A stretch of 64,000 nt of DNA from Octopus vulgaris (Eukaryota): NCBI GenBank assembly GCA_951406725.2, contig OX597818.1, positions 126,542,001-126,606,000 on the forward strand, written 5' to 3'. Shown here piece after piece: positions 1-64,000 of the stretch; within the stretch, counting starts at the first letter, position 1; each line of letters starts with the position of its first letter. The notes beneath the pieces were generated by a model. That model saw only the letters and a program-made list of their open reading frames with translations. It did not search any database and was not told where the DNA came from. The position numbers were made by a program, and so were the translations under genes.

Positions 1-3
1 TGC

Positions 4-151
4 ATTTGTGTCTGTGTGTGTGATTGTGTGTGTGGGAGAGAGACATGCGTCAAATATACGTAGTAGTAATGGGAAAATTTGCGTCTGTGTGTTTGATTGT
101 GTGTGTGTGAGAGAGAGAAAGATACGTCAAATATATGTAGTATCAATGGAA
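4..151. repeat. Two diverged tandem copies of a ~74-bp unit downstream of the PLE ORF
   Basis: atttgtgtctgtgtgtgtgattgtgtg...cgtcaaatatacgtagtagtaatggga recurs as atttgcgtctgtgtgtttgattgtgtg...cgtcaaatatatgtagtatcaatggaa. Confidence 0.75.
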
Positions 152-271
152 TATATAAAGGAGAGGAAGTGAACGTTGATTGAAAGAATGTTCTGAGGTA
201 TAGGAAAGAATTTCTATATGATAGTGGTGTGGACGTGAAGCTAATTGTTAAAACTACAGTGGTTATCTTTA

Positions 272-1340
272 TCATTTATATGAGTGGAAAGTGTGTTTCT
301 GCAAATGTTTACATTTGTAGGATTTTTCTATGAGTGTGTTTACTAGGGGAACCTTAGCGAAAAGAATATGGAAGAGCTCAGAGTTACAAATGTTACAAAA
401 ACTTCTGCCCTTATCAAAAGGAAAGGATACAGACAATATAAACCAATCCAACTTGAAAATTATATTGTTGTCTTTAAGACGCCAAACTAATTTACTTAGC
501 CCTGTACTAAGCCGTTTTTTCCTATCTCTGAATGTCGAATAGTGATTGGAAATTCTCTTGGATAACTGAGAAGTGGTAGCACCTATATAGAAGACATCGG
601 TACCGGAAGAAATTCTACACTGGTAAATGGAATTCTTAATTTTGGAATTACTGGACAAAAATTTTAATCTGTTAGGGTTTTCCTCCGAGATCGAGACGGA
701 GTTTTTATCGTTATGATTGTTGTTTTTATTATTACTAACGCTAACAACTACACTATTTCTATTATTACTATTATTATTATTATTATTATTATTAATTGTA
801 CTATAACCAGCAATATCACCGACAATAGTACCGTTATTGTTGTTATCATCAACACTACCATTGTTATTAACCCGACTAATACTATTATTAATATTATCAT
901 TATTAACACTATCATTGCTACTAATGCTGGTACTATTAATACTATTTCTATTATTATGATTGTATGATGGGTTGGAATCGGTGAGATTAGTGTGAAGAAT
1001 TTTTGTTTGATTAGTGTGAAGAATTTTTGTTTAGCAGCTTGTTATTATGGGAAGAAATAATTTGTGAAAGATTCCTAGGGTTAGAGAATGCAATTCTTAC
1101 CTTGTGTGAATTGATAATAGAATGATATCTAGAATTACTGGGGAAGTTTCTAGCAACGGCTTCTCGGAACTGTAAGGGAAGGTTCGATTTGATTTGTTTT
1201 CCGAAAGGTATTACAAACCAGATACAGTTTTTTGTGGACTTTAAATTGTTCGTTGTGCTATTTGTGACAGTAAGGGGAAAATTTCTGTGTTGGAAATTTG
1301 GGGTTGGATCGCGCTTACCTCCCCTAGTCCGTAAAGGATT
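272..1340 (-). mobile_element. Penelope-like retroelement 3' part (RT thumb, Asn-rich linker, GIY-YIG endonuclease), Hydra-clade-like, frameshifted
   Basis: ORF 272-658 reads SIYQC...FYIGAT...SKRISNH...CNICNSE...CKH, a GIY-YIG domain with C-terminal CxxC/CxH. The same frame stays open to about 1030 through an Asn/Ser-rich linker. Upstream, in another frame, CIWFVIPFGKQIKSN...RNFP...HKVRIAFS...IISSHN resembles the IIWFNPPF thumb region. Confidence 0.85.
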
Positions 1341-1629
1341 TATCTAATAATGACAGCACCCCTGTACGTAAGATAAATATACGACACAAATGTCTCTATA
1401 TTTATTTTGGACTTTACACATCAAGTCTGTGTCTATGTGAGTATGCATGTATGTATATACATACCTAACTACCAATATATATATATACGGACACACACAC
1501 ACACGCATACGCATGTATGTATGTACAAGTATACAGATGTATATATATATGTATCTATGTAAATGTGTGTACGCGCGTGCGTGCGTGCGTGCATGCGTGT
1601 GTGCGTGTATGTGTGTGTACGTGTGTGTG

Positions 1630-1661
<32 letters not shown>

Positions 1662-2504
1662 TGTATGTGTGTGTACGTGTGTGCGTGTAAACGCGCTCTC
1701 AGTTACATGCATACACACACATACATAAAGTAAAATAACATCAGTCATTTTAATTAATGTGGACCCAGAATGTCGTATTTCTCTCGTGATTAACCGTTGG
1801 TTTAATGCCGCGTGGATATTTATTACTTCGTATTTACCTTGGCGTCTCTCTATTAAAAAAAAATGTATATGACAAGATTAATTTTGACCGCTAAAATTGG
1901 AATATATGGTTGACCGCCATACGGTCTAGAGGTGGGCCTTGGTTGCCAGGTTTAATATATGGCATTGCGAAGTGACTGTTTAGATATTGTCAAATTGATT
2001 GTAAATCTCGCTGCCTTGTAAGTTTATTCCTCTAATAAATGACACGCTCGTCGCGCATGTGTGTTGTGTGTACTTAGGCTCGAACGAATGCTCACACACT
2101 CACATAGCTATCTAACCACACACACTCCCAGCAAGTTGATAAGCGTATTAACATGCACACAGATATGTATGCATATATGTGTGTATTTTTTATGGATGAT
2201 CGTATGTATCTATTCATAATATATGTGTGTGACTCTCTATTTATCTCTCACTCTCCTTATATATATATATATTTGCTTTGTTCGTGGGTTAACCAGACTA
2301 GAGTTGGTTTTAAGTTGTGAAAGGTATCTCTCAACGTTGGTGTTCGTCTCTGTCTTGGATGAAAACACAAAAATAGAGGTTTTCATCCAAGATGGAGACG
2401 AACAATAACGTTCCATGTGACAGACTTTAATAATTCTTAAGAGATATTTCTTTAACATGAAACCAATGGTAGTCTGGTAAACCTACGAATAATGAATATT
2501 TATC

Positions 2505-2742
2505 CACAAAGGAGGGGATCGACACTTTTGAGAGAGCACGTATCCAGCATGAAGAACTTAAGCGAGCTGCGCGAAAGCACACGGCTCGTATAGTGAATGG
2601 GGAAAGCTTGGTCTGCAATGTTTGCAGTCGTGTATGCTTGTCAAGAGCAGGGCTCATTAGCCACCAACGGAGCCGCAAATGTAAAATATAAGTTAGTCCT
2701 AGAGAGCAATGGTCTTCCTCGGTCACGAGTGGACGGCCATCA
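2505..2742 (+). mobile_element. 3' end of an RTE-type LINE (ORF2 C-terminus with C2H2-like finger and short 3' UTR)
   Basis: Translation GIDTFERARIQHEELKRAARK...[27 protein letters not shown], with the stop at 2689-2691, followed by a short UTR and a microsatellite. Confidence 0.75.
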
Positions 2743-2762
2743 TGTATATGTATATATAAATG

Positions 2763-2811
<49 letters not shown>

Positions 2812-2812
2812 G

Positions 2813-2857
<45 letters not shown>

Positions 2858-2867
2858 CTATATATAT

Positions 2868-3030
2868 ACGATGAGCTTCTTTTCAGTTTCCGTAGACTAA
2901 ATCCACCCACAAGGCTTTGGTCGGCCCGAAGCTACAGTAGAAGACACTTGCCCAAGGTGCCATGCAGTGGAACTGAACCCGGAAGCATGGGGTTGGTAAG
3001 CAAGCTACTTACCACACAACCGCACCTGCG
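2868..3030 (-). mobile_element. tRNA-derived SINE family A, 5' part
   Basis: Minus strand has an A-box-like tgtggtaag, a B-box ggttcagttcc and CORE-like ggcaccttgggcaagtgtctt; many copies in the window. Confidence 0.8.
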
Positions 3031-3197
3031 ACTACATGAGTTCTAATTCAAAGCATGATATACGCACATATAGTTATAAAATATATGTGTGTTTATCATA
3101 TAAGTTAATATGATCTCACATTCACACTGACACACACCGATACACACGGATAGAAACATAGTTGCAACTCAGGTGCTAGGTCCTGGTACTTTGCTAT

Positions 3198-3277
3198 TTA
3201 CTCTATACCTTTCATATTGATTTTCTCATCATTTGGGATTGTAAAGTCAATTACCTGGCATTTTCTATTCTGTTTGC

Positions 3278-3329
<52 letters not shown>

Positions 3330-3665
3330 AACTACTACTACTACTAAATCAGGCATTCTAGATCCTATTACTGTGTCAGTCTGAATGTTAAAGTCCCACA
3401 ACATCTTGTATTTCTTACTTTCTAGCATTTTACTAGGTTCATGTTCATACCACTTGTCAGTATGGCCAAACCCTAGCTTTATACATAACTTCTAATGGAT
3501 CATTCTCCCTAGGGTGTAATGTCTTACCCTGTATTCTTTTTGTGCCAACATACTATATTTACTAACTGTATGAGTAGTACTTTCTTCCTTTGATTTAAAT
3601 AACCTTCATTGGGAATCTACTTGATTTTTGTCTATCTTGGCTTTTATCGAGTTAGTCTTCATTGC
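3198..3665 (-). mobile_element. R4/Dong-like non-LTR retrotransposon fragment (decayed CCHC plus restriction-like endonuclease)
   Basis: KTNSIKAKID...LAQKEYRVRH...KWYEHEP...LWDFNIQTD...RMPDLVV...CQVIDFTIPND; contains stops and a (GTA)n expansion. Confidence 0.85.
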
Positions 3666-3889
3666 GGCTAGAAAGTCTTTTATTGTAAATCTGCTTAATC
3701 TGGGGCTCCAAATCGGTTGAATACGACAAGGACACATACGCACCACTACACACTACCGACAGCATCAGCATCCTTAGCAACAACGGAACTTTAACATAGT
3801 TACCAAATCTGTAAGAAACAGCAGCCATGTCTTCTTGAAATCACACTCCATTATCTTGAAAAAGGAAGGATATTGGACAATGTATTCTT

Positions 3890-4198
3890 CCAATTTTCGA
3901 CCAAATTCGTCACCCTATTCAAACCTAGCCAGGCTCATGGGCCCGGTTTCCCGGTTTCTGTGGCGTATGCGTCCCCCCCAGCCAGCTGTACCGGACGCCA
4001 ATCCATCGCAGCGTTACTCAAGAAACAGGAAGAGAGAGTGAGAGAAAGTTCTGGCGTCACCACCACCCCCTACCGGAGCCTCGAGGAGCTTTTAGGTGTT
4101 TTCACTCAATAAACACACACAACGGCCGGTCTGGGAATCGAAACCGCGATCACCCGACCGCGAGTCCGTTGCCCTAACCACTGGGCCATTGCGCCTCC
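3890..4198 (-). mobile_element. tRNA-derived SINE family C with 13-bp target-site duplication
   Basis: Head ggaggcgcaatggcccagtggttagg...ggtttcgattccc. TSD ACAATGTATTCTT at 3877-3889 and 4199-4211. Inserted in an older repeat. Confidence 0.85.
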
Positions 4199-5708
4199 AC
4201 AATGTATTCTTAGATACACAAACATAAGGGAGCGTCATGGATGGAATCACTTTGATCATAGGTCTAGTCGACTAGAGCTGATCAGAAGCTAAACAACTAA
4301 AAGAACTAGCGAGTGATAGGCTTAGGTTTATTCTGACACTCGTTTTAATGCTAACACCTGACACGTTGGATGTCTTAAACAGAATCCATTCTGTTGTAAT
4401 TATCAGAACCAAGACTCCGGCTTGAAGACAACTTCCACCCATAAGTCTCTGGTGCCCCTCAAAAGGTCATATCTGTTTTACTTAAATCAAAAGAAAAAAA
4501 TAATTGATATCCACTATTTTACTGCTCTTCGGAAGTGTACGCTCCGTCTCTGTCATGTTTGATATAAACAACCAATCCAGCAGCAAACGTAAGATTCAAC
4601 TAATTATATGGAAAACTCATTTATAGCACAGAAATAAAACAAAATAATAATGACAAGAATGAGAAGATTTTATTATATGTATTTGTGAAATTTTATCACA
4701 TAAAAAATAGGAAGCAACGAAGTTTGACAGCAGAACTGTCAAAACCCTGGAATATACACGTGAAACGGAATTTCAACAGTTAAAGAATACGTGAGACAAA
4801 CATCAAACAGCTGTTTCATAATTTGAGAGATATTGCAACTGAGAACTTGACAGTGTGGCTGCGAAAATCTGTCATCTTCGATTCTGGTATAAACCTTTGC
4901 GAATTTCTTCAGACAGGAGAATTGCTGTCGCTTATTCTCAAGGTATGGGAGCGTTGACTTGATAAGAAATAATAAAGAAATGTGACAAAATGGTCTTCTA
5001 TATTTCAGAAATGAAATGATAATTTTTGACGTTCAGTCATATCAATTTTTGCTTTTTATACAGTGTATTTGAATGTAATGAAGCGGTGAAACGTTGTATT
5101 TTTATTCATACTAACAGATACATAAAGGCGCACGCTCGTATATACACGCACACATACACACATATATGTATGTGTGTATTTACTATATTTACTGTGTGAG
5201 TAGCACTTTCTTCCTTCGATTTAAATAAGCTTCATTGGGAACACATACACACATACACACACCAGTGATCTCACACACACACATGCATATACATACGGAT
5301 ATAGATATAAAATTATGTACGCATTCAAATATAGAAGTCACAGTATATTCGTATATGATTCATTTTCTCGAAAGTATAATAGGCATACATACATACATAC
5401 ATACATACATACATACATACATACATACATACATACATACATACATACATACATTCATAAATTTGAGGTCTGATCAATGAGTCTCTGGACTGATGCCATA
5501 GTAACGAAGCTAAAGCACACAGAGTGAAGCCACTTAGCGCAGATTGACCTTGAACTCTACTGTGCATGCGCACTAACTATATGTATATGTTATGTATGTA
5601 TGTATATATGTATACATATGTATGTATATAGATATGTATATATATATATGTATGCACTATATATATATGTATGTATATATGTATATATGTATGTATATAT
5701 GTATATAT

Positions 5709-5741
<33 letters not shown>

Positions 5742-6029
5742 TACATACATATATATATATATACCTATATCTATATATATATATATATATATATATTTAA
5801 ATTCTATAATTATAAGCATAATTATAATTAGGGTTCAGCAAATTGCTTCACCACATACTATTTCTCTACCATAAGATATCTCCCAGACAGTAATATTCTT
5901 AATTCACATAGGTAAATATTAATCATAGAATTTTTGTATAAAGCTACCGATAAAGGCTATTTTAACATACCGAAGTACTTGGTAAAATTATTAATTATTA
6001 ATTAATTAATTATACCCTTTATTATTATA

Positions 6030-6065
<36 letters not shown>

Positions 6066-6067
6066 TA

Positions 6068-6362
6068 GTGAGAGGACATGGTTTGGGGATTAGGGTGCTG
6101 CAATCTCTATCTGGTGATCGTGGTTTCAATTCCTAGACCGGGTCGTGCATTGTGCTCTTGGGAAAAAGACTTCATCTCACATTGCTCTGCAATCACTTCC
6201 ACACCTGACGCGTGGCACACCTTGTACCTGTTCAGACAACGTCGATTCGATGGAGACACTGAGCTTCTGTGCGGCACGAACATTTGATCACTATAAGCAA
6301 ATCATTTGTACAAGTTGTTCGGCAAAAGCTGAACACGCAATTGTCGTCTTCGACGGGAGAGT
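6068..6362 (+). mobile_element. tRNA-derived SINE (family C-related head)
   Basis: B-box ggtttcaattcc followed by gtgctcttgggaaaaagacttcatctcacattgctc. Confidence 0.6.
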
Positions 6363-6381
6363 CCAATATATATATATATAA

Positions 6382-6450
<69 letters not shown>

Positions 6451-6789
6451 TGTGTGTGTGTGTGTGCACGCGCATTCACTTATATATAGAGATATGAGCG
6501 TGCGTTTGCTTGTACTTGTGTGACAAGGATCTGCAGAGCTTCACTCAAATTCACTTGAAAGCGAATTTGATAAAGAGATGACGTATATATATAGGCTTTA
6601 TATCTCTTATTAAATAACTCCATGCCTTAAACTAAATTACACCCACTGAGAAAACCAATACCCACTGCAAATAAATTCCTTTATGAAACTTCTAACATAC
6701 ACCCAACAAAATACAAACTAAAAGTCGTACATATAAACTGGGACAGATTCTATATTTGTGTACATATATATATATGCATATATATATGC

Positions 6790-6836
<47 letters not shown>

Positions 6837-7804
6837 TATATATATATATATATATACATGTGTATACATATATTTATATATACATATGTATACATATATG
6901 TCAACGTGTATGCATCTATGAATACGATTATATATATAGAAACACATTTGCAAACATATATACTCATATGTATATGTATTTGTGTAAATGGCGGCCTGCG
7001 GATGGATCACGCAAATGGGCGTACAAAAAAGACGCCAGTTTATTTTTTCATCTAAGAAGAAAAGCAGATTTCTAAAGATCGGCTATAACCACTTTCTCTC
7101 AATTTCATTGACAAGCACACTCCTTTCAAATAAATCAATAATATCTCGGCTAACCTGTCAGAAGACGTTGTCCTCTGATAGTCACGGGCCATTATGCCAC
7201 ATAACTTCCAATAAAAAATAAAACATTCCGCCCTCTCCGTCGCCATATTGTGAGCACGCTGTACATTTACTTATATATGCGTGTATATAGAGAGGTGCAT
7301 GTGTATATGCTTATATATGTGTCAACATGTATGTATACATAAATGTATATATATCTGTATATATGTAGGTATATATATTTATACATATATACATATATGA
7401 TGTGTTGTTCCTGAGTGAGTTGTGTTTGAGGTTGCCCTTGTTTATTCTATGTTGACAATATCTTTTACCCAAATTCTCGTATCCTAAAGTTCAACAAAGA
7501 CACCCAGAAGCTGGAATTATTTATGTTATTTACACACACACACACGCACACACACACACACACACTCACGCACACACACATATACATACGCACACACGTA
7601 CACCCACATATACATACGCACACACGTACACATACTCTTTTATCTTTTCCGTCCTGCTTTTTATCTGTTTTTCCTCTTATCCATTCATATACATACGCCT
7701 ATGTTCTTATATTTGTATGTGTGTGCATATATACAGATATACATAAATACACACATATATATGCATATACATATGCGTTTACTAATATGTGTGTGTGCAT
7801 GTGC

Positions 7805-7923
<119 letters not shown>

Positions 7924-8058
7924 ATATTATATAGAGGGCACTATATAATATAAATAAATATTTTCAAGTTGAAAAAATTTACTGATTTTTTTCTCTTACG
8001 AGGTTTTTTCACGCTAACTACTTGATAATTTCTTATGAAGATTTTATCCTATTTTAAA

Positions 8059-8122
<64 letters not shown>

Positions 8123-8292
8123 AAAAGTAAAAGTAAAAAAAATATACAAACTGGGACAAGAACGTGAAACATTTAGAAGACGACACAAAAAACACACACA
8201 TATATATAGTTAGATTGATAGATATATATGCTTAGCTGCATATAAATATTCCTACATGCATATAATATATATACATGCATACATATGTACAT

Positions 8293-8344
<52 letters not shown>

Positions 8345-8818
8345 GTACACATGGGTATAAATACATATATACATATACATAACTGTATCGGTGTGTTCAT
8401 ACATATAAGCACGCATGTGTAATTTATGAGCATACAATACAGACGACTATGTGATATTTTCTATACACTCTCATAACAATCACAATTCTATGCAGATATA
8501 CATATATTACATATACAATCAGTCGGATTTGAAACTCGGTGTATATATTTACATATATAAACTTATACATTCATCCATACAGACTTGCATACGTACATAC
8601 ATATTTACATACATCTCTAAATAACTGCATAGCTACACGCATGCGTACCTCCATGCGTACATACACACGTACCTATTTAGTTTCCGCTTTCTTTTCTCAA
8701 GTACACTAACTTTTTTTTTCTCTTTTATAATTTTTTATTTCCCTGCAACCAAAATGCTTACAACAAAAAAAAGAAAACAACAGCAACAGCAGCAGCAACA
8801 ATAAATAGTAATGATAAC

Positions 8819-8851
<33 letters not shown>

Positions 8852-8891
8852 GGTGGTGGTGGTGGTGGTGGTGGTGGTGGTGGTGGTAGTG

Positions 8892-8986
<95 letters not shown>

Positions 8987-9010
8987 GGTGGTGGTGGTGG
9001 TGGTAGTAGT

Positions 9011-9073
<63 letters not shown>

Positions 9074-9620
9074 AAAATAATAACAATAATACGGTGTCGT
9101 GTGACACGTTCACAATGGCTGGTGATATAAAGGTGAGAGCCGCAAAAGTCCTGAAGTTATCCGCGCCGTGTACTATATCCAATTACATACATAGCTTAGT
9201 CGTCGTTCTCTGTCACAAAACGCCCAACTGTCTCTATAAAAATAGAATGGCTAAAGCTTATGAAAACACAAGTCGTAATGGAGGAAATCCTGTCTTTACA
9301 AGATTTACAAGGACGACAAATGTGGACTACTAATGTCCGCCTATTCAATACCTCTTTTCTGTTTCAACAAAGGTTAATAGTTGTGACCTGTAGAATACAC
9401 AATTAAAGAGGACTGAAATAAAATACATTGAAAGAAAAGAAAAATATGAAAACCAAATAAAATATAAAAATATACACCCCTACACACAGAGAGACACACA
9501 CACACACATATATACATGTGTGTGTGCGTATATAAATATATGTGTATATATTTGCACCCTTAGTCACTTTTAGTGACGATTATATATACATACATGCATA
9601 CGCACATGCACGCACACACA

Positions 9621-9675
<55 letters not shown>

Positions 9676-9870
9676 ATATGTATGCATATCTTCTTGCAGA
9701 TTATTTTCATATGATGTATCTATGTATGTAAACATATATATACATTTATATTTATGGCTGCCCCCTCGTTATCGAGTATGGCCGTGTATACATACATACA
9801 TACATACATACATACATACATACATACATACATACATACATACATACATACATACATGCAAACATACATA

Positions 9871-10665
9871 TATGGTCTAAAATTCACACCAACTCCTAAA
9901 TCCAGCACAACAGACTTTATAACAGATACTGAAGAATTTTACAGAAGACTTCGCCCACGGGAGTTCTTTCCTAACAATGGCAACGATGATCCACCGTTTT
10001 TGCAGAATAAAACAGGTTTTAAACCTCCGATAAAAAGAAACAAACACCTGGTGGAATATATAATATACCTGAAAAGGTCTGCTAACTCAAACATTCCAAC
10101 AAACCCTTTAAAACAAAATATTACAGATGAGGGGCAAAAATCATTAGAATGTCTTCAAGATTCATCTATAATCATTAAAGAAGCTGACAAAGGAGGAGCC
10201 ATTGTAATAATGGACAAGGCCCATTAGAAGGAAATGGTCTTAGAACAATTCAGTGACCAGCAATTCTACCGAAGACTAGATAGCAATGCAAATAAACGAA
10301 CTATGAGCAAAACTGGCAAATTTATCAACAAATTCAAGGATGAGTTAACTAAAAAGGAATTGAAATACCTAACCAATTTTGAAGTGGAAACAAGTAATTT
10401 TTATGGCCTTCCTGAAATCCATAAATCCGAACAGATCAGCAACAGCTTAAAAGATCTCCATACTCCATATATTAAGATTCCCTAACCAACTGATCTCAAA
10501 TTGCATCTGATTGTTGCAGGACCAGCATCCAGCACCCAAAGATTAAGCAACTTGCTGGACATAATTTGAAAAACCTTTATGTAGATTAGTTCCCAATTTC
10601 ATCAGAGATGACATGGACTTCTTAAACCCTATCCCAGAACAGGCAGATAAAGAGACAGTACTAGT
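9871..10665 (+). mobile_element. Penelope-like element RT N-terminal fragment (Neptune-like), pseudogenised
   Basis: GLKFTPTP...EFYRRLR...IIIKEADKGGAIVIMD...FYGLPEIHKS...IVAGPASSTQRLSNLLD...FIRDDMDFL, with stops and frameshifts. Confidence 0.88.
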
Positions 10666-11065
10666 AAAGGATGAGATAAATGACATTCGCTTCGTTAATT
10701 TTACGTCGAGATAAAACCTTTAGGACAAATTGGCCAACAGTTGGAATTCAACTTGGAACTGGAACAATAGAATCATTGCACTACACAATTAATTCAAATC
10801 CGTCCTTAACCTCTGATCAAACACCACCAAGGCATATAGTCGTATGATAGTGATGCTATTTCGCTCTCTTTAGTTTGGGCCGCAAGTCCAATTAGCACAC
10901 CACAGGATTTAGCATAAAATACGCACCGAGTGCAGCTTATAAGCTAGTGCTTTATAAACAAATCTGATAACATTCGTCGAAAAAATCTTCATGCAGTATC
11001 ATTAATTAAACTTTTAAGTAGCTGCTGATTTAAAAAAACTTTCCCATGTTATGCCGACTCATAAA

Positions 11066-11278
11066 GGCTGGTTTCCTGGGACCCGGTTTCTATGGCGTAT
11101 AAATTCTCCACCTGGACGGGACGCCGGTCTGTCGCAGAATTACTCATTTTTGCCAGCTGAAAAGAGTGATGTAACGTGAAATGAAGTGTCTTGCTCAAGA
11201 ACACACTGCATCGCTCGGACCAGGAATCGAAACCACAATCATACGACCATCTTAACCACTAAACCACGTGCCTTCACA
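11066..11278 (-). mobile_element. tRNA-derived SINE (family C-related)
   Basis: Shares cccggtttc..tggcgtat..ggacgcc and the ggaatcgaaacc B-box with 3890-4198. Confidence 0.7.
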
Positions 11279-13443
11279 GGAACTGATTCACCTCATCTGA
11301 GATGGGAACAGTTCTACCACACTAAGAGGCATCATCCAATATACTTGTTTTAAATGTTTTACACAATACTTGTTACTGTCAGTTGGCTGTTTCCTGTTTA
11401 TGCAGAATCTCTCTTGAATCACTCCTCACCGTATTAGAAAGGGGTGCGGTACATTGGATAATGTGGTGTGGTACTGAGTTTCCTACACACTGGAAGAAAA
11501 TGGATAAGTCAAGATTGGAAAGCCTTAGATTCTAAATTTTTCTATCAAGTTTTACTACAATTATAGACATAAAAAGGCAATATTAAAAATATATTTCAAG
11601 ATATTTGCCCAGATCAGTTATCACATCTAACAATTCAGATAGCGTTATGAGCCAATATAAGCTTCTCGGCAGGAAAAATTACGTTATTGTTTTGTATTTA
11701 AAAACAAAATGTCCTTGTTTTTTAATGGATGGTCTTGAGAAAATGGTTGTATCCTTGGTATTCACAAGTCCTTCTGAGACCACTGAGATTGATACAGCTG
11801 ATTTTCTTATTGAACAACAAAAACAAGCGGAAAAAGAGGGAATTCAGAAGGGAAACGTTATGGGGATGAAGTGTTGGGTTTGTGGTTTGTTACGGATGTG
11901 GGAGAGAAGACACATTATGACTAACAAGAGGAAGAAGGACGAATGAATTGGGAAGGCTTTGGTGGAGGTCTATGTTTTATTGCAATCAGGCCACTCACTA
12001 TTTTCTTAATGAAACTTGATTTCCTGACGAACAGAATTTGTTATAATGTTACAAAGCGTTCTGAATAGCAACGAGTGTTGATTAGGAAGCTGAGCTGAGT
12101 TCCAATGGAAGAAAGCCCGATATTCCCTGCCAATAAAGGTCTCTTGGAAACTATTGTCGCTACCCTGGGTTGACACAAAACCACTCAATCACATTGCATA
12201 CAATAAAGTATATTAGTGCATGTCTGGATGAACAGAAATGCTTGTCAGCTGGTGAAGCCGGGATGTATTTGGAGCTATAGATCTCTGATATATACATAGT
12301 TTTATTAAACAGCTACCTTCCTACCACGATTATGTCTGTGTACTGGATCAGAGATAAGCTACACAATATTATTACTAATACTCAAAGAGTTACTTCAAAG
12401 AATTAAAACATCGAGAGCTCTAGGTGAGTTCCCAGCCTTTTTACAAACAACGAAATCTTTTGTTTACGTAAAAGAACCCCAGGTTTTTGAAAGGTCACTC
12501 TATTCATTTAACCCCACCATTATTATCTTTGGTGACCTGTAGTGGTCCACCAACGTCAAGCTGGAAACCGCTGCTTTATGTTATCGCTCAATCTTCTTGA
12601 AATAGCGACCGAATAACCATCAAATCACGCCATACAGCGTCAGTTTTTAATGTTTTTCTAACTACACTGTATTAGGAACTAAAAGTATTTGGACACACCC
12701 ACATCTTTAACAAGTTCTATTTTAGATACATAAAGAAAAGGTAATTATTTAACTTCTACTTTAACGTATTGCACCTTGTTGCAATGAAGTACACACGTAC
12801 TGGCATGGGACATTCAAAACACTCAAGATGTCTAAATATCCTGCTGTTTTCCGAATCTTTTGAAAACCTCGCGGTACACATGCGGGCTATACTCAACACA
12901 GTGGTTGGAAATTTCTGCTACACAGTTTAAATTAAATGAAGGATATATTAAAAGGTATTGTACTGTCTACGCTGTCTGGTATACATAAGAAACATGAGAT
13001 GGTCATTTCTGGAATGTCTTTGATCATAGAGTTGCCCGATCAAAGATGACCTGGGGCTAAACAACAATTAGAATGGCAATAATAACACAAGAAACAAAAA
13101 TCAGAAGCGATGTCCCTTTATGGCTTTCGCAGTTAAGAAAATAGTCACAAACACGTATACGCGTATGAACACATCCATCCATCCATACATACATACATAC
13201 ATACATACATACATGCATGCATACATACATACATACATACATACATACATACATACATACATACATACATACATACATACATACATACACATACGCATAT
13301 CTCAACAATGTCTTTTCCATTACGTACTGTTGTTTCTAATAGAAATTGCAGCTGGACGTTTTTATTTCATTTTATTTCAATTACTAAACAATAAAATGAG
13401 AAATACAGAATTAGAAATAAAGAAACAAAGAAAGAAAGAAGGA

Positions 13444-13491
<48 letters not shown>

Positions 13492-13659
13492 AGGAAAGAA
13501 GGAAAGAAGAAAGAAAGAAGGAAAGAAGAAAGAAGATCGTCACAAAAGCTGGTATAAGACTAAAACAGAAGTATGTAGCCTTACTTATTTCCTTCCTTCC
13601 CTTCTATCTTGATCAGGATTTACTTTGCATATATTTTAGGCTGGTTTATTTTGCTTAAA

Positions 13660-13681
13660 AACAACAACAGCAACAATGATG

Positions 13682-13735
<54 letters not shown>

Positions 13736-13746
13736 GAAATAGTAAC

Positions 13747-13779
<33 letters not shown>

Positions 13780-13831
13780 TATAATAATAATTATAATAAT
13801 TATAATAATAATAATAAGAGTAATAGTAATC

Positions 13832-13870
<39 letters not shown>

Positions 13871-13914
13871 GTAATCATAATAATAATAATAATAGTAATA
13901 GTAATAATAATAAT

Positions 13915-13951
<37 letters not shown>

Positions 13952-13993
13952 GTAATCATAATAATAATAATAATAATAAGAGTAATAGTAATC

Positions 13994-14026
<33 letters not shown>

Positions 14027-14047
14027 GTAATAATAATAATAATAATA

Positions 14048-14110
<63 letters not shown>

Positions 14111-14200
14111 GTAATCATAATAATAATAATAATAATAATAATAGTAATAGTAATCATAATAATAATAATAACAATAATAATAATAATAATAATAATAATC
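13660..14200. repeat. Long compound (AAT)n microsatellite
   Basis: About 540 bp of AAT with recurring AGT/CAT interruptions. Confidence 0.95.
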
Positions 14201-15236
14201 ATGAAGCTTTCGTTCTCAGCATACGTGTTTGCTTAAAATATTTGAACCGTAGCCGTGACGGATAAGCTCAATGTCTGGTTGGTTGAATAAGCTTCCACTC
14301 CCGAACAATTCAGATTTTGTTCATTTTTCCCAAATTTGTTCGTTCATCTCGTGTTTTTGTTTATTTGAATGATATTGTCAAGAGCAATTTTAACCCAATA
14401 TTGTTCCTCGCTCTACAAGTTATAATTAGTTGGAAAATTAGGAGCAGCGGGGTAGAATTACAAATGCATGCACGCACGCATGATCACACGTGTTTATGTC
14501 TCTCTCTATATATATGAATGTATGTATGTATGTATGTATGTATGTATGTATATATGTATGCATGTATGTATGTATGTATGTATGTATGTATGTATGTATG
14601 TATTAATGTATATTATATGTGTATATATACCTATATAAATACATATATGTGTTTGTATAAATGTTTATATATATATATATATGTATATATATGTGTGTGT
14701 GGGGAGAGAGAGAGAGAGAGAGAGAGAGCGAAAGAAAGAGAAATAGACAGACAGACAGACAGAGAGCAATACATATATAAATGTATATATATTAGTATCC
14801 GTGTATGTAAGTTTGTAAGTGTGAGAGAGATAATAATTAAATCTATATAAGATACAAGAGCACTCAATACCAGTTTTTGTAGTGCTTAGTGTAATACGGT
14901 CAAAGTTATGACCTTATATAGGTACAGGCTGTTTCGTTAACGTGTGCACAAGCTGCATAAATACACTCATCAGATCCCGTATCGTATCTTATCTCTCTCC
15001 TGCCGTGGGAGAATGTAGTAAGTACTTTAAAAGGTTTGATGTATTTTGAAAATAACATTATCACTCCCCAATGCTTTAAGCCGTTTTAAATAACTTCCGG
15101 TTTCTCACACAGAGGGGAAAGGATGAAATGCTTAAAAGCAGGTTGTCCGAATAAGTGCACTAAGCAGAGGAACGGAGGTTCTTGAAACAGACTGTAGCCA
15201 TAAACAACTGTAATTGCTGACTAAGTTATTCCGTTG

Positions 15237-15382
15237 TTGTGTGGTAAGAAGCTTGCTTCCCAATCATATGGTTCTGGGTTCAGTCCCACTGCGTGACATC
15301 GTAGGTAAATATCTTCTACTATGGCCGATCAAAGCCTTGTGGGTGGATTCGGTAGACGGAAACTGAAAGAACCCCGTCGTAT
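15237..15382 (+). mobile_element. SINE family A, 5' part
   Basis: tgtggtaagaagcttgcttcccaa...gggttcagtcccactgcg...gtagacggaaactgaaagaa. Confidence 0.75.
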
Positions 15383-15547
15383 ACTTGCCTTGATCAAGAT
15401 ATACATGGCTTTATTGACTTTATTTAATATATATCTTTATCAATGCAAGCATAGTACAGTAGTATCTCGGTTTTCGAAAAGCTCTGATCACGAAAAAATC
15501 GTGCTTTATATATATATACACACACACGCACGCACACACATACTCAT

Positions 15548-15587
<40 letters not shown>

Positions 15588-15643
15588 ACACTTGGCGATT
15601 TTTTTCCTCTGTCTTCCCTTCTCTGGATCTTTCCTTCTCCTAT

Positions 15644-15678
15644 GTTTCCGACGAAGAGCTCCGCTCGAAACGTTAAAC
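15644..15678 (+). ncRNA. Minimal type I hammerhead ribozyme (C4 variant)
   Basis: GUUU CCGACGA A GAGC-UCC-GCUC GAAA CGU U AAAC: stem I GUUU/AAAC, stem II GAGC/GCUC, palindromic ACGU stem III. Confidence 0.7.
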
Positions 15679-15772
15679 CCTCCTTCTTTCCTTCTTTCCT
15701 GAGCGTCCAATAATACTATATTTGTTGCACGTCGTCGCGTTGTTGTGTTTTTTTGTGCTTTCTTGTTTGGAT

Positions 15773-15848
<76 letters not shown>

Positions 15849-15861
15849 TATATATATATAT

Positions 15862-16390
15862 AAAGCACGATCTATTAGTGATCAGAGACGTTCGTAAACC
15901 CAGGTACAACTGTATTAAATGAATATGAGAAAGACAGGAGATGAAGCACGATTTATTCGGGATCAGAGTTGTTAGAAAACCGAGGTACAACTGTATATGA
16001 TTAATCTGCTCATTGTATAATACTTATCTGATTTTTGATTTTTGATTCTTATATACATATTTTATTTATGATTAATTGTAAGTGGGCTTATTACCCACAA
16101 AAGGGAACTGTACTTCATTCTAAAGTATTCTATAGCTTGATCTCCCCTGTACGCCACCTGCTACAGGCAAATATCGAAATGTATTATAATCGAAATAAGT
16201 GAAACCGGGTTTAATGAGCGAGATACCTTTTGAAAATCACCTGACGAGGTACATCTGCACAGAATGATGCGCCACAATCAGTTGCACAGAATCTCACCAG
16301 CGAGGTACCGTTGCACGATGTTGTCGAAACGATCGTAGTGATTAATAAACAATCTCATGAATTCTATTTTCTGTTTCTCTCGTATATGTT
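15862..16390 (+). mobile_element. Penelope-like 3' end / pseudo-LTR remnant
   Basis: Duplicated ~50-bp motif spaced 80 bp apart (KPRYN), a hammerhead at 16235-16343 followed by AATAAA, and adjacency to (TA)n. Confidence 0.55.
16235..16343 (+). ncRNA. Type I hammerhead ribozyme with canonical core and extended stem II
   Basis: AAUCAC CUGACGA [78 nt] GAAA CGAUCGU A GUGAUU: 6-bp stem I, palindromic ACGAUCGU stem III, GUA cleavage triplet. Confidence 0.75.
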
Positions 16391-16405
16391 ATACACACAC
16401 GCACG

Positions 16406-16458
<53 letters not shown>

Positions 16459-16762
16459 GTTAATATTATATCGTCTGAATAAATGAATCCATGAAGATGA
16501 TCTACCCGATGCCCACGGTTACTACGGACTACACTGCAACCATACCAGGAATACGGACTGTGATCTGTGATTTGTGGAAATGCGCGTAGCGGTGCATCAA
16601 AATGTTTATAAATTCCATCCAAGGATTATTGTTATCATTACTATATTTATCTTTATATCAGTACAGGTCGATGCAACCCTCCGGAAAAGGGTTCACCAGC
16701 ATAATAGAATAAGCGCTTTATTTGCATATTCAAAAAGTTTCCCGTAAACCAATTTAAAAGAT

Positions 16763-16823
<61 letters not shown>

Positions 16824-17284
16824 TACACACACATATGTATATAACCTTTTACTCGTTTACATATTTCAGTCACTTGACTGTGGCCATGCTGGAGTACCGC
16901 TTTAGTCGAACAAATCGTGGTGGGGGGTTGTTCTGTTTCTCTTCCTGTAAACTCATGTCTGTACATTTCCCACTATATGTATATCTTTATTTGCTATCAA
17001 GGTACTATCCCACACTTGTTTTGGCAAAAGTATAAACTGCTATTAAAATGCTGGCCGCTGATTGCTTGCAGGAAAATGCACTATCAATACCTCTATTCTT
17101 CAAACATCTGTTTGGACCAGCCGGCAAACTTTCAGTCTTCTCATCAAGATTTCGGTTATAGCACATCCCGAGAAGGTAGTTATCTGCCCCTGGTTGAAAC
17201 TCTCCCGTATGACATGAACGCATGATCAGTGACTTGCTTATTCTTCTGCGTACTGCCGACTCTCAGGCTGTATGACCGATTTAT

Positions 17285-18500
17285 ATGATGTCTCCGAAGA
17301 AATCGCGCAAATACTGTTGTATATGCAGCAATTACAGAGGGAAGAATGTAGACGGCAAGGTTATTTCACTTCGTAGATACCCAGCAAACGTCGCTATTCG
17401 TCGTATTTAGCTTCAGAGATCGAGACTTGTGAGGAAAGTCTTTGTTTACATTGCAAATAGCCAGATTAGCTCCCAGCATTTCGTCAATTCTAATGGACCA
17501 TTCACAGAACACCCCTTGCCATCCGTTTTTCCAAACAAAGTATTTAAAACATCGGTACGTGCATGTTCATACACGCAGTACTCGGACCTTGGAAAGTAAG
17601 ATGGTGGATTGTGAATCACAGGCAAATGCATCTGTGGTTACATAAGAAGATGTGAAAAATGATAAGTAGAAGTTTCTATTTTACTCAGGAATAACAGATT
17701 CCATGACTTTTGATTGTTTTTTTTTTAATGAAAACTGCCAGACATGGTGAATCATCAGAGCAAGAGAGACCCAGGCAGCTTCGATTAATTGATGAATTTT
17801 TTTTTCTTGTACTTATGAGATTGCGACTTGGGCTACTATTAGAGGATTTAGCATATCGCTCCTGCATTAGCACAATAACATGCGACACAATATTTTATAA
17901 GTGGATTGATTACTTAGATGTCCAGTTATCATTTCTGGTAATATGGCCATCAAGAAAAGCAGAGAATGACCATATGCCACCATCCTTTCGTGCAAAGTAT
18001 CGAACTTGTCGAGTTATAGTTGATTGTATAGAAATACGAACTGAGACTCCTTCTCCACAAAGCAAATGATGTACACTGATTATAAATCACATATGACATG
18101 GAAGGGCTTAATAGGTATCAGTCCAGCTGGTGCAGTAACTTTAGTATCGGAGTTATGGGCAGGGAGTGTCAGTGATCAAGTTGTTACACAGAAAAGCTAT
18201 TTATTAGATCTCTGCGAAAGTAGCGATTCCATAATGGCCGACAAAGGATTTCTTATCTTTGATCTCACAACACCCTGTAGAATCCAGTTGATCCTACTCC
18301 CGTTTAAAAACCAGAAAAGGCAACTATCCAAGAGGGAAGTTTGGGAATCACGGACTATTGCAAACCTTCGGGTTCATGTTGAGTGTCAGATGGAAAGAAT
18401 TAAGAACTTCAATATTTTGAAAGTAGTCATACCTTTAAGTATGTCTCACCAAGTGTCAAAAATCTGGAAATTGTGTGCTAGACTGAACAATTCACAGCCA
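17285..18500 (+). mobile_element. PIF/Harbinger-superfamily (ISL2EU-like) transposase pseudogene: THAP, HTH and DDE_Tnp_4 domains
   Basis: From ATG 17285: MMSPKKSRKYCCICSNY...RRYP...I*...SQHF...PSVFP (THAP). Then LVLMRLRLGLLLEDLAYR (HTH), VIVDCIEI, YKSHMTWKGLIGISPAG, GSVSD, IMADKGF and IANLRVHVE (DDE). Stops and frameshifts are present. Confidence 0.88.
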
Positions 18501-18502
18501 CC

Positions 18503-18601
18503 ACTTATTCTGTTGGTCTCTTTTTGCCAAACCACTAAATTACATAAACACCCCCCCCTGCGCAAAACTGGCTGTCAAGCGGTGGTGGAGGACAAACACA
18601 A

Positions 18602-18646
<45 letters not shown>

Positions 18647-18748
18647 GTCCTTCTTTCAGTTTCCATCTACCAAATCCACTTTGTTCAACCCGAGGCTATT
18701 GTAGAAGACACTTGCCTAAAGTGCCACACAGTGGGATTGAACCCAGAC
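18503..18748 (-). mobile_element. SINE family A with internal (CA)n
   Basis: tgtcaagcggtggtgg...(CA)n...ttcagtttccatctaccaaatcc...gaagacacttgcc. Confidence 0.75.
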
Positions 18749-19301
18749 GAGGAGCCTCAATCACCATGCTCCACCACCCCAACCTCGTCCTCTCCATCAC
18801 TATTGCTGTCATTGACCAAAAGCAATTATCTCATATATTAATCCCACCTCTCCTTATATTTAAAGAAATTTCAGCAAAAATCTTTCGATGATATGACGTG
18901 ACACAAAACAACAATGGCGTGGGGAGTCTGCGGAAGTCGAATTGTCTGCATGGAGCACCGCCTTGCCAAGGGAGATAATCTACTTATCGGAATGTCTCAT
19001 AAGTAGCGATGACTAGCTTTAACTGCAACTTAATATCAATAATCTGAGCTTACGTGTAAATGTTCCGGGAGAATACCAGCACAGCCGTTATGAACAATCC
19101 TCAGTTAATCTTTCATTGACCTCTTGTGATTTAAACTCCCCTAACATTCAAGTGTATCCTAATGTTTTGTCAGTACTTATATAGGAAAGAGGAAAGGTCC
19201 AGGGAAATGGTAAAAGTCGAAAACCACGTGGTTGAAGTGACCGATATGAGTGTGTGTGTGTGCGTGGAGAGAAAGAGAGACAGACAGACAGATATGGAGA
19301 A

Positions 19302-19332
<31 letters not shown>

Positions 19333-20071
19333 AACAGGCAGATAAACCGACAGACTGACAAATAAATAGACAGATAGAGACGGAGAGAAAGATATTGAGG
19401 TTTATTAAAAATTCCCGTTTCTCGGTCTATGTTATAAAGTATAAATTAGTAAACAGTCACATTATTATATTGTTGGTCATTGTGGAGACTGCAATGCCAC
19501 GCACCGTTAAGCTTGTATACAGTTAGCTCCGATAAACGTTATCCCACTTATATATAGTGTCCCATTATATATGAGCAGTCACTCATTTTATGGTGTACGA
19601 ACCAGATCAACACCCCACTCTCTCTCTCTCTCTCTCTTTCCCTTTCTCCTCCTAACCTTTTTCACTTATCTCTTTCTTTCTTATGGCACCTATCCTATCG
19701 TATTTCCGTCCATAGTTTTCGCACCAATCTATTTTTATTAGGCCTGGAGTTATTAATGTCTAGATAGGTGTCTAATAACACTAATACACTAGAGACATTT
19801 TGAAAATTCGGTAACGAAACATCTACACAGAGTGGCTCGATCTGCTAAATATAACTCACTAGTAGCCAAATAGCTCTGCACCATAATCTGGCCTATTGTC
19901 ATTGAAAAGGAAGGACGAATAATTTCGTTGTTGGATTTGGTTTGCAAGATTCTTAATGTGAGTTGGTGTGTTGATGCATATTTTGCCGTGTCTGAGGAGA
20001 GTCATTCTCTTTTGGGGCCCCATTATTTAATACACTCACCAGTTTAGTTTCCACTCATTTACTTGCTTTTT

Positions 20072-20110
20072 CTAGCATTTTCGTTGCGTTTTGCAACCTT
20101 TTCAGTAGTC
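20072..20110 (-). ncRNA. Degenerate hammerhead-like motif
   Basis: Minus strand CUA CUGAAAA G GUUGC-AAAAC-GCAAC GAAA AUGC UAG; stem III and the cleavage site are imperfect. Confidence 0.4.
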
Positions 20111-20550
20111 GTTGATTTTGTTCTCTGAGCTGCGTTCTTTTTGTTTGTTTGTGCGCATGTGTATGGGTCAATGTGCGTGCTCATACACATATGCGTGTAT
20201 GTATGTATGTATGTATGTATGTATGTATGTATGTATGTATGTATGAGTGTGTGCGTGTGTGTGTGTGTGTGTGTACGTTTGTATGCATGTGTTCTGCATA
20301 TTCATGTGTTTGTGTTTTTATGTTCGTGTGTCTGTGTGTGTGTATACCTCTGTCTCCTTGTCTGTGCATGTCTGAGTGTGTTTGTGTATAGGTTTTTGTG
20401 GCTATGTACTTGCGTATGTATACACATATACATACGTGTATGAACATATATATATATATACACGCTCACACACAGGCACACACATGCACACACATGCACA
20501 CACACGCACATACATACATACGTCTACATAAGAGCCGACTAACTATTCTA

Positions 20551-20582
<32 letters not shown>

Positions 20583-21302
20583 CTAGCAGTATCGCCCGGG
20601 GTTGCGGTTTATTTAGACCCTTTAGAATTGGAATTTTTGAAAAGTAAAAATTTGGCAGTATGTTGCTTGTTATTCTCTTTAAGTGAAATACACCGAAAAA
20701 TGACGACACAGCAGTCAAAACATCGTAAAAAATAGGGATTTTCATTAAAAAAAGGCACTTTTTGATGTAAATAATTTTTGGTGTTAACATGGTCCGATTT
20801 GAATTTTTTCTTCTACGAAAGGAAGATTTAGCCTTCTTCTATCGTACTCTCATATACATATATGTATATATGTATATATATATATACATACATATATATG
20901 ATATATATATATTAATGCAAAAAAACCCTCCAGGCTACATCCCGAAAATTCATTACTTTGCCGAATTTCTACGTTTACGGCGATTCGTTTTTATATCTTG
21001 ATTTTTTATTTTTCATGCAATTTACGCATGCTTGCACGCGTGGTGAACACAGTTCACGTCAAACAGCTGAATGAGTAAAGTTCACTATTCAATGCATGGG
21101 ATAAGGCCTAAACAAACACATTATCGATTTTTGCACTTGCGAGATGAATTTCGGAACAGAAATAGCGCAGTTCAGTTTTCTTTCGCCTAAACTTTAAGTG
21201 ACCCATTTTTGGTGGTTCTACGATTTGTTGGCTAGGAGGAGATGTGCCGGGAAGTTAAACACACAGACACACACACAGATACACACACAGACGCGCAAGT
21301 TG

Positions 21303-21360
<58 letters not shown>
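20583..21360 (-). mobile_element. Non-autonomous Helitron
   Basis: Minus strand begins CTATATA...TAATTCAACTTGCGCGTCTGTGTG (microsatellite near the 5' end). It ends with a GC-rich subterminal segment and CTAG followed by T. No TIR or TSD seen. Confidence 0.7.
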
Positions 21361-21362
<2 letters not shown>

Positions 21363-21386
21363 TGGGTATAAGGGTTTGGTTACCTA

Positions 21387-22030
21387 CTATGTGTATTTCC
21401 TATTTAGTACTGGGGATGTTTCATTTATGAGAACGTACTCCTGTATTTGTCTGAGTGTTGTGTCCTTCGGGTATTAGGATAAAATGCAGATGTGTAATTG
21501 ACCCAGGTTGCCTCCATGTCGGTCTTTGGCATGTTGATAGAGTATGGAGGACTGTTTTTTGTCGTCATATTGTCTCAAATGTCCATTTAGTCTTTCCGAA
21601 ATTCTTCTAGATAGCTCACCTATGTATATCATGTTCTTGTCTTAATAAGCAACTTCTGTGCACCTTATCCTGTAGACTACAGTTCTAGTTCTACAGTTAA
21701 TTCCAGGGTTAATCCTACATGCCATGCAGTTATCATTGGCACATTTGGTATTCTTAAAGCGGTACGTCTTACATAGTTGTGATCTGATGGAGCTCCCTGG
21801 CTTTTCAACGATCTTAATGTCGAGTTTGGCCTCTTTCAGAGCTCTCCTAAATCCAGGGTCTCGTTCTCCATGGGCTGTGGCTTCTACAAACATCACTCCT
21901 TGATATTTGTAGGTATTGTACCACGTGTTCACCCTGTTTGCTTTGTCACAAACTCTTTGTATTCTATTCCCGTCTTTACTTCTATATCTAGGGCAGCTAC
22001 CACTGGTTTCATTACATATAAATAGATTGT
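21387..22030 (-). mobile_element. Penelope-like element C-terminal fragment (Naiad-like linker and GIY-YIG)
   Basis: VMFVEAT...IKIVEKPG...CANDNCMAC...NCRTRTVVYRIRC...*...IYIGELSRRISERLNGH...LYQHAKDRH...LRQIQEYVLI...PVLNRK. Confidence 0.85.
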
Positions 22031-22291
22031 CGGAAATATAAATTCTATGTGACATTTATTCCGAATCTTTACATTATGAGATCAAATTTCGTGTAAGTCA
22101 TCTTTAATTTTCATCCCCCACCCACGAGATCGATAAAATAAACTAAAAGTTAAGTACTGAATCGTTATAATCGATTAACTCTTACCATGAAAGTTTTCAA
22201 TGTAGAGATTTAAACATTGTGTCTAAAATAACACCATACTACCTGTTTTACCAATAAACTGGTACCTGACAAATTCATTGGTAATTAATAC

Positions 22292-22556
22292 TTTATTCTT
22301 TCATTCTTTTACTTGTTTCAGTCATGTGACTGCGGTCATGCTGGAATACTGCCTTTAGTCAAATCGACCCCAGGACTTATTCATTTTAAACCTAGTGCTT
22401 ATCCTGTCGTTCTCTTTTGCCGAAAAGCTACGTTACGCGGACATCAGCACACCGACATCGGTTGACAATCGATGGTGAGGCGACAAATAAAGACACATAA
22501 ATAAAATATATATACATACATAATACATATATACATATATATGTACATATACATAC

Positions 22557-22616
<60 letters not shown>

Positions 22617-22779
22617 GAGGGGCTTCTATCAGTTTCCATCTACCAAATCCACTCACAAGACTTTGGTCGCCCCGAGGCGACAGTATAAGACACTTTCCCA
22701 AGGTGTCATGCAGTGGGTCTGAACCAGGAACCATGTGGTTACGGAGCAAGCCTCTTATCACACAGCCACTTCTGCGCCT
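22292..22779 (-). mobile_element. Near full-length SINE family A with internal (TA)n
   Basis: Head at 22615-22779, a microsatellite, then the body acaatcgatggtg and the tail gactgaaacaagtaaaagaat. Confidence 0.8.
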
Positions 22780-23197
22780 ATTTACTCTACGTTCATGTAA
22801 TTTTTACTTCCACTTCTCTACAAAGCTCTAAAAGATATGTTTAGGTTAATTACCCTAACGTATCTGGCTAATTAATGTTTCTATTAGTTGTCTGGATCTT
22901 ATTTATTTATTTGTTTTCCGTTTTCCGACATTGACATGTTCTGTAATTTCCGTTCTTTGAAACGGGGAGGGGTATATATATACCTTATATATATTATATA
23001 TAATATCTTTTAAATCTTTTAAATCTGCAGCCATGCTGGGTCTCACCTTCATGAATGAATCGACCACGGGACTTACTTTTTAAAGAATGTTATATATTCT
23101 ATTGGTCTCTTATACTGAAGTGTGAAGTTACAGGAACCAACACCGGTTGTCAAGCGGTAGTGGCAACAAACACAGACATAAAGACACACATATACAT

Positions 23198-23233
<36 letters not shown>

Positions 23234-23260
23234 ACACACACATAACACACAAACACACAC

Positions 23261-23324
<64 letters not shown>

Positions 23325-23331
23325 ACAAACA

Positions 23332-23832
23332 TACCGAGTCCGCAGCAAAACTATATACAGACTTTATTAAAAAAAGGAAATACGTGTAGAAATAATTTGA
23401 TATTAAATTTATTCTGTATCACGGTATTACTACAAGATATCGCTAGCCACTTTAATTACAAGAAGTACTCGAGTTGGGAGCTATTAGCTTTCAAACACTT
23501 ATTAGTACGGCGAATAGTTGCTTAGGCAACATTTACCAAAATGTCCAGTGAGATTGCTACACATGCTATTTCAATTTCTTCCCGAATGTCTGTCAGTGTA
23601 GGCAATTTTCTGCGGTCCACGACATCCTTTTGGGTGTCCCATAAGTAAACGTTTGCAAACACATGTGCGGAACTCAATTGGTCCTCTTCGTTCTGTCTAA
23701 TGTCCTTGCAGATTCTCATGCAGGTAAGCTCGCACGTTCCGACAGCGGTGTGGCTATACGTCGTCTTGTAAATAAATAAATTTAGTATTAAAATATTTTC
23801 ACATGTTTTTCTTTCTCTGAAGTGCATATAAA
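23332..23832 (-). mobile_element. Internally deleted Tc1/mariner-superfamily element (maT/DD37D-like)
   Basis: YLWDTQKDVV...TLTDIREEIEIACVAI matches a transposase C-terminus; diverged inverted repeats at about 23370-23420 and 23770-23830. Confidence 0.6.
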
Positions 23833-23848
23833 ATTTAATTAGTGGAAT

Positions 23849-23916
<68 letters not shown>

Positions 23917-23933
23917 ATATCTATCTATCTATA

Positions 23934-23971
<38 letters not shown>

Positions 23972-23972
23972 C

Positions 23973-24020
<48 letters not shown>

Positions 24021-25081
24021 TTATCTATCTATATATTTATCTATCTAGCTATCTATCTATTAATCTATCTATCTATCTGTCTGTCTGTCTGTCTGTCTAT
24101 TTATCTATCTATATATATGTAAACATAACTAGTCCTGGAACTTTTTGAAGCCACCTCGTAAATAGTAAGAATGCAAGCTTATATCAGTATCGTTAAAGCG
24201 TCGGACACAATTTAGCAGTCTTTTTCCACCATTTTTAAAATTGTGGTACAAGATTACATACTTACAGATTAATTGTTTAAACACTTGGTTGTTACACTTG
24301 TACCGCAACCCCTTCACCACTTCAGGAAAGTTTCAAGATCGCCTGGAAATGTCACATGCGATAGGCTAACATTTTACTCACGCAATGATATGCTTCGTGT
24401 TTGCTTCATGCTATGGAATAAGGGGTTCTCAGAAGCCTATTAAAAATCATTGTACATTTTGTATACCTAGCGCTGTATTGTCTAATATGTCCTCCCTCTC
24501 TTAAATATAGTACGGTGCGAGTTAAAAAAAGTAGCTGATACTTTCAGTATGTCGAGCGACTACGTAAAGGCCCCGTCATTGGCTCATGTGAGTGTTGCCA
24601 CTTTTTTTTATTTAACACCACATTAACCCTAATCAAATACACCATGACTAACCCGTCCTTTGCCTGTGTACAGAGAACCTCGGAACATACCTCAAACGTA
24701 CACATTTCTAATGCAGCAGGGCTGATATTTCTCGCAAAGTGAATTGACCAAGTGGAGGCTCTCTTATTGGCACGTGAGTTTGGGCGTGTAGTGGATGGTG
24801 TTTAAAATAATGTTCTCTGTGACCGAGCAACTCCTTGCAAAATATTATTTATTAATAGGATGTGAAAGACATATTTTATCTGTCAGTCAAAAAACCTGCC
24901 CTACTGACTGTCAGTTGCTTTGATTGTTTGTTTGTATATTTATTTATAAGTTTCCTCCTTTTTCCCCCACTCCACTTAATTTATATGACTAAATTACTTG
25001 TATCATAACCATCACGAACATCTTTCAATCTCATATATGTGCGTGTGTGTGTGTGTGGTTGCGTGCATTTATATGTATATG

Positions 25082-25112
<31 letters not shown>

Positions 25113-25253
25113 AAGTATGTATATATATATATATGTGCATGTATGTATGTTTATATTTATGAAATATTGCCGTCATTTTTATCACTTAGAATATATTCCA
25201 TGTTTAACCCTTCGGTATTTCCAGACTGAATAATTCAATGTATCCAGTGGAAA

Positions 25254-25360
<107 letters not shown>

Positions 25361-25621
25361 TGAATAAATGAATAAAGGCTTAATATAAATAAAAATAAAA
25401 CGAGGTAGCAAATAACTACTTTCAACCCAATGACCCCTGCAAAAAAGCAGAAAAGCTGTTAAACTGACAATAATGGGACACAGTTAATATAGTAAATAAC
25501 AACAAGAAAAGAACATGAAAGATAAGATTACAAAAATAAAATAAAATAAAATAAATAACTAAATAAAGCCCCCCCCAGGCACCCACCAAATCCAGATAGA
25601 GCAAAAATGACGACGAAGCTC

Positions 25622-25660
25622 AAAGCGGAAGTAGGCGGGGCAGGGTGAGACGTGATCATG
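25622..25660. promoter_or_regulatory. Cluster of ETS, GC-box and CRE/E-box-like motifs
   Basis: gcggaagt, ggcggggc and gacgtga lie within 40 bp in a CpG-poor background. Confidence 0.25.
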
Positions 25661-25927
25661 AAGGACTCCGTCTGTATTTTAGCGTCTAATGTTTCGAATA
25701 AATGCAACGTTCTGGAAACGGATCTGAAATTTCAATGAACCAAAATGAATGATCTCGTAGAAAAAAGAAAGAAAAAAACAACAAAAAAAGAAAAATCTGA
25801 ATTTGAAACCGAATATATTCCTTACACGGTGACCGCTGTGAGAGCCAAATCAGCGACAACAGTATCAACATCAACTACGACAGCTACAATTATAATTATT
25901 CTTTTTTTTTAAATTTTTTTCTTTACA

Positions 25928-26510
25928 AGGCCTGCAATTTATGAGAAGGGGTTTAGTTGCTTAAATCGACTTCAGTGCTCAACAACTGGTACAAAACATT
26001 TTTTCATCGAAAGTCAAAGTCGCACTCAGCAGAATTTGGACTTAGAACATTAAACCAGAAGAAACACCGCTAAGCATATCCGTAGCGCAAACAATTCTAC
26101 TTGTTCACTGCTTTTAATAATAATTTTTTCTACTATAGGCAAAAAGCCTGGTATTGTTGGGGGGGGGGGGGGCTTGTCGATAGCATCGACTTCAATTGGT
26201 TCTTGAATTGGTTCTTATTTCAGTGATATCGAAATGATGGTACGCAAAGTCGACATTGGTGTACTTTGATCTGAGAACGTAAAGCCAGGAGAAAAATACC
26301 TATTTCTTTATTACCGACAAGGGGCTAAACACAGAAGGGACAAACAAGGACAGACATAGGTATTAAGTCGATTACATCGACCCCCGTGAGTAACTACTGG
26401 TACTTAATTTATCGACCCCGAAAGGATGAAAGGCAAAGTCGACCTCGGCGGAATTTGAACTCAGAACGTAACGGCAGACGAAATACCGCTAAGCATTTTG
26501 CCCGACGCGC
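25928..26510 (-). mobile_element. Three consecutive SINE family B copies
   Basis: Repeated aaagtcgacctcggcggaatttgaactcagaacgt motif; the copy at 26300-26510 is best preserved. Confidence 0.8.
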
Positions 26511-26644
26511 AAACAGATCCATCCATCCATCCATTCATCCATCCATATATCTATCTAACTATCTATCTAACTATCTATCTATCTAGCTAGCTAGCTACAG
26601 ATATGTGTATGTCGATCTACAGACAGACAGACAGACAGACAGAC

Positions 26645-26738
<94 letters not shown>

Positions 26739-27044
26739 ACGGCATAGTTCAAGGCTTCAGAATTTGAACAGCAACAACGAGAACAATGAAAACAATAATG
26801 ACGACGACGATGACGCTGATGATGATGATGGTGTTCACGAATGCTAATGATAAAAATGCGTTACAAACCAAATATAGTAAAAGTAAATAAAAAAGCACAA
26901 AACATATATATATACATACATACACACATACATACATACATACATACATACTTACATACATACATACACACATACATACATACATACATACATACATACA
27001 TACATACATACATACATACATACACACATACGTACATACATACA

Positions 27045-27143
<99 letters not shown>

Positions 27144-27832
27144 GTATATAAAATATAAATAGCAACGGGTAAAAACAAATGTAAATAGGATAGAATAGAT
27201 AGAAATCGTACTGATTAACCTAATGGAAGAATTCAGTTAGAGTAACCTGAATTTTTGGACGGAGACATACCATTAGTCATACGTATATGCATATATGTAT
27301 GCAAGTGTGCATACATATATACATACACACACACGTATACATATATATATATATATATACATATGTGTGTGGGTGTACGTGTGTGTTTGCATATATATAT
27401 TTGTATACGTATAAATATACAAGCATATATTATTACTCTATGCGGTATCAGTGTTTCGTGAATGTGCTTATATAAAACTGTATGTATGTATGTGTGTATG
27501 CGTGTGTGTATGTGTACATGTGTGTATATAGATATACATATATATACATATTCACACGCATACACACGCACAAAATGAAACACCTTTATTCATGCAAGAA
27601 AACCGTTTATTCATATATAGTTGCAAGCATGCATACGGCACGTAAACACACACATACACACACACACACATACACACACACACACACATACACACAAATA
27701 CACACACAAATATACGCTTTTATATATATAGATATATACATGTATTTATATTTACATCTGTATCTCTCTCTATGTATATAGATATGAATGTAAATATGTA
27801 ATTAAATATATATAACTACAAGCATATATATT

Positions 27833-27879
<47 letters not shown>

Positions 27880-28364
27880 ACACACATATATATATACATA
27901 CATACTTGTGTAAGTGTGTATGTCTGCGTGCGAGTGTGTATACGTGTGTGTATGCGTGAAGTGAATATATGAATGCCATTATGAATACAAGTAAATATGT
28001 ATATATATTTACTTATAGCTAAGCAAACTAAAATACTACTATATACACACATATAGATTTAAGTACATACATCCACATATTTGTACGCTCACACACTCAG
28101 ACACAAAGATACGCACAAAATTGGTCTGGGGAGCGATTGACGCAATTCACAAACTCATAAAGACTCCACAATAGCTGAATATTGTATATTTACATTAGAT
28201 CGGTACATCTATTCAGGTTTATAATTTACAAGGGTGATGGGTTTTAGGTTAGGTGAACTAGTACCACAATATAATAATTTGATACATTCTTACATACACA
28301 CATGTATAAACGCTTTTACGTATAGACGTATATATATATATACAACAATATATGTATGTATATA

Positions 28365-28444
<80 letters not shown>

Positions 28445-28445
<1 letters not shown>

Positions 28446-29290
28446 CAGGTCATCCCATAAGTTCTGTCCGAATTTTCAATAAAGAAAATAAGTGATCGAC
28501 TGTTATATTTGATTGAAATTTAATCATCAATGTACTTATCTATGACTTCCTTCCATCTATTTACAAGCTTTTTAATCCCATCAATGTAAAACTCTTTTGG
28601 TCTCAAAGCGAAGAACTTTGAAATATCAGTTTCTACCTCCTCCTGGCTTGCGAAAGTTATGTCCCCCAAATGATTCTGTAAACTACGAAACAAATGGCAG
28701 TCTGAAGGAATAAGGTCGGGAGAATAAAGTGGATGCGAAATTTTTCCCAACCAAACTCTTCGATCTTCTGTGATGTGATCTTTGCAGTGTGGGATCACGC
28801 ATTGTCCCGATGAAACATGAATCTTTTCGATTCACTAAAGCGGGTTTTTTCTTCAAAGCTTGGTTCAAGCACTCTTGTTGCTGACAGTAGACTTGAGCAT
28901 TAATTGTTGCATTAGGTGGTAACAATTCAAAGTGAATTACTCTTTTGCAATCCCACCAGATAGAGAAGAACCTTTTTTCCATGAAGTTCCCTTCTCGAGT
29001 GTGGTTGAGCTTTTACCCTTTTACCAAGCCACTGTTTACGACGTTTAACATTTCGATAGAAGATCCATTTTTCGTCACCGGTCACAAGTCTATCCAAAAA
29101 GGGTGAAATGAGTTCGCGAGAACGGAGAGAAGAGCAGATGTCAACTCGGGATTTGCGGTTGCTTTCGGACAATTCATGAGGCACCCATTTTCAAAGTTTA
29201 GGAAACTTTCTAAGGTGTTGAAGATGACGGTGAACAGTTGCATGGTTTGAACTAACCTTTATTGCCAATTCTTCCACTGATAATGCATGA
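28445..29290 (-). mobile_element. Mariner (DD34D) transposase pseudogene with one TIR
   Basis: WVPHEL, LVTGDEKWIFY, SIWWDCK, HPLYSPDLIPSDCHLFRSLQN, FYIDGIKKLVNRW; terminal tcaggtcatcccataagt next to TA. Confidence 0.92.
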
Positions 29291-29573
29291 TTTTTCTTGC
29301 CTGCAGCAGTTAATCACACGTTTGAATATTAACAAAAAAGTTCACATTTCAGACATTTTTCTTATTAACAAGTCGACTCATTCCCTTCGAGTGAAATTCG
29401 ATAGATGGAAATCTTGTCTTGTAATTCAAGTTTCAGTTATGTCACGCTGCTTCTACTTTAGAATTACGTTAATGGTTAATGAGTTTGTGGAATACGAGGC
29501 CACAATTGCCCCATGGGGGTTGAGTTTATAAACCAAGTTGTACTACAGACAAACACACAGAAATTAGCATTTA

Positions 29574-29670
<97 letters not shown>

Positions 29671-30199
29671 AGTCTCAAGCAAAGCGAAGAGCCACTTAGT
29701 GTAAGGGATTATGAAAAAGTGGAATTTGTTGGTCACTCAACAAATGGTGGCTTGAAATGGGCCGTCGAATCTTTCCCTGTTGATGTTACGAGCAAAAATA
29801 ACAGTTGCGTTGCTGGAAAATTTGTTTTCCTGCTTGTTGAGACTTCGTTCTTATTCGGTTCAGCCAAGTTTTTTTTTACAATAGGACCTTCTTGGCTGCT
29901 GTAAAACAAGAATTCTTCCGTAGCTGTTCTGTGACTTGGTCTATATCTATGGTCACAGAGACAGTTGTACACGTTGGAAAGAATTAATTGATATGCATTC
30001 AATCTTATATCTACAGGCGTCTACCTGTATGTAGTTGTCGCTGTTAGCCCCTTGGTGAAGTAAGTTTACAAACAGTGAGGTAGAAAAAAACAATTTTCAT
30101 TGGGAGGAGGAGTTTGTTGATCCTTTTGTGTTTGCATTTCTTTTTTCTCTTGCTTTGTGTAGGAGGGGAATGGGTGGCTTTGGTGTCTGTGGGTGAGGG

Positions 30200-31300
30200 T
30201 GGGTGAGAGAGGGTATGAGTGGGGTGGGTATGGTTTGGGGTTCTACTTCACTCTGTCCTTTCTAACTCTTCCTTTTTCTTCCTACAGTTACCACCCACTG
30301 TTCTTCGTTTCTCTTTTCTTCCTGTTGCACCTTCTGCTCCTTTCTAACATCCGCCGGACTTCTCGGCTTCTGCAGAGAGCAGTGTACTCTAAAGAGACAT
30401 TTTTGCCCACATTTAAAGCGATTAGGGGTTCTGCTCTCCACCCACACTCTCAACATCTCCAATGGTCACCGTTTCCATCACATTTTCCAGTGTTTCTGCA
30501 GTGCCATGTATGATCAGGTTCAACGTTTGGCCTTTCCATACTGATTTTTTTGTTTCCATGGCTTGGAGTATGGCTATTTCTTCTTTACTTCCTAAAAGAA
30601 CAGCCGCCTCAACCCAAGCCACATCTATTTCCGGTGGGATGCCCTCCACCCTAATTCTGGAAGTCCTTCTTCCAAGATAAGTTGGTAGAAGGACCACTTT
30701 ATCCGACTTTACTGTGGCTACTGTGTAGTCTTTTGCTTTTCCCTCTGACTTGAAATGAACCACAATTGTTCCATATCTGCTTCCTCTGGCAAGATATGTT
30801 ATGTCTTGCCAGACGGAGCACATCGTCTTTTCTATTATTTCTGCTTCAACATTTTCAATTTTCCTTTCTTCTGAGTACACCTTATATATTACTGCTTTTT
30901 TACTCTTCCGATACTTTCTGGGGTGGTGACAACTTAACGTCACCACCTACCCTACATGCCATCTTCTTCATATTTTTCTGTTTGTCAGATCCACCTCCTT
31001 TTTTGTGACATCTGTCACTTCCGCAAAGCTTTTCTTCCTTAAGCATTTCTCTATCTTATCAACTGCTCGTACGAGCTCCCCCTCCGATGAGGACAATTCG
31101 GACCCACTAAGGTCCGAATAGAACATGTTTCTTACTATTGACATTGCTGACCCTCCTCAAGGTGGAGAGAAAGCACAACCAGGAAACCGCTGCAAAGCAG
31201 CACAAGACAGTCGACTACTCCTCACACAATCAGTAAACACAACAGCATGATACGAACTCTATGAGCGAGAAGGGAGAAAGAGAGGCGCGGGGAACGGAGA
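30200..31300 (-). mobile_element. 5' UTR and decayed ORF1 of an L1/Tx1-like LINE
   Basis: ATG at 31144 gives MSIV...KKSFAEV. An RRM-like region follows (GTIVVHFKSE...LLPTYLGRRTSRIRVEGIPPEI) and then a degenerate Zn knuckle (FKCGQKCLFRVHC); frameshifted. Confidence 0.65.
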
Positions 31301-31460
31301 GAGTGAACAAGCTCAAGAGCTCTTTTATATAGGTGTCCTTCCCGAAAGGCTTACTGTCTCGTTGCGCATGCCCACCGGAAGTTTGTGTGATCTCGCTCCG
31401 GTCTCGAGCAGCTAATGTCTGCCAGCGAGATCTCAATATGGCCCGCGCGTCTGTGCGACA
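31300..31460 (-). promoter_or_regulatory. Candidate Pol II core promoter
   Basis: TATATAAAAG (31331-31322), Inr-like TCACTC near 31304, NRF1-like TGCGCATGC (31363-31371) and ETS CCGGAAGT (31375-31382); CpG-rich. Confidence 0.45.
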
Positions 31461-31768
31461 CTGCACTCTCTTCCAACTCATTTTTTATTTCCTTCTTATA
31501 AAACTCTTCCAAGTCTAAAGTGCCAACACATCTGGAGCAAATATGGCTGAACTTGGGGTCATGGAGAGAGAACGCTACTCTTTAATATACAGTACAAATG
31601 ATTACGGTATCTTGGGTTATAGAAACTTGGAAGACCTCCTTTAAGATTCAAAGGACTATGAAAAAAAGTCTTCCTTCACAACTTCGCCACCAAGAAGGTG
31701 GCCGATCAAAATAAACTCTAAATTAAAACGAAAGAGAACACATACACACACACACACGCACACACACA

Positions 31769-31806
<38 letters not shown>

Positions 31807-32077
31807 TAGATATAGGTAGAAATGAATATACATATATGTGCGTTTGTGTGTATCTATACACACACGTACGCATACATATACATACATGTATACAGAGATG
31901 TACATGTACAAATATTTGTGAGTGCGTGTGTGTGTTTGCATGTGTGTGTGTGTCTGCGTGGTGCATGCTTGCATGTTTGCGTGTGTGTGTGCGTGTGTGT
32001 TTGTATGCGTGCGTGCTTGTGTGTGTGTGTGCGTGTTTGCGTGCGTGCTTATGTGCGTGCGTGCTTGAGTGTGTGTA

Positions 32078-32149
<72 letters not shown>

Positions 32150-33347
32150 TGTGTGTGCGCGTGTGTGTGTGTGTGTGTGTGAATTTACCAGCGAGCGAAA
32201 AAAAAAAACAAACGCCTGCAATAGGAATAAACGCGTTTATATATTTATTAAAAGACGACGCTGTGAGTCGCTACTCGGCGTTTCGCGTTTCCGTTTTCAC
32301 CAAGGTGAAAGGGGAATCGCGAACACGAGTAAGTTTTCTCTCTTTCTTTCACTCTCTCGTCTCTCTTTCCCTCTGTCCCCCTCTCTCACTCCCCCCTCCC
32401 TTGCTCTCGCACACGCCCTCGCTTGTAAATATATGTTTTTTTTCCTTTGATTTTGATGCTACTGCTATTAGCGGTGTTGTTGTTGTTCACTATTGTCCTC
32501 GCTGCTGTATTGAGTTCTAACGAAGGAAACATATTGATAATTCTCTCCAACTTCCCTTGGCACGATCGTAATTATCACATCTAAATCAAGTGACTAAGTG
32601 GGTCGGAATTTATCAATATTCTATTTAATTCTTCTCCGACCCTATCCTCATCGCCATCTTTTATCTTTCTATCAATTTTGTTATTCATGAATTTGTTTTG
32701 TTTTTTTTCTTAGTTCCATGCAAATGAAGAGGCAAGCCCTGTGCGTATTTTTTTCCTGTCATTTTGTTGTTGATGCAACTGTTATTGATGTTGATGCTGC
32801 TCGCCTTTCTTTTTAACTCACTTTGATTTTAGTGATGTTTTTTTTTTGCGTTGTTATTCTTAACTCTTTATTTTTTGTTTTCTTTGCTGTTGTGGTTGTT
32901 GATGTTGCTTTTACGGTTTCCTTTCTAATTATTTCGCTGGTTCTGTTGTTGCTGTTATTGTTGGTGTTGTGTCCTTTGAGTTGTTGGCTGTTGACGTTTC
33001 TGTCTTTTATTGTTGTTAGTTTTATTATTGCTCATTTCGTTATTTCACAAGATATTTTTGTTGTTGTTGTTGTTTTGTTGTAGCTCTTGTTTTCACTACG
33101 TGAGCCCCGATCGCATAGACTGATAATCATCGGCATTCAAACGATGTTTATATCATTGTTCTTCGGACTTAGTCTATCTGGGATTATATTATTAAGTCTG
33201 TATTTATTTTTTTCAAAGCCAGCACAGTTTATAATATGAAGAAACAAAATGACGATTATTTCAAATTGATCAATCAACAAGATACAAGCTTCCTCCTATG
33301 TGAACTATTTGCATTGTTTTTATCACCGTTATTATCAATGCCATTTT

Positions 33348-33480
33348 TAGGGCGGTGAAAAGATTAAAGTGTCGGGGAAATGCTTTGCAGTATTTGTTCC
33401 GGCTCTTTTTGTTCTGCGTTAAAAATTGACCGAAGGCAACTTTGCTTTCATCCCTCCGGTATCAATAAAATGAAGTACTA
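33348..33480 (+). mobile_element. SINE family B, diverged
   Basis: ggcggtgaa...gaaggcaactttgctttcatccctccggtatcaataaaatgaagtac. Confidence 0.65.
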
Positions 33481-33750
33481 ATAACGCTCAAATAAGCGGA
33501 AATCAGGGATTTAGCAATTTCACCGTCGCTACTGAACGCTTTTCGTCTACTTCTTATATACTTCTGTGCTTTTTAACACAATACGTCTACACAGGATTCT
33601 TTCTCGAGACAAATACCGCAGTTGTGTGGCTTTCTTCGTTAAGTCAGATATATAGAATACTATTCTGAACTAATACTGCCTCCGTCGCATGTATGTATGT
33701 ATATATGTTCATATACATATATACATACATATATAAACAGACAGGCAGGC

Positions 33751-33781
<31 letters not shown>

Positions 33782-33790
33782 TAGACAGAC

Positions 33791-33866
<76 letters not shown>

Positions 33867-33889
33867 GATTGATAGATAGATAGATGATT

Positions 33890-33969
<80 letters not shown>

Positions 33970-34146
33970 TGTATGTATGCATGTTTGAATTAAATATCGT
34001 CTACACCTATATATATTTTTCCTTTCCTTAATCTTTATTGATTTTGCAAATACTGAATATATATTTATATATATTCTTTGCTTGGATTGTGCCGGTGGAC
34101 TTGGATGTTTGATATCCCTTTGAAGAATTTCGATGCTCACCTCCTT

Positions 34147-34194
<48 letters not shown>

Positions 34195-34218
34195 TGTGTG
34201 TGTGTGTGTGTGTGTGTA

Positions 34219-35091
34219 CAGGGTGGGTTAAAAGTAAGTAAACATTAAAAATTGGTAATAAAATCCATAATACTTCTACATATTTATTGAAACAAACGAT
34301 ACAAGTTCTTTACTATATGGGAAAACTGAAAGTAAATCTTCATATTTCAGCGTAACCACTAGTGGCATCAACCAGCTTCCACAAACGGCCAGAAATGGAA
34401 TGAACAAACTTCTGAAGGATATCATTTTGCATATCACTAAGAACCTCCTGAATCCGTGTCTCCAAGTCTCCTGTGTGCGAGGTTTTGTCTTGTGCACCTT
34501 CTCTTTTGTGTAACCCCATTGGTAAAAATCACATGGTGTGAGATCTGGACTTTTTGTAGTTCTGGACTTCTGTAGTCAAAGACTTCTGGTTTTAGCTCCT
34601 GCACAAAGTGGGATTTCCACGGATGGAAAATCAATTCTTTGTGCAACACTGTATATATTATTTGTCGTGTTAGTTCACTTTCACGTGTTGATTTTTGCGG
34701 GCTGCGATTAAACATTTTCTGCAATGTTGCCACGTTCTCCCCTGATCGGAATGTCGTTGGACGGTCACTTCTTGCATCGTTCACAGAGCACGTGGTTGTC
34801 AACTTTTTATTGTCTCCGGACGTAATGTTGCCTGCTTACCTTTCCATGCATGCCACCATCTCTGAACCAAAACAATGGAATTCCACACTTCATAGCGTGC
34901 TGCTATCTTAGCTTGCTCCCGAACAGTCAACCGACCGGCCATCTGGAAAATATGATATAAGAAATAAGTCAATAAGAAAATAAGAAATCCTCATTAGTGT
35001 TGTCTGTTTAAAAAAAATTTCGTAATGACTTGAGCGATACAAAAATTTCTATAGGCAATTTCTAATACCTAGTTACTTTCCACCCACCCTG
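34219..35091 (-). mobile_element. Tc1/mariner-superfamily element with both TIRs and TA TSD, internally deleted
   Basis: TA|cagggtgggttaaaagtaa ... ttactttccacccaccctg|TA; transposase remnant RSDRPTTFRSGENV...RSPQKSTR...FHPWKSHFVQELKPE. Confidence 0.88.
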
Positions 35092-35924
35092 TATATACAT
35101 ACACATATATACTTCCTAATCGTGTTGGCGAATGAAATGTGGACACTGCATTAAAGATGTAATATAAATAAACGTCAACTTATTTCTACATATGTATATG
35201 GACTGTGGGTATATTTGATCCGATATGCTTGTTTCTACAATAAAAAGAAACCTTGTCAGCTATAATTATAAAATTATAAAAATATGTTTCCGGTCGGAAT
35301 CATTGACAAAGTAATACGTCAGTATTTGTCGTATCCAGAGGGAATGCAGTTTAAGACGTAAGTGGTGGGGAAAAAACCGAATACTTACAATATGAGCAAA
35401 ACGTTAAAGAAAGGGAAAGCAGAAATTAAAAGTACAAAGAAATAGTGATATTTATCAGGTGATATGGTTTTAAATTGAAGTATATTTTAGGTTCACGCCT
35501 ATAGATTATATATCAATAAAAGAAGGAGCAATAAAAATATCGTTTTATCATTTCGGGGATCAAATATCAATACCCTATATGAAATAACGTCCTATGTGTA
35601 TGAGTGTGAAAGACAAAGAGAGTGAATAATTGAGAGAGAGAGAGAAGGGGGAGAGAGAGAGAAAGTTAGAGATAGAGAGAAGAGAAAATGTGTAAGTGTA
35701 AAACGAATTAGAGAAACAGAGCAAGGGAAAAAGCGATAGAAAGATAAAAGAGACCATGTACTTGGGATTGTGTGTGTGTGTGTGTGAGAGGGAACAAGAC
35801 AAAGGGAGAGACCGAGAGTGAGCGAAACATTTAGAGTGACAGTACAAGAGCAGAAGAGTAAGAGAGATAGAGGTTAAGAGTATAATTTAGATATAGAAAG
35901 CGCAGAAAAGCCGACAAGCAGGAT

Positions 35925-36408
35925 AGGGTTATATAGATCTTAAAAAGAGCCTCATTATCAATGGAACACGCTATGCCAAGTTACTGAGGCAGTTACAAAA
36001 GGCTCTCAAAACCAAATGCCCAGGAAAACTGACGAAAGGTGTCTTGTTTCATCAGGATAATGCTCCAACACAAACGTTGTTGGTTTCAATGGCTGTTGCG
36101 CGTGACTGTCGCTTTGAACTGGTTGATCACACACTCTATTCTCTTGATCTAATCCATCTGACAGTTATCCCGAACATGAAAAAAACACTTGGCTGGGAAC
36201 CAGTATCTCAGTGATGATGACGTCATATCTGCTGTTGATGACGTTTTTGTCCAGCTGGATGAAAGCACCTTCACTTATGGGATTCAAGCGCTGTAACACA
36301 GATGGAAGTGTTGGACCGTAAAGGGGACTATGCTGAAAACTAAACCTCATTTGGTCAGATGCGATGAAAGTATCTTAGTCAATCAAAGAAATTTTTAGCC
36401 GACCTCGT
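35925..36408 (+). mobile_element. Mariner transposase C-terminal fragment with TIR
   Basis: YAKLLRQL...KGVLFHQDNAP...ELVDHTLYSLDL...MKKHLAG...GIQAL*HRW; ends ...ttttagccgacctcg|TA. Confidence 0.88.
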
Positions 36409-37565
36409 ATATGCCGGAGTTGTGAGCATATGTATACGTGTGCGCACGCGTGAGCGCGTATGTATTGTCACTAGGTAGTGTATTTTAGGTCCATTCTTCC
36501 TGTATTTAATTCACATAGGTATACTAACCTAGCACTGAATATTTGTTGAATTAATTTCTTAGAGATTAACTAATTTGCTTACAAAATTTAAAATTTATTG
36601 TTTATATTCTTATGCATCTATATATAGAGCGGTGCTATATTGTGTTCTTGAGCCAAACGCTTCCTCTCACAATGTTCCCCTCTTCTCAGCTGTAAATGGA
36701 TAACCATGTGATAAATTGGTTTCTGTTCAGAGGGAATGTTGACCTGCCTGCCTACCCGCTTACTAGCGAGGTGGCATCATTCGAAAGCTAACGATACTGC
36801 GCATTGTGACCAGCAGTGTATAACAATATCCCATAGTCTGGTCGATATAATTATATAGTCAAATCGGTAACGAACGGCGAGTTAAAGATAAAAAACAAAA
36901 ATAACAAAAGTCAAACAGACGTAGACCGTGAATATATTCTTTTGACGCTCTGTGAAAGTTTTAGAAGTGAAATTAGAAGTAACAAAATGACGTTTCAAGC
37001 ATGATTCTTTGTTGGATAATGGAAGAAAGTCCAGAGAAGAGGGAAAAGGCAGAAGGAACGGACAGTAACGGGGAAAGCATGTGAGTTGCTATATGGTGTG
37101 TTTGTGAGTGTATGTGTTTGTTTCTAGCAGGCATATACGCGTGGATAAATATTACGGAAATGATATACGAGGGACTTCATAAACCCAAATTTAGTGTTAC
37201 TGTACTAGACTAATCTGTGTACAAATCACAAAAGCGTTGGTAACTAAAGTTGACGATCGATACGATTAATATTTGCCTTTCCCGGGACTAATCAAGGGGC
37301 GCTATCCTCGCTTATCACGCAGACTTATAAATTATGTAAATGATTTATTGCTGACGTAAAATAGTTTACATACCATTACTAGGTTGCTAGTCTAGGTTTT
37401 ATAGCAAAAACATAAATATAGACTGGTTAGGAATGTATACATACAAACACATATATGTGTGTATGTATATGAGTGTCAACATATTTAAGTATATACAAAT
37501 ATATATACATACATACATGCATACATACACACACACACACACATGTATGTATGTATGTATGTATG

Positions 37566-37608
<43 letters not shown>

Positions 37609-38109
37609 TAATGCATAATCTCTCTCTCTCTTTCTCTCTCCCTCTTATAAACGTCTATTTATTAAAGTGGAAAAATCATCAGAATGACCATTCATTTTTC
37701 AAATACAATATATATATATATATATAATATATGTATGTATATAATATAGATATAGATATATTTATACATACATGTTTACATATATTGACATAGATAAGCT
37801 TACATACGAATGTGTGTGTGTGTGTGTGTGTAAACTCACAAAATTTATGAATGACTGCGTGGGTGTACAAAATATGGAACTAAAAATAACAAATAAGGAC
37901 CCAAGGTCCCCTGGGATAACTAAGATCCTTTTAAATCTTATACAATGTTAAAAAGATTATCGTATTTCATTTAGTCACATCACTAACATATTTCACTGAC
38001 AAGACCCCTTTCAAGTGTGATTTCTATTTTCTTATAAACATAACACATCTACAAACACCGCAACTTCAGACGGGTATGTTTCATCTTGGTGCTGGCAAAA
38101 TATATTTGT

Positions 38110-38161
<52 letters not shown>

Positions 38162-38189
38162 ATATATAGATAAATTGATAGATAGAAAC

Positions 38190-38246
<57 letters not shown>

Positions 38247-38874
38247 AAGACAGACAGACGGAAAGAAAGAAAGCAAGAAAGCAAGAAAGAAAGAAAGAAA
38301 GAAAGAAGGAAAGGAAGAAAGAAAAGAGGAAGGAAAGAAGGAAGGAAGGAAGGAAGGAAGGAAGAAAGAAAGAGAGAAAGAAAGAGAAACAGACAGACCG
38401 ACAGACAGATATACAGTCAGGAAGATAGTAATATATATTCAGAGATACTTGCTTAGATATGAAGCAGACATCTACACACGCATACATATACACATTCAGA
38501 CTAAGGTGTTTATAAGTGTACATACATATGCATTCTTTCATATATATATACATACACATACTCATGTATACATACATATGGATGCATGGATAAAAACAAA
38601 TGTGTATAGACATATGCATATACAAACTTATACAAACATAGACGCATACATGAAAGATGCCTATTGCGCATATGTTTAAAAAATTATCTGTCATAAACCA
38701 CCCAGGTGGATACTGAACCAACAAGAAATGTCAACAACCTGCTCTGTGGATTCGTATATTTAGCTGACATCCTGAAGTATAAAAAGAAACTACATTCATT
38801 TTTATACAAATCACATCTTTGATGTAACACAGAAAGCAAAGAATTTTCGAGATCGAACGACCTGCTTAGAAATA

Positions 38875-39395
38875 CAGTATTTTCCGGTGAACAAATCGAA
38901 TGTTTCTGCCCAATATTTATTTCCCAAACAAGGAGGTCAACTTATTCACCCAGACGGCTACAGAGGAGGAAAAACTCCATGTGAATGCAAGAGGATTTGA
39001 AAAGATGGTGACGTTGTTTGAATGTTTACATTTCTGGTGCACATGGCGGCGTATAACATAAAATTTAGTTGCCTGTTATTTTTATTTATATTTACTTTGT
39101 GTTCATATAGATGTGCAATTATAATCATAAATAAAGGCAAATATAAAAAAATAGAATTTAAAGTATTTAAACATTACTTCCAATGGAAATTGTTGTTTTT
39201 TTCTTTATTTCGACTCCTTTTCAGCTGATTACAAAATATTCCATTTTTCTCTGTAGAGAAAAATTTCAGGCAGAATGGTTATTCGAGATAAAGGGGGTCA
39301 AATTATACGGTGAGTATAGACTTAAACACTTATTTTTTACTGAAAAATCTAACTCGACTTATATACAACGTCGACTTGTATGCCGGAAAATATAG
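38875..39395. mobile_element. Pogo/Tc2-like MITE with TA TSD
   Basis: TA|cagtattttccggtgaacaaatcga ... tcgacttgtatgccggaaaatatag|TA, with subterminal gtcgacttata repeats. It splits gaaata/gcagccaaat of an older repeat. Confidence 0.75.
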
Positions 39396-39654
39396 TAGCA
39401 GCCAAATCTCCTATGAATCTAACCCTAGAAGGATTATTGCGGCTCTTGCATCTGCAAGCCTGGTTAATTTCTTCAAACCACTAAGAAAGGTCCCCGCTCT
39501 CCAAGCCACCGATGTTTCTCGCAGTGAAAAACAACCGACTAGGACTGATACAACTTGGCACTTTTGTCGTTGCAGATGCTGCTATCAGAACGTAAAGAGC
39601 TGGACAGTATTCAGCCTAACCTTATAGATGTGTAAATTTAGAGCCCTAGACAGG

Positions 39655-39787
39655 CACGTTCTTATTAACCACGGAAAGATAAAAGGTAAAGTTGACTTCG
39701 TTGGAAATTGAACTGAGAGCGCAGAGTCGGAAAAAATACCGCGAAGCATTCTATCCAATCTCCTAAAGACTCTGCCAATTCGCTGCT
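39655..39787 (-). mobile_element. SINE family B, diverged
   Basis: aaaggtaaagttgacttcgttggaaattgaactgaga...ctctgccaattcgctgc. Confidence 0.65.
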
Positions 39788-40128
39788 TTCAACTCAAATC
39801 CAACCACCTTAATAAAAACAATGATGCATTGGACAGATACGTTATAGACATACAATAACACCGTATTGTCATGCAGGAAATTCTTTCGATCAGAGATATG
39901 CTCAGCTAGTGCTGACGAAAGGATAAATATCCTCAAGTTGTATTGAACTTATTGCAAGCTGTAGTGAAAGGCATATCGCCCCGTCCGTGGGTGACTCCAA
40001 TAGCATATCAGTTTTTCTACGAGAAGTTATCGCTTGTATCTCACCCAACCGCTCTCCCATTTCTAGAGGGGCGTTGTAAGTGGTTTGTCATGACACTTCT
40101 CAAAACAAATCGATTGAAAGAGAGATAT

Positions 40129-40174
<46 letters not shown>

Positions 40175-40399
40175 AGATAAAAGAACAGAAGTTGTGGCCA
40201 AATATGCAGTATGACTTAAAACGAAAAAGAAATCCAATGGAATTTTCACAGATGCAACGCTTTTGGTGACAAGGTTGGTAGATCAGAGTTGACCTGGTGC
40301 TAAACAACACTAGTAAAAACACCATGAGACACGAAATAGGACTTCTTTGCCATCGATAGCAAGTTTCAAAATTTTGAAGCGTTAGAGGGAGGACATTGG

Positions 40400-40710
40400 G
40401 TGAAGGCGACCGGATCTGTGAAGCACGGGTAATTGGATTCTTCACGACGACAATGCACTGAGCTCTCCTTGTTCATGAGTTTCTAGCCAAAAACAACGTT
40501 GCATCGCTTCCGCACTTGCCTTATTCGCACCTGCATACTTCCATCTCTTCCCTATCATGAAAATGCAGTTCAAAGGTGGCTGTTTGCACACCGTTGTCGA
40601 GATTCAGAGCGAATCGCAGAAGGTCTTCTACATGCTTACGGAAAACAACTTCCAGGCTGGATTCCAAAAGTGGCATGAACGCTGGTTCCAGTGTAATAGT
40701 GCGTAAGGTC
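40400..40710 (+). mobile_element. Mariner transposase fragment
   Basis: WILHDDNA...EFLAKNNVASLPHLPYS...MKMQFKG...FQAGFQKWHERW. Confidence 0.8.
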
Positions 40711-41062
40711 AATATTTCGCTGTATTTTGCAATTAATTTCAATTATTCCCAAAATTTATTCCCATGTTTTCAGTACTGCGATCGTTTTCGGCGACTTTTC
40801 GTGACGAATTGTTTTGTATGATAACAATTTTTATAACATGGAAATAAGTTTGGGGAATAATTGAAATTATTTGTAAAATCCAGCGAATATTTTCGGCGAT
40901 ATTTTTAGGAGATTTTTTTTTTGCAATGAATATGATCATCATTGGGATATGACTCTGGAGGAAGCAATTGCAATGAATTCTCCAAAACAAGACAGAGATC
41001 TGTTTGCAGATCTTCCCATTCGGGGTCAGTAGCTTAAACGCTATATACTAACTTAAAAGCCG

Positions 41063-41121
<59 letters not shown>

Positions 41122-41127
<6 letters not shown>

Positions 41128-41808
41128 GAAATATTAAAATTACTAAGTCTCTCTAAAAGAGAACAGCGGCAGCGTTCCCGGAAAATAATAGTTATCGCCA
41201 TACTAATATGGCATTCTTATAAAAATAAGAATAAAGCTGTCCACTTATTAGCTCCATGAGGCCATCGCCTTAAGTTAGCTATTTGGTACACAAACTGTAT
41301 CCATATAACCTTCGAACAAGGGAGGTCAGTCGCTCCACACTACTTGACCGGTCAAGTAGTGTGGAGCGACTGACCTCCCTTGTTCGAAGGTTATATGGAT
41401 ACAGTTTGTGTATCAAATAGCTAACTTAAGGCGATGGCCTCATGGAGCTAATAAGTGGACAGCTTTATTCTTATTTTTATAAGAATGCCATATTAGTATG
41501 GCGATAACTATTATTTTCCGGGAACGCTGCCGCTGTTCTCTTTTAGAGAGACTTAGTAATTTTAATATTTCTATTATTGAAAACAAGTGGATGTATTCCA
41601 CCGAAACTAGGTAAATAAAACCATCGAACAGGGATTGTCGGAAGCGACACCTACTGGCTGGCTACGCTGCATTGAAAAGGGGCAATACCCCGAAACGCGT
41701 CTGTAGCTGCCGGTCAAGTAGTGTGGAGCGACTGACCTCCCTTGTTCGAAGGTTATATGGATACAGTTTGTGTATCAAATAGCTAACTTAAGGCGATGGC
41801 CTCATGGA
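41122..41808. mobile_element. Palindromic plus partial-tandem hammerhead-bearing non-coding element (PLE pLTR / retrozyme-like)
   Basis: 228-bp arms 41122-41349 and 41350-41577 with one mismatch and no spacer; 41348-41446 repeats directly at 41710-41808; bounded by (TA)n and (TACA)/(CA) tracts. Confidence 0.85.
41666..41707 (+). ncRNA. Minimal type I hammerhead ribozyme, U3-A8 core variant
   Basis: GCUGCA UUGAAAA GGGG-CAAUA-CCCC GAAA CGCGU C UGUAGC: stem I GCUGCA/UGUAGC, palindromic ACGCGU stem III, GUC site at 41699-41701. Confidence 0.75.
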
Positions 41809-41960
41809 TACATACATACACACAAACACACACACACACACAAACATATATACGTAAATGTCGAACGATGAAAATGAGTGTTCAGCACCTCAAGACAGAC
41901 AGCCAGACAGACAGGCAGGCAGACAGACAGACAGACAGACAGGCAGGCAGATAGACAGAC

Positions 41961-42033
<73 letters not shown>

Positions 42034-42355
42034 TAAAGTATTTGTTGGTTATATGTTTGTACAATTCAAAAATAAAACACATCATTGATACCTCATGTGT
42101 CTTTAGGAAATCATGCGGAAAGAAACGTACGAAACGTGATCCAGTCATATACTTAGGATGTATATTTCTTCAGTAGAATACACATACAAGTAATAAACAT
42201 ACACGGGTCTTCAATATTCGACCTATACCGAAATTAGCCCACTAATGAATGAGCACGTGATGGGAAAATCATAAATGCTTTTATCAGATTCTGTTCCATA
42301 AAATGACACGTTTCTTTGTTTGTTTCTTTCTTTCTTCCTTCCTTCCTCCTTTATT

Positions 42356-42418
<63 letters not shown>

Positions 42419-43038
42419 ATCTTTCTCTGTTTCTTTATGCAAATACACTCAAACATCATACACACACATACGCAGAGGATCACGTACATATACAAAACAC
42501 CCACAAAGGGATATGCATATGTACACACACAAATCACGCATACGCCCATATATATATATACACACATAAGTCCGTATATATGTACACACATACGCCCATA
42601 TATATATATGTGTGTGTGTGTATGTGTGTGTGAGTGTGTGAGTGCGCGCGTGTGTGCGTGTGTGTAATATATGTATGTATAAGTATTTATATATGTGTGT
42701 ATGTATGTATGTATGTATGTATGTATGTATGTATGCATGTATGTATGTTTGTATATGTATGCAAAGGTTTTCTGGGTCTCTGTGCGCCCCTATCAACTGT
42801 TGACCAACATTATATTCTTTTTCAGTCAAAATATTTTTCTTGAATCAGTTTAATGGATAAATCAAAAGGAAATTACGTTCATGGTATTCCATAAAATAGC
42901 AGTAACAAAGAGGGAAGCAAAATAACATCCGACTTTCTTCTCTTGTGTTGTGAGTCACGTGGTATGTCGTCAATATTTTTGTAACCACACGATACGGTTG
43001 TTCGTCTGCTCACACTATGCATACATACACACGCCTTC

Positions 43039-43096
<58 letters not shown>

Positions 43097-43279
43097 TTAT
43101 ACATATATACATACATACATACACACACACACATATATATATACATATATATATAATTAATTAATAAGGGTGAGAGAATTAGATACTAATTTAATATATA
43201 TTTATTCCACACCAAGTGGCCTAGTGCTACGAGAAACCTGGATTATTATATATTTTATAACATATTATATATTTTTACA

Positions 43280-43481
43280 AAATAAATATAAGAGAGTGGT
43301 CATATATTGCTCATAGCACCAGTTAATCCAAAAGGTTTCAACCACGAAAATACATGTTTCCCATGAAAGCCAGTACGACTGTTAGCTCACACGGACAGGG
43401 CAAATAAAAAATAACAAAAATATTTATTTTCGTGGTTGAAACCTTTTATTAATATGAGCAATATATGACCACTCTTATATT

Positions 43482-43490
<9 letters not shown>
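43280..43490. repeat. Imperfect inverted repeat in an island between (TA)n tracts
   Basis: aaataaatataagagagtggtcatatattgctcata...aaaaggtttcaaccacgaaaata mirrors tattttcgtggttgaaacctttt...tatgagcaatatatgaccactcttatatttattt. Confidence 0.8.
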
Positions 43491-43568
<78 letters not shown>

Positions 43569-43629
43569 TATATATACATATATATATGTATATGATAATA
43601 TATATATATATATATATATATAGTATATA

Positions 43630-43802
<173 letters not shown>

Positions 43803-44195
43803 ATGCATACACGTAAGTACATATTATCCATACAAACATTCTCAGCAGTACTACTTGTCTTCTTTGTGCCTACTCTGTCGGATATCCGCAGCTTCAGGTT
43901 TTGTCTTCGTCCCTTCCCCCTTTTTCTTCCACTCTGTCTTCATTAGTATATACTCCATTTTTAAACCTCTCTCACACCACCCTGTTGCTTCCTCGTGTTC
44001 TTTTATTGTTAGTTTCTGATGGAAATTCGGTCTAGAACTAGAAGGTTCCTATGTACAACTTGATCCTCCGAAATGGAGAGATCTATGAAATAGCTTACAA
44101 TAAAGGAACAACACGGATATTACTTCAAATAAAATAGACGCCTCTTCTCTTTGTGTGTTTGTGTGTTTGTGTGTGAGTGTGTGTGAGAGAGAGAA

Positions 44196-44234
<39 letters not shown>

Positions 44235-44598
44235 GAGAGATAGAGTCAAAGATCTTCGAGAACACAACATAACTGTTGTTGTTTGATACGAATGCATGCT
44301 GGTTGAGCGAATAGTCCGCTAATCTGTTCCTATCTAATACGTATATTCTGTGTGTATCTAGGCGTCATATCTTGCGCCCCGTCTTTCTTTCTGTCCGTCT
44401 AATCTGCCAATATTTGTTTGTCCCTGTCTGTCTTTTTGTTTCTCGCCGATTCACTTATGCCCTCACTATGTTCTCAGTGTCTGCATTTTTATCTGCCTTA
44501 CGCACATATTCAGAGACCGTATCTCTGCAAACACATGCGTATACAGACGCATGCACTCTTATAATACATGCATATATGCATGTGAATACACACACACG

Positions 44599-44654
<56 letters not shown>

Positions 44655-44797
44655 TGAATATTTCGAAAAGCTATATTACCAACTTATGTTTACCTGCTAC
44701 AAAATCTCCATACACATAAATACACACACAGGCACGAACGCATAAACATATACATATATGTATATACTTTTATCAAAGCCGAAACTACCTTCACAAA

Positions 44798-44835
44798 CTG
44801 TTACTCTGAGTTTCACGTTACCGTTCTTCGGACAA
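44798..44835 (-). ncRNA. Minimal type I hammerhead ribozyme (C4 variant), one arm of an inverted pair
   Basis: Minus strand UUGU CCGAAGA ACG-GUAA-CGU GAAA CUC-A-GAGU A ACAG; a decayed inverted copy lies at 44868-44905. Confidence 0.7.
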
Positions 44836-45760
44836 CTGTAATCATTATGTATACTGTATGATCACAACTGTTCCACGAACGGTAACGTGAAGCTCTGGAT
44901 AACAGTGTGTGAGGACTTTTTCAGATTTAACAAAAGCATTCGAGTACTACTTTTTCCACCGCGTTTTGTATTTATGCGCTTTCTCGTGTATACATGTATA
45001 CGTGTATACATAATTTCAACAGCTATAGTACTAAGGCAACGTGGATATGACTAAATGAATCCGCAGACAAGTCGCAATATGTTTAATACGCATACAACTA
45101 TTGAAAATTGATCATGAATAATATATAACTCTCTCGAGAATTTGGAGTGATGATGTGATCAACTAATTTCAGCGTTATTTAAAAACTGATTAGCGATCTC
45201 TTATATCAACATATATCTTTATATGGCTTTCATTTTCTTATTTATTCATAACAACACAGCTTTGGTTCTATTGTTGTCTATTTCCAACTAATTATTTTGT
45301 AAATTTATTATATAAAAGTATAATCCTCCATTATTTCATTTGGTTATAAGACATGATGCAGTTATTTAATTAAGACAAAACTAAACAGTCTAACCCTCAA
45401 ACCAGCTTGCTGAAACCTGTGTGGGTTTTTTTATTTATATACACATGTATGAACGTGGTTTGCAGTTTCAGCCCTCTGTGGTTTACCTCGAAAATCTTCT
45501 CAAATATTAAAAAAAAATTTGGACCTATAAAATATACGTTGAATACATTCGAAAATACCTATGGAAAAATATTAATTCACACCGAGGTTACGAACGGGTC
45601 TTTTACGAAATATTTACGTATTTTTTGTAATGGTTTTCACTTGAAAAGAAATTTTAAGTATACCAATATTTATATGGTATCCAACTGACGTACCAGTGAA
45701 TTGGATGTTTAACACACCCCTTTGAAGGATTTCTTTTCGTCAGTTTCTTACTATATATAT

Positions 45761-45890
45761 CCGAAGAACGGGGATGTGAAACTCTGAGTAACAGCATTTT
45801 AAAAATATTTCTGCTGCTTTTAAATAAAGCATATTACACTACCTCTGGTATATGAGTACTCTTTTTTCCACCTTGTTTCACATTTATGTG
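45761..45890 (+). mobile_element. PLE-like 3' end with hammerhead (same family as 44.8 kb)
   Basis: CCGAAGA ACGGGGAUGU GAAA CUCUGAGU A ACAG, then AATAAA and gagtactcttttttccacc shared with 44943-44960. Confidence 0.6.
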
Positions 45891-45932
45891 CTTACTCCGG
45901 TATGTATATATATATATATATATATATACATA

Positions 45933-46010
<78 letters not shown>

Positions 46011-46067
46011 AATTTTATATATCATGGAAACTCATATATATGATAACCAGGAAATATATATTTTGTA

Positions 46068-46113
46068 TCAGTAAGCAACATTTTCGAAACGTCTACAATA
46101 TATATACATATAC

Positions 46114-46179
<66 letters not shown>

Positions 46180-46243
46180 ATATATGTATATGTATATGTA
46201 TATGTATATATATTGTAGACGTTTCGAAAATGTTGCTTACTGA
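46068..46243. repeat. Inverted repeat enclosing a (TA)n tract
   Basis: tcagtaagcaacattttcgaaacgtctacaata and tattgtagacgtttcgaaaatgttgcttactga are exact reverse complements. Confidence 0.9.
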
Positions 46244-46737
46244 AAAAATTTGCAGTGGCGTAAAATTTCGTAATACAAAATCTATCTTTCCATTGATTTC
46301 CTGGTTATCAGTAAAGATGCGCTCGGAACATTTTTATTCTTTTATTTGCGACGTGAACAAAAAAAATGAAAGAAATAGTGTTTTTGCACGAAAAATTTAG
46401 TCTACAAACGAAAAGTTGCAGAGAATGGAGAGAGAAAAATTACGCGATTTTCACACAGAATACACATGTGTTTAGTCTAACAATTATTTTACACGAGTTT
46501 CCATGATTACAGGCTACATCCTAAAATTCCTGCAGGCGCAGTTTTCAGAGTACCCATTTTGCGGAGTATGTATGTATGTATGTATGTATGTATGTATGTA
46601 TGTATGTATGTATGTATGTATGTATGAATGTATGTATGTATGTATGTATGTATGTGTATGTATGTATGTATGTATGTATGTATGTATGTATGTATGTATG
46701 TATGTATGTGTGTGTATGTGTGTGTGCAAAATGAGCA

Positions 46738-47000
46738 TGGCGTATGGCTTATAGGTTAAGGTATTCGACGCACAACCGTCGTTAGTTCGATTCACGGCGG
46801 CAAGTTGTGACTTTGAGCAAAACATTTTATTTCACGTTGCTCCAGTCCACTCAGCAGGCAAAAAATGAGTAGTATGTGTATTTCAAAGGGCCAGTCTTGT
46901 CACATTCTGTGTCATGCTGAATCTCCCTAAGATCTACGTTAAGGGTACACGTGTCTGTGGAGTACTCAGCCACTTGTATGTTAATTTCAAGTGCAGGCTC
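46738..47000 (+). mobile_element. tRNA-derived SINE
   Basis: tggcttataggttaagg...agttcgattc...ctttgagcaaaacattttatttcacgttgctccagtccactcagc. Confidence 0.65.
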
Positions 47001-48164
47001 TTGTCGTGGTAAGTGACAGAATGCCAGTCAAAATCAACAAAGTATAAATGACTGGTCTAGCATGTTAAAATGAATTACAAGACATAGGCTCCTGTTTCAG
47101 TGAGAAAAAGAACAACATTTGTCGGTACACGAATCCTGTAACTATCACTTGTCGGGTGACCGCATTACTAGTTATGATGCTAAGCGCATCTGTTTATAAA
47201 GAACTGTTTATAAATTTAGTTTTATAAATATTATTATTACTTATGTAGACCAGTTCATTGTCCATAACTATGTCACTTAATTCACAGATACGTCGCCAGT
47301 CAGTTAACAATAGGAAAAGTAAGCTATTCCGTAACAGACGCCCGCACGCACCCGTACACATACACACGCATGCATATATGTCAGTACATGTATGCATAGT
47401 GGTTAGAGTGGCATATACACGCACGAGCGCATGTGTGTGTATGTACATATACGAAAATTAGCCAGGATATTTATAGTTATGTAGTGGTTAACATACTTAT
47501 TTGTAGGGAGCCAAATATGATTGTATTTAATTAATAATTACATAGACAATGAGCGAAAAATTGGAAAAAATATAGCATCAATGAATTGGTGTATGCAATT
47601 GAAATATTATTAAATTAAAACAGCCATCTAAGCATCATATTTAATGTATACATATTGCTGACAGGCAAAATACTGCGGTTTTTGTCCAAGATAAAACCTC
47701 TTATAGGCGTGCTGCGTTAAAAAAGCACAATATACATTTGAGAGGATTAAAATCGCTCCAGCAACAGCTAGCGAGGACTCCAGACACATTTCGGCCTTCT
47801 TGAGTGTTGTCAATGACATGTACTCGCAATCAAATGCCTAGACGAAATCTGAAGCCTCTGATATATATAGGAATTAGTGGTTGATATATTCACTGAAATT
47901 GCGAATAGACGCAGGACTAAATAAAAACACTGTGTTCGCAATTGCGTCGGTATTAGACTTAGAGAAAAACATCTATGTTTCATCTTTAACATATATGTAT
48001 CTTCACAGTTAAGGTACTGAGGTTTACGTCTGAGAAAAATGTTATCACGGACGATAACTCCGACACCTCTATTTATTTTACATTGACTGATGCTGAGCCT
48101 AATATTTGATAAATACACTAATAACATCGACAGGTTTTGAACCTGAAACAACGTGGTTTTAATT

Positions 48165-48555
48165 TTTATCCTCTTGTTTCATTCCTTGGACTGGATATGC
48201 TGAAGCATCAGCTTGAAGGGTTTAGTCGAACAAATCTACCCCAGTATATATTTTGGTTCACTCTAGTACTTATTCTATCGGTTGCTTTTGCCGCACCGCT
48301 ATTTCTACAGTGACGTAAACAAACCAGCACCGGTTGTCAAGCTGTGTTGGGGCACACACAAACACACACTCATACACACTTCCATACACATATACGACGG
48401 GCTTCCACACAGTTCCCATCAAACCCATTCAACAGGAATTCGTCGGCCCAGGGCTATAACAGAAGATATATGCCCATGGTAGTACACGGAATGACTGAAC
48501 CTCAAACACTCGCGGTTGAAAAGCAATCTTCATAGACACACAGCCATGACTGCGA
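48165..48555 (-). mobile_element. SINE family A
   Basis: ccagcaccggttgtcaagc body and acgacgggcttc...ggcccagggctataacagaaga head. Confidence 0.75.
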
Positions 48556-49493
48556 TTGAGTGTTTATATTAATGTCTCTATGCATGGATTCTTACAATAA
48601 ATATTTAAGATGACATATATATTATATATATTTTTGCGTATGATAGTCTATATGTATTGCCATCTATATATGTGTATGTGATTAAACGTGTGAGGGTGAA
48701 TATGCTTTTTTATGTACGGTGACAAGTTATAGCGGAAATGGCACCAAGAAAACAGAACCACCCACCAATTAAAAACAACTTGCCAAAGCTTACGTAGGGA
48801 ATGTGATTACAGGATCCCACCTCAAGTGACACGTGAATACACACACACAAGGACGGACACACACACGCACACAAATACATATATATAAGTGTGTGTGTGT
48901 ACATGTATATATGTATGTAGGTTTGTATGTATGTACATATATAATATATATATATGCATACATGTGTATATATATATATATATATATACATATATACATA
49001 TATATATATGTATGTATGTATGTATGCATATAAATATATATATATATGTATGTGTGTATAGATATGCCTGTGTGTGTGTTTGAGAGAGAGAGAAAGAGAA
49101 ACTGAGCGTTACACCTTATGCAATAGTATTTCTATTGACAACTGCCTTCTTTTGTGGTCATAGCTATTAAGTTGTAATTTGAACTCGGGCAACGAGAACC
49201 CTCTGGCGTTTTACGGTGCACAAAATAAGATCTTATCGCAGCATTGGTGGCCGTTGACTGGTTAGATGCATAGAAAGAGATAGATAGATAAATAGATAGA
49301 TAGATAGAGAGAGAGAAAGAAGGAGTTCGACAGACACACAAGTGTTTACGTATGTATCCACACGCACACACACTCACAAGCGCATACGCGCACACATACA
49401 TAGAAGGTAGCCCCAAAACAAGTACGCGTCTGAGAATTTGAAAGAAAATAAATAATAAGTAAAATAAAAATATAAAATAATTGCTTAAGTATA

Positions 49494-49656
49494 GGCATGG
49501 CCGTGTGATAAGAATCTTGCTTCCCAACGGCATGATTCTTGGCTCAGACCCACTGCGTGGCTCCTTAGGCAAGTGACCTCCACAATAGTCTTGGGCCGAT
49601 CTGAGCCTTGTGAACTTGTGAGTGGATTTGTAGATAGAAACTGATAGAAGCCCTTA

Positions 49657-49710
<54 letters not shown>

Positions 49711-49933
49711 ATATGTATGTATGTATGTATGTATGTGTGTATGTATGTGTGTATGTATGTATGTATGTATGTATGTATGTATGTATGTATGTATGTATGT
49801 ATGTATGTGTGTGTGTGTGTTTGTGTGTCTTTGTTCTATGTTTGTCCCACTATCACCGCTTGACAACCAGAGTTAGGGTGTTTACGTCCCCGTTATTTAG
49901 CGCTTTGGCAAAAGCGGCTGATAGAAATAAGTA
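49494..49933 (+). mobile_element. SINE family A with internal (TA)n/(TATG)n
   Basis: Head ggcatggccgtgtgataag, microsatellite at 49658-49820, body caccgcttgacaacc...gatagaaataagta. Confidence 0.8.
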
Positions 49934-50468
49934 ATGTGGAATTGCGATGAGAACAAAAGCAGCCCCATTTTTTGTAAACTCAGTAATGGGGTATTTCGAA
50001 TTGACTATATATCAAGTTTCCCTTCAAAATATGGATACTCCTACTTCCTATATATAAGAGAGGATTGGAAATGATGTCGGAATGATTGCTTTATCATTTG
50101 GAATAAAAGCATTAATAAACTATTCAAATTGAATTCATTGCTCAGTGGTATAAATACCAAAATCCAATTCACAATGGAATACAGCAAAGAGGAATTTCCA
50201 TGTTTTGATATTTTAATAAAAGAAAAGTTAACATTCAAATTGAAAACTAAAAACCTATAGACTCGAAGCAATATTCTGCTCATGTCATTCGAAACGCTTC
50301 AAAATATGTGTGTTTGTGTGTGTGTGTGTGTGTATGTGTGTGTGTGTGCATGCGTGTGTGTGCGTGTGTGTGTGCGTATGTGTGTATGTAATTCAGCGAA
50401 AATAATTTGCTCAGATAGTGTCGAGAGACATTACCCACCTTTACTAACAAATGATTGAATAAAACGTG

Positions 50469-50520
50469 CAAGAGGAATGATGCCCAGACGCCAAGAGGAA
50501 TGATGCCCAGACGCCAAGAG
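50469..50520. repeat. 23-bp tandem duplication
   Basis: caagaggaatgatgcccagacgc occurs twice, followed by caagag. Confidence 0.9.
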
Positions 50521-50552
50521 AAGACGAAATAATACACCCGATTTTTAAAAAC

Positions 50553-50990
50553 GCTACCTTATACATCTACCTGCACCTAGAAACAATGAAGCATATAACA
50601 TCATCATTCAAACTTTACCTACGCTCAATAGGGACCCTAAAATGAATAAAATTCTTTGCACTCACAAAATTCATCAAAATAGAAAAAAAACCAATCAAAA
50701 TCAGGAAAGAGAATATTGACATATGCAAAATTATAGCCAACAACAACTGAACCAAGAGTTGCAGAATGTGGGCGACCTAATTGAGGTACAAGTTCCAACT
50801 TACTTGAAGATTCGGATTTACATTTTAGATAGGAGCAAAGATTCAAAATAAGATTGAGTTTACCTGTACATCCCAAAACTTTATCTACGTTATACTTTAT
50901 TCAGGATGCGGACACAACTATATAGACCAAACAATAATGTCTTTCAAACGAAGAACACTGCATAAAGACATGCGGGAAATCTCCCATCAA
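50553..50990 (+). mobile_element. Neptune-like PLE fragment (thumb, Zn-knuckle linker, start of GIY-YIG), decayed
   Basis: LPYTST...PRNNEAYNIIIQTLPTLNRDPKM...ECGRPN*GT...FTCTSQNFIYVILYSGCGHNYIDQT, with frameshifts. Confidence 0.7.
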
Positions 50991-51144
50991 ACATCAAAAT
51001 TTTCCCTATTTACCAATGCAGTAGAACAACCTCTGTACAACAACAGTTAAATTAAGAAAAATATCAACAGTGCGTGAATATGAATATATAACCAATTTAG
51101 TTCATAAATATATATCTTTTTATTCTACATATATTTCACTTTTC

Positions 51145-51175
<31 letters not shown>

Positions 51176-51547
51176 TGTATGTATGTATGTATGTATGTAT
51201 GTATGTATGTAGGCAAATTTTAAACATACATACATGCACACACAAAGACGAACATAAAGATGTGTGCATATGTGTTCGGGCTTGCGATTCGTACATATAA
51301 ATACGTATACTTATATTAATTTATATATATATATATATATATATAGCACATTCTTACTCAAATACAAATGAATTTATATTCACATGCAGTACACTCATAA
51401 TGACATTCAATATATGAGTACTTCAAGTGTCACTGTACTGGTCAAAGTTATTAACCAGAAGCCTGAATTTACTTACGTTAGCGCCCCTACGTCACGAAAT
51501 GAAATATAGATAGTTCCAGTTCAGAGGGTGCAGATGAGCGTTTCGAG

Positions 51548-51585
<38 letters not shown>

Positions 51586-51717
51586 GAACAAAATACATAT
51601 ATATGTGTGTGTGTGTTTATATATATGTATATATGTCTATATATGTATTTATATATGCATGTAGGTATGTTCATATACATATATACATATATACATATAT
51701 AAACAGACAGACAGACG

Positions 51718-51827
<110 letters not shown>

Positions 51828-51981
51828 CGGAAATTGTTCTTTAGAGTGAGTGGATGTGCTAGAGAGTGGTTTTTGACACGTAAACATCTACACAAACATA
51901 TTACATGGACATACAGATACAGAACCTCTGGCACACACACACCGCCATGCGTTTACACCGACGTACAACTATACACACAGA

Positions 51982-52064
<83 letters not shown>

Positions 52065-52439
52065 CAGAACAAAGAAACCGGAGTGTTGAAGTGCATATAT
52101 GTTTGTACCTATCCGCAGGGTATTTTTCAGTGCTTTTGAAATTTCAGTTTCTATGCATGCATGCTTACATATGTCTATACGTAGAAGATGTGTGTTTATG
52201 TTTATCGGCATGAAGTGTCAGAACAGTGAGTGGCACAGGTTTTATAAAGTATATATATATGCTGTATATGTCATTATGTCAGTTGGCTGACATGACTTAT
52301 TTCTACGTTTCCTGAACGGTGTGGAAATGGAGACATTTTGTTTTTGAAGTTTTACAACGGTTAATCAGTTAAAATGACCCCCCTTTCACACTAACACTTC
52401 TTCACATTTTTGCATTCATTTCCATGTTGTTGTTTAGTC

Positions 52440-52962
52440 CAGGCACCCTCAACCACCGGGCCGCAGACCATCACCTGAAGGCACAGAAAGAATAAGATTT
52501 TAAATTTTATTTCTATTTGATTGACTATCGCAGTTTGCAGAATGTTTTGCATTATTTATGTATTATATAATTAATATATGTATTATATAATTAATATATA
52601 TATTATAAGGCGACGAGCTGGCAGATCCGTTAGCACGTCGGGTAAAATGTTTAATGGCTATTCGTCCATCTTTACTTTCTGAGTTCAAATTCTGCCGAGG
52701 TCAACTTTATCTTTTATCCTTTCGGGGTCGATAAAATAAATACCAGTTGAACACTAGGGTCGATATAATCGATTGACCCATGCTACAAACCTGCTGGCCT
52801 TCTAGCAAAATTTGAGACCAATACATATGTATTATAAATGTAATTGTTTAATTACATACTATGCCCTTTATTACGTTTTGTTATGCACGAAGTCCTACGG
52901 TTCGTGGGGAAAATGTTTCACTTGAAACCTGTCCTTGGTGCAAAAATGGTTGGTAATCGTTG
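52440..52962. mobile_element. hAT-Charlie-like MITE with a nested SINE B (about 52608-52820, + strand)
   Basis: Ends caggcaccctcaaccaccgggccgcagacc and gaaacctgtccttggtgcaaaaatggttggtaatcgttg; 8-bp flanks gtttagtc and atttagtt. Confidence 0.7.
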
Positions 52963-53484
52963 ATTTAGTTCCATCATTTGAGTACTGACAAACCAGACCT
53001 TCAATTAGAGCCGTTCCAGTAATGGATATCACATCTCTTTAGGGAGATTTTGGGACCATTTTCACAATGCTAGTCGTGATCCCTGCACTATGAAATATTA
53101 GCGTCGTTATCCACTATTCCAAATTATTAACAAAACCACCTACCTACATCATTACTGCTTATGGAATTCTTCAGATGGGCAGGGTTGTCCATACATGGTA
53201 GGGTGTGGACCAAAATATTGGCAACATCATCTAAGACATCTAGACATATATAACGAAATAAGGTAAGTAGTTACTGTATTTGAAGGAGTATAAAACTCAC
53301 ATTTTCCTAAAAGGCTATCTAAAAAAAACACCCTGGATCCTATATGCGAAGTTAGACCTCCCATAAGCTTTACTGCCCCCCCCCCCCAAAAAAAAAAAAC
53401 ATATTTTTCCTTGAACGTGTTGAAAATGAGGTGTGTCTAATATGTTTGTGTATATTTTATGCCTTGTAGTGCGGTAAATAAAAG

Positions 53485-53735
53485 TTGTAGCTTCATTCGG
53501 TATAACTAAATAAAACATGTATCTAAATTAGATATGGAGTTAAAAAGAAGGGTGTAGCTTTATAAAGATATGTAGCTAAATGAAACATATACATGAAGAT
53601 ATTGCTCCGTAGGATATGTAGCTAGATAAAAGATGTATCTCAATAATACATGTACATAAAAGAAACAACTTCATATGACGTAGCTAAATAAAATATTCTA
53701 CCTGAATATAACATGTAGCTAATGAAGACATGTGG
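53485..53735. repeat. Degenerate ~17-bp minisatellite
   Basis: Recurring TGTAGCTAAATAAAACA-like units. Confidence 0.7.
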
Positions 53736-54003
53736 CACTATTATTTTTCTGGAGAGACATTACTCGTGGGGTTGTGTCGCTCAGAGATCAGCGAGTCCTT
53801 CCAAGGTCAAGTCACTTTTTCTCCACCTTCAGAGGTCACAGCTCCATCAGAACTCCAGTAATATGGACATGGGATTAGAAATTTTTCAGGAAAGACTCAA
53901 AAAACCATGTGCACAGAAGAGCTACAGGTAGAGCAAGACTGAAATGGTTGGCTGGTGTTCCATTGTTGCAGTAGGTCACGCTTGAAAATCCAGCCGGAGA
54001 TTC

Positions 54004-54235
54004 ATATTTCTTTATTGCCCACAAGGGGCTAAACGCAGAGGGGACGAACAAAGACAGACAAACGGACTAAGTCGATTACATCGACTCCAGTGCGTAACTG
54101 GTACTTAATTTATCGACCCCGAAAGGATGAAAAGCAAAGTCGACCTCGGCGGAATTTGAACTCGAACGTAGCGGCAGACGAAATACCGCTATGCATTTCG
54201 CCTGGCATGCTAACGATTCTGCCAGCTCACCGCCC
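54004..54235 (-). mobile_element. Full-length SINE family B with 15-bp TSD
   Basis: TSD tccagccggagattc (53989-54003) and tccagtcggagattc (54236-54250); head ggcggtgagctggcagaatcgttagc, B-box gagttcaaattcc. Confidence 0.9.
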
Positions 54236-54609
54236 TCCAGTCGGAGATTCTAATGGTGGTTACTTTTAATAGGATTCCATGGAAGAAGTGCCTGAAAACT
54301 CTACCCCAAATACTCTACCCCTGAAACAGTGAGCAGAACAGATGAATGGATAGATGGGTGAATGGAGACTGATTTTCGAAGTAAATTGCTTCTTATGGTA
54401 GTTAATCTAAACATTCTGAAACTCAAGATTCGTATATCATACGGTCACAAAATCGGTAGACTGCCAGACTAAAAACCCTTGCTGTAACTAGCTACGTTGA
54501 AATCGATAAAAGGAGTATCATATCGATTAAATCGATACCACTTTTCGCCCGATTCAGTTCGCTACAACCCTCAAACTCATCATTATTCTAATAATTGTTT
54601 TTAGCATAC

Positions 54610-55110
54610 GTAAAAGGCCTGAAATTTGGTGCAAGTGGTTATTCGATGAAAACAGATTCCAGTAAATGGACGATTTCTTTTTTTTTTTTTTATCTCGAAA
54701 AGATGAAAAGCTAAGTTGACTCCAGCAGAATTTGAATTCAGAATGTTAACAACCGGAAAAATTACTGCAATGCATTTTGTCCGATATTCTAATGAATCTG
54801 CCAACCCACCACCTTTATATATATGTTTATAGTTAAAATGGTGTATTTTCAAAAGTAGCTACAACAATTTTCTAAACAAAAATGAAAAAAAATGAAAGGG
54901 TATATTATGTTTACCTTCTTTCTACTATACGCACAAACCCTGAAACTTTTGGGGAGGGGATTAGTCGTTTACATCGACTCAAGTACTTATTTTAACAACC
55001 CTGAAAAGCAAACTCGACCTCGGTGAAATTTAAACTCAGAAGGTAAATCCGGAAGGAATACAGTTAAGCATTTTGTCCTGTGAGATAACAATTTTGCCAG
55101 ATCGCTACCT
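54610..55110 (-). mobile_element. Two diverged SINE family B copies
   Basis: aagttgactccagcagaatttgaattcagaa and aaactcgacctcggtgaaatttaaactcagaa. Confidence 0.7.
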
Positions 55111-55479
55111 TACAGTGCGTACAGTATTGAATCTACTTACTTGTGTTTCTTCTGTATTTATGTATCGATATCGGAATATCGAGGATGTGACAGCCGAAGG
55201 AAGGGAGAGAAACTCAAAATTCTCAGCTGAAGGGAGGGAGGAACTCGCGGCTAAGCAACAATAACAATAATCGCGAGAACAAGCAAGGAAGTTTGTATGT
55301 GGATCCTCGACATGATAATTACATCGGAATGCTTCAATCATAGATAAGTGTGCTCAAAAGGTTCACACCTATGACTAAATAGAAGCAAAATAAAAAAATT
55401 TTAATCTGTAAAAGAATTGATAAAATTTGTTATGCTTTGCTTTTTTATTTAGTTCAGTCTTTGAATTGCGATTTGAAGT

Positions 55480-55845
55480 GTTTTAGCGAAACGGATCGAT
55501 CCCAGTACTTAATTTTGAAGCTTGGTACGTCCCCGTAACTTAGCGGTTCGGCAAAAGAGGCCGGTAGAATACGTACTAGGCTTACAAAGAATAAATCTTG
55601 GGAAGGGCTACATACATACATACATACATACATACATACATACATACATACATACATACATACATACATACATGCATACATACATACATACATGACGAGC
55701 TGACTTCAGTTTCAGTCTACCAAATCTACTCACAAGGTCTGGCGCTACAGTAGAAACACATGCCCAAAGTTCCACGCAGTGGAACTGAACTCAGAACCAC
55801 ATGGCCTGGAAGCAAAATTCGTAACACATAACCATGCTTGCACCT
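55480..55845 (-). mobile_element. SINE family A with an internally inverted segment
   Basis: Minus-strand head at 55694-55845 and tail at 55480-55525 flank a plus-oriented body (55527-55605) and (TACA)n. Confidence 0.65.
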
Positions 55846-56258
55846 ATGAAAAATAATTGCTGCCACCCTCTGAATGTCGATAATTCTATTTTGGGATTGA
55901 GTATCGCTCTCAATAAGGCGATCAGCATTATTATTTCATATATATACACGAAGTTACAAAAGCCCAACGCAATATCACTGTCAAAATATATCTTATTTAT
56001 GATTGTGTTGTTGTTTTCCTGCAATTTCCTTTTTACACTTCAGACTAGTGTGACCCGAAGCATTTTACCATATTACAATGAAAGACAGGACACCTGCTGA
56101 TCATAAATAAATTAACAATATGTAAATAATATAGATAAATATATATAAAGGGGCAAAGAATGTGTCTCACTTGTTTCCGTATAACTTGGCTTCTGCGGGC
56201 ACCTGGATGCAAACTAAATGTCGCATCACCAACTTGATATTGCTCCACCACCATCACA

Positions 56259-56375
<117 letters not shown>

Positions 56376-56799
56376 GCTGCTACTACTACTACTGCTGCTA
56401 CTACTACTACTACTACTGCTGCTGATGCTGATGCTGTCGCTGCTCTGTGCTGCTACCAATGTAGCTACTACTACCATGACGGCGACGACGATCACCAGCG
56501 TCACACAACATTGACGGCGACGCGACGACCATGAAGACGGCGACTACGGCGACGAGACGAAAATAAAGACGCAGCGACCACGGCGACGAGGACGATAATG
56601 ACGGCAACGAAGATCAAGTAACTCCAAAGATAACAACAGAAATCCCATTACAAAAACCAATAATCATATGTAACGTACAAATACATCTCTTTAGCTCCCT
56701 CTTCATCGCCAGCACCAGTAAAAAGACAGAAATCCACACTTTCCCGGGACACATAGAAGTGATGATTGATAAATGATGATGATGTCTTATACAGATAGG

Positions 56800-57182
56800 C
56801 AAAGCGCAGGCTTGAAATTTTGGTGGCAGTCGTGTATATCGACCCCAATATGTGTCTGATACTTTATTTTTGTTAACTCCGGGTTGAAAAGAGGTAAATT
56901 TGATGGCGATGGGATTTGGTCTCAGGACTTAAAGCAACAGATCAAATATCGAGGAGCAGGTTGTTCAATGCTCTATAATTTCGGTCACTGGCACAGAGCC
57001 AAAAATTTGGAGAAGAAAAGTTAATTGTTTCAATAGTCTCCAGTACCTGATTAATACTTTATCGATCTCCGAAAGAATGAAAGGTGAGTTGATCGCGGTG
57101 GTTTTCGAACGCAGCATTGAGAAAGCCGGAACAAATACACAAAGCATTTTGTCGGATCCTCTAACGATTCTGCCAATCCACG
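56800..57182 (-). mobile_element. Two diverged SINE family B copies
   Basis: atcgacccc...aaaagaggtaaatttga and atcgatctccgaaagaatgaaaggtgagttga...ctaacgattctgcca. Confidence 0.65.
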
Positions 57183-57441
57183 TAACAGTTTCTAATGCAT
57201 AATACCTGTCCCATTACAAGGACAAATAGCAAAAACAATGAACTGTGTTCGAGGTGGGAGTCAGTCATCTTACTCTGGTTATCTCTATTTTGAGATCTTT
57301 TTATATGAATTCTTTTTTCTTTGAGATACATTATCATTTGTTTGGACTGATATTTCAATGAGAAAGCGAATCCTTATTTGGTGATGCTTGACGTCAATAT
57401 ACGACTGATTGCCTTTCTTCTTTTTATCTGTCTGTTTGTCT

Positions 57442-57503
<62 letters not shown>

Positions 57504-57899
57504 ACTTATTTCAAAGTATGGGTATCTTGTCATTCTCTGAGACTTTGTCTGTTGTATATCATAATGCTAGAATTAATTCCGATGTATGAATATTCTAACT
57601 CTAATATCATTGTAGATGTAATCTATCTTGGCTAAATCTGAACCACACTATGCCAGAGACCACCTGATTAATGTTCTTTTCTCCCCCTTCACTTATTACG
57701 GAGTTCCATAATGAATTTTGATTCGTAATATGCATTTGATGGTTTTTGTTAAGACGACTTTCGTTCTGTGCCCTAGCCAAATAATGGAAAATAGAATAGA
57801 AAACGGAAGAGCCCTTAGAGTCAATCAAGCAATTATACTGATTCAAAATTACTTAAACTTCAAAATGTAAAATGCTTTCTCTCGGCTGGAGTCTCTAGC

Positions 57900-58150
57900 A
57901 TACAGGCATATGCTGAAAGTAAACCCATCCACTCGTGCCACTCTCGCCACTTTCATTCATGTTTCAGAAAATTCATTATAGGGCAGCACTTCCTCATTCA
58001 TCGCCTTCTTGTCCAACCGGAATTTTTCAAGCTTGATTGAGGGATTGACCGAAGAGGAAAATGTCTATCTTTAGTACATTCAAACTTGTCCTTCTTACAG
58101 TTTCTTTAGCCATAGCCACCAGACTGAAGAAAACTGCTTGCCTTCTCGGC
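57900..58150 (-). mobile_element. Possible L1/Tx1-like LINE ORF2 3' end remnant
   Basis: QAVFFSLVAMAKETVRRT...FLFGQSL...F SET*MKVARVARVDG resembles Tx1-type ORF2 C-termini; recognised by eye only. Confidence 0.4.
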
Positions 58151-58989
58151 CAAAATAGAATTAAAAGAAGAAAAAGAAGTGCTGAGAACGATTGATATAA
58201 TCATGATTGGCTCAGCTTATAACCAAATTCTTCTAACATCTGAAAATAGTTGTACTTTAGCAATCAGCCACCACAGTGGTAGCCGATAGATGGTCAGTCG
58301 GCCTTCTAGAAAGTGTAAGCAAGTCTATCTCAAATTATTATATACACGGTCTTATGAAAGACGTTCACAGCACAACGAACGTGTTTAGGAAATAAAATAG
58401 GATTGTTACAGACAGTAAGCCTTTACCTACAGGTCTACTTATAGTATACCTATAGTTCTGTCTATAGGTCTATTCGATCAACAATAACAAAAACCACACG
58501 TACCAGAAATATTTTCTTAAACATCACTACCATTATCACCACCACCATCACCATCACCACCACCACCTCTACCATCACAACCACCTCATTTTAATGGATA
58601 CTACGATATCGCCTTCTACTGTAGCATCATAATCACCACCGCTATCCCGGTTGCTACAGCTTTATCATACAGCTTTAGCAACATACCCCCAACAACACAT
58701 CCCCAACCATGGCTACCAAAACTACCATCGCAATTTCTATTACTTTAGAGATAACAGAGACGCCATTTTGCTTGCAAAAGTTGGACCCCAGCTTTCACCT
58801 TTTTCTCCCTGCATAAACAAAAAAAAAAATGTGTTTCCTCCCAAAAATCTATAGATAATACATAGAGAAAAACAAGTTACATACAGAAAAATGACGGTGC
58901 ATCTCCATGGCCGCAGCTCTGAGTTGAAACTAGAGAGAAAAAAAAATTTCCTTTATTTCAGATTATTATATCATTTTTTCCCGTCCTCA

Positions 58990-59043
<54 letters not shown>

Positions 59044-59454
59044 TCTTCTTCTTCTTCTTCTTCTTCTTCTTCTTCTTCTTCTTCTTCTTCTTCTTCTTCT
59101 TCTCTCATTTTCTCTCCGATTAATTCAAAAGTGCTGCCACAAACAATAACAAAAATGTTGTTACCCGCTGACCGGAAAATACACACACAAATAAATATAA
59201 TACATTTATTATCATTATAATTATTGTTGTTGTTGCTGTTGTTGTTGTTGTTGTTGTTGTTGTTGTAGTTCTTGTGTTATGTCTATTTGCCTCACACATG
59301 CTGTCACCTGCAAGTAAGCTGTGTACTAACTGCATTGTCAAGAGAAGACAAAAGTTTCCTGTCACCACCTCCTCGGGGAAAGCCATACCGTTCTGAGTTG
59401 AACAGAGATGGCTTACGAAATGACGTAAAACATGACTCTAATTGCAATCTGGGT

Positions 59455-59591
59455 TCGAAATGGTGGTGGTGGTGGTGGTGGGAGTGGTTGTAGTAGTAGT
59501 AGTAGTAGCAGTGATTAGGAGGATGGTAGTGGTTTTGGCATTCGGGATAATGGTGGTGATGGTGGTGGTGGAGGGGCTGCTACTACAACTT

Positions 59592-59628
<37 letters not shown>

Positions 59629-60559
59629 AGCTGCTGCTGCTAATGATGATGATGTTGGATCTGGAAATGGTATTCATAGTCTTGATTGCACTAGTGGTGG
59701 TGGCGCTTGTATTGCTGATGCTGTTGCTGCTGCTGCTGATGATGATGATGTGGGGAGGAGGAGGAGGAAGACGAAGAAGAGGAGGAAGCGGAAGAAGACG
59801 AAGAAGAGGGGGAGGGGAGGGGGAAGAAGACGAAGAAGAGGAGGAGGGAGGGGGAAGAGAGGAGGTAGAGGAGTAGGAGGGGAGCGGAAGAGGACAAGGA
59901 GGAAGTGGAAGAAGACGAAGAAGTGGACGAAGTGGAAAAGGAAGAAGACGAAGAAGAGGAGGAGGAGGAAGGGGAAGAGAGGAGGAAGTGGAAGAAGAAG
60001 AAGAAGAAGAAGAAGAAGAAGAGGAGGATATTGGTGGCGATGTTTACGGTGAGGTTGATGTTGATTGCGGTGGTGTTGATAGAGAGGTGGTATTGCATTT
60101 GTGCTGACGATAGTAACGGTAGTAGATCGACGATGACGTCGTAACTGTTACCATATGAGGGCGATGGTAACTAGCATAGTGTCGGAGTGGTATTTACCGT
60201 ATTACTGGTGTGGTAGCGGCGACAGCTGTCGTGTAGTTGGACTCGAAAGTGAAGTGTGGTTATAGTGTTTGTGTTGTTGGTGTTTCATGTAGATGTTAGT
60301 GGTATCGTAATCGACAAAGTAGTTTGAGTAATAAAAGAATGAGATGCAAGTGTAGGGGTGGGTGGGAAAGGGTTGAAAGGAAAGTGTTCAGGTTTTGTCC
60401 AAGCCTTCACCACCATCTCCATCACCAGCCACAACGGTTGCGATCCTCACCATCACTGTCTTCTAAACCCTTGTCCAGAATTTGTAACATTGTACCTGAG
60501 TTAGAAACAACAAAAACAGCAACGCCTCCTCCTCCTCCTCCTCCTCCTCCTCCTCCTCC

Positions 60560-60591
<32 letters not shown>

Positions 60592-60970
60592 TCACGACAA
60601 CGATGACAACAACCACCACCACCTCCACAACTTCTACTACCAACGCAACATCCACCACCTCCACCACCTCCACCACTACCAGCACTACTACTATTATCAT
60701 GACGACCAACACCACCACTTCTACCACCACCATCACCACCTCAGCAATTACCACTGCCACTACCACCGTCAACGTCAAAACTACTACCAGTACAAGCACC
60801 ACTACCACTACCACTACTACTACTACTACTACTACTTGTACAACTGCTGCTGTTGCTACTACTACAACTATTATGACGACGACGACCACTACTACCACAA
60901 ACACTACCGCCACCATCCCCACCTAAGCAACTATAACAAGCACTACCACCAACACCACCATTATTACGAC

Positions 60971-61003
<33 letters not shown>

Positions 61004-61020
61004 TACTACTACTACTACTT
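59455..61020. repeat. Mosaic trinucleotide low-complexity region (GGT, CTA, GAA/GAG, CCT, ACC)
   Basis: Repeat motifs switch frequently and give homopolymeric ORFs in several frames on both strands. Confidence 0.85.
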
Positions 61021-61399
61021 TTGTCATTCATTGTTTGAAAAGTACATAAGTTTCCTTTGTAAGAGAATTACGTCCGTCTTAGAAAAAAGAACTTGCATAA
61101 AATGTCACAAGTTTTAACAAATGCTCTTTGAGAATGTCGTAATGAAATTTACAGATTCCCTTATTGCTGTTCTCTGGAATGTGCCATGTCTATCCTTATA
61201 TGTAATCTGTCAATGTCTCTACAGAAATGGTTGTATGTCACAGCAGTTCTACTAGTTGCTAATGAGATGATAGACACATTCTTTAATTACTAAATGTTTA
61301 TAATTCAGCGGTTAGGTCGATGTAAATTCTTAGCTTTTCAGCTCAGTTTTGCATAACACTAGAGACATTAGGTATTGTCATGTTGATAATTAGTTATAC

Positions 61400-61540
61400 T
61401 GTCGTTATTTTTGTCATGTAGAATGGCATTCATGTTATGTCCTCTTTGATGGCCTCCCTGTATACTAAAATCTAGTAGTATTTTCGCATTGACATTTTCT
61501 AAGACAGCTGGAGGTTCACACGAGGACAACAAAGCCTTTT
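61400..61540 (-). mobile_element. Small R4-like RLE fragment
   Basis: EPPAVLENVNAKILLDFSIQ resembles the HEP..VLEN...KILWDF.IQTD motif. Confidence 0.5.
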
Positions 61541-63100
61541 CCTTGAAATATTTGAAACTGAGTGACATGGCGTGTATAGAGCGGCTTTGCTATGTTATTG
61601 TGAGTTGTCCAGGTGTGCGTGGCAGGAACTAATGAAGGACATCGGGTACAGTGTGGTTTATTGTTTCAAAAACTACACCAGACGGCCAAAATTTGCGATG
61701 AGTGTATGTGAGTACGAGCGCGCGCGTATGTGGTGTGTGTGCGTGTGTGTGTGTGTTATATGTGATAATTATGAGATGATGACCTAAATATTGAACTTGC
61801 CCCAGCTTTTAACATAGCAGTATGATATTTGCTTTCATTTTAGACCAGGGTCAACCTTAACCCGACTATTCAGCCTTGACCAACACCTTAATATCTTTTT
61901 TCTATTCACTCTATTTTCATCATTCAATTTGTCCTTAATCTTCTATTCGTAAGGACACTAAGTAATGTGTAATTTGAAGGAGATTGCGGTGGTATGTCTA
62001 GCGGGTCGAGAGCTCACGTAGAGATACCGTTGTTAGACGTTATAATTGCTATAGGTTTTAGGATCATTGTTTCTCTTTGTAGTTGTGTTTGCTTTATGAT
62101 AACATGCAATTTGGTGTCTCTGTTGTGGTTAGTGTTGAGTTTCTTGATGTCGTTGAAATTGGTGTTGTTGATGTTGTTGTTGTTGTTGCTGTTTATATCA
62201 GGGATAAAACTATGGGAAATATTTAGCTTGTATCTCATAAAAAGGCTTTCTTTGTTTAACTCGGAAACCTTTCTCACATATATGTACGCGCTCCATATAA
62301 AACTCTCAGACAAATGTATACACACGCACACACACATACACACACACATACACACACATACACACCCACACATACATACACACACATACACACCCAAACA
62401 TACACACACACATCTATGCTTGTGTGTATAGGTATATATGTGTGCGTATAGGCAAGTGTACAGGTATGTGTGTATAGGCATGTATGTGTGTGTATATATA
62501 TATAAGTATGTATATGTATGTATATACATATGTGTGCATGTATATGTGTGTGTATGTGTGTATGTTTGCGCACGCGCGTACGTGCGCGTGTTCATACACG
62601 TATACATACGTAAATACTTAAAACAAATCTTGTAATGATTCAAACATTACGCAGAAATGCGATAATACTCTTGTATGCAGAAATGCAAAGTTACTCTCTC
62701 ACTCTCTCTCTCTCTCTCCCTCTCTCTCTTTTCCCTCTCCCTCTCTCTTTCACTTTTTCTCGCTCTCTCTTACGCACGCACACATACATATATACACACG
62801 CTGACGCACGAATGTTTTTTCTGGTCTTACAGTCAGACAAACGTTTACTGGCTCTTTACACACTCACACACTAACCCAATCACGCACACACACACACACA
62901 CACACGCACACACACACACATACACACGTGTATGTAATATATACGTGTGTATGTATATACACACACAGACATAAACATGCATGTATACCATCAAAATTTG
63001 CTTTTCCCTGTTATTTCGGATGACTTTTATTTAAATCTGCAAGTAATTATACGTGATAGGTCTAGACTCAAAGCGTTTTTGTTTTTATGCATACACACAC

Positions 63101-63177
<77 letters not shown>

Positions 63178-63709
63178 ATACAAGCAAACATACACACGGG
63201 TGCATGCACGAATATGATACACGCGTAGACAAATACAAATTACATAGCCTTTTGGAAATGAGCTGTGTCTGTCACAAATTGTCTTTGCATTTCCACAATT
63301 AGCCTTAACAATTACCAGCTGTTTGGGTAGAAGTTAGCGACAATCGTTAATTGTTAAATAACAATGAAATTGATCAGGTTGACACGTATCCTATGCTGCT
63401 GTATACACACCTAAGCCAAGTCAGTCTGATTTGCATCACAGTACTGGCGCTCACAATGTAGAGTTTTAATTAAGAGAAATTACACAAGGTCTTTTAAATA
63501 ATTCATAACCTTTCGTTACGCATATAATTTAGCGTATCATGAAAAGGAAACAAACCGGTTGCAGCACAGCTTTTTTAATTTCGAAGGAAGAAAATGACAT
63601 TAGTTTTATCAGTTTCGTATTGTATTATATCAACATCAAAGAGCGACCGGTCCACTGTTCACAGAGAGAATATTAGCTTATTACTATTTGCAGTACATCT
63701 TTTGGTCCA

Positions 63710-64000
63710 GGCATAGTTGCGTGGTTAAGAAACTCACTTTGTAACCACCAGGTTTCGGGTTCAGTGTGCTACTGCGCTGTACGTTGGGCAATTATCTTCT
63801 ACTATAACCCCGAGCCGACTAATGCCTTGAGTAAATTTCGTAGATGTAAACTGTGTGGAAGCCCGGTGTAGAAGTGTGTGTGTGCGCGCGTGTTTCTTGT
63901 ATGTATGTGTACGCGTGTTTTTGTGCTTGCATTTGTCTCCCGCCACGGCTTGACAACTTGTGCTGGTGTGTTTGCATTAGCAGTTCGACAAAAGCGACCC
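63710..64000 (+). mobile_element. SINE family A, truncated by the window end
   Basis: ggcatagttgcgtggttaag...gggttcag...ttgggcaattatcttctactata...(TG) tract...gcttgacaac. Confidence 0.75.

Follow-up and report, generated by a model that had tools for sequence, protein, structure and literature searches.

The insertion at positions 41122–41808 of the window, the 64,000-nt stretch of the Octopus vulgaris genome that was analyzed (contig OX597818.1, positions 126,542,001 to 126,606,000), is, judged from its sequence, a copy of a young, protein-free non-LTR retrozyme that carries a predicted hammerhead and is present in about a thousand copies. We consider it likely that a Penelope-like reverse transcriptase (RT)/endonuclease laid this retrozyme down, cutting both strands of a (TA)n tract and copying RNA from each cut. 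The locus itself is an ordinary by-product, and its mirror symmetry is real but incidental.

The locus begins with a (TA)n target microsatellite (41066–41121), which adjoins the 3' end of a left arm on the minus strand (41122–41351). This arm comprises unit positions 1–230, stops at the long end of the family (~230) and contains neither the hammerhead nor the promoter-like motif described below. A head-to-head joint with a 4-nt overlap at the self-complementary word CCGG (41348–41351) connects it to a right arm on the plus strand (41348–41808) made up of one full 362-bp unit and positions 1–99 of the next, where unit numbering starts at 41348. The right flank is (TACA)n/(CA)n (41809–41850; like the left flank it was read from the sequence, and a target-site duplication cannot be told). 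A preceding sequence-only reading had described spacer-less 228-bp arms with a single mismatch and a CCGG center, as well as a unit whose first 99 bp recur exactly 362 bp further on. Sequence comparison bore out each of these points: the arms lie at 41122–41349 and 41350–41577 with no spacer and a sole mismatch at 41286, and the direct repeat 41348–41446 is found again at 41710–41808 (99 bp, 100% identity, spacing 362). The substitution at 41286 is private to the left arm (carried by 1 of 100 arms), and the right half of the palindrome ends at 41577 because the left arm ends there. The 3' end of the right arm at position 99 is atypical, ~167 being expected, so that this locus departs from the two-end rule given below (ends 230/99); its junction is unique in the genome and probably reflects either a later deletion or a mis-start. 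Positions 99–103 also form an odd 3' end at one other locus (L120), and position 99 is the joint at a third (L152, see below). A CCGG-centered joint occurs at two loci genome-wide, the second being an independent one with different flanks and the canonical ends 167/229. The palindrome is thus far beyond chance, yet no fixed trait of the retrozyme family. Since both arms chanced to stop at a self-complementary word, the mirror has no spacer, and its perfection is a rare accident of where two pieces met.

In order to assess copy number and tandem arrays, the genome (2.8 Gb, 227 contigs) was screened with the unit. The best 40 of 977 candidates gave 176 matches, many of them in tandem; full-length units were 93–100% identical, nearly all of them 99% or more, and arrays of up to 9 full units were present among the candidates scored. 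The exact 30-nt ribozyme core occurs in 1,035 genome copies, compared with 0 for a reversed control. A second subfamily, 83% identical, has the same two 3' ends, and its use as a query gave 2,883 candidates, the first subfamily included. Older subfamilies with 80–87% identity (L185–L214, L105:7884–8784, L101:1200–1500) share the two ends, a block at 196–250 and a hammerhead with compensatory changes. As had been claimed, the unit has no ORF: in a tandem of it, the longest stop-free stretch is 73 codons and the longest frame from an ATG is 38. Its GC content is 41.7%, and the predicted circle folds at −126.9 kcal/mol compared with −85.3 ± 5.6 kcal/mol for shuffles (z = −7.4), none of 100 shuffles being as low. 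A tandem multicopy unit of ~150–450 bp with a predicted hammerhead in each copy, no protein, a GC content below 50% and a self-paired predicted circle are the features by which animal non-LTR retrozymes are recognized, and the earlier proposal of a young, many-copy, non-coding hammerhead unit of the retrozyme kind is therefore well founded. Our literature search returned nothing on this element; the retrozyme families in the available text of 10.64898/2026.07.22.740005 come from other animals, and the supplementary tables of that source may bear on novelty.

Within the right arm, a minimal type I hammerhead with a U3-A8 core is predicted at 41666–41707 on the plus strand, consistent with the initial claim of a type I motif with a GUC cleavage site. 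Helix I has 6 bp, helix II 4 bp, and helix III is a self-complementary 6-nt word. The GUC lies at 41699–41701 with the predicted cut after 41701, and 41710, where the repeat begins anew, is the 9th base past that cut, so that the described closeness of the cut site to the start of the repeat and the palindrome center is correct. A loose hammerhead scan of the whole window returned 41666–41707 as its sole match. In Rfam, the window had no matches at the gathering threshold, and at E ≤ 10 there were hairpin and microsatellite look-alikes only and no hammerhead; the call is therefore based on core, fold and compensatory changes. Across 175 motifs from the fetched loci, helix III occurs as three self-complementary words and the G-C pair at the start of helix II gives way to A-U, and an older relative of the unit has a fourth self-complementary word in helix III. 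Judged by eye, all three helices show compensatory changes among the subfamilies (helix III in 4 variants, helix II in at least 2). In the predicted fold, two copies of the motif pair through helix III with both cores open, and the motif is predicted to act as a dimer. A U3-A8 core has been reported in a schistosome PLE, and such motifs are thought to be dimer-acting and of low activity (PMC4209133). For a retrozyme copy to count as 'active' in the sense of 10.64898/2026.07.22.740005, two units in a row must have complete hammerheads; this is so in other copies of the family, and this locus has one hammerhead. Since it has only one, it is predicted to be unable to release a circle by itself, and the copy is probably a dead end.

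A second, weaker hammerhead had been proposed at 41577–41613, and we reject it. Its helix I fails at the first pair (A-A), it has no closing helix II pair beside the core, and GAAA is replaced by GTAA in 4 of 4 rows of the 83% subfamily, whereas the true hammerhead retains GAAA. The conserved block that had been read in this way is explained by a motif at 41581–41596 (plus strand) that overlaps it and is predicted to resemble the proximal promoter element of U1/U2 snRNA genes. Under a matrix built from 7 of 35 U1/U2 upstream sequences, picked as distinct types, 41581–41596 is the top of 724 positions, and it lies at −57 from 41640, the putative transcription start, compared with −57 to −61 in the U1/U2 genes. 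Its score of 10.2 falls in the leave-one-out range of the U1/U2 sequences (7.9–21.2), and the oldest relative of the unit scores 14.3. Of 500 shuffles, 14 reached the score of the motif and 4 put their best site in the expected slot. The motif matches the U1/U2 core at all but 2 of 6 bases, and the 7 sequences of the matrix are related. Taken together, these data are moderate evidence for a candidate snRNA-type promoter at 41581–41596.

The position of this motif bears on the idea that transcription of the element would give dsRNA of the palindrome. Since the motif lies to the right of the palindrome and faces away from it, the element's own RNA would start past the palindrome and run outward, and the left arm has no such motif; dsRNA would thus need read-through from outside, and we do not retain the element itself as its source. 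At least half of the unit's sampled words are contained in 20 of 24 listed public runs (14 studies, 8 organisms), none of which is labeled as RNA, and in four runs presumed to be RNA the unit is present as contigs. One 392-nt contig closes on the unit, to which a circle, a tandem RNA or DNA fits equally. As for a host gene, 16 open frames were tested and none scored over the cut-off for a host family; one was a transposase. Broken frames at 40200–40710 of the window resemble what we take to be the end of a mariner-type transposase, with a 74-aa piece that has no Pfam match, and an open frame at 18045–18701 matches DDE_Tnp_4 (PF13359, E = 3e-32).

In order to define how copies of the unit are inserted, a census was taken of every locus in the first 100 listed core matches, that is, of loci chosen by position (44 regions on contig 1 and 14 on contig 2, 58 regions with 60 insertions). 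Two arms lie head to head in 41 of the 60 insertions and one arm is present in 19. The 101 census 3' ends fall into two classes, 48 at unit positions 155–175 and 46 at 215–235, with 7 elsewhere, and a TA-alternating flank adjoins 83 of these 101 ends compared with 6 of 19 free 5' ends. At this locus, the short-end site corresponds to unit 164–170 (41511–41517, plus strand), a putative start of reverse transcription that is unpaired in the predicted circle, and the long-end site to unit 227–230 (41574–41577, plus strand), a putative second start. The two classes are divided between the arms. Among the two-armed census loci, 34 combine a short with a long end, 1 has two long ends and 6 have one end out of class (7 of 41 not short plus long); of the 35 loci with both ends in class, 34 thus pair an end near 167 with one near 230 (p = 1e-9). 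In the 36 best-scoring loci, 26 are two-armed and 24 of the 24 that can be scored are short plus long, the exceptions being this locus and one clipped by the alignment. Arms overlap at 30 of the 41 census joints (28 by 1–6 nt), 2 joints are blunt and 9 have extra bases; two loci are loosely joined, with 88 and 136 bp between the arms. The joints are asymmetric in 40 of 41 cases, and the sole symmetric, spacer-less one occurs at another self-complementary word. Head-to-head truncated arms with a tail on one end, set in a microsatellite or AT-rich target, are what PLE-type insertions are recognized by, and the census, with its one-sided tail and (TA)n flanks, confirms the insertion marks that had suggested a PLE enzyme at the outset.

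The census does not uphold a special link between the hammerhead cut site and the palindrome center. Truncated 5' ends within 10 nt past the predicted cut account for 7 of 101 census ends, a modest enrichment (p = 0.02) that gives weak support for cleaved templates; in the best-scoring set the figure is 10 of 62, a value raised by how those loci were selected. The main hot spot of 5' truncation is larger and lies at unit 31–40 (41378–41387 in the window), with 14 of 101 census ends. In the predicted circle, this segment pairs with positions near 280, and the hot spot may mark a stall at a long-range RNA stem.

The mechanism that we propose for the family has four steps. An snRNA-type internal promoter would start RNA near unit 293. 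Hammerheads of tandem units would then pair through helix III and cut, giving a 362-nt monomer that a host ligase could circularize. On circular or multimeric RNA of one source, the enzyme would begin one cDNA near 167 and the other near 230. Both cDNAs would halt at variable points and be joined via an overlap of 1–6 nt; at this locus, both would have halted at the self-complementary CCGG, giving the spacer-less mirror.

The sequence-only reading had instead invoked fold-back synthesis, in which a single cDNA would have started at the right end, folded over at CCGG and served as its own template over 230 nt, up to the junction with the (TA)n. Taken alone, the locus is compatible with this: the left arm lies wholly inside the right arm, both arms share a rare base at unit 109 that is present in 3 of 105 arms, the center is self-complementary, and self-priming has been proposed for the head-to-head joints of PLEs (PMC3846280). 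Moreover, the short arm lies within the long arm in 46 of 61 clean two-piece loci, this one included, and these are therefore geometrically open to fold-back. In the other 15 of the 61 (12 of 38 in the census), however, neither arm contains the other, which fold-back is unable to make and which argues for priming from both target strands. Fold-back also leaves the 167-versus-230 split between arms unexplained, and the near-universal asymmetry of the census joints stands against it as well. We conclude that fold-back is not the rule in this family, and we regard it as unlikely at this locus.

Priming from both target strands also accommodates the relationship between arms. Arms of the same locus diverge by 0.66% (76 of 11,596 bases, 53 loci) compared with 1.59% between loci, and divergence is lower within than between in 45 of 53 loci. 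One RNA source copied from both target strands fits both the containment and the divergence data, and gene conversion at a later time could have made the arms of one locus still more alike. For a purified lizard PLE protein, cleavage and extension of both strands have been demonstrated, with initiation at two internal sites of the RNA that define the tail (PMC11167929). In the same source, start sites are equal between the strands and hammerhead cleavage is not required, both of which count against our explanation. The finding that only 1 of 9 Xenopus retrozyme dimers was cleaved in vitro (10.64898/2026.07.22.740005) likewise counts against it.

Coding PLEs of this genome were compared with the unit. 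Scoring the best 150 of 6,136 GIY-YIG candidates showed that 16 share a 781-aa open frame, the product of which has a GIY-YIG domain and an RT at 28.9 bits, just below the Pfam cut-off of 29.6. Its linker reads C-x4-C-x2-C, a motif tied to Neptune-type elements and microsatellite targeting (PMC8557442). The ends of this coding PLE lie in (TA)n, at two sites separated by 40 bp, with one site per arm in the 3 of 3 loci, among 48, that have both ends visible, and its hammerhead has a U3-A8 core and a self-complementary helix III. A young coding copy (L064:268–4960) has a 479-aa upstream frame, the 781-aa RT/GIY-YIG frame and the U3-A8 hammerhead. There is no nucleotide similarity between the 781-aa PLE and the unit, and we take it, by analogy, to illustrate the mechanism and not to be the partner of the unit. 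A search for a coding donor in 50 loci (48 of them PLE) of the 6,136 candidates, at word size 7, found similarity only to a separate, older copy of the unit nearby, and a hammerhead scan of all fetched loci returned other PLE hammerheads, none with the flanks of the unit.

These comparisons make it very unlikely that the unit is an ordinary pseudo-LTR of a coding PLE, with the copies being its truncated ends. Architecture, target, tail and hammerhead type do match the coding PLEs of this genome, 24 of 57 Xenopus retrozyme families match known elements, mostly PLE ends (10.64898/2026.07.22.740005), and in the census one copy (L152) lies directly beside a PLE frame of the same orientation. A pseudo-LTR would, however, flank an ORF for RT and GIY-YIG, and the locus has no ORF and no likeness to the 48 PLE loci; arms of the family span whole head-to-tail units, up to 9, with no intervening ORF. 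The linkage check that had been called for gave the same answer: the unit is not attached to a coding PLE, PLE protein matches occurring within ~4 kb of 6 of 58 census regions only, with L152 the one that abuts. There (L152:3820–5616), a copy of the unit is joined at position 99 to a frameshifted, C-rich PLE that is cut inside the endonuclease. We rejected it as a link to the donor, a broken, frameshifted PLE lying beside a 99% identical unit. Decayed PLE protein fragments, 33–45% identical to the 781-aa protein, are present in the window at 9874–10666 and 49955–50966. A second inverted repeat at 46068–46243 (176 bp, 96.6%) is centered on a TA-rich tract and is probably two PLE stubs tail to tail, with arms that end, by eye, like the short end of the coding PLE.

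The unit is itself the target of another element. At 41640–41656 (plus strand), the locus contains an empty 17-bp LINE target, unit 293–309, the first base of which is the putative transcription start and to which LINE 3' ends are joined in other copies. A 5.35-kb L1/Tx1-like LINE occupies the same unit position in two arrays, and of the 28 exact LINE 3' ends genome-wide, 21 are fused to the unit at 293/294, at 16 loci; the site lies 62 nt upstream of the predicted hammerhead cut. Full LINE copies have a 17-bp duplication of unit 293–309 on both sides, five copies are 5'-truncated at five different points, and tandem copies are separated by bare target. The LINE loci are L125:1491–6843, L078 and L215–L229 (16 loci). 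At G000:C2:73044000–73069000 (L217, L218), five copies stand in tandem, with either the bare 17-bp target or one further unit between them. ORF2 of the LINE has APE and RT domains (Pfam) and, among solved structures, is nearest to human LINE-1 ORF2p (E = 3e-67). An APE- and RT-bearing ORF2 of the L1 group together with a specific multicopy target makes the LINE a candidate member of the Tx1 clade. A relative with 92% identity stops at base 1 of a U1 snRNA gene (L182:1777–1942 / L233), and further relatives terminate ahead of TATAC- or CATAC-like sites. The targets of Tx1 families include transposons, U2 and microsatellites (PMC4494074), and in the literature searched, including the Tx1 targets given in the available text of that source, we found no retrozyme as the target of a LINE.

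LINE copies differ from each other by 0–1.6% and their host units by 0–4.4%, and several of the LINE insertions are therefore independent; some copies may have spread as composites. At L216:6179–8138 (minus strand), a two-armed, short-plus-long insertion has a long arm that breaks 695 bp inside the LINE, with a 7-nt overlap at the joint, which suggests that a composite LINE–retrozyme RNA was copied by the PLE route. The youth of the LINE, its APE and RT and its tie to the unit at 16 loci might raise the possibility that this LINE moves the unit in a SINE-like manner. We find this scarcely credible: the LINE enters at unit 293 with a 17-bp duplication, whereas the ends of the unit lie at 167/230 in (TA)n with inverted arms, and the two have no common 3' tail.

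Finally, it is most improbable that library preparation or assembly created the palindrome by fold-back, as might be suspected from the absence of any center-bridging or right-flank piece among 32 of ~9,500 pieces listed (four DNA or unclassified runs), since there is one mismatch between the arms, the left one ends precisely at the long end of the family, the outer sequences differ, head-to-head arms are the usual form of the family and the CCGG joint recurs at a second locus, where neither the flanks nor the arm lengths are the same.

Two points are open in the literature, namely the enzyme that moves animal retrozymes and the origin of the inverted ends of PLEs with their one-sided tail. 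For the former, PLEs have been proposed from co-occurrence and sequence kinship (PMC7229834; 10.64898/2026.07.22.740005). The present family shows the marks of PLEs in dozens of near-identical, non-coding insertions, together with the end-per-arm rule and with loci beyond the reach of self-priming; from the latter two, strand-specific start sites are predicted. A LINE homing to the predicted start of the unit would extend the known targets of site-specific LINEs to a ribozyme repeat. More tentatively, and short of an even chance in our estimate, the data could be read as a parasite of three tiers: a retrozyme with its own snRNA-type promoter; a dimeric Penelope enzyme whose fixed start site differs between the two target strands; and an L1/Tx1-like LINE that inserts exactly at the transcription start, borrows the promoter and the flanking hammerheads and sometimes travels as PLE cargo. 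If this three-tier reading were true, the 362-nt RNA would be a minimal substrate for how the inverted ends and tails of Penelope elements form.

The octopus unit resembles the animal non-LTR retrozymes described in PMC7229834 and 10.64898/2026.07.22.740005 in being a tandem unit of similar length (362 bp compared with 350–390 in mussel), in its type I hammerhead with a weak, self-complementary helix III, in having no ORF and a self-paired predicted circle, in its GC content below 50% and in the presence of PLEs in the same genome. It differs from them in its U3-A8 core and in its dispersed short arrays, two head-to-head arms and two fixed ends in (TA)n; in the main text of PMC7229834, neither 'inverted' nor 'microsatellite' appears as a word. 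With endonuclease-bearing PLEs (PMC3846280, PMC8557442, PMC11167929), as far as these sources describe them, it shares 5'-truncated arms that are set head to head and meet in an overlap or palindrome, a tail that only one end carries, two internal start sites, insertion into (TA)n and a hammerhead. Unlike these elements, it has no ORF, its tail is 63 bp rather than 30–40, its end-per-arm split is near-strict (34 of 35), and a quarter of its loci lie beyond self-priming. The hammerhead is like the minimal PLE hammerhead of schistosome Cercyon (PMC4209133) in its U3-A8 core, self-complementary helix III and predicted dimer action; it departs from motifs of that type in that helices I and II, with 6 and 4 bp, are like those of canonical motifs, that the unit containing it is a non-coding tandem repeat and that it hardly varies between copies. 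The LINE, in turn, corresponds to the Tx1-clade elements described in PMC4494074 (Tx1L in Tx1D, Keno in U2, Tx1-Mar, Kibi/Koshi) in its APE and RT, an ORF1 with a zinc knuckle, the use of a single exact site within a multicopy repeat, insertion in tandem about a duplicated target and a relative at a U1 gene, and differs from them in that its target is a hammerhead retrozyme, entered at the predicted transcription start.
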